Source: an uncultured Verrucomicrobiae bacterium (GTDB taxonomy: Bacteria > Verrucomicrobiota > Verrucomicrobiia > Chthoniobacterales > UBA10450). Taken from it: a stretch of 64,000 bases of DNA. The DNA is taken from contig CAVYXA010000001.1 of NCBI GenBank assembly GCA_963772365.1, positions 960,001 through 1,024,000 on the forward strand. Direction: 5' to 3'. Position numbers and translations under genes: made by a program. The notes beneath the pieces are model-generated. The model was not told where the DNA came from, ran no database searches, and was given only the letters and a program-made list of their open reading frames with translations. Positions 1 through 64,000 of the stretch are shown one piece after another (position 1 is the first letter of the stretch; each line of letters starts with the position of its first letter).

Positions 1-8
1 CCAATTCT

Positions 9-443
9 GTGCCGTACGTGCGCAGCTGGTGGAAACACCGACGACCGAGGACCGTATTTGGCTGGGGATCAAACGAAGCGCGCATTGAGTCAGGGTTGCT
101 CCGGGGCGCCAGGCAAATCAAAACTTTCCCAGTGGCAATTGGCCGGCCCGGCGGGGAGACACCGCTTGGTACGTTTCACATTCTCCAAATGCAAAAGGAT
201 CCGACGTGGAAGCATCCATTGACCAGCGAGATTTTCCGCCCGGGCGATGACAGCAATGAGCTTGGGCGTTATTGGATTGGCTTCTCAACGACCAGAAAGG
301 GTGCGATTGGATTTCACGACACGCCACATCCTGAAACAGTCGGCAAACCGGTGACGCACGGCTGCGTCTGAATGTTCGAGCCTGATATCGCGGAATTATT
401 TCGACAAGTCCACATCGGCACGCTCGTCACTGTCACTCCGTAA
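9..443 (+). pseudogene. L,D-transpeptidase (YkuD/ErfK family), 5' end unclear, in-frame TGA at 369-371
   Basis: Motifs VAIGRPGGETPLGTF, NELGRYWIGF, GFHDTP and HGCV. After the TGA the same frame continues MFEPDIAELFRQVHIGTLVTVTP to TAA at 441-443, the usual HGCVRM... C-terminus. Confidence 0.75.
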
Positions 444-510
444 TTCCCGCCGCGAATGCACAGGACATGATTGTCGATCTTGCGTGATGAGCGCGTTGTC
501 GATTTTCAGC

Positions 511-2502
511 TCACCGCAACGCCTCCACCGGGTCGGGCGGATGAACCAGCTCGGGCGGCGGCGGATTCGATTTCAGATAATCATCCACCGCGTCTTTCGT
601 TGCCTGGTCGATGTTTTTGCTGGCATCTCTTTCGGTAGCGTGCGCCTCATCGGCAGCTTTCTCGGCTTTGTAGAGATCAGTCATCGCCTGCTTGCCGTCA
701 TCGGTCTTATTGAAGTCCTGTTTGAAATTGTTTTCCAGTTTCTTCAACTCGTTGTCGAGTTTGTTGAACGCGTCCTTGTCCGCGTCGGTCGCGCCGGCAG
801 CCTTGGCCTTTTTCTCAGCGTCATCGCGCTGTGTTTTCAAGTCGTTGTAGCTCTTCTTCCCGCTCAGGAAATCCTGAAACTTTTTGTTGTAATCGTCGTT
901 GGCGTCGGCCTTCGCGTCATCGGCCCAGCCGGCCTTGAATTTTTTCTGCAGCCAATCAGCAAACGGATATTCCTTAACGAACTCGTCCCACCAATCGAAT
1001 CGATAAACGTAACCCTTTTTCTTTTTGTCTTTCTTGTCTTTTTTTTTCTTCTTCTCCTGCGTTTGCGGCCCAGGCGTCGGCGTATCGTTTGAAATGTTGA
1101 CGCTGTTCCCCGCGATCATTTCCTCTTCTTCCGGCTCCTCCAGTTCCTTGGCTTTGGAGCTGGTCAACTCCACTTTTTCGAAAATCGTGTCGATCCCCTG
1201 ATCGACCTTCTTTTTGGTTGCCCGGCTCATTGGCCCCTGTTTTTCAACCTGTTTATAAACAACCTGTTTGAGCTCATCTTTTGTGGCCGGTTTTGCGCCG
1301 GTGATGCCGCAAATCTCCGGGTCGCCCCACACGCTCCACTGGATCACGATGTCTTTTTGCTTTTGCTTGTCGCGATAAGGCATGTCCTTCAGCTTGCCTT
1401 CTTTCTGCAATTCATCGGCGGCATCGTATTTCGAACTGGCCAGGGTCAGCATCGTGTTCGCGTCCTGGGCCGGCAGATGCGAGCCGGGCATCTGCAGTTG
1501 CGGATTGCCTTCGTTGATAACCAAATCGCCGGTGACTCCATTGCCCACCGGCGGTTTGCTTCGGTCGAGACATACGCCTTCAATTGGCACCGTGAAGCTT
1601 TGTTTCGGGCCGAGCACCATTGGTTGCTCGCTTGGGCAGGCGTAATGCTGATTTTTTCCGCTGCTCGACTCCAGAACCATCGGCGGAATCATAAAACTCA
1701 CCGGCTGCGCAGTTTGATTTTGGATCAGGCAATTAGCTACGGGACCGATGGTTTGCCCAGTGCCGGCAATCTCGACCGCCAGTTTGTTCCGCAGAATGAG
1801 AGAGGAGATCGTATTCCCAGGCTCTCCGTCTGATGGTGTCGAGGTCGCGCTTGGAAAAGCCTGCAGTTTTGATCCCCATTTGGTTTGCAAATCGTCCAAC
1901 GTGGGGCCGAGCTTTGGGTACCTCGTTGGGTCGGCGCCTAAAGAATGGTCCGTCCACTCCACTTTTTTGGGATCCCAAACGTGATTTTTCCAGTTATCTC
2001 TCTTGCCGTCTTCCCACCCGTCGTAGCCGTAGATTATTCCGCCCAAGATATCTTTCCCGTTCGGGCCGTAGCTTTCGACACGCTGATGAAGCAGGGCGCC
2101 ATCTTCCGTCGAATAGGTAGCTTCAGTCTTTGAGCTGAGCGTTCCGTTCTTTCGGTAAGTATAGGTGCTGACGGTCGTCCGCTTCGTGTTGGGATTGCGT
2201 TCGACGAACACAACCCTCGCGGGTCTTTCGCCTTTCTTCGTGAATCGGACCCACTCGACTTTTGTGATGTTGCCGTCCTTGTCTCGAGTCGTGCGTTTCT
2301 CACCGTCGCCGTTAAACGGGCCCTCGAAAATTTTGTAGAAGGAAACTTTCTCGGTCGTGATTGTGCCGCCATCCGGATTTTTTTTGACGATTGGAGCGTC
2401 GGCATGAATTGGCGGCGCAACGCAAAACCAAACCAGAACTGCAAAGGCTGGCACGGCCTTGCACGACATCCGCAGTCGAAAGCGATTTCTCAGGTGGCGC
2501 AT
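511..2502 (-). CDS. Secreted multidomain protein: beta-hairpin-rich N-terminus, Cys/QWSVW module shared with neighbour, K/D-rich helical C-terminus
   Basis: 663-aa ORF with hydrophobic signal-like N-terminus (..PPIHA-DAP). Central ~220 aa are paralogous to the C-terminal half of 2537..4036. Confidence 0.75.
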   Translation of the reverse strand: MRHLRNRFRLRMSCKAVPAFAVLVWFCVAPPIHADAPIVKKNPDGGTITTEKVSFYKIFEGPFNGDGEKRTTRDKDGNITKVEWVRFTKKGERPARVVFVERNPNTKRTTVSTYTYRKNGTLSSKTEATYSTEDGALLHQRVESYGPNGKDILGGIIYGYDGWEDGKRDNWKNHVWDPKKVEWTDHSLGADPTRYPKLGPTLDDLQTKWGSKLQAFPSATSTPSDGEPGNTISSLILRNKLAVEIAGTGQTIGPVANCLIQNQTAQPVSFMIPPMVLESSSGKNQHYACPSEQPMVLGPKQSFTVPIEGVCLDRSKPPVGNGVTGDLVINEGNPQLQMPGSHLPAQDANTMLTLASSKYDAADELQKEGKLKDMPYRDKQKQKDIVIQWSVWGDPEICGITGAKPATKDELKQVVYKQVEKQGPMSRATKKKVDQGIDTIFEKVELTSSKAKELEEPEEEEMIAGNSVNISNDTPTPGPQTQEKKKKKDKKDKKKKGYVYRFDWWDEFVKEYPFADWLQKKFKAGWADDAKADANDDYNKKFQDFLSGKKSYNDLKTQRDDAEKKAKAAGATDADKDAFNKLDNELKKLENNFKQDFNKTDDGKQAMTDLYKAEKAADEAHATERDASKNIDQATKDAVDDYLKSNPPPPELVHPPDPVEALR

Positions 2503-2536
2503 CTGTTGTTTTACTTTTTAGGAGAATGAAACGGTC

Positions 2537-4036
2537 TCACGGCGACGGAGTCGGGCTGGGACTTTCTTCCGGCGGCGATTGTTCGGCTTTGGCTTTCTCG
2601 CCGGTCAACTCGACGCTGGCAAACGGATCGGGTTTTTCCAATTCTTTCGCTTTTGCCGAAGTGAGCTCGATCTTGTCCCAAATCGTATCGATTCCATTGT
2701 CGATCTTCTTTTTCGTCTGCGACTTCATCTTGCCCTTTTCTTCCTTCTGCCGATAAACCACCTGCTTCAGATCATCCTTTTTTGCTGGAGGATCACCGGT
2801 GATTTCGGAAATTTTTGGATCGCTCCAAACGCTCCATTGCACCGCAATTTCGATCTGTTTCTTTTTATTGGGATACGGGAAACCCTTGAACTCGCGATCC
2901 TTCACCAGCGTTTCGGCCGCTCGATATTTCGAGTCGGTAATCTGAAGCAAATCTCTGGCTTGTTTCGGCGAGAAGCGGGCTTCCGGATATTTCGGGATAG
3001 TACTGTCACCCGTATTGATAAAAAGCTCTCCGGCAACATGGTCGCCGGCGGGTGGCTTCCCTCGTTCCAAGCAGACGCCCGTCACTGGTATACTCAGGGT
3101 TTCCTGTGGCCCTAACGAAACCTCCTGCTGCCTGGGAGAGGCATAATCCTGCGTTTTACCATTTGCCGACTCAAGGATGAATGGGGGCACGAGAAACTTC
3201 AGCGGCTCATTGGTCAGATTTTGGAAATTAAAATCTGCGATGTGTTCTATTGTGTCGCCTGTGCCCGTGATCTCAGTTTTGATCTTTTCCGGGCGCCCGC
3301 CAGTGCCCGAAAGAACATCGACCGGCCGGCTGGTAATAAAAAGGATCAGGTTCTGCTTTGGCTTGTTGCGCGGAGAAAACAATCCACTCAACACCGGAAT
3401 CTGACCAAGCGCTGGAACAGTGCTCGTCTCGTTGCCTTCAACTGTTTTCAATGGCTGCGGAAACACCGAGCCGTTCTCGGACCGAATTTTGGGATCGATC
3501 TTGATGAGGATGTCGCCGTTCGGCGCGAGAGTTGGTGTGGTTGTCAGGATCAAATTGCCTTGTGGAAATACAACCGAAGGATCGAGGTAAAAATTCGTCT
3601 CCTGCTCGCTCGGAGCCAGTATCGCAGGTTGCTCGAAAATCTTGGCGCCTTTTTCGCGATCCAGAACATGCAGAATCGCCTTGAATTGCTGATCGGTGAT
3701 GAGTCCGGACAGGTTGATGCTACCGGGAATCTGATCCGGCGGGAAGAGTCGTTGCCTAACTGTTTCAGCCGACGGAGAGGGTCCAAGACCCAAGATGCCG
3801 TCTTCCGGCGACGGCAATTTCGCCGCATCGGCTGGCAACTTCGACAGAACATCGGCAATGCGATTGTCGATGCCTAATTCGCGAGACAGGGTTCGGCTTA
3901 CCTCGGCGACCTTTACTTCAATTAAAACTTGGCGGGTCAAAACTTCCGCCCGAACCAATCCACCAGCCGAAATGGCGCAGAGACCCGCAGTCAGGAATGC
4001 CCAACTTCTCCGCTTCGAACCAATCAATCCAGCCAT
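2537..4036 (-). CDS. Shortened secretin (GspD/CpaC-like) domain fused to a C-terminal Cys/QWSVW module
   Basis: Signal peptide; secretin signatures QVLIEVKVAEVSRTLSRELGID, LTTTPTLAPNGDILIKIDPKI and VPALGQIPVLSGLF...NLILFIT. Confidence 0.75.
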   Translation of the reverse strand: MAGLIGSKRRSWAFLTAGLCAISAGGLVRAEVLTRQVLIEVKVAEVSRTLSRELGIDNRIADVLSKLPADAAKLPSPEDGILGLGPSPSAETVRQRLFPPDQIPGSINLSGLITDQQFKAILHVLDREKGAKIFEQPAILAPSEQETNFYLDPSVVFPQGNLILTTTPTLAPNGDILIKIDPKIRSENGSVFPQPLKTVEGNETSTVPALGQIPVLSGLFSPRNKPKQNLILFITSRPVDVLSGTGGRPEKIKTEITGTGDTIEHIADFNFQNLTNEPLKFLVPPFILESANGKTQDYASPRQQEVSLGPQETLSIPVTGVCLERGKPPAGDHVAGELFINTGDSTIPKYPEARFSPKQARDLLQITDSKYRAAETLVKDREFKGFPYPNKKKQIEIAVQWSVWSDPKISEITGDPPAKKDDLKQVVYRQKEEKGKMKSQTKKKIDNGIDTIWDKIELTSAKAKELEKPDPFASVELTGEKAKAEQSPPEESPSPTPSP

Positions 4037-4053
4037 CGCAAGACTTAAGGGAA

Positions 4054-4491
4054 TTACGGGTTCGACGCCGCTTTAGCCGGTTTTTCCTCTTTCGCATCGC
4101 TTCCAGTCAAGCGTACGTCACTGAACAGGCTGGTCGTTGAAATCTCTTCCTTCGGTTTCGAAAATTTCGCCTTCTCCTGCGTGTGCGCAACCGGCTCGTC
4201 ATTGGCGACGGCAAACGGATCGGCCTCACGTTTGCGGTGGCCGATACCGCCAAGATCGACATTCACGCCTACCCCTACGCTGGTGTGACCCTCATGATGT
4301 TCCCCTCGCTTTCCACTGTGATGCGATTCATTTCTTTCGCCCTTTTCGCCCTTGAAGCTCTTGCCGCCTCCACCGCCGCCGCACGTGCAGGGCGAACATC
4401 TACAGGGATTGCAAGGACAGGCTGAGGCCGTGATGACAGTGGAAATTGAGACCAGCCCGATCAGTGCGAAGAAAAGAATGGGAGTTTTCAT
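4054..4491 (-). CDS. Small secreted Cys/Gly/His-rich protein
   Basis: Signal peptide, then CPCNPCRCSPCTC, a Gly run and a His-rich stretch; 4-nt overlap with the upstream gene. Confidence 0.7.
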   Translation of the reverse strand: MKTPILFFALIGLVSISTVITASACPCNPCRCSPCTCGGGGGGKSFKGEKGERNESHHSGKRGEHHEGHTSVGVGVNVDLGGIGHRKREADPFAVANDEPVAHTQEKAKFSKPKEEISTTSLFSDVRLTGSDAKEEKPAKAASNP

Positions 4492-5018
4492 TTTGCAATA
4501 GAAGTAAGTCGGAGAACGAACACCTGACCGCTCGGAAGCGTGATCTGAAGGCGCTTATCGGATGTGAAAATCTCCTTCGGCCAATCGGCCTTGGTATACG
4601 CGTAATTTCCATGCGGGCCGAAAATCTTGTTCAAATTGATGCCCACGCCCGATGCATGCACTCCGGACGAATCGCCGTAGCCACCTACCGAAATCGGCAG
4701 GCCGGTGTTTTCTTCGTGCCCAACTTTTCGATCTTCGCGAAACACTGGTTTGATTGCGGCGCCGGTCGCATCGATTAAAGCAATCGCCCGCGGCTTGATT
4801 AGCTTCAGGTTTGCGTCCGAGACGCGAATGATCAGACGCGTATTTTGCGGTTTAGCCTGATGCAGCGTGTCGCCAATCGTCTCAATGGTGTAAGCGCCGC
4901 TTTTTGTCGTCTGATGCATAGGCGTGAGCGGGCCGCTCTTCCGCGGTCCCGCTTCGACCTGAAAGTCGACGACCAGACCAAGAAGCGGCAGTGCAATGGC
5001 AATGATTACTTTTTTCAT
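4488..5018 (-). CDS. Secreted hypothetical protein
   Basis: MKKVIIAIALPLLGL... signal peptide with GGAG RBS upstream (ORF could extend to 5051); first gene of the operon. Confidence 0.7.
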   Translation of the reverse strand: MKKVIIAIALPLLGLVVDFQVEAGPRKSGPLTPMHQTTKSGAYTIETIGDTLHQAKPQNTRLIIRVSDANLKLIKPRAIALIDATGAAIKPVFREDRKVGHEENTGLPISVGGYGDSSGVHASGVGINLNKIFGPHGNYAYTKADWPKEIFTSDKRLQITLPSGQVFVLRLTSIAK

Positions 5019-5169
5019 AAACATTTCTCCTGAACCAGCCATGTTGGTCAACGCACTGATCCCAGTCGCCCCTGTTGGATAGGTGGCAGGTCGTGAAACT
5101 CAGGTTAGCGAAAGCCTCGCTAACTTGTAAAGCCCGAAAAACTTAAGCGCTCTTTCCTCGCTTGCTGCG

Positions 5170-5856
5170 ATGTCATGGATAATGGAGCCCAAAGCGGATG
5201 CACCATTTGAGCCGCGCAGTGATGAGCTGGACGATCTCCTGATTTTTGGCGGCCCGGAAACGCGCCGGCAGTTTATCAAGCAAGTCGCGGGAACCGGTGT
5301 GGCGATCACGATCGGGCCGGCTTTATTGAACGCCGCAACTCTAATGGTCGACGAAACTTCTGTTGCATCAGGCCCGGGATCGAGCACCGATTCCATTAAG
5401 GTGAAGCTGAACATCAACGGTAAAGAACACCAGGTCGATGTCGATCCTAGGACGACATTGCTCGACACCCTGCGCGAACGACTGCAACTGACGGGCTCGA
5501 AAAAGGGATGCGATCACGGACAGTGCGGCGCCTGCACGGTGTTGATTAACGGCCGACGAGTGAATTCGTGTCTGACATTCGCGGTGATGCACGAAGGCGA
5601 CGAGATCACCACGATCGAAGGTCTGGCCAATGGTAACGACCTGCATCCGATGCAGGCGGCATTTGTCAAGCACGACGGATTTCAGTGCGGTTACTGCACC
5701 CCCGGCCAGATTTGTTCGGCCGTTGCCTGCGTGAAAGAAGGGCACGCGAACAGCGACGAGGAAATTCGCGAATGGATGAGCGGCAACATCTGCCGGTGCG
5801 GCGCGTACACAAACATTCTGGCCGCGATTAAAGAAGCGAAGTCAAAAATCATCTGA
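5170..5856 (+). CDS. paoA: Aldehyde/xanthine oxidoreductase 2Fe-2S subunit (PaoA/YagT-like)
   Basis: Tat-like TRRQFIK; GCDHGQCGACTVL, QCGYCTPG and NICRCGAY motifs. Confidence 0.9.
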   Translation: MSWIMEPKADAPFEPRSDELDDLLIFGGPETRRQFIKQVAGTGVAITIGPALLNAATLMVDETSVASGPGSSTDSIKVKLNINGKEHQVDVDPRTTLLDTLRERLQLTGSKKGCDHGQCGACTVLINGRRVNSCLTFAVMHEGDEITTIEGLANGNDLHPMQAAFVKHDGFQCGYCTPGQICSAVACVKEGHANSDEEIREWMSGNICRCGAYTNILAAIKEAKSKII

Positions 5857-5896
5857 CAGAATGATCAACAGCAAGCGATCGAGAAGCCATGTCCAC

Positions 5897-6006
5897 AAAG
5901 CGACACGAGGACGCGCCGCACTCCTAAAGCTTCGCGAAAGGAATGGAAGACGTGTGGTGTTTCGGGCGAAGCCCTTTCGGAGTGCGATGCGTCCTCGCAT
6001 CGCTTT
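5897..6006. repeat. Palindromic REP/MITE-like element, intergenic copy
   Basis: AAAGCGACACGAGGACGCGCCGCACTCC...GGAGTGCGATGCGTCCTCGCATCGCTTT; a similar copy lies at 10616-10729 inside mocA. Confidence 0.8.
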
Positions 6007-6021
6007 TGCATCCTTGCTCGC

Positions 6022-7020
6022 ATGAATCCGTTTACTTATTCGCGCGTTGTCGATTCTAACGAGGCAATCAGCGGGATCGGTTCGAAACCACACGCTAAAT
6101 TCATCGGCGGCGGCTCCAATCTGATCGACTTGATGAAAATGGGTGTGGAGACACCCGATGCGTTAATCGACATCAACCATCTGCCTCTGGCGAAAATCGA
6201 GGAGCTTCCCAACGGAAAAGGCGTGCGCATTGGCGCGATGGTCCGCAATTCCGATTTGGCCGAGAATTCATTGATCAAATCTCGCTACCCGGTTCTAAGC
6301 GAAGCCATCCTCGCCGGGGCCAGCCCACAACTGCGCAATGTCGCCACCACTGGCGGCAATCTTTTGCAGCGCACACGCTGCTATTATTTTTACGACCCGG
6401 CATTTCCGGCCTGCAATAAACGCAATCCCGGGAGCGGTTGCGGCGCGATCGACGGTTACAACCGCATCCATGCGATTCTGGGCCAGAGCGACAAGTGCAT
6501 CGCCACGCATCCGAGCGACATGTGCGTGGCCCTGGCCGCGCTCGATGCTGTCGTGCGCGTTCGCGGCCCGAAAGGTGAACGCGAAATTCCATTCGCCGAT
6601 TTTCATCGGTTACCCGGCGACACGCCCGAACGCGAAACGAATCTCGGGCCGGACGAGTTGATCGTGGCTGTCGATCTTCCCCCGATTCCGTTCACCACCC
6701 GTTCGCACTATTTGAAGGTGCGCGACCGGGCCAGCTATGCGTTTGCGCTGGTGAGCGTGGCTGCCGCGCTCGATGTCGAGCCCAACAAAGAAATCAAAGC
6801 AGCGCGGCTCGCTCTCGGCGGGGTGGCTCATAAACCATGGCGGGCGCATACAGCGGAAGAAAAGTTGATAGGCGCAAAAGCCGACGAGAAAACATTTCGC
6901 GCAGCCGCGGAAGCTGAACTCGCCGCCGCCAAGGGGTACAAATACAATTCGTTCAAGATCGAACTGGCGAAGAATGCGATCATCCGCGTGCTCAGCACGG
7001 TCGCCGCAATGACAACATGA
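6022..7020 (+). CDS. paoB: Aldehyde/xanthine oxidoreductase FAD-binding subunit (PaoB/YagS-like)
   Basis: [33 protein letters not shown] and [16 protein letters not shown] motifs. Confidence 0.92.
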
Positions 7021-9207
7021 GCGCACCCAAACCAATCACAGCGAAATCGATGAGCACGCCGATGAGCCGTGTCGATGGCCCGTTGAAGGTCACGGGCGCA
7101 GCCAGGTATCCCGCGGAGTTTAATCCACCAGATGTCGCGCATGCATTTGTTGTGATGAGCCCGATATCAAAGGGGGAGATCACGGCGATTGATTCGGCTG
7201 CGGCAGAAAAGGCGCCTGAGGTTCTCGCAGTTCTCACTCCTTTCAACGCGCCAAAATTATCCGAGCCGCCGAATGCGCAAAAACGGGAAGGAATCCGGAT
7301 CGAGAAACGCGAGCCGTTGGCGGACAAGAAGATTTATTATGGTGGTCAAGTACGTTGCTGCGGTCATCGCAGAAACGCTCGAAGCTGCACGATATGCGGC
7401 ATCGCTGCTGAAAATATCCTACAAAAGCGAGTCGCCATTGCTAAATAGAGAAACAGCAATCAAGAAAACGGAGCCGAAGGAACACTTCGGCGACGAGCTG
7501 CGACAGAAAAAGGGCGACGTCGCGGCCGTGTTTGAGAAAGACGATCTGGTCAAGATCGAGAACACCTATTCGAGCCCGACCGAGACCCATAATCCGATGG
7601 AATGCTCGGCGACCGTGGCGCATTGGGAAGAGGCCGATCGGCTGACGATCTATGATGCGACGCAATTTGTGAAAGGCTCGCAAGGAATCGTTGCTCACGC
7701 ATTTGGGATTCCGCGAGAAAATGTGCACGTGATCTGTCCATTCGTCGGCGGAGCGTTTGGCTGCAAAGGACCAACCTGGCCACACACGATTCTCGCGGCA
7801 ATGGCAGCGAAAGTTGTGAAACGTCCCGTAAAACTCGAGCTGACGCGACAGCAGATGTTCAGTGGAACCGGCCATCGGCCGCCGACTTATCAGACCATCG
7901 CGCTGGCGGCGGATCACGACGGAAAGCTTCAGGCGATCCGTCACAAAAGCGAAATGCTCACATCACCGGTCGGCGACTGGGTCGAAGCGTGCGGGATTGG
8001 TTCGACGAATGTTCTTTACGATGCGCCCGCTATCGAGTTCAGTCACACCGTTTACACCGTCAATGTTGCTCAGCCGTCGTTTATGCGCGCGCCGGGTGAA
8101 TGTCCGGGCACTTATGCGTTGGAATGCGCCATGGATGAATTGGCTTATGCGCTCAAGATGGATCCGCTGAAATTGCGGCAGGTTAACAATTCGCCCGGTC
8201 ATCCGATCAAAGGCATTCCATGGTCCACGAAACATCTGGCGGAAGCTTATCAATTGGGCGCTGAGAAATTTGGTTGGTCGAAACGCAAACACGAGCCGCG
8301 CTCCATGCTCGCCACGGCGAGTCCGTCCGGTGGCGGAAAAGATCGACATTTGCTCGTAGGCTGGGGCGTAGCCACTGCGACTTATCCCGCGCACGCCGGT
8401 CGCTCTGAAGTGAGAATTCAATTTCGCGCCGACGGAACAGCATTGGTGAAATGCGCCGCCCATGATCTTGGAACGGGTCAATGGACGTCACTTACTCAAA
8501 TCAGCGCCGACGCTATTGGATTACCGGTCGAAAAAGTGAAGTTCGAGCTTGGCGATTCCGATTATCCGTTCGGGCCGGTCGCGGGCGGATCGCAAACCAC
8601 GGCGACCGTCGGATCCGGAATTGCCCTCGCGGCGCAGGATTTGAAAAAGAAACTTGTCGATCTTGGCGCCAGTGAAAACAAACCGGCAACATTCGCCGAC
8701 GCGTTGAAGCGGAAGGGAACCGACTCAGTGGAAGGTTACGGCAAATATGAATTCGAGGAGAGCGACAAATTCGGATTCCAAAGTTTCGGCGCACAATTCT
8801 GCGAGGTGAAAATCGATCCCGATTTGCCGCTGGTCCACGTGACGCGCTGGGTGAGCGTGATGGACTGCGGGCGCGTCGTGAATTTGAAGACCGGCGCGAG
8901 TCAGATTCTCGGCGGCGTAGTGATGGGCATTGGAATGGCACTGGAAGAAGAAACCGTTTACGATCCGGCCACTGGACTGCCGGTGAACCGGAATCTCGCC
9001 GAATATCATGTGCCGGTGCACGCTGATATTGAAAACATCGATGTGCATTTTGTCGGAGAGCCCGATTACAAGTTCAATCCGGTCGGCGCGCGCGGCATGG
9101 GCGAGATCGGAATCACCGGCGCCGCGGCAGCCGTGGCGAATGCCGTTTATCACGCAACTGGAAAGCGCGTGCGCGACCTGCCGATCACGCTGGATAAATT
9201 GCTGTGA
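7017..9207 (+). CDS. paoC: Aldehyde/xanthine oxidoreductase molybdopterin-binding subunit (PaoC/YagR-like), frameshift near 7350
   Basis: [14 protein letters not shown] start in one frame; [18 protein letters not shown] and GARGMGEIG in the next; one indel joins them. Confidence 0.88.
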
Positions 9208-10223
9208 AAGAAATCTACGACATCCTGCGCGAGGTAGGGCGCGACCGCCGGGCGCGCCGTGGTTTTGCCCTCGCGACGCTGGTTCGCGCGGAAGGATCGA
9301 GCTTTCGCCGACCCGGCGCGCGAATGTTAATTTGCCAGGATGGAAAAACAGTCGGCTCGCTCAGTGCCGGCTGCCTGGAGGACGAAATTGCATCGCGAGC
9401 TCGCGAAGTCTTGAAAACGGGAAAACCGTCGATGATGAGTTTCGACACACGGCGACGATTCGGCTGCAGCGGCAGGATCGACATCTTCATTGAGCGCGCA
9501 TTGGAAAAGTTTTTTGTCGATCTTGCCAGGAATCTAGACTCGCGCAGGAGTTGTCTTGCGATTACTGCGCGCGAAGGAACATCTGTAGGGGAAGCTGACA
9601 GCTTCCCCGGTTTCACCGCGAACCATTTTTGTGGTGGGGAAGCTGTCAGCTTCCCCTACAGCCAGAACCGTGACGTGTTGCTCGTTCAGCAGATTCATCC
9701 ATCCATTCGGCTTTTGATTGTTGGCGATGGACCGGACAATGCGCCGATTTGTAAATTGGCGAGCCTCATTGGCTGGGAGACGGTTGAATTTGTCGATCCG
9801 GGCGAAATCGTGATCGAGCCGGACGAATGGACCGCGGCGATTGTGAAATCGCACAATTACGGACGCGATTTTGTGGCGCTGCAAAAATTGCTGCCGATGA
9901 ATCTGCGGTATGTCGGCCTGATCGGGCCGCGGAAACGACGGGATCAATTGCTTAATGCTCTCCTCGATGAAGATGTCACGATCAATGCCGGATTTTTCGC
10001 ACCGGCGGGGCTCGATCTTCACTCGGAAACCCCGGAGGAGATTGCTCTTGCCGTTGTCTCGGAAATTCAGCGCGTGTTTGCTGGTGGCTCCGCCTTGTCG
10101 TTGCGGGAACGGAAGATGTCGATCCACGCGTCGTTTCACAGTTCCTCGACGGATTCCGTGGCGCCATCGAAAGGAAATGTCGCGGGATCCTTCGACCCCG
10201 AAAGCGTTCGGGGCTCAGGATGA
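9204..10223 (+). CDS. xdhC: XdhC/PaoD molybdenum-cofactor insertion chaperone
   Basis: ATLVRAEGSSFRRPGARML, GSLSAGCLE and APAGLDLHSETPEEIALAVVSEI motifs. Confidence 0.88.
   Translation: MKEIYDILREVGRDRRARRGFALATLVRAEGSSFRRPGARMLICQDGKTVGSLSAGCLEDEIASRAREVLKTGKPSMMSFDTRRRFGCSGRIDIFIERALEKFFVDLARNLDSRRSCLAITAREGTSVGEADSFPGFTANHFCGGEAVSFPYSQNRDVLLVQQIHPSIRLLIVGDGPDNAPICKLASLIGWETVEFVDPGEIVIEPDEWTAAIVKSHNYGRDFVALQKLLPMNLRYVGLIGPRKRRDQLLNALLDEDVTINAGFFAPAGLDLHSETPEEIALAVVSEIQRVFAGGSALSLRERKMSIHASFHSSSTDSVAPSKGNVAGSFDPESVRGSG
9583..9661. repeat. Palindromic element with perfect 26-bp terminal inverted repeats, in frame inside xdhC
   Basis: CTGTAGGGGAAGCTGACAGCTTCCCC ... GGGGAAGCTGTCAGCTTCCCCTACAG; a half copy occurs at 34316-34335. 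Confidence 0.9.
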
Positions 10224-11074
10224 CAGGCGCGGTAATTCTGGCGGCGGGCCAATCGTCGCGATTTGGGCAGCCCAAGCAACTCGCGAGATTTTGCGGAGAG
10301 AGTCTCCTGCGCCGAACTGTCGATGCTGCGAATGCCGCCGGTTGTTCGCCGATTATCGTCGTGGCCGGCTCTGATAGCGAAGAGTTGGTTCCCGAATTGC
10401 GCGATCTCGATGTTGTAATCGTTGAAAATCCGGGGTGGCGGCGCGGGATTGGAACTTCAATCCGAGCTGGTTTGAAGGTGTTCATCAAGGACAGGCGTTT
10501 TGTTAAGCGCCCTGCGGCGATTGGAAAACCGCCGTTCATTGGAGGAATCATCGGCGATCGAAAGCGCTTGTCGCAGCGCGCAAGTAGTGCCGACGACTGT
10601 GCTCCGTCATCGGGCAAAGCAACGCGAGAACGCGCGCGCACTCCGAAAGCTGACGCGAAATGGAATTTGGCGTCTGGAAAGATTTCGCACGAAGTGCTTT
10701 CGAAGTGCGAAGCGTCCTCGCATCGCTTTCAGCGAATTGCTCGCGACGCCCATAAAGGCGTAATTTTAATGGTGTGCGACCAGCCGTTTGTGGATGCGGG
10801 TGTAATCAAGAAGCTCATCGCGCTGCGGGAGCAAACCGGGAAAGCAATCGTCGCGTCTCGCTATGCGGATACTCTCGGCGTGCCGGCGCTTTTCGATCGT
10901 TCCTGTTTTGAAGAACTCCTTGCACTGGACGACGCCGATGGTGCAAAGCCAATTATTCTGCGCGATCGATCACGAGTGGCCACGCTGCCATTTCCGAACG
11001 GCGAGATCGACATCGATACTGCAAAAGATTTGGAAAAGCTCGCATTGGTGGAACGCGATCTCCGAGCGCGTTAG
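10220..11074 (+). CDS. mocA: Molybdenum cofactor cytidylyltransferase (MocA-like) with a large internal insertion
   Basis: AVILAAGQSSRFGQPKQL, NPGWRRGIGTSI, CDQPFV, GVPALF and DIDT motifs; about 90 extra residues precede CDQP. Confidence 0.85.
   Translation: MTGAVILAAGQSSRFGQPKQLARFCGESLLRRTVDAANAAGCSPIIVVAGSDSEELVPELRDLDVVIVENPGWRRGIGTSIRAGLKVFIKDRRFVKRPAAIGKPPFIGGIIGDRKRLSQRASSADDCAPSSGKATRERARTPKADAKWNLASGKISHEVLSKCEASSHRFQRIARDAHKGVILMVCDQPFVDAGVIKKLIALREQTGKAIVASRYADTLGVPALFDRSCFEELLALDDADGAKPIILRDRSRVATLPFPNGEIDIDTAKDLEKLALVERDLRAR
10616..10729. repeat. Palindromic element (same family as 5897-6006), in frame inside mocA
   Basis: AAAGCAACGCGAGAACGCGCGCGCACTCC...GAAGTGCGAAGCGTCCTCGCATCGCTTT. 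Confidence 0.8.
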
Positions 11075-11179
11075 TAATTCAATCGCACAAGATTGAGTCG
11101 CTTCGCGGCTTCGTTCTTATCATCGTCTTTCGCCACGGCGAATCTTCGATCGGAGAAGCCGATCCACCCTCAAATTAGA

Positions 11180-13347
11180 TCATTTCCCGCCGCCAAAGAA
11201 TCGCCGGAGTGTTTGAAGAATTCGATTGGGAAACTGGGTCGCTTTGCGCCCCGTATCCTCCAGTTTTCCAGCGAACATTTCCTCGCCGCCATGAACTTCG
11301 CACGGCATGGTGGGAATTTTATCCACTGGGAGATCGATTTCGTAGGCGGTGCCGGCAGCCTGACAACCAGTGGTGGCGAGGTGATTCGAGATCGAGCAAA
11401 CCATTGCCCGCTGAATCGGCATGGTGGGCTGCAAATCCTGCGGCGGATAGCGTTGCGCCGCCTTGTTCATTACCTGAACCCAAATTGGCAGAGCCAGGGC
11501 AGAACCATAACCGTGCGGGATGATCGCGACCGGCTGATCGAAGCCGACCCAGACGCCGCACGTGATCGTGCTGGTGAAACCGACAAACCAGGCATCCTTG
11601 TAATCGTTCGTCGTGCCGGTCTTGCCTGCGGCGGCAATTTGAAGCCTAACGATCGAGCGGAAGCGGCTGTCCCTTCGGTGAGCACGTCTTCCATGATCTG
11701 CGATGTCATCCAGGCGGCGCTGGAGTCAAGCGCAGGGGCGGAAATGTGAGCTGCGCGATAAATGGGATTATGATTCTGATCGTCGATCCGTTCGATAATG
11801 TAGGCTTGCTTGCGGACTCCGGCGTTCGGGAACACGGAATACGCTGCGGTGAGGTCACGCAGATCTGTTTCGAACGAACCGATGTAGATGGCCGGCCCGT
11901 GCGGAACATTCTGGCTGAGATTGAGCGTATTAGCGACCTTCTGGACAGAATCGAGTCCAGCGAATTGGCCGACACGTACACTCATCGTATTGCGCGAGTG
12001 GATCAGACCATAAGAGCACGGCTCGATCCCGCCGAAGGTGCCATCCGAATTTGCAGGCGACCAGTTTCCCGCACCCCGAATTTCACCGGGCTGAATCGGT
12101 CCATCGCTGATCGCGGCGCCCGGCAAAAGTCCTTCGGTAAAAGCAACGGTATAAACAAACGGCTTGAAAGCAGATCCGATCTGCCGGTTTGCCGGCGCGA
12201 GTGCGCGATTGAATTTGCTTTGCGAATAATCGCGGCCGCCGACCAGCGCGCGAATGCCGCCACTGGCGTTATCGATCGCCACTAATGCACCTTCGAGATA
12301 AGGCATTGCGCCTTCGTCCCCGTTTTCGGGCGGCTGGTAGTTGGCCTTAATCGGATGATGAAAATTCGACTGGTGCTCGATTTTCGTCAGCTGAGTTTCC
12401 AGCGCGGCTTGAGCAGCGTTTTGCACGGCTGGATCGAGAGTCGTGTAAATGAAGAGACCGCCATTATCGATCTGATCCTGGGTCAGGAGAAGATTCAGAT
12501 CGCGCTGAACGGCGTCCATCGCATAATTCTCCTGGATTTGCAGCATCCGTTTGGGATGCGTGTTCACTCGCGAGCGGCGGGCCTGCGCAGCTTGCGCAGC
12601 CGAAATCTTTTTCAACTCGACCATGCGCTTCAGAACCGCGTCTCGTTGGGCAGCCGCGCCCTCGGGATTTTTTAAAGGCGAAAATCGGTTTGGGCTCCGA
12701 ATCAATCCGGCCAGGAGCGCTGCTTCCGAGAGAGTCAGATCCGAAGCGTGCTTGCCAAAGTATGCTTGGGAAGCGGTCTCCACACCGTAGCAACCGGCAC
12801 CGAAATAGATGCGGTTAATGTAGAGCTCGAGAATTTGTTGTTTGGTGAACTCGCGCTCGATCCGCAGAGCGACCATCGCCTCCAGTAACTTCCGGTTCAA
12901 AGTGCGCCCCCCGAGCGGGAGACTGTTCCGGGCGAGCTGCTGCGTGATGCTGCTTGCGCCTTCCTTGGCGGAACCGCTGAGGATATCGCGAATCAAAGCA
13001 CGCAAAATTCCGCGATAATCGATTCCGTCATGCTGATAGAAACGCGTGTCCTCGCGAGCGAGCAGAGCATCGATAAAATAAGGCGAGACTTCGCTCAGTG
13101 AAACCTTGAGCCGGTTCGCTCCGGCCAGACGACTGTAGATTTTTCCATCGACATCGAACACCGTATTACGCTCCGGCATTTGGCCGACCTTTTTCATGTC
13201 GAAGGTCTCTGCCCATACGCCGTAAAAAACGATTACGCCAAGCCCGCCAGCGACGACCAGACCGAGCAGGGTCAGCTTCCAGCCGAAACGGAGAAAACCT
13301 TTGCCTGTTCTCTTCTTCCTTTTTCGGAAGCGGGCGAAGAGTTTCAT
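11180..13347 (-). CDS. Class A penicillin-binding protein (PBP1A family), frameshift near 11630
   Basis: EDTRFYQHDG and GASSITQQLARN (transglycosylase); GSAFKPF and SRN motifs. KTGTT appears after the shift, and that frame runs to the stop at 11180. Confidence 0.88.
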
Positions 13348-13473
13348 GGACTAGAAATAATCTAGCCGCACATGGGATTCAGCGAAAGGAAACCAAGTCG
13401 GTCGCTGATTGGGAAGAGATTTCAGGGCGTCCGTGCCCGACGCCGAGGCGTTTCACAGAAACGCTCTACAACA

Positions 13474-13811
13474 TCACAGATTGAGCTTCACCACGCCTTC
13501 GTGCACTTCATTTGCGCACGGGGCATTGGTGGGGACATCGGTGGCAGCGTCGCTCGGCTGAACAATCCCTTTGTCGATCAGATATTTCTCGACTTCTTCG
13601 CCGCTAATATCGGCCAGCATTTGACCGTTAATTTCGACGCAGGGCGAAAGCGGCTGACCACTCTTCGTTTCCATCTCCCAGCGAAAAGCCGGATTCTGGA
13701 TGATGTCCTTTTCCGTGTAGGCGAGATTGTATTTGGCCAGAACGGCGCGAACACGCCGCCGCTCCAACCGCAATAGGTCTTGAGATAGGCAGTGATTTGG
13801 GGTGTGTCCAT
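13474..13811 (-). CDS. Glutaredoxin-like protein (CGWS), frameshift near 13760
   Basis: MDTPQITAYLKTYCGWS joined to VRAVLAKYNLAYTEKDI...SGQPLSPCVEING. Confidence 0.8.
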
Positions 13812-13903
13812 TGTGAGAAATGTAACATCAAACCACCAGGTGAAAACCCTAAAATCAAAACCAAAGGATCATTCAAGCTGGCATACCAAAACTCCAGCCG
13901 ACT

Positions 13904-13977
13904 TGTCATCCTGAGCGGAAGCGAAGGATCTCAATTTATTGAAAAAATGAAGATGTTTCGCTTCGCTCAACATGACA
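13904..13977. repeat. REP-like inverted pair (GTCATCCTGAGC family)
   Basis: TGTCATCCTGAGCGGAAGCGAAGGATCT...AGATGTTTCGCTTCGCTCAACATGACA; relatives at 10185-10225, 38613-38694, 56459-56487 and 59194/62136. Confidence 0.85.
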
Positions 13978-13996
13978 CAAAAGGGAAACGGCAGAT

Positions 13997-14595
13997 TTAA
14001 ATTTTATGTCGAAGCGGCCGGATCGATTGGGTCAGCTTTTGCAAACCCAATTCGAGCCGTGTCTTCACCGTACCCAATGGCGCCTGGGTGGCATTGGCAA
14101 TCTCGCGATGGCTCAGTCCATTAAAAAAGCCAGCTCGATCGCCTCCCGTTGAAACCGGGGCAGATTTCGCATTCGCTGTTTAAGAAAACGACGCAAATCT
14201 GAAAGAACAAACGAGCGCTCCGCATCGCGTCTTGGTCGTTGCGGCTGGCGCTCAAGCTGTTCGCGATAGCGTTCCGTTGCGCGGTAGTACGCTTGTCGCC
14301 GGCGAAGTCGATCAATGGCGCGGCGGCGGGCGATAGTGACAATCCAGCCCAAAGGTTTGCCCGCCTTTGGCGAGTAGTTGTTCGCTTCCTTCCAGATCTG
14401 AAGAAAAATTTCCTGCAACACGTCGTCGGCTTCGGCGTTTTCGTGAACGAGGCTGTCGATCACGCTGCGCAGCATGTGGCCATAACGATCGTAGAGTTCA
14501 TCCAGGGCGGATTGGTTCCGTCGGGAGATTTTCTGCAGAAGCGCTTCATCCGGTACAGTGGAGAGTACGTTGGGGTCGAGTGTTGGTTTAAGCAT
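13997..14595 (-). CDS. ECF RNA polymerase sigma factor (SigK-like), frameshift near 14118
   Basis: ADDVLQEIFLQIW and WIVTIARRRAIDRLRR; region 4 GLSHREIA...LGTVKTRLELGL follows in the shifted frame to TAA at 13997. Confidence 0.88.
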
Positions 14596-14625
14596 GGCGA
14601 AGGTTCAGGGTTGTGCCGCTCCCGT

Positions 14626-14931
14626 TCAGAGAAGCAGGGCGGTGTTTTCTTTTATGCCCAGCGCCATCGACCAATCTTGATAGGCTTTGCGGGAGATCAG
14701 TGGATTTCCCGGGTAGACCCAGTGTCGCGGCGTGGATTTACAAGTTTCGGTTGGGCAATGGAGCATCCATCTGCCACGGCCTGCTCTTATGATGTCCACC
14801 TGGCGACCAGTGAATGTCCTGTCGCACAAGATGCAAAACCGCTGGTCATCCAACGAATCCCAATCGCGGAACCGATCTTGCCTTTTCAAGATCGACAACC
14901 GCTCCTCAATCAGAATGCGTGCCTTTGACAT
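14626..14931 (-). CDS. Small putative Zn-ribbon protein (CxxC...CPTxxC), paralogue 1
   Basis: RLSILKRQDRFRDWDSLDDQRFCILC...CPTETC..PRHWVYP. Confidence 0.75.
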   Translation of the reverse strand: MSKARILIEERLSILKRQDRFRDWDSLDDQRFCILCDRTFTGRQVDIIRAGRGRWMLHCPTETCKSTPRHWVYPGNPLISRKAYQDWSMALGIKENTALLL

Positions 14932-15074
14932 GGTAAAACGCTTTCCTGTTCTTCGAAGATCAACAATCGGGATGGAGGCTGATCATTGGCTAAGAGAAAC
15001 TCTGACCAAGGTTTAGCGTCGGATCAGCAAACGAGTCTAGGAGCGTCGAGGAAATGAACGTGGCGCTGATCGAA

Positions 15075-15431
15075 TTATTGAACAGCCCTGGCGTTCCCGA
15101 TTCGTTCCAGAACCTCTTCTGGAGGCCGCACCCAATCCATCGGAATGGACTGACAATTTTCAGTCGGACAAATGATGCGCAGAGGCCCGTGAGAACGATT
15201 CCCGCCGACCACCTGGATTTCGTGGCCATTGATAAGCTTGCTGCAGCCCAGGCAATACCGTTTGTCTTCGAGCGAATGCCAGGTCCGATATTTATCCAGA
15301 CGCTGCAGAACTTGCAACTTATCTTTATCCACAATTTGATAGGTGAAAGAAACTGGCCACAACAGGCCAGAATGCCTAAGAAACGAAACTGCGACACAAT
15401 CAGCCGGACGGCGTAACGAAGTATCGGTCAA
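15075..15431 (-). CDS. Small putative Zn-ribbon protein (CxxC...CPTxxC), paralogue 2 (start uncertain)
   Basis: KLQVLQRLDKYRTWHSLEDKRYCLGC...CPTENC..PMDWVRP aligns with 14626..14931. Confidence 0.7.
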   Translation of the reverse strand: MTDTSLRRPADCVAVSFLRHSGLLWPVSFTYQIVDKDKLQVLQRLDKYRTWHSLEDKRYCLGCSKLINGHEIQVVGGNRSHGPLRIICPTENCQSIPMDWVRPPEEVLERIGNARAVQ

Positions 15432-15647
15432 AAACCTATCCTCACCGAAAGGCTGATTGACAGAAATTAGTCGTCCGCGAAAAAATGTCGATGCGAGCGG
15501 GAAAGCTGAGAACGAAATTTCGCGATTTACGGCATGCGTTTTTCATGAAATCGAAGAGCGATTATCGATGAACCTTCCGCCGAAACAAATGCTCCCGAGC
15601 GAGAGACATCTTGGAGTCGCGCAAAAAAAGCACTCGGGCCGATCGGT

Positions 15648-16427
15648 GTGGTTCTTGTCGTTATCGTGAAGTTTTTTGCGAAGCTCAAGTTCGCCCTTTT
15701 GCCGGCATTGAAGTTTCTGCCGGTGATTCTGAAATCCGGCGGCACCATGCTGCTGATGCTCTGGGTCTATACCCAGCTCTGGGGTTGGAGATTCGCCGTT
15801 GGGTTCGTCATCCTTTTGCTTGTGCACGAGTGCGGGCATTTGCTCGTTGCCAGAAAATTCGGGCTAAAAGTCGGCGCGCCGATTTTTATTCCATTCATGG
15901 GCGCGTTCATTGCGTTCAAAGAGGCCCCACGCAATGCCTGGATGGAAGCCTGCGTCGGAATCGGCGGCCCGATGCTGGGCACATTCGGAGCGCTGGTTTG
16001 CAATGTGACCGGCGAGTTCACGGATATGCCAATTTTCTTCGCTCTCGCCTGGTTTGGTTACTTTCTGAACCTGTTCAATCTCACTCCCGTGGGAATGCTG
16101 GATGGCGGACGCATCGTCACCGCTCTGTCACGCTGGCTCTGGTTGCCTGGATTTGCGCTGCTCCTGTGGTTCGGGTGGAAATATCCGAATTTCATCGTCT
16201 GGCTCATGGTGATCCTTTCCATCCCGCGCATTTACTCTCTCTTCCGGAAACGGACCGAGGAGGAGCAACGCTACTTCGAGGTAACGCCCGCCCAGCGTTG
16301 GACGATGTCGATCCTATATTTCGGGCTCATCGCCGTCTTAATTTTCGGCATGCAGCTTGCCCAGGAGGATCTGCACAAGCGCGGGGTGCGCGCACACAAC
16401 AAAGGGCGCGATATTTTAGTCCAGTAG
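15648..16427 (+). CDS. Site-2 protease (peptidase M50)
   Basis: HECGH zinc motif, NLTPVGMLDGG and multiple transmembrane segments. Confidence 0.9.
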   Translation: MVLVVIVKFFAKLKFALLPALKFLPVILKSGGTMLLMLWVYTQLWGWRFAVGFVILLLVHECGHLLVARKFGLKVGAPIFIPFMGAFIAFKEAPRNAWMEACVGIGGPMLGTFGALVCNVTGEFTDMPIFFALAWFGYFLNLFNLTPVGMLDGGRIVTALSRWLWLPGFALLLWFGWKYPNFIVWLMVILSIPRIYSLFRKRTEEEQRYFEVTPAQRWTMSILYFGLIAVLIFGMQLAQEDLHKRGVRAHNKGRDILVQ

Positions 16428-16448
16428 TACTTCCGCCGCCTTGATTCG

Positions 16449-18171
16449 TTAGATCATATACATCGGCCGGCTTCGCGGTTTGAGAGATTGGCGCATTAAC
16501 CGCAAATACTTTTTCCGGGTCGAGTCCGATTTTCCGCAAGATGGACAGGAACCGTTTATCAGAGCGCAACGGTATGAATTCGGGTGCGATCCCGACCATA
16601 TGCAGGGATGAGGAGCGCTGCTCGCAGGCCCGTTCCAGTTCTTGAATGGCATTGTCATGCGTCGCCCAATGCCACATGAACATGGGCTGACGCGTCGCCG
16701 GGCAGTGTAGCGATCGATTCGCGCGATGGCAGTTTGGAGAGTCTCGAGCGCGCTTCCTCGCGGCCGATTCATCCGCGCAAAGGTAATGGCCAGACCAAAT
16801 GCCGGTCTGCCGGCGACGCCTGCGCCTTTTTATACAGCGCGATCGCTTCGTCGAATCGCCCCGTCTCGCGATATAGCGCGCCAAGCCGGCTCGCCATAAG
16901 CCACAAATATCGGATCAAGTTGCAATGCCCGTTCACCCGCCGCGACTGCTTCGTCGTACAGACCAAAATAGCGGTAGAGCTCACAGGCAGAGTTGTTGAC
17001 CCAGAGCGATGCCGGATCCATCTTTGAGGTGCGCTTCAGGAAAGCCAGCGCTTTGTCGCGATCGCCTCGCGCGCCATAAAACGCCGCGATGAAATAATTG
17101 GACGAGGTCGAGCTCGGATCGATGGCGAAAGCGCGTTTGTATTCACTCTCCGCATCATCAAGGTCCCAATCGAGAATGCGTTTTGTCTCGGCAAGATAAA
17201 CATGCGCTTCTGCTTCGTTATTGTCGATCTTAAGTGCATTGAGTGCGGCATCACGGACTTTCGGATACCCTCCAACGGCGAAACGATAAATATCCGCCAG
17301 CCAGAGCCATGCTTTGCAATACCCGTCCAGGCCCGGGCAAATTGCGGATCTTTCTCCAGCGCGCGTTGGAAAAATTCCAGACTCTGCCGAAGCGCCTCCT
17401 CGTGCTCTTGTCGGAATAGAGAAGTCCTCGCAGATAAATCTTCATAAGCATCTGTGCTGGGCACGAGTCGCGAAACCGAGCGGCACTGCGTGAATATCGA
17501 GCTTTAATTTCAAGACATCGACAATTGCGCGCGTAATTTCATCCTCCAGCGCGAAAATTCCCTGCAACTCGCGATCGAATGTTTCCGACCAGAGAGTAAA
17601 ACCGTCATGCAGCATCGATCAGCTCCGCCGTGATTCGAACACGATTGCCATCGCGGCGCACGGTGCCTTCGAACACATGCTCGACATTTAGCTTCTCGCG
17701 ATTTCCTTCACCGTCGCTTTTTTGTCCTTTGAACCAAAACGAGGAGCGGCGCGCGGCAACGCGCAGCCCGTCGATCTTGGCCAGCGCCGTTAGGATTTCC
17801 TCAGCGATACCTTCACTGAAATAATCATGATCTTTTTGCGGGCTGAGATCGGCGAACGGCAAAACCGCGATCGATTTTTCGAAACAGATCGGGCGTTTGG
17901 GCGATACCGATCTTGACTTCAGACGATTTCAATCCGGCGTGCGGACGATTCCATATCGGGTGAGATCGAAAAACCAAGCGAGCACGAACGCAAGCGGAAA
18001 ACCGGCAATGATCAGGACGACGATAGACGCACAACCCAGTTTGGAGCATCGAACACCGGAAGAAGTTGCGCGATGCCCTGGGCCAGTGCCCACGCGCCAA
18101 CGGCATAAGCAATCGCGACGGTATAAACTTTTCTGCCGTTTCAGTTCGCCGAAAAAATCTTTCGGATTCAC
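16449..18171 (-). CDS. Membrane-anchored TolB-like/TPR protein, multiply frameshifted
   Basis: Fragments MNPKDFFGELKR, AGFPLAFVLAWFFDLT, PFADLSPQKDHDYFSEGIAEEIL, TPR repeats and PLRSDKRF across frames. Confidence 0.7.
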
Positions 18172-20565
18172 GGATTTGTTGCGACAATCAGTTTTTGAAA
18201 TTCCGGATCATTGCGAAGCGGGTCCCATTCCCAGCGAGATTTCAGGTCGTTAATGGTAATGCTGTAGTCGGCGCTATCCACCGCGCCGGGAATGGCCAGC
18301 AGATGGCGAAGCAACTCGATGGCTCTGTGCTTTTTCGCCAGTCCGGGCATAAATCAAGGCGAGGACAGCCTTTCAGGAGCGTGCCATCCAGCGCATCCTG
18401 TGATTCGGGACAGCAATTCGACGGCGCGCTTGCCTTCTCGAATGGCGCGTTCCTTGTCGCCAGCAAGTGCGCAGGCCAGACCGAAAAAGGCGTGTCGCTC
18501 AGGGCCGTCAGGCGCTTCTTCAACGGCGGTCAGCGAAAAATCGCGAGCCTGAGCGAAATTGTTGTCGAGCCGCCGCAGTTATCCCCGCGCATAAGCGCAA
18601 TTTCACCGGCAAAGAGACTGCGCGGGAGCATCAACAGCGTTGAAATAGGAAAAGGTTTCACGTGGCGAGCTGAGCAGAGCCCCTCAGCTGCGGCAGGATC
18701 GCGATCGATCAGGTTCGCGTCGATCCGGGAACCAGTGATAAAGCCATCGGGATCTTCCCCGGCGGGAATCGTCGCCATTTCGCTTTTCAAGCGCGCCGTC
18801 GATGCCTTTTTTCCAAAACTCGACGTAGCCTATTTGCGTTTTGCATTCAATGAATTTGGCGTTAGCGCAAGAAGACGTTGTGCGGTCGCTTCCGTGTTCG
18901 GCCAATCGCGCATGCCGCAGTAAACATAGAGGAGATCCCGCAGGATATTGGCATTCTGGGGATCGAGTAGCAGAATCCGCCGATAATCTTGGGCCGCTTC
19001 CTGCCACTTGCCCTGCCGGCGCTTGATCGCGGCGATATGCCAGGCAATCTCCGCTGTCGTTAGGCAGAAGCGATTGAGCAATGGCGAATTGTCGCAAAGC
19101 GCTCTCGTAATCGCGATCGAACCAGTAATAGCACAGACCCAACGCGTGATGGCCTTCGCCCAAATTCGGCTCCAGTTCCAGTGATTTTTCTGCTTGGTCC
19201 CGGGCCTGTTTTCTCCACACTCAGTCGGTTCATAAAAGTGATAAATGCGGGCGCAAGTAGTCGATAGACCGACATGGGCAAGGGCAAACTGGGGATCAAG
19301 CGTGATTGCCTGCAGATAAAGCTGTTCCGCGGTCCGATAGATCCTGGAGAAAAGTGTCTGGGCTTAAACTCATAATGCCGCGCCTGAAGATAAAGATCGT
19401 AAGCCTGAGGATTGTTTGTTGGCTTGCGTTGAAATTGCGCTTTTTCTTCCGGCGTCAGCGTTGCTCGCAGAGGCGTCGGCGACTTCATGGGCGAGCTGGC
19501 CTTGCATGCTCAGCGAACTGTTCAGTGTCATGTCATAGCGATTAGCCCAAAATGTCGATCCTGGCGGGCATCGATCAACTGAACATTGATCGCCACACGG
19601 TCGCCTTGCCGGCCGAACACTTCCCTCGAGCACATTGGCCGCCCCCAGCTCCTGGCCGATTTCGCGGACACTGGCTTTTTGGTGGCCCGCGGTAATTTTC
19701 CACCGATGTGCGGCTGATTACTCGCAGATCGTGAACCTTGGCCAGGCTCGTCAGGATATCGTCCTCGAATCCCATCGCCAAAAAACACAATCGATTTGTC
19801 ATCACTGAAGCTTTCGAAAGGAAGAACAGCGATCGACTTGTCTGGTAATGGGGTTTGATCGGTGGACCGGTTTTTCCAAAACCACCCAGCTGCGCTAAAA
19901 GGATTAGCGGACTTATGCCTCCCGCCGCATTATCTGCAACAGAAACGCAACCGGCGCGCTCTGGCCAGCCCTGGCGGTTGCCGCCGCAACTTTTCGGCGG
20001 AGCCGCGATTGCCAAAATCCGGCCCATGCAAGACTAAACAGATGAACTGTGACATCGTGCTTCACGCCACATTCGCCGACTATCATGTAAATACTGCTCC
20101 CATTCGCGGAATTGGCCGATATCGTCTGCGACACGCTGGGAAAGAAGAATGTGCCCCGCGTCACCACAATCCATTACCCGCTGGGCGAGGTTGATCCCTG
20201 AGCCGGCAACATTGGTTCCAAGATCGACATCCTCCACCTGCGTAATCGGTCCGCTATTGATTCCCATGCGAATTGCAAGTGCTGATATCCGAACGAAGCC
20301 GCCGCGCAATTTCCACCGCACAACGCACCGGTGCTTCCGGCGTCGTAAAAAAAATAAGGGCGGTGCCATCGCCTGTGGGAAGTCGAATGACTTTTCCTCT
20401 AGCTTCGGCCCATTGGAATTCCTTGCTGCTCGCGCACTGACCGCGTTCAAATTCTGCACCCTGGAATGTTGATCATCAATGAGCAGCTTCGAATAGCCGA
20501 CGATATCGATGAGCAGAACGTGCGCGATTTCCAGTTTGGCACCCGCTGAGGGTCTCGTTGGTCAT
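18168..20565 (-). CDS. Class III adenylate/guanylate cyclase-TolB-like-TPR protein, multiply frameshifted
   Basis: LEIAHVLLIDIVGYSKL, RMGINSGP...NVAGSGINLAQRVMDCGDAGHILLS, LAKVHDLRVISRTS, KPTNNPQAYDLYLQA and WDPLRNDPEFQKL. Confidence 0.72.
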
Positions 20566-20651
20566 TTGGATCAAACCTGGCTGTAAGGCTAATTAAGGCG
20601 GCGAGTCGCCCTTTCACAAGCGGAAGCTCGCCGGTGATGCTATTTTGTCGG

Positions 20652-22927
20652 ATGGCTTTCGAGCTGGAATCGAATTACAAACCGCGCGGTGATCAGGGCC
20701 AGGCGATTGCAAAGCTGATCAAGTCAGTGGAGGCGGGGAATCGGCATCAGACGTTGCTCGGCGTTACCGGTTCGGGGAAAACGTTTACGATCGCCAATGT
20801 CATTCGGGAAATCGAGCGGCCCACGCTGGTCATTTCGCATAATAAGACGCTGGCGGCGCAGCTTTACTCGGAGTTCAAACAATTTTTCCGCACAAAACGC
20901 GTCGAATATTTCGTCAGTTACTTCGATTATTATCAGCCGGAAGCTTACATTCCGCGCTCAGATACCTACATCGAGAAAGATTCGTCCATTAACGAAGAGA
21001 TCGAGCGGTTACGGCTTTCCACGGCGAGCGCGTTGCTTTCCCGGCGCGACGTGATCGTCGTAGCGAGCGTGTCGTGCATTTACGGCGTCACCTCGCCAGA
21101 GGACTACGAGCGAATGCTCCTCACCGTAAAACGCGGCCAGCAGATCAGTCGCGAAGCGGTGCTCAGCCGTTTGATCGACATGTTATACGAACGTAACGAC
21201 GTGAATTTCTCGCGCGAGGCCGATTTCGCGTCCGCGGCGACGTGGTGGAAGATTTATCCAGCTACTGCCGACGAAGAAGGAATTCGCCTGGAGTTTTTCG
21301 GGGACGAGATCGACGCCATCACTCGTTTCGATCCCCTCACCGGTCATGCCCATGAATCGCTCAGCGTCATCACATTTTTCCCGGCCAAACAATTCGTCAC
21401 CCCGGCGGACAAACTGAACCGCGCGCTTTCCTCGATCCGGAACGAACTGGAGCACCGGATTATCGAGTTCGAATCGAACAACAAGCTATTGGAATCGCAA
21501 CGACTCCGAATGCGCACCGAATACGATCTGGAAATGTTGCAGGAGATGGGATTCTGCAACGGAATCGAGAATTATTCGCGCCATCTCTCCGGCCGCGCCC
21601 CCGGGTCAAAGCCCTACACCATCATCGATTTTTTCCCGAAAGATTTTCTGGTCGCGGTTGATGAATCGCACGCCACGATTCCGCAAATCGGCGGGATGTA
21701 CGAAGGGGACCGCTCGCGCAAAACTGTCTTGGTCGAATATGGCTTTCGATCTGCCGAGCGCGCTCGACAATCGCCCGCTCAATTTCGACGAGTTCATGAA
21801 GATGACTAATCAGATCATTTACGTCAGCGCAACTCCAGCCGAGTTCGAGATTCAAAACAGCATAGTCGGCAATGCGAAATATTTCCCGCACAAACGGCAG
21901 CGGATCGGTCAGGACGAACCGGTGCCGTTATGTTACTGCCGGTGCAACCCAAAGATTGTAGGGCAAGCGCTCTACCGCTTGCAGCATACGACGGCGTTCG
22001 GCAGGCGGCGCGCCTGCAGAAACCGGATGCGAAAATTTCGCAAGACGGATGAGGCGCCGGAGAAATTCGATGCTCATACGCCCGGCGTCGCCGTTAGTGA
22101 TCGAGCAGATCATCCGACCGACCGGGCTTCTCGATCCTAAAGATCACGATCAAGCCGCTCAAACATCAGATCGACGACACCATCGAGCTGTGTCGTCAGC
22201 GAGTGGAAAAAGGCGAGCGCATCCTGATTACCACCCTCACCAAACGGACCGCCGAAGATCTCGCCGATTACTTGCGCGATGTTGGATTAAAGGTGCGCTA
22301 CTTGCATAGCGATATTGATACGATTGAGCGGGTGGAAATTCTCCGCGGTTTGCGCGCTGCCGATTTCGATATCCTGGTCGGCATCAATTTGCTCCGGGAA
22401 GGTCTCGATCTTCCCGAAGTCTCGCTCGTCTGCATTCTCGATGCGGACAAGGAAGGTTTTCTGCGCAGCCAAACGTCGCTCATTCAGACTGCCGGACGGG
22501 CTGCGCGTCACGTGAACGGCGAAGTTGTGCTTTTTGCCGATCAGGTGACCCAAAGCATGGAAGCATTGATCTCGATCTCGGAATATCGCCGCGCCAAACA
22601 AATGGAATACAACGAAAAGCACGGGATCACGCCGCAAACAGTTCGCCGAGCCGTGCAGGAAAGTCTGCACACCATTCTGCGCGGGTCGGGAGATCGCCGC
22701 GTCAGTGATCAGCGAAGTCGGCGGCGATTTCAATGTGACCGAGCTGTCTGCGCGAATTGGAAGAAGAAATGCAGCGCGCCTCCGCGAATTTGGAATTCGA
22801 GCGGGCGGCTCTTCTTCGCGATCAAATCATGGAAGTAAAAAGCGGCGCCGGCATTGCCAAAATCGAACCGAAACGCCGCCCAATAAAATACACCCGGAAA
22901 GCGGGCCGGCGCCGTTCCCGCGTTTGA
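20652..22927 (+). CDS. uvrB: Excinuclease ABC subunit B, several frameshifts
   Basis: [52 protein letters not shown] and a C-terminal UVR motif ([13 protein letters not shown]). Confidence 0.93.
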
Positions 22928-23041
22928 TTGGAACTAATCGCAGCGGCTTCGCCGATTGGTTTACAATCGCGCGCTGAGATCGCGATCCACCACCCACGCT
23001 GCCCCCAAGGCAATTATATCTGCGTTGGCTCAGTGCAACGT

Positions 23042-23396
23042 CTATCCCCACGATCGCGACGGCCACCGCCGCCGTAACCGCCACCTCCACCAACCGCCAC
23101 CACCGTAACCGCGACCGCCTCCGCCGCCGCCGCCACTTGGACCGGGACTCGCGTGGACGCGCCTCATTAACCGTTAAAGGCCGACCGTCCATAGCCTTGC
23201 CATTTAGCTGGCTGATGGCGTTCTGGGCATCCTGTTCGGAGCCCATAGTGACAAAGGCAAATCCTCGCGATTTGCCAGTGAATTTATCCTGCATGAGGGT
23301 CACTTCCTGGACCGCGCCAGCCTGTGAGAAGAGCTCCTGCAGTTCGTTTTCGGTTGTGCTGAAAGGCAGATTGCCGACGTATAATTTTGTACCCAT
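23042..23396 (-). CDS. RRM-domain RNA-binding protein with Gly-rich tail (tail frameshifted, end approximate)
   Basis: RNP2 LYVGNL, RNP1 RGFAFVTM and LTVNEARPRE. Confidence 0.9.
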
Positions 23397-23472
23397 TGAG
23401 TTTATTCTTAGAAACGCAGCAAGGTCACTGTTCCCGCTTATCGGATTTCAAATCGCCGCTGAATAAACTCAA
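23396..23472 (-). promoter_or_regulatory. 5'-UTR stem-loop over the RRM gene start
   Basis: Perfect 12-bp inverted repeat TTGAGTTTATTC (23396-23407) / GAATAAACTCAA (23461-23472) that includes the A of the ATG. Confidence 0.5.
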
Positions 23473-23575
23473 CTGACAATCCACCAACTGCCAAGCTACT
23501 GTTTCTCTGGCTGGATTTGTAAAATGCTTCACTTGAGAAAGCAACAGGAATCGCGAATGAATTTGGGGGGTTCAA

Positions 23576-24824
23576 ATGGCTAAATCTGACGCTATCGACG
23601 TGAAAAATAATCGCGTTGCCGTAGTCGCGGCTGGCGTGGTCAGCCCGCTCGGATTTGGTCTGCAGGAAACGCTCGATTCACTCCGGACCGGACGCGATTG
23701 CGTCACTCTCGTAACTCGCTTTTCCGTTGCGAACTCTCGCTGCAAAACTGCTGGCCAAATCCCGGATGAACGTTTGCTCGAGGGCAACGGAAACGGCAGA
23801 CAAACGAAACGTTTGCATCGCGCGTCGCATATGATGATTCGCGCTTTGGAGGAAGCGCTGACCCAGAATCGATTCGCTCCGGAACTCGCCGTGATCGGAA
23901 CCACCAGCGGCGGCATGTCGTATGGCGAAGATTATTACCGGGCATTACATCGACATGGATCACTGCGGCATTCGCCGTCCTGGATCGCAAACTATCCGGG
24001 ACAAAAACCAGTCATCGACGCGCTCGAAGCTTTCGAGATTTCCGCGCCGTGTCAGGTAATCGCAAATGCGTGCGCTTCCGGCACAAACGCAATCGGTCAT
24101 GCTTTCGAGTCCATTCGTTCCGGTCGATATGAACGCATTCTGGCCGGCGGTTACGATGCAATCTCGGAGCTCGTTTTTGCCGGATTCGATTCGCTTCAAG
24201 CGGCGACACCGGAAAAATGCCGGCCGTTCGATCGCGCACGCACCGGCATGGTTCTGGGCGAAGGAGCGGCCGTTCTCGCTCTGGAAAATTTTGACACAGC
24301 GATTTCGCGCGGTGCGCCGATCCTGGCGGAAATAACCGGCTACGGGATTTCGACGGATAACTACCACATGACGCAACCCAATCCCTCCGGCAGCGGACCG
24401 CTTCAGGCGATGGAGCAGGCGCTACAAAGTGCGAGGATTTCCGCCGATGCGATTGATTACATCAACGCCCATGGCACCGCCACGATCTTCAACGACGCAA
24501 CCGAAGGCAAGGCCATCTCACAACTGTTCGGGCGCGTCCCAGTCAGCTCGACCAAGAGCATGATGGGTCATTCGTCTGGGCGCGGCCGGCGCGATCGAAG
24601 CAATTTTTTGTCTTCTCGCTTTGCAGCACCAGTTTCTCCCGCCAAATACCAATTTCCAATCGCCCGATGAGAATGTCGATCTTGATATTGTGGCAAACCA
24701 AAGCCGGCCCTCATCGTTCCGCACGGCGCTTTCAAACTCATTCGGGTTCGGCGGCACGAATGCTTCCATCGTGATACAGAAATCCAGCCTTCGCCAAGGC
24801 TACGGCGGACAAGGTTCGGCATGA
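23576..24824 (+). CDS. fabF: Beta-ketoacyl-ACP synthase (FabF-like), frameshift near 24575
   Basis: ANACASG, INAHGTAT and STKSMMGH; SNSFGFGGTNA in the shifted frame. Confidence 0.85.
24786..24814 (+). repeat. REP-like hairpin (CCTTCGCCAAGGCTACGGCGG) forming the fabF 3' end
   Basis: An inverted relative CTTGCCCGCCGTAGCCCTGGCGAAGGCGGG lies at 31802-31831. Confidence 0.75.
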
Positions 24825-25951
24825 GTCTGGGAATTGCCGGCATGGGCTGGGTCACCCCGCAGGGCAGTGGTATCGATCCTGTCTGGCAACATTTGCTCGA
24901 AGGTCACGAAGCGACTCCCGAACAGGTCGCCGATCAGTTTGGCGATCATACCTACAGCGTTTTCAAAGTGCCGCAGACAGCGCTGACCAATCTGCCTGCA
25001 CATCCGCGATTGCGCCGAGTCAGTCCAATTTCACGATTCGCCGTAGCCGCCGGATTACAAGCCCTGGAGAACGCGGGGCTGAAACTTGATTCCGAAACGG
25101 CGAAACGCATCGCGCTCGTCTTCGCCATCTCGAACGGCGGTGTAATTTACACCAAGCGTTTTTATCAGGACATCGTCGAATCCGGCGCGCAAGCCGCCAG
25201 CCCGCTTCTTTTTCCCGAGACGGTATTCAACGCGCCGGCCAGTCATCTCGCCGCGATTCTCGGGATCACCGGTGCGACCTACACGTTGATCGGCGACGGC
25301 GCAGTTGGCCTTTTGGCAATCGGAATGGCCGAAGATCTGATGACCAATCACGATCTCGACTACTGCCTTGTCGTCGGCACCGAAGAAATTGATTGGCTGC
25401 TGTGCGATGCCTATCGCAAATGGCGGTTGCTCCGGTTACAGCCACCGATCGAGCCGTTTCGCAATGTTTCCCGCGGGACGATCCTGAGCGAAGGCGGCGG
25501 CGCAATTCTTCTCAGTCGCGACGCCCCAATCCAGATCGAGAAAACCAATCCGGGCGGCTACTATCGGAAACGCTCGGAAGCGGAAAAAGTTCTGAACCGG
25601 GTCCTGACCGATCTCGCTGATGGCAAGATCGACATCGCAATTGGCAGCGCCAACGGCACGTTCATCGACAAAGCGGAGAGCGCCGCATTTTCTCGAACAA
25701 TTCCAGACGCCGTCATTTACACCGCGAAACCCGCCATGGGCGAAAGCGTAGGCGCATCCGGATTATGGCAAGTCATCATCGCAGCCAAAGCTTTGCTGGA
25801 AGCCAGACTACCTCCCCTGCTCCACTGCGCTTCGAATCTTCCCATGTCGATTTCGGGAATGACCACCAAACTTTCCACTCCGGCCAAAGCAATCGTCGCA
25901 ACCTGCGGCATGAACGAACAAATCGCGGGCTTGCGTCTCGGGAAAATCTAA
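24821..25951 (+). CDS. Ketosynthase-like / chain-length-factor-like protein lacking the catalytic Cys
   Basis: SPLLFPETVFNAPASH and SEGGGAILL; GDGAVG stands where ACxS is expected; 4-nt overlap with fabF. Confidence 0.8.
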   Translation: MSLGIAGMGWVTPQGSGIDPVWQHLLEGHEATPEQVADQFGDHTYSVFKVPQTALTNLPAHPRLRRVSPISRFAVAAGLQALENAGLKLDSETAKRIALVFAISNGGVIYTKRFYQDIVESGAQAASPLLFPETVFNAPASHLAAILGITGATYTLIGDGAVGLLAIGMAEDLMTNHDLDYCLVVGTEEIDWLLCDAYRKWRLLRLQPPIEPFRNVSRGTILSEGGGAILLSRDAPIQIEKTNPGGYYRKRSEAEKVLNRVLTDLADGKIDIAIGSANGTFIDKAESAAFSRTIPDAVIYTAKPAMGESVGASGLWQVIIAAKALLEARLPPLLHCASNLPMSISGMTTKLSTPAKAIVATCGMNEQIAGLRLGKI

Positions 25952-25965
25952 GCCGCTCCCAAAAA

Positions 25966-26949
25966 TCACTTCCGCGAATCCTGTACGATCTGGTCCAGCC
26001 GGTAGCCGTCGATGTCCGTGTTGACCTGAATCCAGATCGGCAAATGATCGGACATTTGATAGGTGAATTTCTCCCGGCTGTAATTCTTGCCGGGAAAAAG
26101 GGCGTTAATGCTCGCGTTGTTGATGAAAAAATCGAGCGCGCCGCCGTTGTTGGTGAAGTTGTCCGGCATCGTGGCGCGATGGAGAATCTGGTCGTAGCGG
26201 GCGTTAAAACCGAGGTTCGAACCTTTGATGAGCCGGTCGCCGACCTTTAGCTGCACGAGCGGCCGCGGGATTTTCAGTTTATAACTGAGCAAGACGTCGA
26301 AGACCGGGTCGGTGATGTTCGGAGTATTGAAGTCGCCCATGAGAAGGAGATCATGGTCCTCGGCGAACTTGTTTTTAAAACGCGTATCGATCCACTCAGC
26401 AAGCAACTCGAGCTCAGCCACGCGGGCCTCGATGCTATCGCCCCATCGAATATGGGTCGCGATGACAATGAAATCGAAGTTGCCGGCGCGAAAGGAACAC
26501 ATGTACGGCGCACGCCAGAAGGATTGAGTGGCGAGATATTCCCTGGCAGCTTTGGCGCGGGGAGCGTCGATCTCGGCGGCGAGTCCGTTATGAATAACGG
26601 CGCGGCGATCGAACAGAAAGGCGATTCGTTCCTTGTTCCCGCCGCTGTCCGCAATCCAATCGGAGAAAACGACGCGCCACTCCGGCCCGAGATATTCCAG
26701 AACGCGGCCGAGGTCGGTGAGATCGTCGCGCAGCTCGACCATGGCGATTACATCGAATTGTCCCAGGATTTCCGCGATGTAATGAATGGCCGGCTCGGTT
26801 CGATGGACCCGGCCGAATTCACGAATGTTCCAGACCGCGACGTTGATCGATTCATCCAGTTTGGAAGGCGGAATCTTCGCAGCCTTGATCCGGTCGCGCA
26901 GAACAAGGAGCCCAGCCGCGATTTCGGGAGTAACGTCGCCGTGGTGCAT
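25966..26949 (-). CDS. Endonuclease/exonuclease/phosphatase (DNase I-like) protein
   Basis: WNIREFG, FDVIAMVE, MGDFN, YDQI and SDHLPIW motifs. Confidence 0.9.
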   Translation of the reverse strand: MHHGDVTPEIAAGLLVLRDRIKAAKIPPSKLDESINVAVWNIREFGRVHRTEPAIHYIAEILGQFDVIAMVELRDDLTDLGRVLEYLGPEWRVVFSDWIADSGGNKERIAFLFDRRAVIHNGLAAEIDAPRAKAAREYLATQSFWRAPYMCSFRAGNFDFIVIATHIRWGDSIEARVAELELLAEWIDTRFKNKFAEDHDLLLMGDFNTPNITDPVFDVLLSYKLKIPRPLVQLKVGDRLIKGSNLGFNARYDQILHRATMPDNFTNNGGALDFFINNASINALFPGKNYSREKFTYQMSDHLPIWIQVNTDIDGYRLDQIVQDSRK

Positions 26950-27016
26950 GCCTCGACGCAGGTTAAATCAAATCAGCGAGAATATGGCAAGCGGGCTCTG
27001 TGGGACTGCCTTATGG

Positions 27017-27450
27017 GTCGCGCTTGATAAGTCGTCATAGGTGAAACTTCGAAATCGCTCACTTTCCTTTCTCTGAAAACGATTCGCCCCGAATTTGTCG
27101 GGGTTGAAACGCTCGGATTCGACTCGATCGAAACGCCTGTAGCGTCGGCTGTCCCCAGCCGATTTCTTCATCCCTTCCGCTGAGACAGCGGACTCTACAA
27201 CGCACCGAGACTTTGAGTGTGTCTAGGGAAGCCGGGCAGTTCGAGCAGGTAAATGAACGTTGTCGCGCTTGATTAGTTCTTCGTAGCTGGAACTTCGAAA
27301 TCGCTCACTTTCCTTTCTCTCTGAAAACGATTCGCCCCGGATTTGTCGGGGTTGAAACGCTTGGATTCGACTCGATCGAAACGGCTGTAGCGTCGGCTGT
27401 CCCCAGCCGATTTCTCTTCCCTTCCGCTGAGACAGCGGACTCTACAACGC
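27017..27450. repeat. Two ~188-bp direct repeats (27017-27203, 27262-27450), each containing hairpins and a GTAG-type palindrome
   Basis: Near-identical AACTTCGAAATCGCTCACTTTCC...TGTAGCGTCGGCTGTCCCCAGCCGA...CGCTGAGACAGCGGACTCTACAACGC in both copies. Confidence 0.92.
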
Positions 27451-27663
27451 CCTGCGGACGTCCGAACCAACAACTGACGAAGTCGTCTGATCGGACAGAA
27501 TGGAGCGTGCTGGGTAGCCGCGACATGGATGGGAGAACCCGAGAGGGTGAGCCGGCGGGCAACCGGCGAATCAATGCTGATGTCGGGTTGCTTAAGTCCC
27601 GCGGCTTGGAAAACGTCGATGATCTCACCTTCGGGCGCGATCGCCTTTGACCCGGCGGCCGTT

Positions 27664-30600
27664 TCAATGATGCGCGTTCCAAATTTGGCACAAGCCTGCC
27701 GCCCATTCTTTCAGAGCCGCGCGTGCCTGCTCGACATCTTCAAGCGGCTGCTCCTGATGCGCGACGTATGTGTTTCGGAAGCCGTTGATCTTCTCAATTT
27801 TTTTCACGAATTCTTTGGAAGCAATTGGCGCGAAGTGCGTCTTCAGCGACTCGAAAATTCCGCCGAACGACGGACGGGACGACTTTGCATAAGCAAGAGA
27901 CCAGCGCAAAACACCAATGGGCATAGTCCCTTTTCGATCGACAATTGTTCCTTTGAGGTTACGTGCGTTCCACTTAACCGTATCTCCTTCTTTCGTGGGA
28001 AGCGACGAGATATCTGGCGTAAAGAATTGTTCCAATTGCTCAGGATTTTCCGGAACGTCTGGCCCGAGAAGATCAATCATTAGCCCGCGAGCTGCCTCAT
28101 CCAGTGCGCCGAGCAATGCAGTAAAAGGAGGAGCGAAAGACACGCCTGTTTTTCGTTCGAGATGACGGAACAGACTAACAGCCTGCTCCATGCCTTTTTG
28201 ATATCGTGGCGGAAGTGCTGCGAAGCATTCCGCGCTGATAAACTCGTTTAGATTTACGTCGGCGACACTGGCTTCACCAAGCGCCAATGTGAATTGTGGG
28301 TCGACGCGCTCTGAGAGCAGGTCCGTCAGATGCGTAGCGCAGACAGTTTGTAGCTCACCTAATGCATCGCCAGAGAATCTTTGGAAAACGCCTTCAGGAA
28401 CGTAAAGAAATTTCCAAGGCGTTTTCTTGGACGTTGCTTTGCACCACGCGACCGCCGCTCCAACTTTCAGCGGTACATCTTTATCAACACGCCCTTTGGT
28501 CTCGACCAGTAAGTATTGACCATCTGTTGTGCGTACCAAGAAATCAGGCGTGTAGAACGCGAGACGGCTCGCATCTGTGACGTAGTCTAGCCGCAACGCT
28601 TGGGGGCCAGCATTCTTGCAGAACGCAGCGACATCTGTTGCCTTGTCGAGAAAGTTCGCCATCGCGACTTCGAGTTCACGATTGCATGGCACTAAGTTGA
28701 ACAGTGTTCGTTTGGCTGGAATCGCCGGCTGATTTTGGGAATGTGTAACCTGAAATGGTTTCCAGTTACTAACTCTCGCGGGTTCGCGCTGCGGCAGGCG
28801 CTTACCTTCGATCGTTGTTCGCTTCTGAATTAGAGGAACGAACGTCGCGCGGACGTATTCCCTGACATCTTGTGCCGAGAGCCGCGATAACAAACGCGGG
28901 TCAAACAAATCGAGCTTCTCTGCAAAGAGCATCTCGGTCAGAAACGTTTCGAGTAGAGGAGCGAGAATGGGATGCGTCCCTTTCACGCCCGTCATCGTTT
29001 CGAGTTCATCGCGAAAGAATGCAATAGCTCCAACAGGATTCTGTAACAGCGGAAGCTTAATCTCCATTTGCTCGACGATTTCGTTCGTAAACAAATGACG
29101 GCCTTCGTATCTGATTTCCTCGGTTCGCGGCTCGCCTAGCTTTAGCGGCGGGTATCGCGAAAAGGCCTTGCGAACATCGTCAATTGTTAAGTCGAGTTTC
29201 GGGACACGCAGGAATCCAGCTGTGAGACTCGGTAATTCTAAATCGAGCGAAGCAGGATCCTTCTTTTCCTTGTCGACGTAAATCGTGACGGTGGTCGTCG
29301 GAACGTCATCGACTTCCGCTTCTTCGATTTGTAATCCCTCTTGGCTGAGTTGCTCGCGATAAAGACTCGCAAATGCCGGATGCTCCACGACGGTCACAAC
29401 TTCCGCGACGGCGACATTGCTTCCCGGAGGCGTCATGCGGCGAAGACCACGCCCCAATGTTTGCTCCGGCAAAATATTTGCCTTCGACGTATAAGGCCGA
29501 AGCGGAACGATGGTGGTTACGTTCCGAACGTCCCAACCTTCGCGAAGCATCAGCACCGAAACGATGCATGCGTATGGGTTATCGCCAGAGTCGATCTTGC
29601 GGGACAATTCACGAAGTGCTTTTAGATCATCATCGCTGATGTCTTTTTCATCGGGCTCGAAGACCGTATATCCGCGCTGCTTGGTCGCCTTCTTGTCCAT
29701 CTTCACCTTCAAGTTCGTATGCAAATTTACTGTCTTTCCATTGAGCTCGGAAAACAGCCCAGCGTCGGCATTCAAGCGATGAGCAATTTCATCGGCGGCC
29801 TTGGTATCCTCCGTCATCACAAACAAGAGCGGTTTCTTTCCGCTTTTCTGCCATTCCTCTTTCGATTTCAGCCATCGTTTGTAACCGATGATTAATTGCT
29901 CCTGAAAGCGATCTGACGCATCCGTGGCAGCCCGCGGCTCCCATTTTCTTCCTCTCCCGATGACAGGCGTCTTTACGATTCCGCCGTCCACTGCCTCACC
30001 AAGAGGAGTGTCGCACACGACATGTTGAAAGATGCGTCCGCTGTTATCTTTTGGCGTGGCCGAGAAATCCAGTTGGGCGACGAGTCCTTCGCCTCGTTTC
30101 GCGGCGATCGTTTCATGCAGATATGCGATCGCGTCATTCGCCGCCGAACCTGGATCCCATAAGTGATGTGCTTCGTCATTCATCACCATCACGCGATCAT
30201 GCTCGGTGATGCGCTTGCGCAATTCTGCGCCCGTATCGAGCGCCTTCGCTCGCGATACTGCTGGCCCGACCCAATTGTACGTTTCCGTTTCCTTTTTCCG
30301 GCGCTCACTCGTGTCGTACAGCCGGTGGATGTTCGTTAAATAAAGTGTCCCGCCCGTCGCTGCACCAGTGGCCTCATCTTGTAAGACGACAGACAAATTC
30401 CAATCGCCGCGCCATGCCACTGGAATGAGAGGATCGTTGTCGAAAATGTCTTTGCCTCCTTGCGCCGGCTTGAAATCCATTTTCAGCCGCTCAAAGACAG
30501 TGAGGTTCGGCGCGATGACGACAAAATGTTTTGCCATCGATGAATCGCTCTCGCGTAGCGCGTGAAAGTAACTCCACACCATGGCGAGACTCATCACTTT

Positions 30601-31080
30601 TGTTTTGCCCGCTCCGGTTGCGACCTTGAATGCGTACTTGGGCCATCGATCCTGGTCGGGATTCACTCCAAGTGCTGCCGTCTCGGCGTCTTCGCCGGTG
30701 AATTCCGCTACAACGCCAGATAAAGAAGTAATCGCGCGTACTTCGTAGATGTAGATCAAGGTCTCTATCGCTTCGCGCTGGCAGAAATAATACCTGAACG
30801 GAACCTGCTGATCGCCGACTTGAGTCAGATGCCCCTGTTGAAACCAATGATGGAGCAATTCGCGTGTCGTATCGGACGCTCCCGGATAATCATTGTCTCG
30901 CCAAGCTTTGAGGAGCGGCCGCAAATTTTGGGCAATCGCGATCGGTGTTCTGCGTCGGCCAGTGACTACCCGGGCCGGTTGCCCTTCTGCTTCCGCGCGG
31001 ACGCGATGTCGGTTTGGCTCTTCGTGCGGCGCGAATAGCGGTTCCAGGGCCGAGATGTTGACGTATGGTTCTTCGTTCAC
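27664..31080 (-). CDS. res: Type III restriction enzyme Res subunit with a C-terminal extension
   Basis: ATGAGKT, NDEAHH, FSATP, LREGWDV, EQTLGRGLR and the PD-(D/E)xK motif YTPDFLV...VETKG; about 200 extra C-terminal residues. Confidence 0.9.
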   Translation of the reverse strand: MNEEPYVNISALEPLFAPHEEPNRHRVRAEAEGQPARVVTGRRRTPIAIAQNLRPLLKAWRDNDYPGASDTTRELLHHWFQQGHLTQVGDQQVPFRYYFCQREAIETLIYIYEVRAITSLSGVVAEFTGEDAETAALGVNPDQDRWPKYAFKVATGAGKTKVMSLAMVWSYFHALRESDSSMAKHFVVIAPNLTVFERLKMDFKPAQGGKDIFDNDPLIPVAWRGDWNLSVVLQDEATGAATGGTLYLTNIHRLYDTSERRKKETETYNWVGPAVSRAKALDTGAELRKRITEHDRVMVMNDEAHHLWDPGSAANDAIAYLHETIAAKRGEGLVAQLDFSATPKDNSGRIFQHVVCDTPLGEAVDGGIVKTPVIGRGRKWEPRAATDASDRFQEQLIIGYKRWLKSKEEWQKSGKKPLLFVMTEDTKAADEIAHRLNADAGLFSELNGKTVNLHTNLKVKMDKKATKQRGYTVFEPDEKDISDDDLKALRELSRKIDSGDNPYACIVSVLMLREGWDVRNVTTIVPLRPYTSKANILPEQTLGRGLRRMTPPGSNVAVAEVVTVVEHPAFASLYREQLSQEGLQIEEAEVDDVPTTTVTIYVDKEKKDPASLDLELPSLTAGFLRVPKLDLTIDDVRKAFSRYPPLKLGEPRTEEIRYEGRHLFTNEIVEQMEIKLPLLQNPVGAIAFFRDELETMTGVKGTHPILAPLLETFLTEMLFAEKLDLFDPRLLSRLSAQDVREYVRATFVPLIQKRTTIEGKRLPQREPARVSNWKPFQVTHSQNQPAIPAKRTLFNLVPCNRELEVAMANFLDKATDVAAFCKNAGPQALRLDYVTDASRLAFYTPDFLVRTTDGQYLLVETKGRVDKDVPLKVGAAVAWCKATSKKTPWKFLYVPEGVFQRFSGDALGELQTVCATHLTDLLSERVDPQFTLALGEASVADVNLNEFISAECFAALPPRYQKGMEQAVSLFRHLERKTGVSFAPPFTALLGALDEAARGLMIDLLGPDVPENPEQLEQFFTPDISSLPTKEGDTVKWNARNLKGTIVDRKGTMPIGVLRWSLAYAKSSRPSFGGIFESLKTHFAPIASKEFVKKIEKINGFRNTYVAHQEQPLEDVEQARAALKEWAAGLCQIWNAHH

Positions 31081-31472
31081 GTTCGCTCGGCCGTAACCAG
31101 TTTGAGACCGGCAACATTCTCGAAATGCTTTGGATTATGCGTCACGAGCGGCAGACCGTGACGCAATGCAGTCGCAGCTATCCATGAGTCTTCCATCGAC
31201 ATCGTCCGCCCTGCCTTGCGGCAGTTGGCCGACAACTCCGCCCACGTCCAGGCTAGTCTGTCGTCGTATGGGATGGGAATATGCTCCGCGATGTAATCAA
31301 GAAAACGCTTCCGTTTTGCGTCTGAAAATGGTCGCACATAAAGCCATTGGTAAAGTTCTGCGACGGTTACGAAGGCAACGTATCGCGGTTGACCCAGCAG
31401 ATACCGTTCGTAAAGAGCCGCGCGGGTGTCCCGGCGGAAAAAGTAAGAGACGATGTTGGTGTCGAGAAGCAT
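31077..31472 (-). CDS. vapC: PIN-domain (VapC) toxin
   Basis: MLLDTNIVS, VAEL and DSWIAATALRHGLPLVTHNPKHF. Confidence 0.92.
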   Translation of the reverse strand: MLLDTNIVSYFFRRDTRAALYERYLLGQPRYVAFVTVAELYQWLYVRPFSDAKRKRFLDYIAEHIPIPYDDRLAWTWAELSANCRKAGRTMSMEDSWIAATALRHGLPLVTHNPKHFENVAGLKLVTAERT

Positions 31473-31482
31473 TGGCGACGGC

Positions 31483-31785
31483 TTAAGTCAGTGGATGCTC
31501 CGCTCGCCACTGCTCCAGCGCTTCGTCAAATCCTTCCCAATCCGCCGGGTCGCCGTCACCGTATAAGTCTTCCACTCGTTTCGCCGGCTTGACGCCCTGC
31601 CGCCGAGCCAACTCTTCCGCGCTCAAGTTATCCCAAAAACTTCCGTAGCGCGGGTCAGGCGCGATGGTTGTTCCGCCGTTGGAGATCAGTTCCTCGCGCA
31701 ACTTCATAAATTCAGACAAGGGCAGCACGACAAACTCCGGCTTTCCGTTCTTACTCAATATTTCTGGATGCAATTCCATCGTCAT
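31483..31785 (-). CDS. Putative antitoxin (Phd/YefM-like N-terminus, acidic C-terminus)
   Basis: ILSKNGKPEFVVLPLSEF; lies directly upstream of the PIN gene. Confidence 0.7.
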   Translation of the reverse strand: MTMELHPEILSKNGKPEFVVLPLSEFMKLREELISNGGTTIAPDPRYGSFWDNLSAEELARRQGVKPAKRVEDLYGDGDPADWEGFDEALEQWRAEHPLT

Positions 31786-31847
31786 TCACCTCGTTTCTTT
31801 GCTTGCCCGCCGTAGCCCTGGCGAAGGCGGGTCGATCTTATATTCTA

Positions 31848-34007
31848 TCATACTTTCACTTCCACCGTGATACTGGTGTCACAACCGAAGACATCGACCA
31901 CCTTCACACACGCGGTGTATTTTCCCGCCTTCGGGTATTTCTTGAATCCCGCATCGCTGGTCGTCTTCAGGCTCCGATCTTTGCGCGTGCGATAATCCTG
32001 CCAGTGATGTTCAAAGGGTTGGCCATCTTGAAAGTCGAAATCGACCGCCCAAAAATCGATAAAGTCGAAGCCGCTTTTGATTGTGCGCTCGCGTAAAGCT
32101 TCAAGTTCTTTGCTTGGGACTTCAGCCAATGATGGAAGAAACTTCGTTAACTTAATATCCACGCTTCCATCTTTTCGATTGATTGCCTCAGCTTCGAGCA
32201 CGGCAACTTCCAGAAACGGCGGCGGACTTGTGCGATTCTTCTCCATGATCTCGCGCGGAATCGGAATCAATTTCATCTGCACGCCTTCGCTTGCTTCGAC
32301 TTCGTGACAAGTCAGCCGCAAATCCATTTCGAAATCCCACGAAAGGCAGTGCGCTTCTTTCGAACCGGCTTCCCGCGCTGCTTTCGCAACTGCGCGCACT
32401 TCGTCTTGCGTTAGCAAGCTGTCGATTCCATCGACATAAACGAGCGCGCGACCTTTGCGCCCGTGAAGATATTGAGTTGGATTCGGCAATAGTTCGGCCT
32501 TGTAAAAACCGAGCACCACTTTTCGATGCTCGTCATCCGCGCCTTGCAGCCGTTCCTTCTGCCACCATTGGCGCTCGTAACGGCCGAGGTTGTAAACGTC
32601 GAACGCGCGATAAGGCTGGCCTTCGTCATGCAGCTTGCGCTGTAGCTCGATCAAGCGCTTGCGGCTGGTGTGAATGGAGAACCGGCCGAGGTCGCACATA
32701 ATCCAGCGACGTCCCAGCCGCTCGGCCACCGCGCCGGTCGTCCCGCTGCCGCCGAAGAAGTCGGCGACGAGATCGTCTGGGTTGCTGCTGGCTTTGATGA
32801 TGCGTTCGAGAAGAGCTTCGGGTTTTTGAGTCGCGTAACCCATACTTTCCGTAGCCTGTGACTGCAACGTCATCATGTCAGTCCATAAGCTCGGCACTGG
32901 CTTTCCTTCACTCACCTCATCCCAATACGACTTAGTCTGAATGCGTTGTTCTTTGGATTCTGGAAAGTAAAGCCGTCCCATCTTATCCAGTTCCAGCATC
33001 CTTTCTTTGGAAACCTTCCAGCCGTTTTGTGGCGGCTGATAGCCCTTATATTCGTAAATTAGATTCGGTCGCGGGTGAGGACTCGCAAAATTGCCGAGTC
33101 TAAAGCGTCGCCAACCAAGCGGTGCATCCTCACCTTTCTTTAACTTCTTGGTTTCCCCTGTTGGGGATTCCGCATAAACAAAGAAATCTTCAAGGTAGGT
33201 GTCTGATTGGGCCATCTTTGGGTCATTCCACGCGTAAGTTTTCGACTTGCCGTAAAACAGGATCGAGTCGTGAACGATTCCGTAACGACGTGGATCGTTA
33301 TGCGATGCAGTTCTTTGCCAGATGATTTCGTTGAGAAGATTTTCCCTTCCAAAAATATCGTTCATCACAAGACGAATGCTTGCGCTCACTTGCGTTCCGA
33401 CATGCACATAGATGCTTCCCTTTTCACTCAGTAACTCCTTCATCAGGGTGAGCCGCTCATACATCATGTGCAGATAGGAGTCGGTGCCTTTGCCCCACAT
33501 GTCGCGATAAGCAACCATCTCCAAAGTGGATTGATCTTTGCCGACCGTTTCCTTCTCGTCGCCGATCGGCACGTCCATCGTGAAATCCGCGCCGACATCG
33601 AATGGCGGGTCGATGTAGATGAGGTCGATGCGGCCTTTGAACTCGGCTAGCAGGCTGGCCATGACGAGCTTGTTGTCGCCCCAGATGAGCCGGTTGCGGA
33701 AATCGCCGTTCGCGCCATTTCCGCCGATGGACGGATTCGCCGTGGTGAACGTCTTCTTCGGATATTGGCCCGATTCCTCACGAATCTTTGCGCGTGTCTT
33801 TTCGAATAGTTCGATCTGACCTTCCGCTGCCGCGCGACTCCGCGGCTCGTCGATCGTCTCGATCTTCTGCATCGGCATCGCGCATCCCGCGATGTCCACA
33901 ACACGACGATTGCCGTACTCGTCATACTTGCCATCCCAAACCAGTTCCGTCTTAATTTGCGAGAGCGGATGCGGATTTGCTGGGCCGTAAGGCGGTTTCT
34001 CAGTCAT
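31848..34007 (-). CDS. mod: Type III restriction-modification methyltransferase Mod
   Basis: [22 protein letters not shown] and DFFGGSGTT (beta-class order with a central TRD). Confidence 0.92.
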
Positions 34008-34349
34008 GTTCTGGCATAAAGCTTTGCGGCGGTATTCATCGATGCAACCAACGCGTTGCCTGTCTCCTCGCGTTGATCGCGTTTTACGGCGTCAGTGTTT
34101 CTATCCCAAAAGAACAAGGAACGCAGCATTCTTAGAGAATGAAGGTAGAAGGATAAATTAAGAAAGTGAGACGAGAATTCTTCGGCCGGGGGCATTTGTT
34201 GGGCGAAATCCTACGCAAAAGTTCTGAGATTGGGAGCGGAAAAAGTATCGTTCAACTCCAGTGCATCCGGGCCGGAGTGGTGGTGATTTATTTGCGTGGC
34301 AACGTGGCTGCGTTTGGGAAGCTGTCAGCTTCCCCTTCAGTAGCTACAG

Positions 34350-34549
34350 AAGCTGGACCGATTAATCGACAGCTTGTGATTGGAGCGGCGATTTTTGGAA
34401 TTGGGTGGGGTCGTAGCGGGTTTTGTCCGGGACCGTCGCTGGCGAATCTCGGCGCGCTGTGCGTTGAAGCGCTTGTATTTGTGCCAGCGATGGCGATCGG
34501 AATGTTAGTCGCGCAACGCTTTTTCGGTGCCGATGCCCGATCCGTCTAA
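34350..34549 (+). pseudogene. 3' remnant of a YeeE/YedE-like (DUF6691-type) membrane protein
   Basis: INRQLVIGAAIFGIGWGRSGFCPGPSLANLG is the C-terminal part only; the upstream sequence is unrelated and begins with a palindrome half. Confidence 0.65.
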
Positions 34550-34576
34550 AGCCTCAAAGGCGAATGATACTCTGGC

Positions 34577-37500
34577 TTAGCTCGGTGCGCCAGCGGGCGC
34601 AGTGATCGCAGGCTGGCCCTTGGATTTGAGAGAATCATTCACTGCCGGCAAATCCTTGCTCAGGAATTGATCGAATTCCTTGGCAACGTCATCCAGCTCT
34701 TTTTTCAGCGTGTCGATGTAAGCAACCTGATAATCGCCGGGACGTCCTTCATAACTGAGCAGGGCGCCGTAAAGCTGATCGGTGTGCTCGCGAATACGCT
34801 CTTCGCCTGTGATCGCGCCGCCCTCGGTTGTGGCTACGATCTTCTTGCGAACGTTGTCGATCTTACCCTGAAAATCGGTGAGCGTTTTTCGCAATGGATC
34901 TTTTTGCGGCAAAGCAGCGACTCGTTTTACCAGTTCCGACCGCAAAGCCATGATCCGATCCATCAACGCGCTTTCATCACCGAACAACGCATGGACCCGC
35001 ATCGCCGCTTCATATTGCAGCTTGCGGTCGGCGGCATCGAATTTATCCCGCCGATCCAGACCGACCGTAAGTTTCGTCTCGTAAGTATTTCCCGCTTTCG
35101 TTAATCGCACGGTGTATTCGCCCGGCAACACTCGCGGCCCGCGCGTGCCGGCAAAAGCAATCTGCGCAGCAGGGGGAACACGCGGCGGTTTTTCGTGCAT
35201 GCTCCAAGTGACTCTATTTAGACCCGGCCGTTTGCTTGCCGGAAGATCATCGACAACGCGGCCGCTCGAATCCACCACTTCGATCTTCAACTTCCCGAAT
35301 AGATGCCTGGTGCGCTGATAATAATTAATGACCGCAGCGTCCGGTGGATTGTTGCCAACAAAAACAGCATCACCATTGGCCCAGCCACCTTGTGCTTCAA
35401 TCCGCTGTTGAGTGGGTCGACCTGCGACAAAAGCAATCTCCTTCGACATCAACTCCGGCGTCAGTTCGCGCCATGGAGAGATATCATCAATGATCCAGAT
35501 CCCGCGGCCATGGGTAGCGAGAACCAGGTCATTGTCGCGCGGGTGAATCGCGAGGTCGCGCACGGCGACGGCCGGGAAATGGCTACCCTTGAACTGGGCC
35601 CACTGCTTTCCGCCATCGATTGAAACCCAAAGACCAAATTCCGTTCCGAGGAAGAGCAGGTTCGGTGAAACAAGGTCTTCCTTGATCACATGCGCATAAC
35701 CGCGCACCCCTTTTGAGTCCTGCGGCGTGACCAACGGCGTCCACGTTTTGCCGTAATCGGTGGTGCGAAACACATACGGGGCCATGTCCCCATAAGTATG
35801 CCGATCGAACGCAGCGTAAGCCGTTCCCGCCTCAAAGTTGCTCGCCTGCACCCAGTTCACCCAGGAGTTTTTCGGCAGGCCCGGTACATTGCCAACGACA
35901 TTGGTCCAGGTTTTCCCATCGTCATGAGTGATTTGCAGGTTGCCATCATCGGTTCCGACCCAGATCAATCCTTTTTCCTTGGGCGATTCGCTGATGGAAT
36001 AAATCGTGGTGTGCATTTCCGCCGACGAGTTGTCGATCGTAACTCCGCCCGATTGTTCCTGTTTTTGTTTCTCCGGATCATTGGTGGTCAGGTCCGGCGA
36101 GATGCGGTCCCAGCTCTGGCCGTGGTCACGCGAGCGAAATAGAAATTGTGCTCCGATGTAGATCGTTCCCTTTTCGTTGGGCGACAGCGCAATCGGTGTA
36201 TTCCAGTTGAAGCGCAGCTTCTCATTCAAGCCGGGAGTCGGTTGAATCGTGCGCGAATCATGCGTGTAACGATTAACTCGCCCGATGTTCCCGCCCTGAT
36301 ACTCCGCATAAATGTAATCGGGATCAGCCGGATCGGGGAACATCCAGAAACCGTCGCCATTAAACATGTTTTCCCAGCGCGAGTTTGTTATGCCGCCGGG
36401 ATATTGCGAATCGCCGACCCAGGATGCGTTATCCTGCAAACCGCCATAGACATGATACGGATCCGCATCGTCGAGACTTACGTGATAAAACTGCGAGATG
36501 GGCAGGTTCTCACCTTTCCACCATTTGGTGCCGCCGTTGTAGGAATACCACATGCCGCCATCATCGACGGAAAAAACTGTCTGCGGATTGGTCGGATCGA
36601 TCCAAACATCATGGACGTCGCCATGCGTGCCTTGAAAACCGCCCACTACCGAAAAGCTTTTCCCCCCGTCCTCACTCAAGATCAGCGAGCCATCCGTTTT
36701 AAACACGCGGTCCGGATTTTTAGGATCGACAATCAGATTGGCAAAATAGAAGGGCCGCCAAACCATCCAGTTGCTCTTATCGCGCTTGTCCCAGGTCGCC
36801 CCGCCGTCATTGGAAACAAACAGCGCGCTGTCGGGCGATTCGACAAAGCAATAAACCCGTTTTGCATTCGAAGGCGCGATCGCGACTGCCAAACGTCCAT
36901 ACGGCTTCTTCGGGAAACCTTTGTTTTTGTCCGGGGTAATTTCGGTCCAAGTTTTGCCGCCATCAGACGAACGAAAGAAACCGCTGGCCGACGGTTTATC
37001 GGGTCCGTTGCCGCCTGAACGATAACCCCATCCGGTCCTACGGAAATCCCACATGCAGGCAAAAATGACATCGGCGTTCACCGGATCGAGCGCGATCGAA
37101 CTGCAGCCCGTTGAAAGATTGGCTCCTTTTAGAACAAGATTCCATGTCTTGCCGCCATCCGTTGTCTTATAAAGACCGCGGTCCGGCGAATCGCTCCAGA
37201 GCGGGCCAGGAACGGCTGCAAAAACGATGTCGCTGTTTTTTGGACTAACGATGATCTTCGAGATCCGCTCCGATTTATCCAGACCCATGTGCATCCAAGT
37301 CTCGCCATTATCGGTCGATTTGTAGATCCCATCGCCAATTGAGACGGTGTTTCGGGTCCACGATTCACCCGTGCCGACCCAGACGTTCTTGGAATCTTTC
37401 GGATCGATGGCGACAGCGCCGATGGATTGGACCGGTTGCTCGTCGAAGACGGAGCGATAACGGGTTCCCGCATCCTCCGATTTCCATACGCCGCCGCTGG

Positions 37501-37723
37501 CCGCGCCGATGAAGATGGCGATTTTGCCTGACGGTTCCCGCTTTCCGGCAATCGCCGCGATACGACCACTCATTGCAGCCGATCCAATATTGCGCGCGCC
37601 GAGTCCGGAAATGGTGGCGTAGTTAAATGGAGGTTGCTTCGACTCGGCAGCAAACGCAGCGGAACAGGTTACCGCAAATAAGTGGAAAACGACCAGTGAA
37701 CGCGTTGGTAAAGAAAGTCGCAT
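34577..37723 (-). CDS. Secreted VPS10/BNR (Asp-box) repeat beta-propeller protein (glycosyl hydrolase-like)
   Basis: Signal peptide, repeated S/T-x-D-x-G-x-T-W Asp-boxes, GGLQDN and RFNWNTP. Confidence 0.88.
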   Translation of the reverse strand: MRLSLPTRSLVVFHLFAVTCSAAFAAESKQPPFNYATISGLGARNIGSAAMSGRIAAIAGKREPSGKIAIFIGAASGGVWKSEDAGTRYRSVFDEQPVQSIGAVAIDPKDSKNVWVGTGESWTRNTVSIGDGIYKSTDNGETWMHMGLDKSERISKIIVSPKNSDIVFAAVPGPLWSDSPDRGLYKTTDGGKTWNLVLKGANLSTGCSSIALDPVNADVIFACMWDFRRTGWGYRSGGNGPDKPSASGFFRSSDGGKTWTEITPDKNKGFPKKPYGRLAVAIAPSNAKRVYCFVESPDSALFVSNDGGATWDKRDKSNWMVWRPFYFANLIVDPKNPDRVFKTDGSLILSEDGGKSFSVVGGFQGTHGDVHDVWIDPTNPQTVFSVDDGGMWYSYNGGTKWWKGENLPISQFYHVSLDDADPYHVYGGLQDNASWVGDSQYPGGITNSRWENMFNGDGFWMFPDPADPDYIYAEYQGGNIGRVNRYTHDSRTIQPTPGLNEKLRFNWNTPIALSPNEKGTIYIGAQFLFRSRDHGQSWDRISPDLTTNDPEKQKQEQSGGVTIDNSSAEMHTTIYSISESPKEKGLIWVGTDDGNLQITHDDGKTWTNVVGNVPGLPKNSWVNWVQASNFEAGTAYAAFDRHTYGDMAPYVFRTTDYGKTWTPLVTPQDSKGVRGYAHVIKEDLVSPNLLFLGTEFGLWVSIDGGKQWAQFKGSHFPAVAVRDLAIHPRDNDLVLATHGRGIWIIDDISPWRELTPELMSKEIAFVAGRPTQQRIEAQGGWANGDAVFVGNNPPDAAVINYYQRTRHLFGKLKIEVVDSSGRVVDDLPASKRPGLNRVTWSMHEKPPRVPPAAQIAFAGTRGPRVLPGEYTVRLTKAGNTYETKLTVGLDRRDKFDAADRKLQYEAAMRVHALFGDESALMDRIMALRSELVKRVAALPQKDPLRKTLTDFQGKIDNVRKKIVATTEGGAITGEERIREHTDQLYGALLSYEGRPGDYQVAYIDTLKKELDDVAKEFDQFLSKDLPAVNDSLKSKGQPAITAPAGAPS

Positions 37724-37734
37724 GATGAAATTAT

Positions 37735-38484
37735 TTATTTCGAAACTGGAAAACGGAAGGCGGCATCCTCTACGGGGACATTGGCCTCTGCTTTTTCGAG
37801 AATGACCTTCGCTTTGTCGGGATCGTTTTTGGAACCCGTTTCAATCGAGAACGGGAAATAAACACCGTTAACTTTTTCGTAATCGCCCAAATCCTTTTCT
37901 TCTTCCACCTGGGCGCCGTGCTCTATTCGCTGAGTCAGGACGCGGATTTCCAGGAAGTAATCAGGATCCAGGTAAACATAACTGACGTCTCCATTTTTGC
38001 GCACGACCCGCAGTTTGTGCGCTTGGGTACCATCGACATCTTCTGTCCCCAGATACGTGACGGTGCTGCCTTTGGCTTTCCAATCCACCAATGGACCGCC
38101 GATCTCGGCATCTTCACTCAATTCTTTGGCATCGTCGGCTGACATCCTTTCCGGATCCCTGCGGCCTTGAAATGGCGAGACTCGCCAGGCTTCTTTTCCA
38201 TTGTAAGCCTGAATCTGGGTCATTCCCTGGATGGATGCTTCGATGCGCAGTTCATCGGGACGCTTTTTTGTTTCGACGTAACCAAGTTGAATTTTTCCCT
38301 GATTAACTAGAAGCTTCCCGCTCATTCGAAGCGATTTGATCGCCTGCAGCGCAGTCGCGCCCCCTTTGGCTTCGATATTCTTCGCCACCAGCTCATCTAC
38401 CGTGAATTTCTTTTGCTCCGGCGCAGCTGCGAGGCTCATTGCGGAGACAATAACAACAGCGAGAAAAACTGGTCGCAGATTCAT
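37735..38484 (-). CDS. Conserved exported protein (LolA-like/lipoprotein-sorting-type fold, tentative)
   Basis: Signal peptide; TVDELVAKNIEAKGG, YLGTEDVDGT and DYEKVNGVYFPFSI. Confidence 0.7.
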   Translation of the reverse strand: MNLRPVFLAVVIVSAMSLAAAPEQKKFTVDELVAKNIEAKGGATALQAIKSLRMSGKLLVNQGKIQLGYVETKKRPDELRIEASIQGMTQIQAYNGKEAWRVSPFQGRRDPERMSADDAKELSEDAEIGGPLVDWKAKGSTVTYLGTEDVDGTQAHKLRVVRKNGDVSYVYLDPDYFLEIRVLTQRIEHGAQVEEEKDLGDYEKVNGVYFPFSIETGSKNDPDKAKVILEKAEANVPVEDAAFRFPVSK

Positions 38485-38612
38485 GTTCGGGTGTGCGGTG
38501 ACAGATACCGGCTCTTTAAGGTCTTGCAAACCAATTTGCGCTCACCAAAGATAATCGCGACTGCTGACGACATAAAGGGTCTTCACACTAGAATTAGTCG
38601 CATAAACAGGCT

Positions 38613-38694
38613 TGTCATGTTGAGCGCAGCGAAACATCTCATTCTATTTCTCTGCAGAAATGATCGGAGATTCTTCGCTTCGCTCAGAATGACA
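38613..38694. repeat. REP-like inverted pair (GTCAT..GAGC family)
   Basis: TGTCATGTTGAGCGCAGCGAAACATCTC...GAGATTCTTCGCTTCGCTCAGAATGACA. Confidence 0.85.
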
Positions 38695-38839
38695 TTTATG
38701 AGATACGTCGGTGGATTCTCGCTGCTTTTCTAATCCCGCTCTGAACCCCGGCTCGCGGCATGAATACCGCTTCACAGGTCTCGATCTTGCTCGACACTTC
38801 GAGCAATGTTTTGCTGAATGCGATTCTGAGATTAGACCA

Positions 38840-40666
38840 ATGCCAATGCCAGATTCTGAAAAAGTCCAGGCCGCGTGGGCGGCCGTCACGAAAAAGATTG
38901 AAGGCCAAGCCTCAACCAGCGGCAGAAGAGTTGCGATTAAGAGCGATTCGGCAGAGCTGACCCATTCACAGCTCGAAGCACAAGCAAATCAGCTTGCGCA
39001 TCATCTCCGGACTCTGGGCGCGCAAAAGGAGGTTTTGATCGGAATTTGTCTGGAGCGATCGCCTCGTTTTATTTCTACCGCACTCGCTATTCTAAAATCC
39101 GGTGCGGCATATCTCCCGATCGATCCTCGCGATCCAGCGGAACGATTGAAATTCATTGCCAGGGACGCCGCAGTGAAGTTGATCATTACAGATCGACAGT
39201 TCGCGGAGCTTTTTGAGGGTTCCGGCGCAAAAGTCGTCAGTCTCGATGCGGAGCAGAGCACGGTTGCTCAATGCTCAACGGAAGCACTGGAGACAGATAT
39301 TCGACCGGAGGACCTCGCCTACGTGATTTATACATCCGGTTCAACGGGACAACCCAAGGGCGTTGAAATCACACATCGAAATCTCGCAAACCTGGTCGCG
39401 TGGCATGTCCGGGCCTTTCATGTCGATGTTTCCACGCGAGCTACGTTTCAGGCAGGCGTCGGATTCGATGCGGCTGTCTGGGAAATCTGGCCGCACCTTT
39501 CAGCCGGAGCCACAATTTATTTACCTGGTGAATCGACGCGCATGGACGCCGCAGCCCTGCGCGACTGGCTGGTTTCAAATCAAATCACTCTGAGTTTTGT
39601 GCCAACCGCAATCGCCGAACAGTTGCTGGGATTAACCTGGCCGGAAAAAGCTTCTTTGAAATTCCTACTCACTGGCGCCGATACTCTCCATCGGTTTCCC
39701 CCACCCGATCTCCCATTCGCATTCCTAAACAACTACGGCCCTACCGAGTGCACCGTCGTAACTACATCCGGTATTATCCCGCCCTGTTCCAAACCTGATG
39801 GTCTGCCATCCATCGGAGCGCCTATTGAGAATGTTCACGTCAGGATCGTGGACAAGCAATTGCGTGAAGTTCCTGATGGAGATTCCGGCGAAATCTGGAT
39901 CGGCGGCGCAGGCGTTGGGCGCGGGTACCGCAACCGGCCCGAGTTAATGGCAGAAAAGTTTATTGATAACAGCGGCTCGCGATTTTACCGGACCGGCGAT
40001 CTCGGGCGGCGCCTGCCGAATGGGGAGATTGCATTTCTGGGACGCGTTGACGATCAGGTAAAAATTCGCGGGTACCGAGTTGAGCTCGGCGAGATCAATG
40101 CCGTTCTCAATGAACATCCGACTGTTCGCGCGAGCGTTGTAATTCCTCGCGAAGATGTTCCGGGAGAGAAACGCCTCGTCGCCTATGTCGTCTCGGCCAG
40201 CTGTGGAGGGCGCGATCAGCAATGTTTGCGCGAGTGGATTCGAGAACGATTGCCCGATTACATGGAGCCTGCGGCGTTTGTTTGGATGGAGTCGCTGCCA
40301 CTAACTTCAAATGGTAAAATCGATCGCGCGGCATTACCGGTTCCGCAGCTCGATGCAAATGAGAACGAAAGGGAATTCGTCGCGGCCCGGAATCCGATTG
40401 AAGAAGCGCTGGTAGAAATTATCGGCGACGTGTTAAAGGTTCCACGTGTCAGTGTGCACGACGATTTCTTCCAGCTTGGGGCACATTCTCTTCTCGGCGC
40501 CCAAATCGTCGCTCACGTCCGTAATGTTTTCGGCGCGGAGCTAAAGCTGTTGGATGTGTTTGATGCACCGACGGTTGCCCAGCTTTCGGTGCGGGTGGAA
40601 CGCGCATTGACAAATCAGACGAACGGAAACAGTGAAACGCAGCCGGCCCATGCCGCGCTGAATTGA
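38840..40666 (+). CDS. NRPS A-T didomain (Leu-type code); start could be as early as 38711
   Basis: YVIYTSGSTGQPKG, YGPTE, YRTGD and NGKIDR; T-domain FFQLGAHSL. Confidence 0.92.
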   Translation: MPMPDSEKVQAAWAAVTKKIEGQASTSGRRVAIKSDSAELTHSQLEAQANQLAHHLRTLGAQKEVLIGICLERSPRFISTALAILKSGAAYLPIDPRDPAERLKFIARDAAVKLIITDRQFAELFEGSGAKVVSLDAEQSTVAQCSTEALETDIRPEDLAYVIYTSGSTGQPKGVEITHRNLANLVAWHVRAFHVDVSTRATFQAGVGFDAAVWEIWPHLSAGATIYLPGESTRMDAAALRDWLVSNQITLSFVPTAIAEQLLGLTWPEKASLKFLLTGADTLHRFPPPDLPFAFLNNYGPTECTVVTTSGIIPPCSKPDGLPSIGAPIENVHVRIVDKQLREVPDGDSGEIWIGGAGVGRGYRNRPELMAEKFIDNSGSRFYRTGDLGRRLPNGEIAFLGRVDDQVKIRGYRVELGEINAVLNEHPTVRASVVIPREDVPGEKRLVAYVVSASCGGRDQQCLREWIRERLPDYMEPAAFVWMESLPLTSNGKIDRAALPVPQLDANENEREFVAARNPIEEALVEIIGDVLKVPRVSVHDDFFQLGAHSLLGAQIVAHVRNVFGAELKLLDVFDAPTVAQLSVRVERALTNQTNGNSETQPAHAALN

Positions 40667-40681
40667 AACTGGCAGAGCGTA

Positions 40682-41905
40682 ATGGTCACATCAGATGCGA
40701 GCCTGAGTCTCGTTCGATTGCTAGAACAGGAGGTCCTGGCGGACCCTTATCCGCTGTATCGCAGATTGCGTTCGGAAGATCCGGTGCATTGGGACCGTTT
40801 CCTCCAAACCTGGGTCGTCACTCGCTACACCGACGTCATAAACGTCCTGGGCTCTTTTTCCGCCGACCGGACACCAACGCCGGAGCAGCTGTCAACAATG
40901 GGTCTTTCGGCGTTAAACCCAATCGCGAAAGTAATGGTAAAACAGATGTTATTTATGGATGCGCCGGCGCATACTCGATTGCGCGGCCTGGCATCGGCTG
41001 CCTTTACTCCCCAGCGAGTCGCGGCATTGCGTTCACATATTCAAGAGATTGCCGATAATTTGCTCGACAGCGTCCAGGCGCGCGGGCACATGGATGTGAT
41101 TGCCGATTTTGCCGCGCCATTGCCGGCAATTGTCACGGCGGAAATGCTCGGGGTTCCGACCGAAGATCATGTCGATCTTAAAAAGTGGTCGGCTGATTTC
41201 GCCGAAATGCTCGGCAATTTTCAACACAATCCCGATCGCGTCTCGCGCGTCCTGGTAAGCACCAACAGTCTGGTCAATTATTTCCAAAACGCGATCCGCA
41301 AAATGCGAGATCATCCGCAGGAAGGTCTAATCTACTCGTTCATGACCGCGGAAATTAACGGTGACCGCTTAACCGAGGAGGAGATTGTGGCCAATTGCAT
41401 CGTGACAATGGTCGGTGGCCAGGAAACAACAACAAACCTGATTGGCAATGGACTGCTCACGCTACTTCGCAATCGCGAGCAGCTCGAGCAGCTCCGAGAC
41501 ACGCCGCAGTTACTTCAATCCGGTCTGGAAGAGTTGCTGCGTTACGAGAGTCCAAGCCAGCACACCGGTCGCATCGCACGTCAGGATGTCGAGCTCGGTG
41601 GAAAAACGATCCGCAAAGGACAGGCAGTGATGGCGATCATGGCTGCCGCGAATCGCGATCCGGAGCGATTTCCCGAACCGGATCGTCTCATTCTCGACCG
41701 CTCCGACAACAAACATGTGGCGTTTGGCTGGTCGAGTCACTTTTGTTTCGGCGCACCGCTGGCCCGTATCGAAGGACAAATTTCATTTGCAACCATTTTG
41801 CGACGCCTGAAAAATCTGGCGCTCGCGCCCGGACCATTGATCTGGCGGGAGAATTCTGGTCTTCGCGGCCTCACAGCATTGCCGATCACGTTTTCAAAAA
41901 ACTAG
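40682..41905 (+). CDS. Cytochrome P450
   Basis: GGQETT, ELLRYESP and heme motif FGWSSHFCFG. Confidence 0.95.
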   Translation: MVTSDASLSLVRLLEQEVLADPYPLYRRLRSEDPVHWDRFLQTWVVTRYTDVINVLGSFSADRTPTPEQLSTMGLSALNPIAKVMVKQMLFMDAPAHTRLRGLASAAFTPQRVAALRSHIQEIADNLLDSVQARGHMDVIADFAAPLPAIVTAEMLGVPTEDHVDLKKWSADFAEMLGNFQHNPDRVSRVLVSTNSLVNYFQNAIRKMRDHPQEGLIYSFMTAEINGDRLTEEEIVANCIVTMVGGQETTTNLIGNGLLTLLRNREQLEQLRDTPQLLQSGLEELLRYESPSQHTGRIARQDVELGGKTIRKGQAVMAIMAAANRDPERFPEPDRLILDRSDNKHVAFGWSSHFCFGAPLARIEGQISFATILRRLKNLALAPGPLIWRENSGLRGLTALPITFSKN

Positions 41906-44900
41906 ATGCAGCCGGAAACAAAGAGAGCGGACAAAGCTTCTGAGGTGCTTCGATCTCCCCTGCAGCGATATCGGCAGGCGAAGGCGGTTGCGGCGATTCG
42001 AAAAAGAAAGCAGAACGGCCGGGCGCCGCTTTCCTACAGCCAACGGCAAATCTGGTTGCATTCGCAACTGGCAGGTGACGCCCTGATTTATAACGAACCG
42101 ATCACGATTTATCGGGACGGCGAACTGGACGTTGCCGCATTGGAACGTGCGTTTACCGAAATCGTTCGTCGACATGAAGCGTGGCGAACCACATTTCACT
42201 GGAACGGCGACGAGGGTGTGCAGGTTGTGCACGATGCTCCGGATCGCGTGAAGATTCCGATTGCCGATCTTCGTGGTCATCCAAAAGCGGAAGAGGAAGT
42301 ATTGCGCATCGCAACCGAGGACGCGCACCGACCATTCGATTTAGCAGAAGGTCCGATGTATCGGCTTCGCGTCCTTCAATTGGCGGACGATGAATACCGG
42401 CTTTACATCGCCCTTCACCATATCATTTTTGATGGCGTTTCACTTTATCGCGTGCTGATGCCGGAGTTGCTGGCGCTATATCAAAGTTTTTCGAAAAACG
42501 AATCACCTCAGCTCGACGAATTGCCGATTCAATACGCCGATTACGCCGCCTGGCAGCGCGAATCGATGAAAGAAATTCCGCCAGATCGCCTTTCCTACTG
42601 GGAAAATGCTTTAGCCGATCTGCCAACTGTCGATCTAAAGACAGATCGCCCGCGCCCACCGGTCCAAACCTACGCCGGTGCCATGGAAATGTTTCAGGTC
42701 TCGCATGAAACGAGCGCGGCGCTGAAGGCTTTGGGGCAGGAGCAACATGCTGCACCGTTTGTCGTAATCGGAGCGGCATTCATGACGCTGTTGAATGGTT
42801 GGACAAAACAAGAAGATATCGTCATTGGAGGAATCAGCGGAGGGCGCGAGCGCATCGAAACACTGAATCTGCTGGGCTGTTTCCTCAATACCATCCCGAT
42901 CCGCTGCGCGTTTTCGAAGGAAGATCCTTTTGTCGATCTTCTCTCGCGAACGCGTTCTGCCACGCTGAACGCCCTTTCAAACGAAGTGCCATTCGAACTG
43001 CTGGTGCAAAGATTCGGCCGGGATCGCGATCCAAGCCGCTCACCGCTTTTCCAGATTTTGATCGTCATGGAGCCGCCACTCGAACCGCTTCCCGCCGGGT
43101 GGCGTTTCGCTTACATGGACGTGAAATCCGAGACAACGAAATTCGATCTTCAGCTTGGCTTGGAAGATCGCGACGGCAGATTCGCAGGTAGTTTTATTTA
43201 CAACACAGATTTGTTCGATCGCGAAACAATCGAACCCCTTAAACTGCGCTGGTTAAGGTTGCTCGATCAAATTGCAGCCGCGCCCGCAAAGAGAATCCGG
43301 GAATTAGTCGATACGGTTTGGCAGGAGACAGCGTCGCTTCCTCCGGCGGAATGGAGCGGCACGCGAACGAATTATCCTCGCGATTTAGCTGTCCACCAAG
43401 TATTCGAGCAGCAAGCGCAGCGTACTCCGAATGCTGTCGCTGTGGTTTTTGGCGAATCGCAGTTGAGTTATGCTGAGTTGAATCAGCGGGCGAATCACCT
43501 GGCGCGACGTCTTCAAGCGAGCGGCGTGACGACCGGCGCACCGGTCGGCGTTTGGATGGAGCGATCGCTAGAAATGATTGTCGCGCTATTGGCCGTTCTC
43601 AAAGCTGGTAGCGCCTACGTTCCGCTCGATCCATCCTACCCAGTCGAGCGCCTCAAATTGATGATCGACGACATAGAGACGCCGGTCATTCTCACTCAGC
43701 TAAAGTTCAAAGAGCAGATCGCTGCTCTTAATCAGAAAGCGACGATGATCTGCCTGGACGAAGAAGACTTGTCCATGCAACCAGTACAGATCTTCCACCT
43801 ACGGCCAAGGCGACGGACCTTGCTTACATCATTTACACTTCGGGATCGACTGGGCTGCCAAAGGGAGTTGCCGTGCCTCATCGAGCTATTGTTAGGTTAG
43901 TCAAAGAGACTAATTATGCTTCGTTCTCAAGCGGCGAAACGTTTCTCCAGCTTGCTCCGATTTCATTCGACGCATCTACATTCGAAATCTGGGGGCCTCT
44001 CTTGAATGGAGGCAGACTTGTTGTCATGCCAACCGGATCGTCCTCGCTTCAGGAGATCGGCCGAATCATTGCCGAGCAGCGTGTTACCACATTGTGGCTC
44101 ACCGCCGGCTTGTTCAATGCAATGGTGGACGAGCGCATCGATGATTTGCGTCCGCTACGGCAACTCCTCGCCGGTGGCGACGTTCTTTCCGTCCACCATG
44201 TTCGCAAAGCGATGGCCGCACTGGACAATACGCAGTTGATTAATGGCTACGGCCCGACTGAAAGCACGACTTTCGCCTGTTGCCACATCATTGATCGAAA
44301 CGCGCCCCTTGAGAGTTCGATTCCAATCGGCAAACCGATTGCGAATACTACGGTTTACATTCTCGATGATAATATGAAGCCGGTTCCAATCGGCGTGAGC
44401 GGTGAACTGCACATCGGCGGAGATGGACTGGCACTTGGTTACTGGGGGCGCAAAGATCTGACCGCAGAAAAATTTGTGGTCAATCCCTTCAGCAGCGAAG
44501 ACCGCGCGCCCCTCTACAAAACTGGCGATCTCGCGCGTTGGCGGGCGGATGGCACCATTGAATTTCTTGGCCGCGGAGACAACCAAATCAAATTGCGCGG
44601 ATTTCGCGTCGAGCCTGGCGAAATAGAGGCAGCATTAAAAGAGCAAGATGGCGTCCGCGATTGCGCAGTTTTGCTACGCAAGGAAGCGTCCGGCGACAAG
44701 AAGCTTGTAGCCTATGTCGCAGGCACGACTTCTTCGCAACAGCTGTTCCCTTTGCTGAGAAAATCGCTTCCCGACTACATGATTCCTTCTGCCATTGTGG
44801 TCTTGGCAGTTCTCCCACGTACGGCGAATGGCAAACTTGATCGCGACGCATTGCCAGCTCCAGATTCCGTGGCTAACAAGGATTTTGTCGAACCAAAGAC

Positions 44901-45234
44901 CGCATTGGAGAAGGAGCTTGCGATCATCTGGGCGGGAGTGCTCGGTTTGGACAGCATCGGAACTGCCGATAGCTTTTTCGATCTGGGCGGCCATTCTCTC
45001 GCGGGGCTACGGGCGGCTAATCAGTTATCGGAAAAATTAGGTCAGCGTTTTTCTCCCTCAATTTTTTTTCAAGCACCGACTATCGCTGGCATGGCGGAAT
45101 TGCTGGAAACGAGATTTCCCGGTGCCGTCGCGCGTTGGGTCGGAAAAGTTAAAGAGGATCGGATAACGGGAAGCATGGCACCAGTAACGGCGGTGGATCG
45201 AGGATCACGTCGGGCAAAGAAACCGATTCGCTAG
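41906..45234 (+). CDS. NRPS C-A-T module (Val-type code), frameshift near 43780
   Basis: HHIIFDG; A3 motif YIIYTSGSTGLPKG in the shifted frame; YGPTE and YKTGD; FFDLGGHSL. Confidence 0.9.
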
Positions 45235-45244
45235 GGGCATTTGC

Positions 45245-47806
45245 ATGAATTCACCGCTGCCGAACGCCCCCGCGCTTCAAGATTCCACTTCAGGGGCGAA
45301 GGAGCAGTCCTTAACTAAAGAATCTGTTCTTGAATTTCCGGCGACACTTGCACAACGCCGCTTCTGGTTGCAGCACCAATGGAGTGAGAGCGGTAATCCT
45401 ACTCTCAACCTGACAACTCCCCTTCGCTTACGCGGCTTTCTTAATGCTGACCTGCTCCGGCGCGGCCTGGACCAGCTCATCGCTCGCCATGAAATACTAC
45501 GAACCACCTTCCAGGCGGAGCACGGCGAATTGCTCCAGCTCATTTCTCCGACCCTTCCTATTATCTTGCCATCGATTGAAATCGAAAATCATGCGGCTGA
45601 AAATTATCCCCTTTTTATTGAGAGAATCGCGCGCGAAGAGGCAGAGCAACCTTTCGATACTCGAACCGGTCCGTTGCTGCGCGCCCGTTTGTTTAAGCTG
45701 AACGATCTTGAGCACCTGCTTCTTCTTACAATGCATCGTCTTATTTCCGATGAATCGAGCGCGGAGATAATGGCTCGTGAATTATGCGAGTATTATGCAG
45801 CGCTTTCGGAAGATCGACAGCCATCGCTCCCGGAGTTGGGCATCCAATTTGCCGATTACGCCCATTGGCAGCACGAACGATTGCTTGCCGGTGATTTCGC
45901 CACGCAACAGGAATACTGGAAGACTCAATTAACCGGGGCTGTCCCTGCTCGGCTTCTTCCAGATGATCGATCGCGGTTAGCGGTTGGCCGAGGGCGAAGT
46001 TCAAGCCTCGCGAGGGTCCTGCCTTCTCATCAAGTGGATGCGCTTAAGATGCTCGGTTCACGACACGGAACGGCACCCTTGGTCGTTTTCCTCGCGCTGT
46101 TTGACGTGCTGCTTCATCGATACACTGGTCAATGCGATTTTTTCGTAACGGTTTCGACCCCTAACCGTGAGCGCGAAGATTTCGATTCGATTGTCGGCCC
46201 GCTGGCCAATCCGCTGCTTCTGCGAATCAATTTAAACGGTCGCCCGAATTTTCTGGATGTGCTGCATCGATTGGGTCGCGTCACGCTCGATGCCTTTGCC
46301 AATCAGGAAACACCCTTTGGACTGCTTCTGGATGATTTTCAGGCCTCTCAATTACAAGTCGCTTTCGCATATCAAGCGGCTTCGATGGAAAACCCATTAC
46401 GGATTCCGGACGGGCTAACGATCGAGACGCTGATGTGCGTGAGCGGCGGTCTGGTGCACGATCTAAGCGCGGCAGTCATTGACGGGAAAAATGAGACGCG
46501 CCTGCAAATCGACTATGATCCGGAACGCTTCGACAATGAAACGGTGGAGCGAATGCTTCAAGACTACGCGGATTTGCTGCGAGAGGTAACTCTTGGTCCG
46601 ACACAATCAATTGCTGTATCACCCTCTTCTACATTATTGACCCGGGTTCGAGATCGCTCCCCGAATTCCTTAGAGAAGCGTGCGGCAGCGACCCCAAGGG
46701 TCCGCCCGTATCTGGGTCTGCATCTTCAGCTGATCGATATTTGGGAAGACATTCTCGATGTCCGTGGGATCGGCATCAATGACGATTTCTTCGGACTTGG
46801 CGGCAACTCCCTCCTGGCTTTACGGATGCTGCTTCGGACCGAGCGCATTTGTGGCAAACGAATTCTTCCCGGGTCCTTCGCCAAGAGTTCGACTATCGAA
46901 TTCCTGGCTAACGAGATGGCACGGGAAGCAATCGACGACGCACCCAGCCTTACCGCAGTGCATACGGAAGGAGATCGGACGCCGTTCTTCTATCTTCATG
47001 GCGATCTATTCGGTGGAGGTTTTTACACCCGAAAACTCTCGCAGTCCCTCGGGCTAGATCAGCCGGTTTACGTCCTGCCTCCGCATAATCTCCGTGGATT
47101 ACGCGAAGTTCCGACTGTTGAAGAAATGGCGGCCGCCCATCTGCAGGCATTGCGCTCCGAGCGACCGCATGGGCCGTACATAATAGGCGGATTTTGCCAG
47201 GGCGGTATCGCAGCCTATGAACTGGCACAGCAAATCGTATCAAGCGGCGATACGGTCGAACTTCTTCTTCTCATCGATGTTGGACCGGAAGACAGATTGT
47301 TGGTTGTTCTCCGTCGAATCTGCAGCGCTCTGGCGAAATTGTTTCACTGGGACAGCTTTTCGCAGATAGATCATTTCTCGAAGTGGGTGCTCGTCCGCAC
47401 CAAATTTACCGCCTGGCGTAAATTAAGTACTCGCCGAAAGCTGCAGCTCCTCCTCGGTCAGGTTCGAAAGAAACTCTTTTCGATCTGCAATCTTTTCCGA
47501 TCTGCAAAGAAAGATCATGCTACTTCCTCGGCGCGATCTCCCCAATTCGATGTGCCAGCGTCGTTTCTTTGGGCTTCGGCTGGCTATTCGCCCAAGCTCT
47601 ATTCTGGACCGGTGGCTATTCTTCTTTCTGAAGATCTGCTGGATCACGGTGGCCGCCTCGCTCGACAGTGGCAGCCGCTGGCGCCAAAAGTCATGCTCCA
47701 TTCACTAAAGGGCAGTCATCTGGAATGCATCACCGCACACGTCGACGATCTGGCGGCGACGATAGACAAATGTCTGCGCGATTCTTCGCGAGTTGTTTCC
47801 AAATAA
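45245..47806 (+). CDS. NRPS C-T-TE termination module without an A domain
   Basis: C domain with HRLISDE, T domain FFGLGGNSL and TE with GPYIIGGFCQGG. Confidence 0.88.
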   Translation: MNSPLPNAPALQDSTSGAKEQSLTKESVLEFPATLAQRRFWLQHQWSESGNPTLNLTTPLRLRGFLNADLLRRGLDQLIARHEILRTTFQAEHGELLQLISPTLPIILPSIEIENHAAENYPLFIERIAREEAEQPFDTRTGPLLRARLFKLNDLEHLLLLTMHRLISDESSAEIMARELCEYYAALSEDRQPSLPELGIQFADYAHWQHERLLAGDFATQQEYWKTQLTGAVPARLLPDDRSRLAVGRGRSSSLARVLPSHQVDALKMLGSRHGTAPLVVFLALFDVLLHRYTGQCDFFVTVSTPNREREDFDSIVGPLANPLLLRINLNGRPNFLDVLHRLGRVTLDAFANQETPFGLLLDDFQASQLQVAFAYQAASMENPLRIPDGLTIETLMCVSGGLVHDLSAAVIDGKNETRLQIDYDPERFDNETVERMLQDYADLLREVTLGPTQSIAVSPSSTLLTRVRDRSPNSLEKRAAATPRVRPYLGLHLQLIDIWEDILDVRGIGINDDFFGLGGNSLLALRMLLRTERICGKRILPGSFAKSSTIEFLANEMAREAIDDAPSLTAVHTEGDRTPFFYLHGDLFGGGFYTRKLSQSLGLDQPVYVLPPHNLRGLREVPTVEEMAAAHLQALRSERPHGPYIIGGFCQGGIAAYELAQQIVSSGDTVELLLLIDVGPEDRLLVVLRRICSALAKLFHWDSFSQIDHFSKWVLVRTKFTAWRKLSTRRKLQLLLGQVRKKLFSICNLFRSAKKDHATSSARSPQFDVPASFLWASAGYSPKLYSGPVAILLSEDLLDHGGRLARQWQPLAPKVMLHSLKGSHLECITAHVDDLAATIDKCLRDSSRVVSK

Positions 47807-47811
47807 ACACC

Positions 47812-48540
47812 ATGTCTGCTGCTATTTCAGGGCAAGCTTGCGCAGAGGGAGTTCGGCGCCACTTGCACGGTGTCGATTCACCGGAGCCTGACGTCCAAAT
47901 CTGGATCGCACATTTAGATTCGCTTGACGCAAGCGACATCGAAAAAATGAGCGTTTCGCTCGATCTGGCTGAATCAAGGCGCGCCGCCGAATTTCGATTT
48001 GCGCAGGATCGACAACGCTACTGTGCAGCCCATGGTCTGCTTCGACATGTACTTGGGGGGATGCTCGGCCAGGAACCGCGCGACATTGTTTTTCAGCATG
48101 AGACTCACGGCAAACCCAAGATTGTTCAACAAACGAAGGATACGCGGAAGCTGCATTTCAATATCTCACATTCAAAGGAATGGGCGCTCTTTGCCGTTTC
48201 ATGGGAACGCGAAGTGGGAATTGATTTGGAAGCCGAAGGGCTATTGCCCGGACACAGCGAGCTGATCGATCTTGCATTGCGCGTCTTTTCACGACCTGAA
48301 TTCGAGAAATGGCAATCTTTGATAAATGAAGAAGCCCGCCGAACCGCGATTCTGCGTGCGTGGGTTCGCAAAGAAGCGTGCATTAAGGCAAGCGGCGAGG
48401 GTCTTCATCTCGAGCTATCGCAAATTGAATTATCCGCTGGTCCCAGGCGATCTCACCTGGGTTCCATCCAAAAAAAGCAGCGGTGGACTGTGCATGATCT
48501 AATTGTTCCCGCGGCTCTGGCGGCTGCGATTGCGGTTTAG
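47812..48540 (+). CDS. Sfp-type 4'-phosphopantetheinyl transferase
   Basis: HGKP, FNISHS, VGIDLE and [15 protein letters not shown]. Confidence 0.92.
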
Positions 48541-48565
48541 CACGAGCGGCAGAGCCGCAAAGACA

Positions 48566-48647
48566 TGCTCGCGAGAGGACTCGAACCTCCACGGGTTTCC
48601 CCATACGGTCCTGAGCCGTACGCGTCTGCCAGTTCCGCCACGCGAGC
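48566..48647 (-). tRNA. tRNA-Leu (CAG)
   Basis: Reverse strand reads GCTCGCGTGGCGGAACTGGCAGACGCG TACGG CTCAGGA CCGTA ... GGTTCGAGTCC TCTCGCGAGCA; long variable arm; CCA not encoded. Confidence 0.95.
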
Positions 48648-48736
48648 GAGGAGATTTGATCTATGATGTTTGATCTTTATTTTGTCAAAAAAGCCATCTT
48701 CTAGGCGCTGAATACCTGTCGATCTTGCAGCAGTAC

Positions 48737-49615
48737 TTAGCCACGTCTGCGTTTTCGGGCGCGCGATTCGATTTGCTGCGCTTTGCGAACCTTGCCGAGC
48801 GAGCGCAGCAAGTCGGCATAATTTGAGGCGACGATCTCGTAATCTTCCGGCAGCGGCTCGATTGTCCCCTCCCAGGTTTCGAGAGAGGCGCGATACAGGT
48901 CGGCAGCTTTCGCGTAATCGCCACGCGAGTGATACACGACTGCCAGATTAGATTTCGATTGGGCAATATCGCCGTGACCTGGTGGCAGCGCCTTCTCGCG
49001 AATGGCCAGCGCGCGCACATGAATCTTTTCCGCTTCAGCGTAACGACGCTCGTTTGTGTAAAACACCGCCAGGTTGTTGAGCACCGACGCTACATCGGGA
49101 TGGTTCGGGCCGAGTTGTTTTTCATAAATGTCCAAAGCGTGAAGATAATATGGCTCGGCGGCCTTTTGTCGGCCCGACTTACGAAAGATAAGCGCGACAT
49201 TATTCAACATTGTGCCCAGATCGGAATAGGGCAGCTCCTCCAGTTTGGTTCCGGCAGTAATCGCCTTTTCGTAGAAACGGATTGCCTCTTCGGGCTGGCC
49301 GAGATTATCGCACAAGAAAGCCAGCCGGCGTGCCGAGCGAAAGATTGCGCGTTGATCGGGCGGATTGGCTTTTTCGAATATGGAATGCGCCTTCAGCAGG
49401 TGCACCTTTGCCGTCGTGCGATCGCCTTTTTGATCGAGCAACTGCCCCAGTTTTTCATAGCTCAAAGCAAGTGAATTTTCCTCCTCGCCGAAGGTGCGCT
49501 TGGCCAGGTCGAGAGTGGTTTCGGCCACGCGAATGGCCTCAGGAATACGATTGCTGGCCCGCAGAGTGTCGAGTTTATCGTTAAGAATCGACCAAAGCTT
49601 TTCTTCGCCCTTCAT
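48737..49615 (-). CDS. Tetratricopeptide-repeat protein
   Basis: Repeated LNNLA...YAEAE / LGPNHPDVA units. Confidence 0.9.
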   Translation of the reverse strand: MKGEEKLWSILNDKLDTLRASNRIPEAIRVAETTLDLAKRTFGEEENSLALSYEKLGQLLDQKGDRTTAKVHLLKAHSIFEKANPPDQRAIFRSARRLAFLCDNLGQPEEAIRFYEKAITAGTKLEELPYSDLGTMLNNVALIFRKSGRQKAAEPYYLHALDIYEKQLGPNHPDVASVLNNLAVFYTNERRYAEAEKIHVRALAIREKALPPGHGDIAQSKSNLAVVYHSRGDYAKAADLYRASLETWEGTIEPLPEDYEIVASNYADLLRSLGKVRKAQQIESRARKRRRG

Positions 49616-49622
49616 CGAACAT

Positions 49623-50132
49623 TTACCAGCCCTCGCTTAACTGACTGACCAACTGGGTAGCAAGATCTTCCGTGGCCAGAGGCAGGGCCTGTCGCTCGTC
49701 GGTCACGACATCTCCGCCTACAAAGAAGCTGGTTCTTCCTGCGGCAGTGGAGCTCGGCACAAGCTGCGACCCGTCGCGTCCTTCTACATGATATTTCACT
49801 CGCAGGGTGAGGTTGAATTCAGTCGTGGCGAGCACATTCCCTCGCACCGAGCGCGCCGGTGTCCGGGTAACATCGACAATGTCTGCCACTAAAGTAGCAT
49901 CGCCGTTTCCATCGCTGGCCACCTCAAAAGTTCCATCCTGTTGCAATTGCTTGATCACCGTATCGGTGACCAAAACCTCAATCCGCGGCAACAGCGTGCG
50001 ATTCTTGAAAGTAGGAACAGCGATGCTGTGGACATCGCGCAGGTAATAAGGTTTAACCGGCCCGACATGATATCCAAGGCAGCCGGTGAGGCAGCAGCAG
50101 GCAATTGCCGTCGCCAGAAAAGGTGTTCTCAC
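49623..50132 (-). CDS. lptE: LPS assembly lipoprotein LptE
   Basis: Lipobox LTGC and IAVPTFKNRT; follows bamD. Confidence 0.75.
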   Translation of the reverse strand: MRTPFLATAIACCCLTGCLGYHVGPVKPYYLRDVHSIAVPTFKNRTLLPRIEVLVTDTVIKQLQQDGTFEVASDGNGDATLVADIVDVTRTPARSVRGNVLATTEFNLTLRVKYHVEGRDGSQLVPSSTAAGRTSFFVGGDVVTDERQALPLATEDLATQLVSQLSEGW

Positions 50133-51442
50133 GGCGTCGGTGATGCAGACGGCGCCGGCGTGGGAGATTCCATCTCGCTGGAGCTACGATCCGAAGAAAG
50201 CGAAGAGGGCGGCAAAGCAAGATCCGTTGCAGGCGCGGGAGCAGATTCGCCTGCAGATGGTTCAGGAGTAGAAGGGGCCGGCAGCATCGGCTCCGGCGTT
50301 GAAGAAACCGGTGTAGCGGTTTCCTGCGGCAATGGAGTTGGTTCAGCTGCGGTCGCGGCAGATTCCTCTTCCGGCGTTGCTGGTTTCGGGGTTGGTTCTG
50401 ATGATACGACGCCATGTTGGCTTTCAGCCCCCTTCTTCTTCTCCTCCGCTGAGGTCGCAACCAACGGCTGCAATGCAGCATCGCCGAATTTTTTGCGAAG
50501 CTGATCAATCCGTTTTTGGGCCTGCTCGCTCTCGGCCGAGCCGGGTTGCTGCCGGATCACCTCATTATAATAGATCGCCGCTGCGCGATAATTTCGCTGC
50601 TTGTCGTAGAACCTGGCGATCTTGAGGGAACTGGTCGTTTGTTTGTTTTCGAGCCGCTTCAGGTAAAGGCGGGCTTGGGCAGCTTTTTCATTGTCGGGAT
50701 AACGGAACAAAAAATCCTGAAAAGCAGTTTTGGCTTTAGTCGTCGCATCGATATCTTTTGTTCCAGACTTTGCGGCGCTGTACCAGAGGTACCCGATCTG
50801 ATATTGGGCCGCTGCTGCCACGGGCTGGTCGGGAAATTTGTCCACCACTGCGCGGTAAGCGTCGATGGCGGGATCGCTGAGATGTTGCTTTTCACGCGCC
50901 AAGCCGATGTCGAACTGCGCGCGAGCGGTATATTTTCCGTAGGGGGCGGTGCGAATGATCGCGGCAAAGATCTCGATGGCGTGATCGAGCCCCGAGCCGA
51001 GCGGCATTCCAAGGACCTTCACCTTCTTGCCACTGAGGTAAAGCTCGCCGATGCGAAATTGCGCCTCTATAGCTTCATCGAAGTGCGGACTAGTGGGATA
51101 TCGTTCCACCAACGAGCGATACAAGTCGGCTGCCGGAATAAATTTGCGCTGCTTTTCCTCTAATTCCGCGGCATGATACAAAGCCCATGGGGCGAGCACG
51201 TCCTTGGGATGATGTCGCACGAGCGCTTTGTAGGCGCTGATCGCCCGACCCAGATTATCTCTATCTTCGGCGTTCTGGCCTTTTTGAAACAATTCTTTTG
51301 CGTCGTGACTCGATTGCTGCGCCCCGGGCGGAACAAACTTGGCTCCTTCGCCCGGTTTGAAAACCACGGGCGCCTTCATCAGGGCGGGAAAGCTCAGCAC
51401 AGCAACGAGGAACAAAATGACAGTGCGGACTCTCAAATGCAT
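50129..51442 (-). CDS. bamD: Outer-membrane protein assembly factor BamD-like protein with a P/S/T-rich tail
   Basis: TPR repeats; FQDFLFRYP and IARFYDKQRNYRAAAIYY. Confidence 0.78.
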   Translation of the reverse strand: MHLRVRTVILFLVAVLSFPALMKAPVVFKPGEGAKFVPPGAQQSSHDAKELFQKGQNAEDRDNLGRAISAYKALVRHHPKDVLAPWALYHAAELEEKQRKFIPAADLYRSLVERYPTSPHFDEAIEAQFRIGELYLSGKKVKVLGMPLGSGLDHAIEIFAAIIRTAPYGKYTARAQFDIGLAREKQHLSDPAIDAYRAVVDKFPDQPVAAAAQYQIGYLWYSAAKSGTKDIDATTKAKTAFQDFLFRYPDNEKAAQARLYLKRLENKQTTSSLKIARFYDKQRNYRAAAIYYNEVIRQQPGSAESEQAQKRIDQLRKKFGDAALQPLVATSAEEKKKGAESQHGVVSSEPTPKPATPEEESAATAAEPTPLPQETATPVSSTPEPMLPAPSTPEPSAGESAPAPATDLALPPSSLSSDRSSSEMESPTPAPSASPTP

Positions 51443-51571
51443 GGGGTCTGGCAGGGTAAATTAGTTCTCGATTCCGTCAAGGAACCCATTGGTCTCAGTC
51501 TGTCCCAATTCTAGAATTTTGGCCCTCGCTACAGAGGAGACAAATGAGGCAAATGCAACGTAGATTGGCCC

Positions 51572-52447
51572 GTGAACCTGATTGACCAGCAAAAGGTAAA
51601 AATCGGCACATGCGCTTGGAGCTTTAATGAATGGCGGGGCGCGTTTTATCCGCCGGAATTGCCCGAATCTCACTGGCTCGAATTTTATTCACGATATCTA
51701 TCCTGCGTCGAAATCGATTCCACCTTTTACGGCGCTCCCACGGAAGAAACGCTTCGCCGATGGGTCGAGGCGACACCGGCGGCATTTCGTTTTTCCTGCA
51801 AACTGCCACGCGAGATCACCCATGCGCGTCGTCTGCGTGATTGCACTGATGAGTTGAACTCATTCCTCGCGGCCATCGAGCCGCTCGCTCCGAAGTTGCG
51901 AGTCATCCTGATCCAACTGCCTCCCTCTTTCGCGCCAAAAGACGGCCGCCGAGTTCTTCGCAACTTTCTGGTTCAACTGCCGCAATCGTTTCGGTTCGCC
52001 ATCGAGTTTCGTCATCCCGGCTGGCACCGGCCGCAGATCATCAGCCTTCTCGAAAAACATCGTGTCTGCTGGGTTTGGGCGGATACCACTCCTCTCAATG
52101 AACGCAACCTGGCCCCGTTCGAGTTTCTCCCGCGCACAACCGATTTTTTGTACCTGCGGCTACTCGGCGATTACGCCACCAAATACAGCGCGGATGGAAA
52201 ACATCTTCACCGATACGAAAAGCTTCTTTGGAAACGAGAGGCAGCGCTCGAGAGTTGGTCGCTCAAGATCGACAGGCACCTGGGCGAAGTCCGCAATATC
52301 TCCGTTTTCGCTGGTAATCACTTCGAAGGTTTCGCGCCCGAGACATGTCAGCGTCTCGCTCACCGTCTCGGGTTCGACCTATCGCTGCCCTCAGAAACCG
52401 AGAAAATTTTCTCTGAGCAAAACCGCGCGCAACTCGATCTCTTTTAA
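51572..52447 (+). CDS. DUF72 family protein
   Basis: IGTCAWS, VEIDSTFY, LIQLPPSF and AIEFRH. Confidence 0.9.
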   Translation: MNLIDQQKVKIGTCAWSFNEWRGAFYPPELPESHWLEFYSRYLSCVEIDSTFYGAPTEETLRRWVEATPAAFRFSCKLPREITHARRLRDCTDELNSFLAAIEPLAPKLRVILIQLPPSFAPKDGRRVLRNFLVQLPQSFRFAIEFRHPGWHRPQIISLLEKHRVCWVWADTTPLNERNLAPFEFLPRTTDFLYLRLLGDYATKYSADGKHLHRYEKLLWKREAALESWSLKIDRHLGEVRNISVFAGNHFEGFAPETCQRLAHRLGFDLSLPSETEKIFSEQNRAQLDLF

Positions 52448-52468
52448 TGACGAAGCCCGAATGACGAG

Positions 52469-52890
52469 TCAGCTGCGACGCCTATGGCAAGCCAGTACCG
52501 AGATTCGACTAATAATGGACACGTCGGTGGCATTGATCATGTTGTTGGCATTCACATCCTCGCGGAAATTTGTCGCATCAATCAGCTGACCCGCCCGCGA
52601 TCTGGCAAGTGCAACGTCAGTCGCGTTTACCACGCCATTGTCGCTCACGTCACCAGCTAGCACCCGCATTGAAATAACTACATTGCCGATACCACCACTG
52701 GCCCCGTTGAGCGTGACGTTCATCGTCTGCGCGTTGGCGACGTTGGTCAGCGGAACAGTCACGACATTTCCACTGATGGTGACTGTACAATTGGGGTCGC
52801 AAGTTCCTGCGCTACCGACGCAGCCTTCGCCCGTGGTAACTTGCGCCTGTGGATTACCGATAACGGTAATGTTGCCAGAGAAAGCAATTA
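52469..52890 (-). pseudogene. C-terminal remnant of a dockerin-bearing surface protein
   Basis: GDVSDNGVVNATDV...DVNANNMINATDV duplicated Ca-binding repeats; no N-terminus. Confidence 0.7.
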
Positions 52891-53089
52891 TCCCTCCGTC
52901 GTGGTGGGAGATTTCAATGGAGATGGAAAGCAGGACGTCGCTGTCGCCACAGACGCAACAATTAGGATCGACATTCCATGGTTCGCCATCTTGAGAGCAA
53001 GCCTTGTCATGCCGCTATCCTGTCGTTTCACCCCGGCAAACTTGGCGCCGATAATCCAGAAAACTCTTCGGCGAATAGTAACGTCGGCG

Positions 53090-54374
53090 TTACTTTTCGA
53101 ATCGGATCACGTCGCGCTGAAAATATGGCTGTAGTTTTTCCGGAATCTTGATCGAACCATCCGGCTCTTGATTGCTTTCAATCAGCGCCAGCGAATAGAC
53201 GCGGCAGGGCCAGGCCCGAACCGTTGAGTGTATGGCAAAAACGGTTTTTACCATCGACATCTTTAAAGCGCAGGTTCATCCGGCGCGCTTGAAAGTCTTC
53301 AAAGTTCGAGCAGCTCGACGCTTCCAGATATGCCTGCTGAGCGGGCGACCAGACCTCGATGTCGTATGTCTTGGCCGATCCAAATGTGAGATCGCCGGTG
53401 CACAGCTCGATCACGCGATAGTGCAAACCAAGAAGCTGCAACACGCGCTCGGCATCGGCCGCTAACGATTCCAGCTCGTCATATGATTTTTCTGGCACGC
53501 TGATCTTGACCAGTTCGACCTTGTCGAATTGATGGACCCGAATGATCCCACGCGTTTCGCGTCCAGCGGATCCCGCTTCACGGCGGAAACAGGGCGTATA
53601 AGCAGTGAACTTTTTCGGAAGATCGAGAGCGGCCAGAATTTCTTCCCGATGCAGATTCGTTACCGGCACTTCGGCGGTCGGCACGAGAAAGAACTCGCCG
53701 TTCTCCAAACCATACATGTCGGCCTCGAATTTCGGCAATTGAGTGGTTCCGATCATGCAATCGCGCCGCACTAAAAATGGCGGGCTGACCTCGAGATATC
53801 CATGCTCTCGTGTGTGCAGATCGAGCATGAACTGGATCAGCGAACGTTCCAAACGCGCACCTGCGCCAGTAAAACAGATGAAGCCGCTGCCGCTTAACTT
53901 GGTCGCGCGCTCCAGATCGAGTAGGCCCAATTTTTCGCCGAGCTCGACATGATCGAGAATCTTGTCACCCAGTTCCGGTTTATCGCCCCAGCTCCGGATG
54001 ACTTTGTTATCGCTCGCATCTTTTCCGATCGGTACGGTCTCGTGCGGTAAATTCGGAATTTGAAGCAGAAGATTTTTTTGCACTTCTTCATTTCTCCCGA
54101 TCGCTTCGTTTAGCTCGTCGATGTCCTTGTTGATCTGGCCGACTTCCGCCTGCAGTTGCGAAGTCTCTTCGCCGCGACTCTTCAAAGCGCCGATCTTTTT
54201 GCTCAATTCATTCCGTTGCGCCCGGAACTGCTGCACGTTCGTCTCCTCCACGCGTCGCTGCTTGTCGCAACTCAGCACTTCCGAGATCATGAGATCGTAA
54301 TCCTCTCCGCCGCGCGTGCCCAGGCGTTGCTTAACGAAATCGGGTTTCTCTCGAATCAGACGAATGTCGAGCAT
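53090..54374 (-). CDS. serS: Serine--tRNA ligase, frameshift near 53190
   Basis: MLDIRLIRE, PTAEVP, FRREAG, HQFDKVE and LNGSGLA; C-terminus LIESNQEPDGSIKIPEKLQPY in the shifted frame. Confidence 0.95.
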
Positions 54375-54481
54375 GGCGCAGTATGAATTATGAAAGCCGA
54401 ATGTCTAATGAGGAAGGAGTGAACCGAATCCTCGTCTGTCGCCCGGGCAAAGATCAGCAGAGCAAACCTTGCGTTCAGAGC

Positions 54482-54775
54482 CTAATGGGCAAAGCCGCGC
54501 GATCGTTTACCGCGCCTTCGAGCCTCGGGCGGTCTGCGCGATTTCAAGAACGCCGAGCCCGGCAAGGGCAATGTGCGCTTTACCGATTCCTGAGGATGAA
54601 CGCGCACGTTGATTCGGATGCCGCTCGCGTCCTTTCCGCGAAACAGACGCTCCCAATCCGCTTTTGCAGCCTCACAGAGTCGCCGGTAATTGCGATCAAT
54701 CGCCTGCTGAATTGTCGTAACCAGCTCGATCGTGCGGGCCGCAGATTTGATCGTCGTGGTTTCAGGGTTTTCCAT
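54482..54775 (-). CDS. Hypothetical protein
   Basis: 97-aa ATG-initiated ORF, co-oriented with its neighbours and filling the gap; no motif recognised. Confidence 0.4.
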   Translation of the reverse strand: MENPETTTIKSAARTIELVTTIQQAIDRNYRRLCEAAKADWERLFRGKDASGIRINVRVHPQESVKRTLPLPGSAFLKSRRPPEARRRGKRSRGFAH

Positions 54776-54832
54776 CGCTTCGGCGTGAAAGCAGGATTCG
54801 CACCGATTCCACCAGGGAGAGCGCGTGTCTCC

Positions 54833-55864
54833 TCAGAACTGGACCGCGATTCCGCCCCGAAGCCGATAATCGGGGACCGCTTGCAGCGAGGTGTTGTCGA
54901 TGGATACCGGGAGATCTACCGCAATCTCCGCGCTCCACCGCCCGCGAGACGCCACCAACCTCGGCCCTGCAAAAACGGATGTTATGCCGGTGTCTTCAGC
55001 CTTCTTCCCGCGGAATCGATCGACATCCTTGTGTTCGCCGGAAATGACAAATTGCACTCCGGCTATCGTATCACTACGGCGAATAACATAATAGCCAGGC
55101 CCCCCGTTCCAGACAAGGTCGTCAGCAAAATGATACTGATGTGCGCCGTCGCCCCGTAAGGTAAATTGCGTGGCTGCGTCAAAAAAGAGACTCTTATAAC
55201 GGAGTGAGGTTTGTTCGCCAAATAAACCGTCATACGAACCCGTTCCAAGCGTCAGATCGTGTCCATGAATTCCACTTTCCGGCGCCCCCGGAATTTCGAT
55301 TTCATTGAATTCTTCCTTGATGCGAGAAGTATCGCCGGTCGGAAACTTCACTCCCGCCAGGAGGACGGCGGACACAGTGAAATCCGGCTCGTGCTCGACG
55401 GCGACCGGGTTCTTGTCATGGAATTCAAATGATCTCCTGGCCGGTGACGCGTAGTGAAAGGCAACGGTTCTGAGCAGCAGTGAAACATCGCCAACGCCGG
55501 ATACGGTCCCGCGATCGATGGCAAAACCTTTCGGTCTCTTGAAGTCGCGATAGATAATCGGAACATTGACCTGAAGCGCGAACCGGCTCGTTAGGTCATA
55601 ACCTGTCACAAGCTGGGTGATTGAGCTGGCCAGATATTGTCCGGTAGGATTGTCGATCTTGTCGCCGTCAACCTGGAGCGTTCCGAAATATGTAAATTGC
55701 TCGCCGATCGCGCTGTAGAATCCACGAGCCCAGGGCGGCAGATTCGTTTCCTCCATCTGCGCCATGGCATTGAGTTGCGGCGTATAACAACCGCACAGAT
55801 CGCAAGCGCGACTCGCGACCAAACCGAAAGATATAAAGAGGCAAGTCAAACGTAAGATTTTCAT
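54833..55864 (-). CDS. Outer-membrane beta-barrel 'transporter' with N-terminal CxxCGC
   Basis: Signal peptide, ACDLCGC, GVGDVSL, GVKFPTG and LGTGSYD; terminal Phe. Confidence 0.78.
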   Translation of the reverse strand: MKILRLTCLFISFGLVASRACDLCGCYTPQLNAMAQMEETNLPPWARGFYSAIGEQFTYFGTLQVDGDKIDNPTGQYLASSITQLVTGYDLTSRFALQVNVPIIYRDFKRPKGFAIDRGTVSGVGDVSLLLRTVAFHYASPARRSFEFHDKNPVAVEHEPDFTVSAVLLAGVKFPTGDTSRIKEEFNEIEIPGAPESGIHGHDLTLGTGSYDGLFGEQTSLRYKSLFFDAATQFTLRGDGAHQYHFADDLVWNGGPGYYVIRRSDTIAGVQFVISGEHKDVDRFRGKKAEDTGITSVFAGPRLVASRGRWSAEIAVDLPVSIDNTSLQAVPDYRLRGGIAVQF

Positions 55865-55978
55865 CTGGGTTTCTCCTGGAAAGGGAAACAGACTGCGATC
55901 GCTCGCGATGCTTCCCGTTTAAGAAATGCGCGACGCTGCGCTCCGCGTACTCACGCGGCGCAATCGGAGCGCGCAGGA

Positions 55979-56395
55979 TCAAACGGGCGTGAACCGGGGC
56001 GGAGGAACCGGCGGTGAGTCACCGATTCGAGAGCGTGGGAGATTGTGCGGCGGGTAATGAACCGGAACAAACCGTGGAATTAACCGAAAGCTCCGCGTCA
56101 TACAGACAAGATCAACTTTCGGTGTGGCTACTTGGAATTGCGGCTTCTTCTCCGAATTCTTTCCCGCACTTACCACATGGCAAAGAGCGCATGGATGAGC
56201 GCCATCAAATGTTCTGGTGATCGCCGCGCACAAGGACACGCGCTTTGCGTTATCGACAAGCATGGTCGCCCACGCAACCGACTGAAGCGCGATCCAGTGC
56301 AAGCCAATCGCGCAACAAAGAGAAATGATTGTGAGGATGCGGGCACAACAGCGAAGCACGGCTGCAAAGTAACGGCGCAACAAATCAGATGTCAA
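55979..56395 (-). CDS. DUF2946-like small membrane protein (start uncertain)
   Basis: GLHWIALQSVAWATM, HPCALC and C-terminal SPPVPPPR. Confidence 0.7.
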   Translation of the reverse strand: MTSDLLRRYFAAVLRCCARILTIISLCCAIGLHWIALQSVAWATMLVDNAKRVSLCAAITRTFDGAHPCALCHVVSAGKNSEKKPQFQVATPKVDLVCMTRSFRLIPRFVPVHYPPHNLPRSRIGDSPPVPPPRFTPV

Positions 56396-56499
56396 CGAAT
56401 CGAAAGCCGCGCAAAGATTTTGGCCGAGGATCTGGGGAGCGGCGCCTGATTAAAAAGCTGTCATCCCGGGCTTCGCTCAGGATGACAAAGCGGCATGAA

Positions 56500-56536
56500 T
56501 CAAAAACCCGGATCGAAATCCGATCCGGGTTTTTGA
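56500..56536. terminator. Bidirectional intrinsic terminator
   Basis: TCAAAAACCCGGATCG-AAATC-CGATCCGGGTTTTTGA perfect stem with A/T tails. Confidence 0.85.
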
Positions 56537-56541
56537 AATTT

Positions 56542-56726
56542 TTACCCCGCTGGTGCCGTTCAGATGGATCTCCCGTTCCCTTTCGGTAAACGGCGGATGA
56601 CCGTCGTGGAAGCGTCTGACTTCCAATCAAGGCCTGTCATGTTCTTCCAAGACCGAGCCTCCTCTTTTTCTCAATCGAAGTATCGGTTCGAGGACCTCAC
56701 CTTTAATCTCGAACATCGCAGGGTAA
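56542..56726 (-). ncRNA. ssrS: Probable 6S RNA
   Basis: 185 nt with pairing termini (TTACCCTGCGATGTTC...GAACGGCACCAGCGGGGTAA); directly followed by a terminator; downstream of pheT. Confidence 0.68.
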
Positions 56727-56835
56727 ATTTTACATCCCGAAAGCTTCGGGACCAGGAAAGCCGTTAGCGGAGAGTTGAGAGAAAAGCACTGGTTTCCTGC
56801 CCAACCCTCAACCAACGGCTCTCACTTTCAAAGAA

Positions 56836-59181
56836 CTACTCGCGCAATTCCGCGCCGAGTTCATGCCGCAATCGCTCGCGAATTCTCGCGTGGGCCGCGG
56901 TCACTTCCTCATTCGTGAGTGTGCGAGTCTTGTCGCGATATGTCAATGAATAAGCGAGCGATTTTCGCCCCGGACCGAAGTCGCCTCCCTCAAAAAGATC
57001 GAACAATTCCACCTTCTCGAGTAACGACTCCCGCGCTTCCTGAATCACCCGCTCAATTTCCTGATGAGAAATTTTTTCTGGAACAATCATCGCGATGTCT
57101 CGCCGAACGGCCGGAAATCTTTCAATCTCGTGAAACTTAATTTGTCGTCCGGTCAAGAGAAGATCGGCATGCAACTCAGCGATTAATACCGCACCGGGCG
57201 CCGGCGATCTCGCGGCCGCTAGTTGTCCTCCAAACCCAATCATGCGATCGCTCGACCAAACTTCGACAGCGATTGCGAGGTCGGGGAATGTTGTTTTCCG
57301 AAACGACAGCTCCGGAACGATCAAAGCTAGCGCGCCTTTGAGGTCAAACAGATCAAGCTTTCGGCTGCTCTGCGATCGCCAGTTGGATTGATTGGCGAAA
57401 TTTCCCCACAGCAGAATTGCCAGATGTCGCTCCTCCTTTCCCGAGGGTGGAATGAACGCGCGTCCGAGCTCGAAAATCGCCACCTTTTCTGCGCCTGTTC
57501 GAATGTTGCGTTCCAGCACCCCTATCAAATTGCTAATCAAACTGGGGCGCAGAGCGACATGTTCTTCGCTCAATGGATTGCGCAGATCAACGGCATGATC
57601 GCTAAAAGGCGGGGCGATTCGCGGAATGAGTTTCGATGTTCGCGCTTCCGAAAAACCACCCGACACCAACCGGTTTCGCATCGCGGCTTCCCGGTCGTAC
57701 TCCCGATCAGCGTCACTCGTCGGCGTAAATCGGCTTCGGTCCGTGCCCGGAATTTTTTGCACGTCGTAAGCGCGCAATACTTCTTCGATAAGATCGACAT
57801 CCCGCTGCAAATCCCGGCGATAACTTGGTATTTTCCAGGTCGCTCCATTTTTGCTCCTGCTCGTGCTCTTAATCTTGCCCAGTGCAAACCTTTCGAGAAT
57901 TGCATCGACAGTTTTGGGTTGGATGTCGATCCCGAGCAGTCGATCGCATTTGCCGTAACTCAAGGAAACATCCGCTGGATTTTCCGGAAGCTCGCCTGCG
58001 ACCATGGTTTCATTCGCGGGTGTTCCCCCTGCAATTTCACTAATCAAATCCGTCGCCCGCTGCGATGCGCGCAAGACCATTTCGGGATCAATCCCGCGCT
58101 CGAAGCGATAACTTGCATCGCTCGGCAACATCAGATTACGCGCCGTTTTTCGAATGCTCGCAGGCAGAAAGTAAGCGCTCTCCAGCAAAATATTTTTTGT
58201 GGATGCTGTCACTCCCGTTTCCTCGCCCCCCATGACTCCTGCAATTCCTACCGCCCGTTCTTGATCGACCACGACCAGGTTCTCCGAAGTCAGCGAGTAA
58301 GTTTTTCCATCCAGTGCGAGAAACTTTTCACCATCGCGTGCGAGTCGAATATTGATTCCACCGCGCAATTGATCGGCATCGAACGCGTGAGTCGGTTGGC
58401 CGAGCTCGGCCATCACAAAATTCGAAACATCGACAATGTTATTGATCGAGCGCATCCCGACGCTTTCGATTTTTGTGCGCAACCACTGGGGGCTTGGCCC
58501 AACCTTCACATCGTCGATCCTGCGTGCGGAGAAAAACGGACACTCGTGCGGCGCCGAGATCGCCACGCCTCGCTTTTGTTGGGCAGGCGCTCCGCCTGCC
58601 GGCGAGCGATGCGCTTGCCCTACAATTTTCGTGTCCTTCAGCGCCGCAATCTCGCGCGCTAACCCATAATGACTCAGTAAATCACCGCGGTTCGGCGTAA
58701 TCTCCGCATCGAGAATTGTATCGGATGGAAAAACATCGACAATCGCTGTGCCGACCTTTACATCGGGCGATAAAATCAAAAGACCCGAAGCATCTTCCCC
58801 TAACCCGAGCTCGATCGGGCTGCACAGCATTCCCTCACTTTCAACGCCTCGCAATTTGCTCTTCCGAATCTCAAGTCCGTTAGGCAATTTCGCGCCCGGA
58901 AGAGCCAACGGGACTTTATCGCTTACCTTGTAATTCTTTGCGCCGCAAACGATCTGGCGTTTGACGCCACTGCCATCATCCACTTCGCACACGCTGAGGC
59001 GATCCGCGTTCGGATGCTGTGACGATGCAGTGATTTGCGAGACCACTACGTTATCGATCTTTGCACCTCGCTTCTCGACTCCTTTGATCTCAATCCCGGC
59101 CAGCGTCAGCAGTTCGACCAGGTCATCGATCCGTTCGGGAAGATCGACAAACGCGCGCAGCCAGTTAACGGAGAATTTCAT
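56836..59181 (-). CDS. pheT: Phenylalanine--tRNA ligase beta subunit
   Basis: MKFSVNWL, HPNADRL, ITPNRGD, SYRFERG and FPAVRRDIA motifs. Confidence 0.97.
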   Translation of the reverse strand: MKFSVNWLRAFVDLPERIDDLVELLTLAGIEIKGVEKRGAKIDNVVVSQITASSQHPNADRLSVCEVDDGSGVKRQIVCGAKNYKVSDKVPLALPGAKLPNGLEIRKSKLRGVESEGMLCSPIELGLGEDASGLLILSPDVKVGTAIVDVFPSDTILDAEITPNRGDLLSHYGLAREIAALKDTKIVGQAHRSPAGGAPAQQKRGVAISAPHECPFFSARRIDDVKVGPSPQWLRTKIESVGMRSINNIVDVSNFVMAELGQPTHAFDADQLRGGINIRLARDGEKFLALDGKTYSLTSENLVVVDQERAVGIAGVMGGEETGVTASTKNILLESAYFLPASIRKTARNLMLPSDASYRFERGIDPEMVLRASQRATDLISEIAGGTPANETMVAGELPENPADVSLSYGKCDRLLGIDIQPKTVDAILERFALGKIKSTSRSKNGATWKIPSYRRDLQRDVDLIEEVLRAYDVQKIPGTDRSRFTPTSDADREYDREAAMRNRLVSGGFSEARTSKLIPRIAPPFSDHAVDLRNPLSEEHVALRPSLISNLIGVLERNIRTGAEKVAIFELGRAFIPPSGKEERHLAILLWGNFANQSNWRSQSSRKLDLFDLKGALALIVPELSFRKTTFPDLAIAVEVWSSDRMIGFGGQLAAARSPAPGAVLIAELHADLLLTGRQIKFHEIERFPAVRRDIAMIVPEKISHQEIERVIQEARESLLEKVELFDLFEGGDFGPGRKSLAYSLTYRDKTRTLTNEEVTAAHARIRERLRHELGAELRE
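58576..58625. repeat. GTAG-type palindrome in frame inside pheT
   Basis: Minus strand TTGTAGGGCAAGCGCATCGCTCGCC-GGCAGGCGGAGCGCCTGCCCAACAA; the same 15-bp start occurs at 21956 inside uvrB. Confidence 0.8.
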
Positions 59182-59238
59182 GTTCAGTTATATTGTCATC
59201 CCGAGCGAAGTCGAGGGATCCCGGGTAGTGGGTCAGTT

Positions 59239-59850
59239 TCACTTGGCCTTTGGGGAAGGTGGCGGCTGTGACCCCTCGGGTGGGTCGAAAATTTGGATTC
59301 CGCGCGGTCTGTCGTCCTTTTTGGGCGGAGGCCCTAAGTCTGATATGTCGGCTAATTCCTTGGCGACGGGCGGCGGCGGAACCCCGGATGTTTCAAACCG
59401 CGACGTGTTTTTCAAAACGCGCAGCCACTCACGCTGGCATTCAGCATTTATGTCGGCCTGAGCGCCGTGAACCTCAGCCACGTAAAATTTATCAATGTCC
59501 GTCTGTTGAAGTTTCTTGTAACCAAGCTCTTTCGCCATCTCTGACATCAGCTCCAGGTATTTGTAGTTTCGTGAAGACCGAGACACTTCGCTTGGGTCCT
59601 GCAAATTATCGTAATATTTATGCCAGCGATCTAGCACTGTTGGGGAATCTTCAAATATCACATCAATCAGATTCAGAGCATTGGCCCATTCGTAACTTAC
59701 TGGATAGGATTTACGGAAGGCCATTAGGGTTGTGAATAAACGGATTTTCGCATCACGTTTTTCTTTCCTGTGTTGCCACCAAAGCGTGACACAAACGGCA
59801 GTAACTGGACTCAGGACGATGGCAATTACTTCAACAGTAGGAAACGGCAT
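59239..59850 (-). CDS. IS passenger: N-terminal TM helix plus helical domain (DUF6680-like)
   Basis: LFTTLMAFR...WANALNLIDVIF...LMSEMAKELGY; stop codon overlaps the left TIR edge. Confidence 0.7.
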   Translation of the reverse strand: MPFPTVEVIAIVLSPVTAVCVTLWWQHRKEKRDAKIRLFTTLMAFRKSYPVSYEWANALNLIDVIFEDSPTVLDRWHKYYDNLQDPSEVSRSSRNYKYLELMSEMAKELGYKKLQQTDIDKFYVAEVHGAQADINAECQREWLRVLKNTSRFETSGVPPPPVAKELADISDLGPPPKKDDRPRGIQIFDPPEGSQPPPSPKAK

Positions 59851-59859
59851 GCGCCAAGA

Positions 59860-60681
59860 CTAGAGAAGCGCAATAATTTCGTCCAGACTCCAAACGTGCT
59901 TGGAAACGCCAGCTTCCATTGCTGGCGTAACGCGCAAGGTTTGATGAATCCGGCAGAAGTTGTAATACATGAAATAGAGCGCCAGCGCGTGTTCGTGGTT
60001 TTCAAGTTTCTTTGAAAAGCCATTTGTTAGACGAGTGAATCGGCGCATCGACATGCGCATCGTGAGATTCTGGCGCTCGGCAAAACTCGTCGAAACATGA
60101 TTATGATCGGGAGCGCCGATGATGATCGCTTTACGTGCTCCCATGCAGATCGCTGGACTATAGCGCGTCTCTGGAGATTCGTTCACAGCGCCATAAATCT
60201 TTTGCAACATCGCGTAGTCAATCTCCGCTCCGAAGGCATCTTCCACCGCGCTCAAATACGCGCGATGTCCGTCTGTCGTGAGTTGCACGCGATTTGCCAA
60301 TCTCGCTTTCAAGTCGTGCATGAAATGATAAGCGCAACCGGCGTCACGGTGGCCGACAAACCAGCAAGGAATCAATTTTGTTTCCGCATCAAGCGCCGTC
60401 CACGTCCAAACATCGCCCGCGCCCTTTGCTTTCATTTTGGCGCTGCAATTCTTTTCCTTCGCTCCGACGAAACTCCAAATCTCATCGGCTTGAAGGTGTT
60501 TGCATTTCAGATTCACGAAAGCTTTGTCCTGATAATCAGAGCAAGCGCGACCAAGATCACAGAGAAGTTTAACGACAGTGTTTTTCGCAACGCCTGTCAT
60601 TCGGACGGTGGCGCGGATACTGTTTCCTTCGACCAAGCAGGAAACAACTTGCGCCCGTTTGTCGGCCTTCAATTTGTTCAT
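59860..60681 (-). CDS. IS1-family DDE transposase
   Basis: HTH LVEGNSIRATVRMTGVAKNTV; QADEIWSFVG, QLTTDG and ERQNLTMRMSMRRFTRLTNGFSKK. Confidence 0.92.
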   Translation of the reverse strand: MNKLKADKRAQVVSCLVEGNSIRATVRMTGVAKNTVVKLLCDLGRACSDYQDKAFVNLKCKHLQADEIWSFVGAKEKNCSAKMKAKGAGDVWTWTALDAETKLIPCWFVGHRDAGCAYHFMHDLKARLANRVQLTTDGHRAYLSAVEDAFGAEIDYAMLQKIYGAVNESPETRYSPAICMGARKAIIIGAPDHNHVSTSFAERQNLTMRMSMRRFTRLTNGFSKKLENHEHALALYFMYYNFCRIHQTLRVTPAMEAGVSKHVWSLDEIIALL

Positions 60682-60776
60682 CCCCGATACTTGCCCATAG
60701 CAAGTAGTCCGTCAAGAGTTATTCTTGCCCTTTTTTCGTATTGACTACTTGCCCGCTATGTGTATTCTAGTCACCT

Positions 60777-61859
60777 ATGGTTATTGAAAGCTCCGAACAA
60801 GCGAAACAGATGGCCGAGGCGGGAAGCGCAAAAGGTGGTCGCGCCCGTGCAAGCGTATTGACTCCGGAAGAACGTAGTGAAATTGCTCGGAAGGCAGTTA
60901 ATGCGCGGTGGGCGAAAGCGGGAAAAAGCAAGCAGCAGAGTCCAGAAGTGGAAGAGTCGGGACGGGACGATGCGGGAGAAGAAACCGCGTCCGTGACGGC
61001 AGCAAACAACGACAGCCTTCCGTTTTCGATGTTTCGCGGTCAGTTAAGGCTCGGCGACATTGAGATGGAGTGCCATGTCCTTAGCGACGGCAGTAGAGTT
61101 TTTACTCAGAGGGAGATCGTTCGCGTATTAACTGCGGGAAAAGGAAGTAGCAATTTAAACGTACACTTGAAGGGCAATCCATTGATTGACAACGAGTTAG
61201 CCGTGAAAAAAATCAAGGAGTTCAGGGTGCCCGGTAATCCGCAGGTTGCACTTGGCAGAGAAGCAACGGTGCTGATTGAGATTTGCAGCCGATATTTAGA
61301 GGCACGCGATCAAACCAAACTTACGACCGGGGGCCAACTGCGATACGCCGCGCAAGCGGACATCATCATACGCTCCTGCGCGAAGGTCGGCATCATCGCG
61401 CTGGTCGATGAGGCGACCGGTTATCAAAAAGTAAGAGCGAAAAACGCACTCCAACTCAAACTGCAAGCGTTCATCGCGGAAGAATTGCAAGAGTGGGCGC
61501 GAATGTTCCCCGATGATTTTTGGTTTGAGCTAGCGCGTTTAGAGGGTGTGCGATATTCCCCACGGGCGCGACCTTTGCGGTGGGGCAAGTACATCATGGC
61601 CTTTGTTTATGACGCAATCGACAAAGATGTGGGCAAGACCCTGCGCACGAAAAATCCGAATCCGCGCTTCGGACGTAATCACCATCAATGGTTAAAGGAG
61701 TTCGGGAAAGAAAAACTGATCGGTCAGATTCAATCCGTCATTACGATTATGAAACTCTGTAATAACATGGAGGAATTTCGCGCGAAATTCGCTAAGGTTT
61801 TCCAAAAAACTCCACTTCAAACCTCATTCGACGACATCAATTGGAACGTGGCAGCTTAA
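60777..61859 (+). CDS. IS passenger: P63C-domain protein with N-terminal KGG...RA..LT.E.RSEIA motif
   Basis: KGGRARASVLTPEERSEIARKAVNARW; VGIIALVDEATGYQ and WARMFPDDF. Confidence 0.85.
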   Translation: MVIESSEQAKQMAEAGSAKGGRARASVLTPEERSEIARKAVNARWAKAGKSKQQSPEVEESGRDDAGEETASVTAANNDSLPFSMFRGQLRLGDIEMECHVLSDGSRVFTQREIVRVLTAGKGSSNLNVHLKGNPLIDNELAVKKIKEFRVPGNPQVALGREATVLIEICSRYLEARDQTKLTTGGQLRYAAQADIIIRSCAKVGIIALVDEATGYQKVRAKNALQLKLQAFIAEELQEWARMFPDDFWFELARLEGVRYSPRARPLRWGKYIMAFVYDAIDKDVGKTLRTKNPNPRFGRNHHQWLKEFGKEKLIGQIQSVITIMKLCNNMEEFRAKFAKVFQKTPLQTSFDDINWNVAA

Positions 61860-61861
61860 TT

Positions 61862-62017
61862 TTATCGCCCGTGGCTAGAGCGAGAGTGACGCTGAGCGGA
61901 TTGGCGCACGTTCGGCTTCACGCCAGTTGCCTTTTGAAAGACCGAAAACGCGGTCTGTGCAAAATCACGTTCTTCCCTTTTCGGCTGGCGCTTGGACTTC
62001 CGCTTTGGTTTCGGCAC
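61862..62017 (-). CDS. IS passenger: 51-aa basic protein
   Basis: Manually read GTG-start ORF MPKPKRKSKRQPKREERDFAQTAFSVFQKATG..., below the ORF-track cutoff. Confidence 0.5.
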   Translation of the reverse strand: MPKPKRKSKRQPKREERDFAQTAFSVFQKATGVKPNVRQSAQRHSRSSHGR

Positions 62018-62148
62018 GCTAGACCGTTGCACGAATCACCGTGAACGAACAATTAAAAATCAAACTGACCCACTACCGGATCCCGTGGCATTGCGGTACA
62101 TTTCGCAACGGAATGTCTCGCTTTCGCTCGACATGATGGCGTTGCTAC

Positions 62149-63162
62149 TCATGCGAACTGCCTCAAAAAACGCAGATCGTTCTGCGCGAACAGCCGGATA
62201 TCGGGAATATCGAACAGGATCATGGCCAGCCGATCCATGCCCAGCCCAAAAGCGAAACCGGTCCATTTTTCCGGATCGTACGCATCATCGCTGCGCGCTT
62301 TGTTGACTTGTTCGAATACTTCGGGATGGACCATTCCCGAGCCGGCTACTTCGATCCATTGTTCACCGCTCTTAAGCGCCTTCGATTTCACATAGATTTC
62401 CAAGCTCGGTTCGGTAAAGGGAAAATAGTGCGGACGAAATTGAACGGCCGTGTCCGGTCCGAAAAGCTCACGCATGAAAAACTCGAGCGTGCCTTTCAAA
62501 TCCGCTACGCTGACATTTTCATCGACGTAAAGTCCCTCGATTTGGTGAAACTGCGCGCTGTGCGTGGCATCGACTTCGTCACGCCGATAAGCTGCGCCGG
62601 GGGCGATCACCCGAATCGGCGGCGGAGCAGATTCCATGGTCCGGATTTGAACAGTCGAAGTATGCGTTCGTAAAAGCCGGCCATCGGGAAGATAAAATGT
62701 GTCCTGCTCATTACGCGCAGGATGTTCGGGAGGCGTGTTCAGTGCTTCGAAGCAATGCCATTCCGTTTCGATGTCCGGTCCGTCGGCCAGCGCGAATCCC
62801 ATTCGCCGAAAAATCTGAATGGAACGGTCGAGCATTTGCGTGAGCGGATGCAAGCTGCCGATCTCATGCGGCGTGCCGGGTAATGAGATGTCGATCTTCG
62901 AGAGAGTCTGGGCTTCCTGCTGCGTTTGAAAACTTTTGGCTCGCTGTTCGAGAGCCGCACCGACGGCGGTGCGCGCTTCATTCAACAATTTCCCAACAAT
63001 CGGACGCTCTTCTTTGACGAGCGATTTCATTTGCTCGCCCCAGGCAGAAATGCTGCCGGATTTGCCGAGATATTTTACCCGTGCAGCTTCTAGCGCTTTT
63101 TCATCGGCCGACTCGTCGATTTCACGCAGGGCCTCGTCGCGAAGTTGTTCCAGCGAATGCAT
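62149..63162 (-). CDS. pheS: Phenylalanine--tRNA ligase alpha subunit
   Basis: HPARNEQDTFY, LRTHTS, FHQIEG, YFPFTEPS and GFAFGLGMDR. Confidence 0.97.
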   Translation of the reverse strand: MHSLEQLRDEALREIDESADEKALEAARVKYLGKSGSISAWGEQMKSLVKEERPIVGKLLNEARTAVGAALEQRAKSFQTQQEAQTLSKIDISLPGTPHEIGSLHPLTQMLDRSIQIFRRMGFALADGPDIETEWHCFEALNTPPEHPARNEQDTFYLPDGRLLRTHTSTVQIRTMESAPPPIRVIAPGAAYRRDEVDATHSAQFHQIEGLYVDENVSVADLKGTLEFFMRELFGPDTAVQFRPHYFPFTEPSLEIYVKSKALKSGEQWIEVAGSGMVHPEVFEQVNKARSDDAYDPEKWTGFAFGLGMDRLAMILFDIPDIRLFAQNDLRFLRQFA

Positions 63163-63167
63163 GAACT

Positions 63168-63236
63168 GTGAATCGTTAAATCGCCACATCGTTACATCGA
63201 AAAATCGATTCACGATTCTCGATGTAACGAATCACG
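63168..63236. repeat. Inverted array of NNNNATCG octamers between rplT and pheS
   Basis: GTGAATCG TTAAATCG CCACATCG TTACATCG AAAAATCG followed by reversed units (CGATTCAC, CGATGTAA, CGAATCAC). Confidence 0.7.
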
Positions 63237-63618
63237 CCGCTTTTTTCTTTGACTTCGACTTGTCTTCCAGCGCGGCCTTCGCTTGATCGACAATTGATTT
63301 GAACGCCGCTTCGTCGGTCACGGCCAGATCGGCGAGGATCTTGCGATCCAGCCCGATACCTGCGGCTTTCAGTCCTTCAGCAAATCGGCTGTAAGTCATT
63401 CCATTGGCGCGGGCAGCCGCGTTTAATCGTTGAATCCAAAGATAACGGAACGTTCGCTTGCGCGTTTTACGGTCGCGATATGCCCAATACTGGGCTTTCA
63501 TCGTCGCGTCTTTGGCGTAGCGGAAAAGTTTGGAACGGCGTCCGCGGTAGCCTTTGGCTTTTTTCAGAATGCGTTTGCGTCGCGCCCGGCTGGCCGGCGC
63601 GTTAGTGGCTCTTGGCAT
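63232..63618 (-). CDS. rplT: 50S ribosomal protein L20
   Basis: MPRATN...AKGYRG...AYRDRK...LWIQRLNAA...DRKILADLA. Confidence 0.98.
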
Positions 63619-63792
63619 TTGTGTTTCGTCTCCGCTCTCGCGAAAGACTCCTCGTTCAGCGGGCTGTTGTTACATTGTCGATCCTTCCGACCTCGCTCGC
63701 TGATTCATCCGGCAGCTGCCGGACAGGTGGAAAGATTTGAGCGAGGAAGGTAGAGAACAAACCACAAATGACAACCGAATTGTCGTTCCGCC

Positions 63793-64000
63793 CTAATTGC
63801 TCCGGGATGGTCTTTTGATGGCGACGCCTTCCTGCTCCAAGCGCGATCGCAGCTCACGAGCAAATTCCACCGCCTCGGGATTATCGCCGTGCAGGCAGAT
63901 CGTTTCCGCGCGAACATCGCCATCCGGTCCCTCAACGCTGCGCACTTTTCCCTCGCGTAGCATTCGCAGGACCCGCGGCGCGGCTTCTTTGGCATCGTGA
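63793..64000 (-). CDS. pxpA: LamB/YcsF family (5-oxoprolinase subunit A), C-terminal part
   Basis: Manual translation ...RAETICLHGDNPEAVEFARELR...; runs off the window edge. Confidence 0.8.
   Translation of the reverse strand, partial: HDAKEAAPRVLRMLREGKVRSVEGPDGDVRAETICLHGDNPEAVEFARELRSRLEQEGVAIKRPSRSN

Follow-up and report, generated by a model that had tools for sequence, protein, structure and literature searches.

The locus described here raises the question of what is built by four packed genes, two of which share a module of about 220 amino acids and one of which carries a secretin-derived domain. It lies in a window of 64,000 nucleotides, the whole stretch of DNA that was analysed (positions 960,001 to 1,024,000, forward strand, of contig CAVYXA010000001.1, assembly GCA_963772365.1), from an uncultured Verrucomicrobiae bacterium (Verrucomicrobiota; Verrucomicrobiia; Chthoniobacterales; UBA10450). 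All coordinates are relative to this window. The initial annotation described four co-oriented, packed genes, and the four open reading frames, P0004, P0003, P0002 and P0001, were found on the minus strand. P0004 starts at an ATG with AGGAG upstream; position 5051 is an upstream TTG. The signal peptides of all four proteins, assigned by eye, are putative; the proteins are likely secreted. The features of the locus are as follows.

4488..5018, minus strand: P0004, 176 aa; putative signal peptide, predicted Ig-like beta-sandwich and low-confidence Gly-rich hairpin (…GVGINL…)
4054..4491, minus strand: P0003, 145 aa; lacks the module; a putative signal peptide is followed by a stretch rich in Cys and Gly, the motif GVGVxVDLGG, a linker and a free lysine tag
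4090..4125, minus strand: free tag in P0003, residues 123-134, FSDVRLTGSDAK; Lys134 at 4090-4092
2537..4036, minus strand: P0002, 499 aa; a putative signal peptide precedes the trimmed secretin core, behind which come the module, a second (free) tag and a Pro-rich end
3302..3946, minus strand: secretin-derived domain of P0002, residues 31-245
2618..3292, minus strand: module copy 1 (P0002), residues 249-473; Gln296 (3149-3151), Cys322 (3071-3073), QWSVW 400-404 (2825-2839), own tag 453-464 (2645-2680, Lys464)
2588..2623, minus strand: free tag directly behind the P0002 module, residues 472-483, FASVELTGEKAK
511..2502, minus strand: P0001, 663 aa; a putative signal peptide precedes a variable, beta-rich N domain and the module, behind which lie a Lys-rich linker and a helical C-tail that belongs to the commonest tail cluster
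1120..1791, minus strand: module copy 2 (P0001); Gln285 (1648-1650), Cys311 (1570-1572), Cys289 at module position 52, QWSVW 388-392, own tag 441-452 (1147-1182, Lys452)

The module shared by the 499-aa and 663-aa proteins was as first described: residues 251-470 of P0002 and 240-458 of P0001 are 50% identical over 220 aa (E 1e-69), and all the motifs quoted as common to them are present. No third copy was found in the source genome. In module numbering, Gln48, Cys74 and Lys216 correspond to Gln296, Cys322 and Lys464 of P0002. Among 215 near-full-length, non-identical modules, related sequences not being independent in such counts, Gln48 and Trp156 are found in all, Cys74 in 214, Gln152 in 209 and Lys216 in 201, with five Arg and nine gaps at the last position. 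Only Q48, C74, Q152 and W156 were invariant in a diverse 26-row alignment. Gln48 precedes Cys74 by 26 residues, as in ARPP-1, and is followed in 183/215 modules by a polar-hydrophobic-hydrophobic stretch that resembles the motif of the bond-forming Gln in Gram-positive thioester domains (TEDs).

The AlphaFold (AF2) model of the module (pLDDT 95.7) predicts two lobes, as in thioester domains, and sets the tag helix close to the Cys site. In this model Gln48 sits on a beta hairpin, Cys74 ends strand 65-74, and the chain is helical past residue 109, through to its end. A hydrophobic and a polar residue follow the Cys in 159/215 modules, and [YFL] precedes it in only 3/215; tandem Bacteroidota-type homologues have GYC or GFC there. 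QxxxW is located on helix 143-156 in 209/215, its strict Thr form in only nine. Four TED structures, 5a0g (Z 6.0, rmsd 3.6, 127 aligned), 6fwv (Z 5.5, rmsd 3.9, 117), 2xi9 (Z 5.4, rmsd 4.1, 132) and 6fwy (Z 5.1, rmsd 4.1, 127), were the only matches spanning the beta lobe to the last helix among the best 50 of 48,161 chains, at weak Z values, the noise of the tool typically lying at 7-8. Foldseek against the PDB and viral models gave nothing significant, also within its top 1000, and the module profile had no real match among PDB sequences. The thioester-domain fold suggested by the initial annotation is seen as a weak resemblance in the predicted model, in which the C-terminal Gln strand of TEDs is absent: the alignments stop short of CpTIE Gln267 (chain range 101-254). 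PF08341 did not match 17 module copies (E up to 10) or 53 homologues (E up to 0.01), and in 101 genomes of the phylum neither the search nor its positive controls gave a match. The Gln of QWSVW, favoured at first as thioester partner, was discarded. It corresponds to the helical TQxxPhiW motif, whose Gln forms no bond in real TEDs, where the bond-forming Gln lies on the C-terminal strand beta-Q; the invariant Gln of the module precedes the Cys instead.

Coevolution, from an alignment that is shallow (Meff 111 for 217 columns), ties tag residues to the Cys region (pairs 75-208, z 6.8; 155-211, z 5.5; 52-205, z 4.4). A weak pair in the same shallow alignment, 51-75, could set residue 52, not 48, opposite Cys74, and in a first run on the beta lobe noise prevented the strand register from being fixed.

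Partner proteins, including those of distant lineages, carry as a free tag the sequence that ends the last helix of the module, [FW]xx[IV]xLTxxxAK. Free tags were collected with the pattern [FWY]xx[IV]x[LM]TG, from which Lys was left out. The last position was Lys in 60/60 (47 distinct contexts, 95 loci), while the same pattern elsewhere in the genome had Lys in 1/11. All synonyms are used for the tag Leu, Thr and Gly codons, and both for Lys; therefore, selection acts on the peptide. With the strict pattern, 8/189 module proteins have both an own and a free tag. In two distant groups of loci (L059, L060, L061 and L063; L064), P0004 and P0003 homologues are lacking and an unrelated upstream gene ends in the tag; the P0004 profile showed no detectable homology to the upstream tag-bearing proteins of L059-L063. 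A complex prediction with module residues 1-202 (own tag removed) and P0003 106-137 gave scores of 0.02 and 0.01, where the mark is 0.32, and is uninformative either way. That this tag is common to the module end and the partner proteins had escaped the initial annotation.

The survey covered 151 family genomes (Chthoniobacterales). The module was present in nine, and P0004 and P0003 were both present in eight of these nine and nowhere else in the sample; conserved gene neighbours, as expected of the locus, are supported. The secretin fusion occurs in three of the nine. P0004 is the most conserved partner, and P0003 stands directly behind it in 31/31 metagenome loci with both. P0004 had no Pfam or NCBIfam match; its AF2 model (pLDDT 82.6) was closest to DUF4426 (3uc2, Z 8.8) and CrdA (Z 8.4), and the protein is a candidate membrane-associated anchor or chaperone. 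P0003 was also considered as a lipoprotein. This was rejected, as no canonical lipobox was seen by eye and the homologues, compared in alignment A7, have no Cys at +1. The absence of an adjacent pilin gene, reported for the locus, was confirmed for the source genome and does not hold for several relatives (L022, L024, L025, L041, L042), in which prepilin-type genes lie directly behind the locus on the opposite strand. A link with the neighbouring L,D-transpeptidase was dropped because this gene adjoins the locus in only 3/10 regions compared. Distant forms of the system are found in at least Bacteroidota. The open-access literature yielded no description of the module family and none of a permuted thioester domain from Gram-negative bacteria, which agrees with the earlier view of an undescribed secreted system.

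Our preferred reading, a tentative one, is that the locus may encode a self-ligating tag-and-catcher system, in which a Gln-Cys thioester of the module is attacked by the tag Lys and the resulting Gln-Lys crosslinks assemble payloads. Within the module, the invariant Gln48 and Cys74 would be joined by a thioester, permuted with respect to TEDs, from which attack by the invariant tag Lys would produce a Gln-Lys isopeptide crosslink. TEDs are known to form isopeptides with a target Lys (PMC4450167), in line with this chemistry. The free tag of P0003, or that behind another module, might replace the module's own terminal helix and so join the proteins covalently, while P0004 and P0003 could hold the complex at the envelope via their Gly-rich hairpins. 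The variable payload proteins would then be assembled on a membrane-associated anchor as a covalent chain or cluster with interchangeable N- and C-terminal payloads, the secretin remnant among them. Several observations count against ligation. In alignment A2 Gln152 is replaced by Glu in four modules or Leu in one, no catalytic base for the reaction is evident, and G024, a genome with two modules, lacks both P0004 and P0003 and gave no hit with the DNA pattern for the tag. This pattern occurs genome-wide at chance level; therefore, its absence in G024 means little.

The Arg found in place of the tag Lys in five of the 206 ungapped modules also counts against ligation, and it favours an alternative that we consider unlikely. 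The module would be a permuted covalent adhesin whose thioester hits an outside target, and the tag would dock subunits non-covalently by helix exchange, with its Lys serving as a salt bridge. The same fold and Cys/Gln evidence applies to it. Furthermore, known thioester domains react with foreign targets; they are described as adhesins of Gram-positive bacteria whose reaction partners are host proteins (PMC4450167, PMC6194298, PMC13685950). However, Arg is found in 0/60 free tags, and a well conserved module (46-56% identity) between widely varying flanks better fits a fixed self partner than varied outside targets.

Identical tails are found behind the tag in module proteins and P0003-type proteins, having been exchanged at the tag. 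This would be expected if the module were an autoprocessing domain or a Cys/Gln enzyme of ARPP type and the tag marked a site of cleavage or recognition at which a variable C-terminal cargo is freed, as at polymorphic effector junctions. An atlas feature match to an ARPP-1 cluster (0.87), the Asn, Gln and Cys in register with ARPP, and the metallopeptidase or eCIS-core domains of some family members point the same way. Still, we regard this possibility as improbable. The in-register profile match is weak (E 0.01-0.035, probability 1.5-4%; 1/60 shuffles higher), PF20208 had no match in the source genome, and neither a His nor an Asp that could complete a protease triad is conserved in the module. 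In addition, 29/137 proteins stop no more than 12 residues behind the module, just past the tag and with no cargo, and the loci read showed no immunity-like genes.

The swapping of tails at the tag would also be explained if the free tags were remnants of duplication at which domains recombine and are shuffled, and the conserved residues were structural, through a Cys52-Cys74 disulfide or a Gln-Lys crosslink inside the module. The disulfide is possible because position 52 is Cys in 143/215 modules. This explanation has little probability: Cys74 is invariant also where position 52 is not Cys (97/248 rows, P0002 included), the tag codons are synonymously diverse, and the unrelated partners of distant lineages carry the tag at their very end with nothing behind.

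The secretin-derived domain was central to the initial annotation, which took it for a mini-secretin with about 200 aa of barrel motifs. The secretin signal is real (PF00263, 30.2 bits, cut-off 27.5), the NCBIfam secretin models staying far under their cut-offs, and N domains are lacking as claimed, the domain starting right behind the putative signal peptide; what it contains is the whole core with internal deletions rather than scattered motifs. Of the solved secretin sequences, 23 are matched by the family profile, PilQ best (E 2.8e-15). The 197 positions of the profile extend over 253 PilQ residues; about 10-16 and about 37 residues are deleted, in segments that we take to be the secretin gate and membrane hairpins. 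With these segments lost, an export ring is unlikely. The domain, usually closest to the genome's own Amuc_1098-type secretin, is one of about 38 swappable N-terminal extensions and was rejected as the core of the system, being found in 16/161 dereplicated modules. That a secretin-like outer-membrane ring exports or displays thioester modules is very improbable, even if the domain spans the whole core and forms the largest single N-terminal cluster (20/114) with its invariant residues kept, since it is absent from the loci of 6/9 module-bearing genomes (three loci are cut by contig ends), occurs in 1/77 metagenome loci, is swapped in and out within one clade, is about 55 residues shorter than the PilQ core and coexists with three intact secretins elsewhere in the source genome.

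The tag-and-catcher reading extends to a broader proposal, which we hold as possible though doubtful: a sortase-free, self-encoded ligation in Gram-negative-type bacteria. A permuted thioester domain, working like a built-in transglutaminase, would capture a lysine tag of 12 residues and so yield a covalent surface polymer with interchangeable payloads on a tag-bearing anchor. TEDs and ARPP would be permuted members of one Cys-Gln clan, and the secretin core a recycled passenger, perhaps multimerising the module. If true, covalent surface assembly without sortase, via a tag from the same operon, would be a new way of building such structures, and it would offer a natural Gln-Lys tag/catcher pair for protein engineering and suggest a chemistry for the uncharacterised ARPP-1 family. 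The hosts are abundant, poorly studied soil bacteria. Should ligation be shown, the whole system would be categorically new.

The closest known systems include class I/II TEDs (CpTIE 5A0G, Cpa 2XI9, BaTIE 6FWV, EfmTIE86 6FWY; PF08341). As in these, the predicted module fold appears to combine a beta lobe and a helical bundle, with an invariant Cys at a strand end, QxxxW on a central helix and a conserved Gln on a beta hairpin, and the proteins are multidomain and likely secreted. Unlike TEDs, the module has no C-terminal beta-P/beta-Q strands, its invariant Gln comes before the Cys, an extra terminal helix bears the Lys tag, and it lies mid-protein between variable domains; there is no LPxTG anchor, the hosts are of the Gram-negative type and the partners bear free tags. 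With ARPP-1/DUF6569 (PF20208), whose authors propose covalent crosslinks via its Cys (PMC9503650), it appears to share the order Asn, Gln, Cys, QxxxW and a similar Gln-Cys spacing of 22-26 residues. However, the module has no Pfam match, ARPP has a duplicated beta-meander around the barrel and is found in ADP-ribose conflict loci, and neither a tag nor the GTGETIG loop was seen in ARPP-1. Residues 31-245 of P0002 are homologous to the core domain of secretins (PilQ, GspD, Amuc_1098 family; PF00263), but the domain has no N domains, has shortened gate and membrane hairpins (so we assume), keeps the amphipathic-loop motif in only some members, is fused to the module and is dispensable. Sortase-assembled pili (WxxxVxVYPK; 10.1101/2023.02.23.529612) are not homologous and use a sortase and LPxTG cleavage, both lacking here, where the proposed thioester would be internal to the subunit. 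They offer an analogy in how they work: the Lys of a conserved motif turns a thioester into an isopeptide, and subunits that have just the motif terminate or anchor the chain.

The four minus-strand genes of the locus are present as the initial annotation described:

4488-5018, minus strand, P0004 (176 aa)
4054-4491, minus strand, P0003 (145 aa)
2537-4036, minus strand, P0002 (499 aa)
511-2502, minus strand, P0001 (663 aa)

Sequence comparison also confirmed the module common to P0002 and P0001 (220 aa, 50% identity), and no third copy was found elsewhere in the 3.35-Mb genome. The signal peptides of the four proteins were assigned by eye. Only P0002 matches a curated family, as a secretin fragment, and P0003 has just a sub-threshold low-complexity match. 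Named relatives of the locus proteins are from Chthoniobacterales and Ca. Udaeobacter. Among 151 Chthoniobacterales genomes the module occurs in nine (1-4 copies each), P0004 in eight and P0003 in the same eight; G024 has modules without either partner, and the 142 other genomes have none of the three. In a phylum-wide sample of 401 genomes, the module was matched only in its own genome. Close-type modules were found in 69 of 77 metagenome loci, 42 of the 69 also showing P0004 or P0003 (short contigs make up much of the remainder), and P0003 directly follows P0004 in all 31 metagenome loci holding both. A module profile search returned 503 representatives at E ≤0.001; the best 150 of these were inspected, and the source of one distant homologue names it Saprospiraceae. 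The locus is a real system, other than the secretin system first proposed.

The surroundings of the locus include the following features:

Window 3-443, plus strand, L,D-transpeptidase (YkuD) gene whose catalytic region is interrupted by an in-frame TGA (369-371), after which the frame resumes
Window 5170-11074, plus strand, molybdoenzyme cluster of xanthine-dehydrogenase type, XdhC and MobA-like genes included, separating the locus from the PBP1A gene
Window 11180-13347, minus strand, PBP1A gene, frameshifted near 11600
L022 9844-11225, L024 9514-10119, L025 6034-6615 and L019 5967-6599 (relatives), opposite strand to the locus, flanking prepilin-type, DUF2851-like and serS genes
L064 3589-8216 (distant locus), plus strand, TPR protein whose beta-barrel-like C-terminus has Phe as its last residue, followed by a gene ending in the tag and by a pair of module genes

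The TGA is either a sequencing error or a nonsense change. The molybdoenzyme large subunit is frameshifted near 7340, and the total of three gene disruptions within 14 kb points to assembly errors. The arrangement with the molybdoenzyme cluster next to the locus differs from that in G022 and G054, and G085 has a similar cluster close to the locus (L023). The flanking genes in relatives probably mark the site in the host genome where the locus lies. G022 has four module genes in tandem, of which one is frameshift-split and nearly duplicates its neighbour (L018 7859-9357, plus strand), and in G071 an OmpA-domain gene is directly upstream of the module genes (L021 6480-7421, plus strand).

The predicted structure of the module (pLDDT 95.7) has strands within residues 4-93, then five helices up to 218. 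The likeness to thioester domains suggested initially stood only in part. Foldseek gave no match. In a wide structural aligner, four thioester domains were the sole top-50 rows whose alignment starts in the beta lobe and extends to the last helix, with 117-132 aligned residues against ≤92 for the other rows, at Z 5.1-6.0, which is below the aligner's noise level. According to the available parts of PMC4450167 and PMC6194298, thioester domains form the bond through a Gln on their last strand, beta-Q, and the Gln of the helical motif TQxxPhiW only hydrogen-bonds the Cys backbone. In the module, QWSVW matches this helical motif. The module has no C-terminal Gln-bearing strand, and 29 of 137 database module proteins (one of the 29 a fragment) end ≤12 residues past it; therefore, it is not a canonical thioester domain. 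Gln48 is found in 215/215 modules and Cys74 in 214/215, and the model places Gln48, which precedes Cys74 by 26 residues, on a hairpin. A further Cys, at position 52 in 143/215 modules, could pair with Cys74; Cys74 is retained where position 52 is not Cys, P0002 included.

The last helix ends in a previously unnoticed 12-residue lysine tag. The strict pattern [FWY]xx[IV]xLTxxxAK, searched in six frames of the genome, has four matches, all within the locus: at the end of both modules, again just past the P0002 module, and in P0003. A looser pattern omitting the Lys was scanned across 95 loci (9 duplicates dropped). Lys was present in 89 of 90 module-own matches and was last in 60/60 of the non-module matches with LTG or MTG (47 distinct contexts), counts that stem from related sequences and are not independent trials. 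Another 30 of the 90 non-module matches, without Gly, were set aside; they are mostly chance, with a few true tags. Matches to the same pattern in the rest of the genome carry Lys in 1/11, and Lys at other tag positions occurs in 0-26%. Coevolution (shallow, Meff 111) pairs tag residues 208 and 211 with 75 and 155, adjoining the Cys and the QxxxW helix. In distant loci without a P0004/P0003 homologue the upstream gene ends in the tag (L059, L060, L061, L063 and L064); it was not seen on that of L078, and L062 and L058 are cut. The L064 TPR protein, which we take to be Slam-like (Pfam shows TPR only), could form with the tag gene and modules a dedicated export route in that lineage. Seven distant homologues (P0176, P0177, P0179, P0182, P0183, P0185, P0187; one named Saprospiraceae) carry tandem modules, the first without the tag Lys and the second with it; in P0179 they are joined by an eCIS-core domain. 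P0004 is predicted as an Ig-like sandwich plus a poorly predicted Gly-rich hairpin, which a GVGxxL strand of P0003 resembles in alignment, and tag-bearing distant partners have Gly-rich hydrophobic inserts; we infer that all these partners are membrane-associated.

The most likely reading, which we hold tentatively, is that Gln48 and Cys74 would form an internal thioester that the tag Lys would resolve to an isopeptide, and that in trans a free tag would replace the module's own last helix. A less probable explanation is that the module is an outward-reacting adhesin and the tag docks non-covalently.

It is unlikely that the module is an ARPP-like enzyme or autoprocessing domain. ARPP-1 has the same Gln-before-Cys order; the available part of PMC9503650 gives it an invariant Cys and Gln and proposes that it crosslinks sugars. 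The ARPP profile match to the module is weak (E 0.01; 1/60 shuffles scored higher). In ARPP-1 proteins (L032-L035, L054, L056, L057) a QxxxW helix motif follows the invariant Gln and Cys, so ARPP itself may be thioester-like in permuted form. Among module proteins, P0047, P0048, P0130 and P0175 have payload domains that are either reprolysin-like metallopeptidases or weakly C39-like peptidases. Still more doubtful is that the conserved residues are structural and the tags shuffling junctions; tag codons are synonymously diverse. Sequences beside the module vary freely (114 N-terminal extensions in 38 clusters, 85 C-tails in 35).

The secretin-like ring, proposed initially as the basis of the system, is very improbable, its core being trimmed and its fusion to the module found in 3/9 genomes, 1/77 metagenome loci and 16/161 dereplicated modules. 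Neighbourhood conservation held for P0004 and P0003, which track the module in 8/9 genomes, and not for the secretin part. By family profile comparison this domain spans the entire PilQ core, and the closest secretin for most members is the genome's own Amuc_1098-type. It lacks N domains and has internal deletions, presumably of the gate and membrane hairpins; the amphipathic-loop motif is kept in only some members. In the tree of 161 modules, all 16 fused ones lie within a single clade of 28 leaves (support 0.875), in which the state changed at least seven times. Three intact secretins are encoded elsewhere in the genome. We read the domain as a recycled passenger.

Searches of open-access literature found no description of the module family. 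In their available parts, PMC13685950 and PMC8092201 treat thioester domains as Gram-positive, 10.64898/2026.10.19.760177 treats the thioester in the complement fold, and the text of the isopeptide-domain paper PMC12617251 has nothing resembling the module-tag system. This system would be a novel form of thioester-domain chemistry. Without being a member of either group, the proposed ligation would be like thioester adhesins in chemistry and, as far as the available part of 10.1101/2023.02.23.529612 goes, like sortase pili, with their pilin-motif Lys, in logic.
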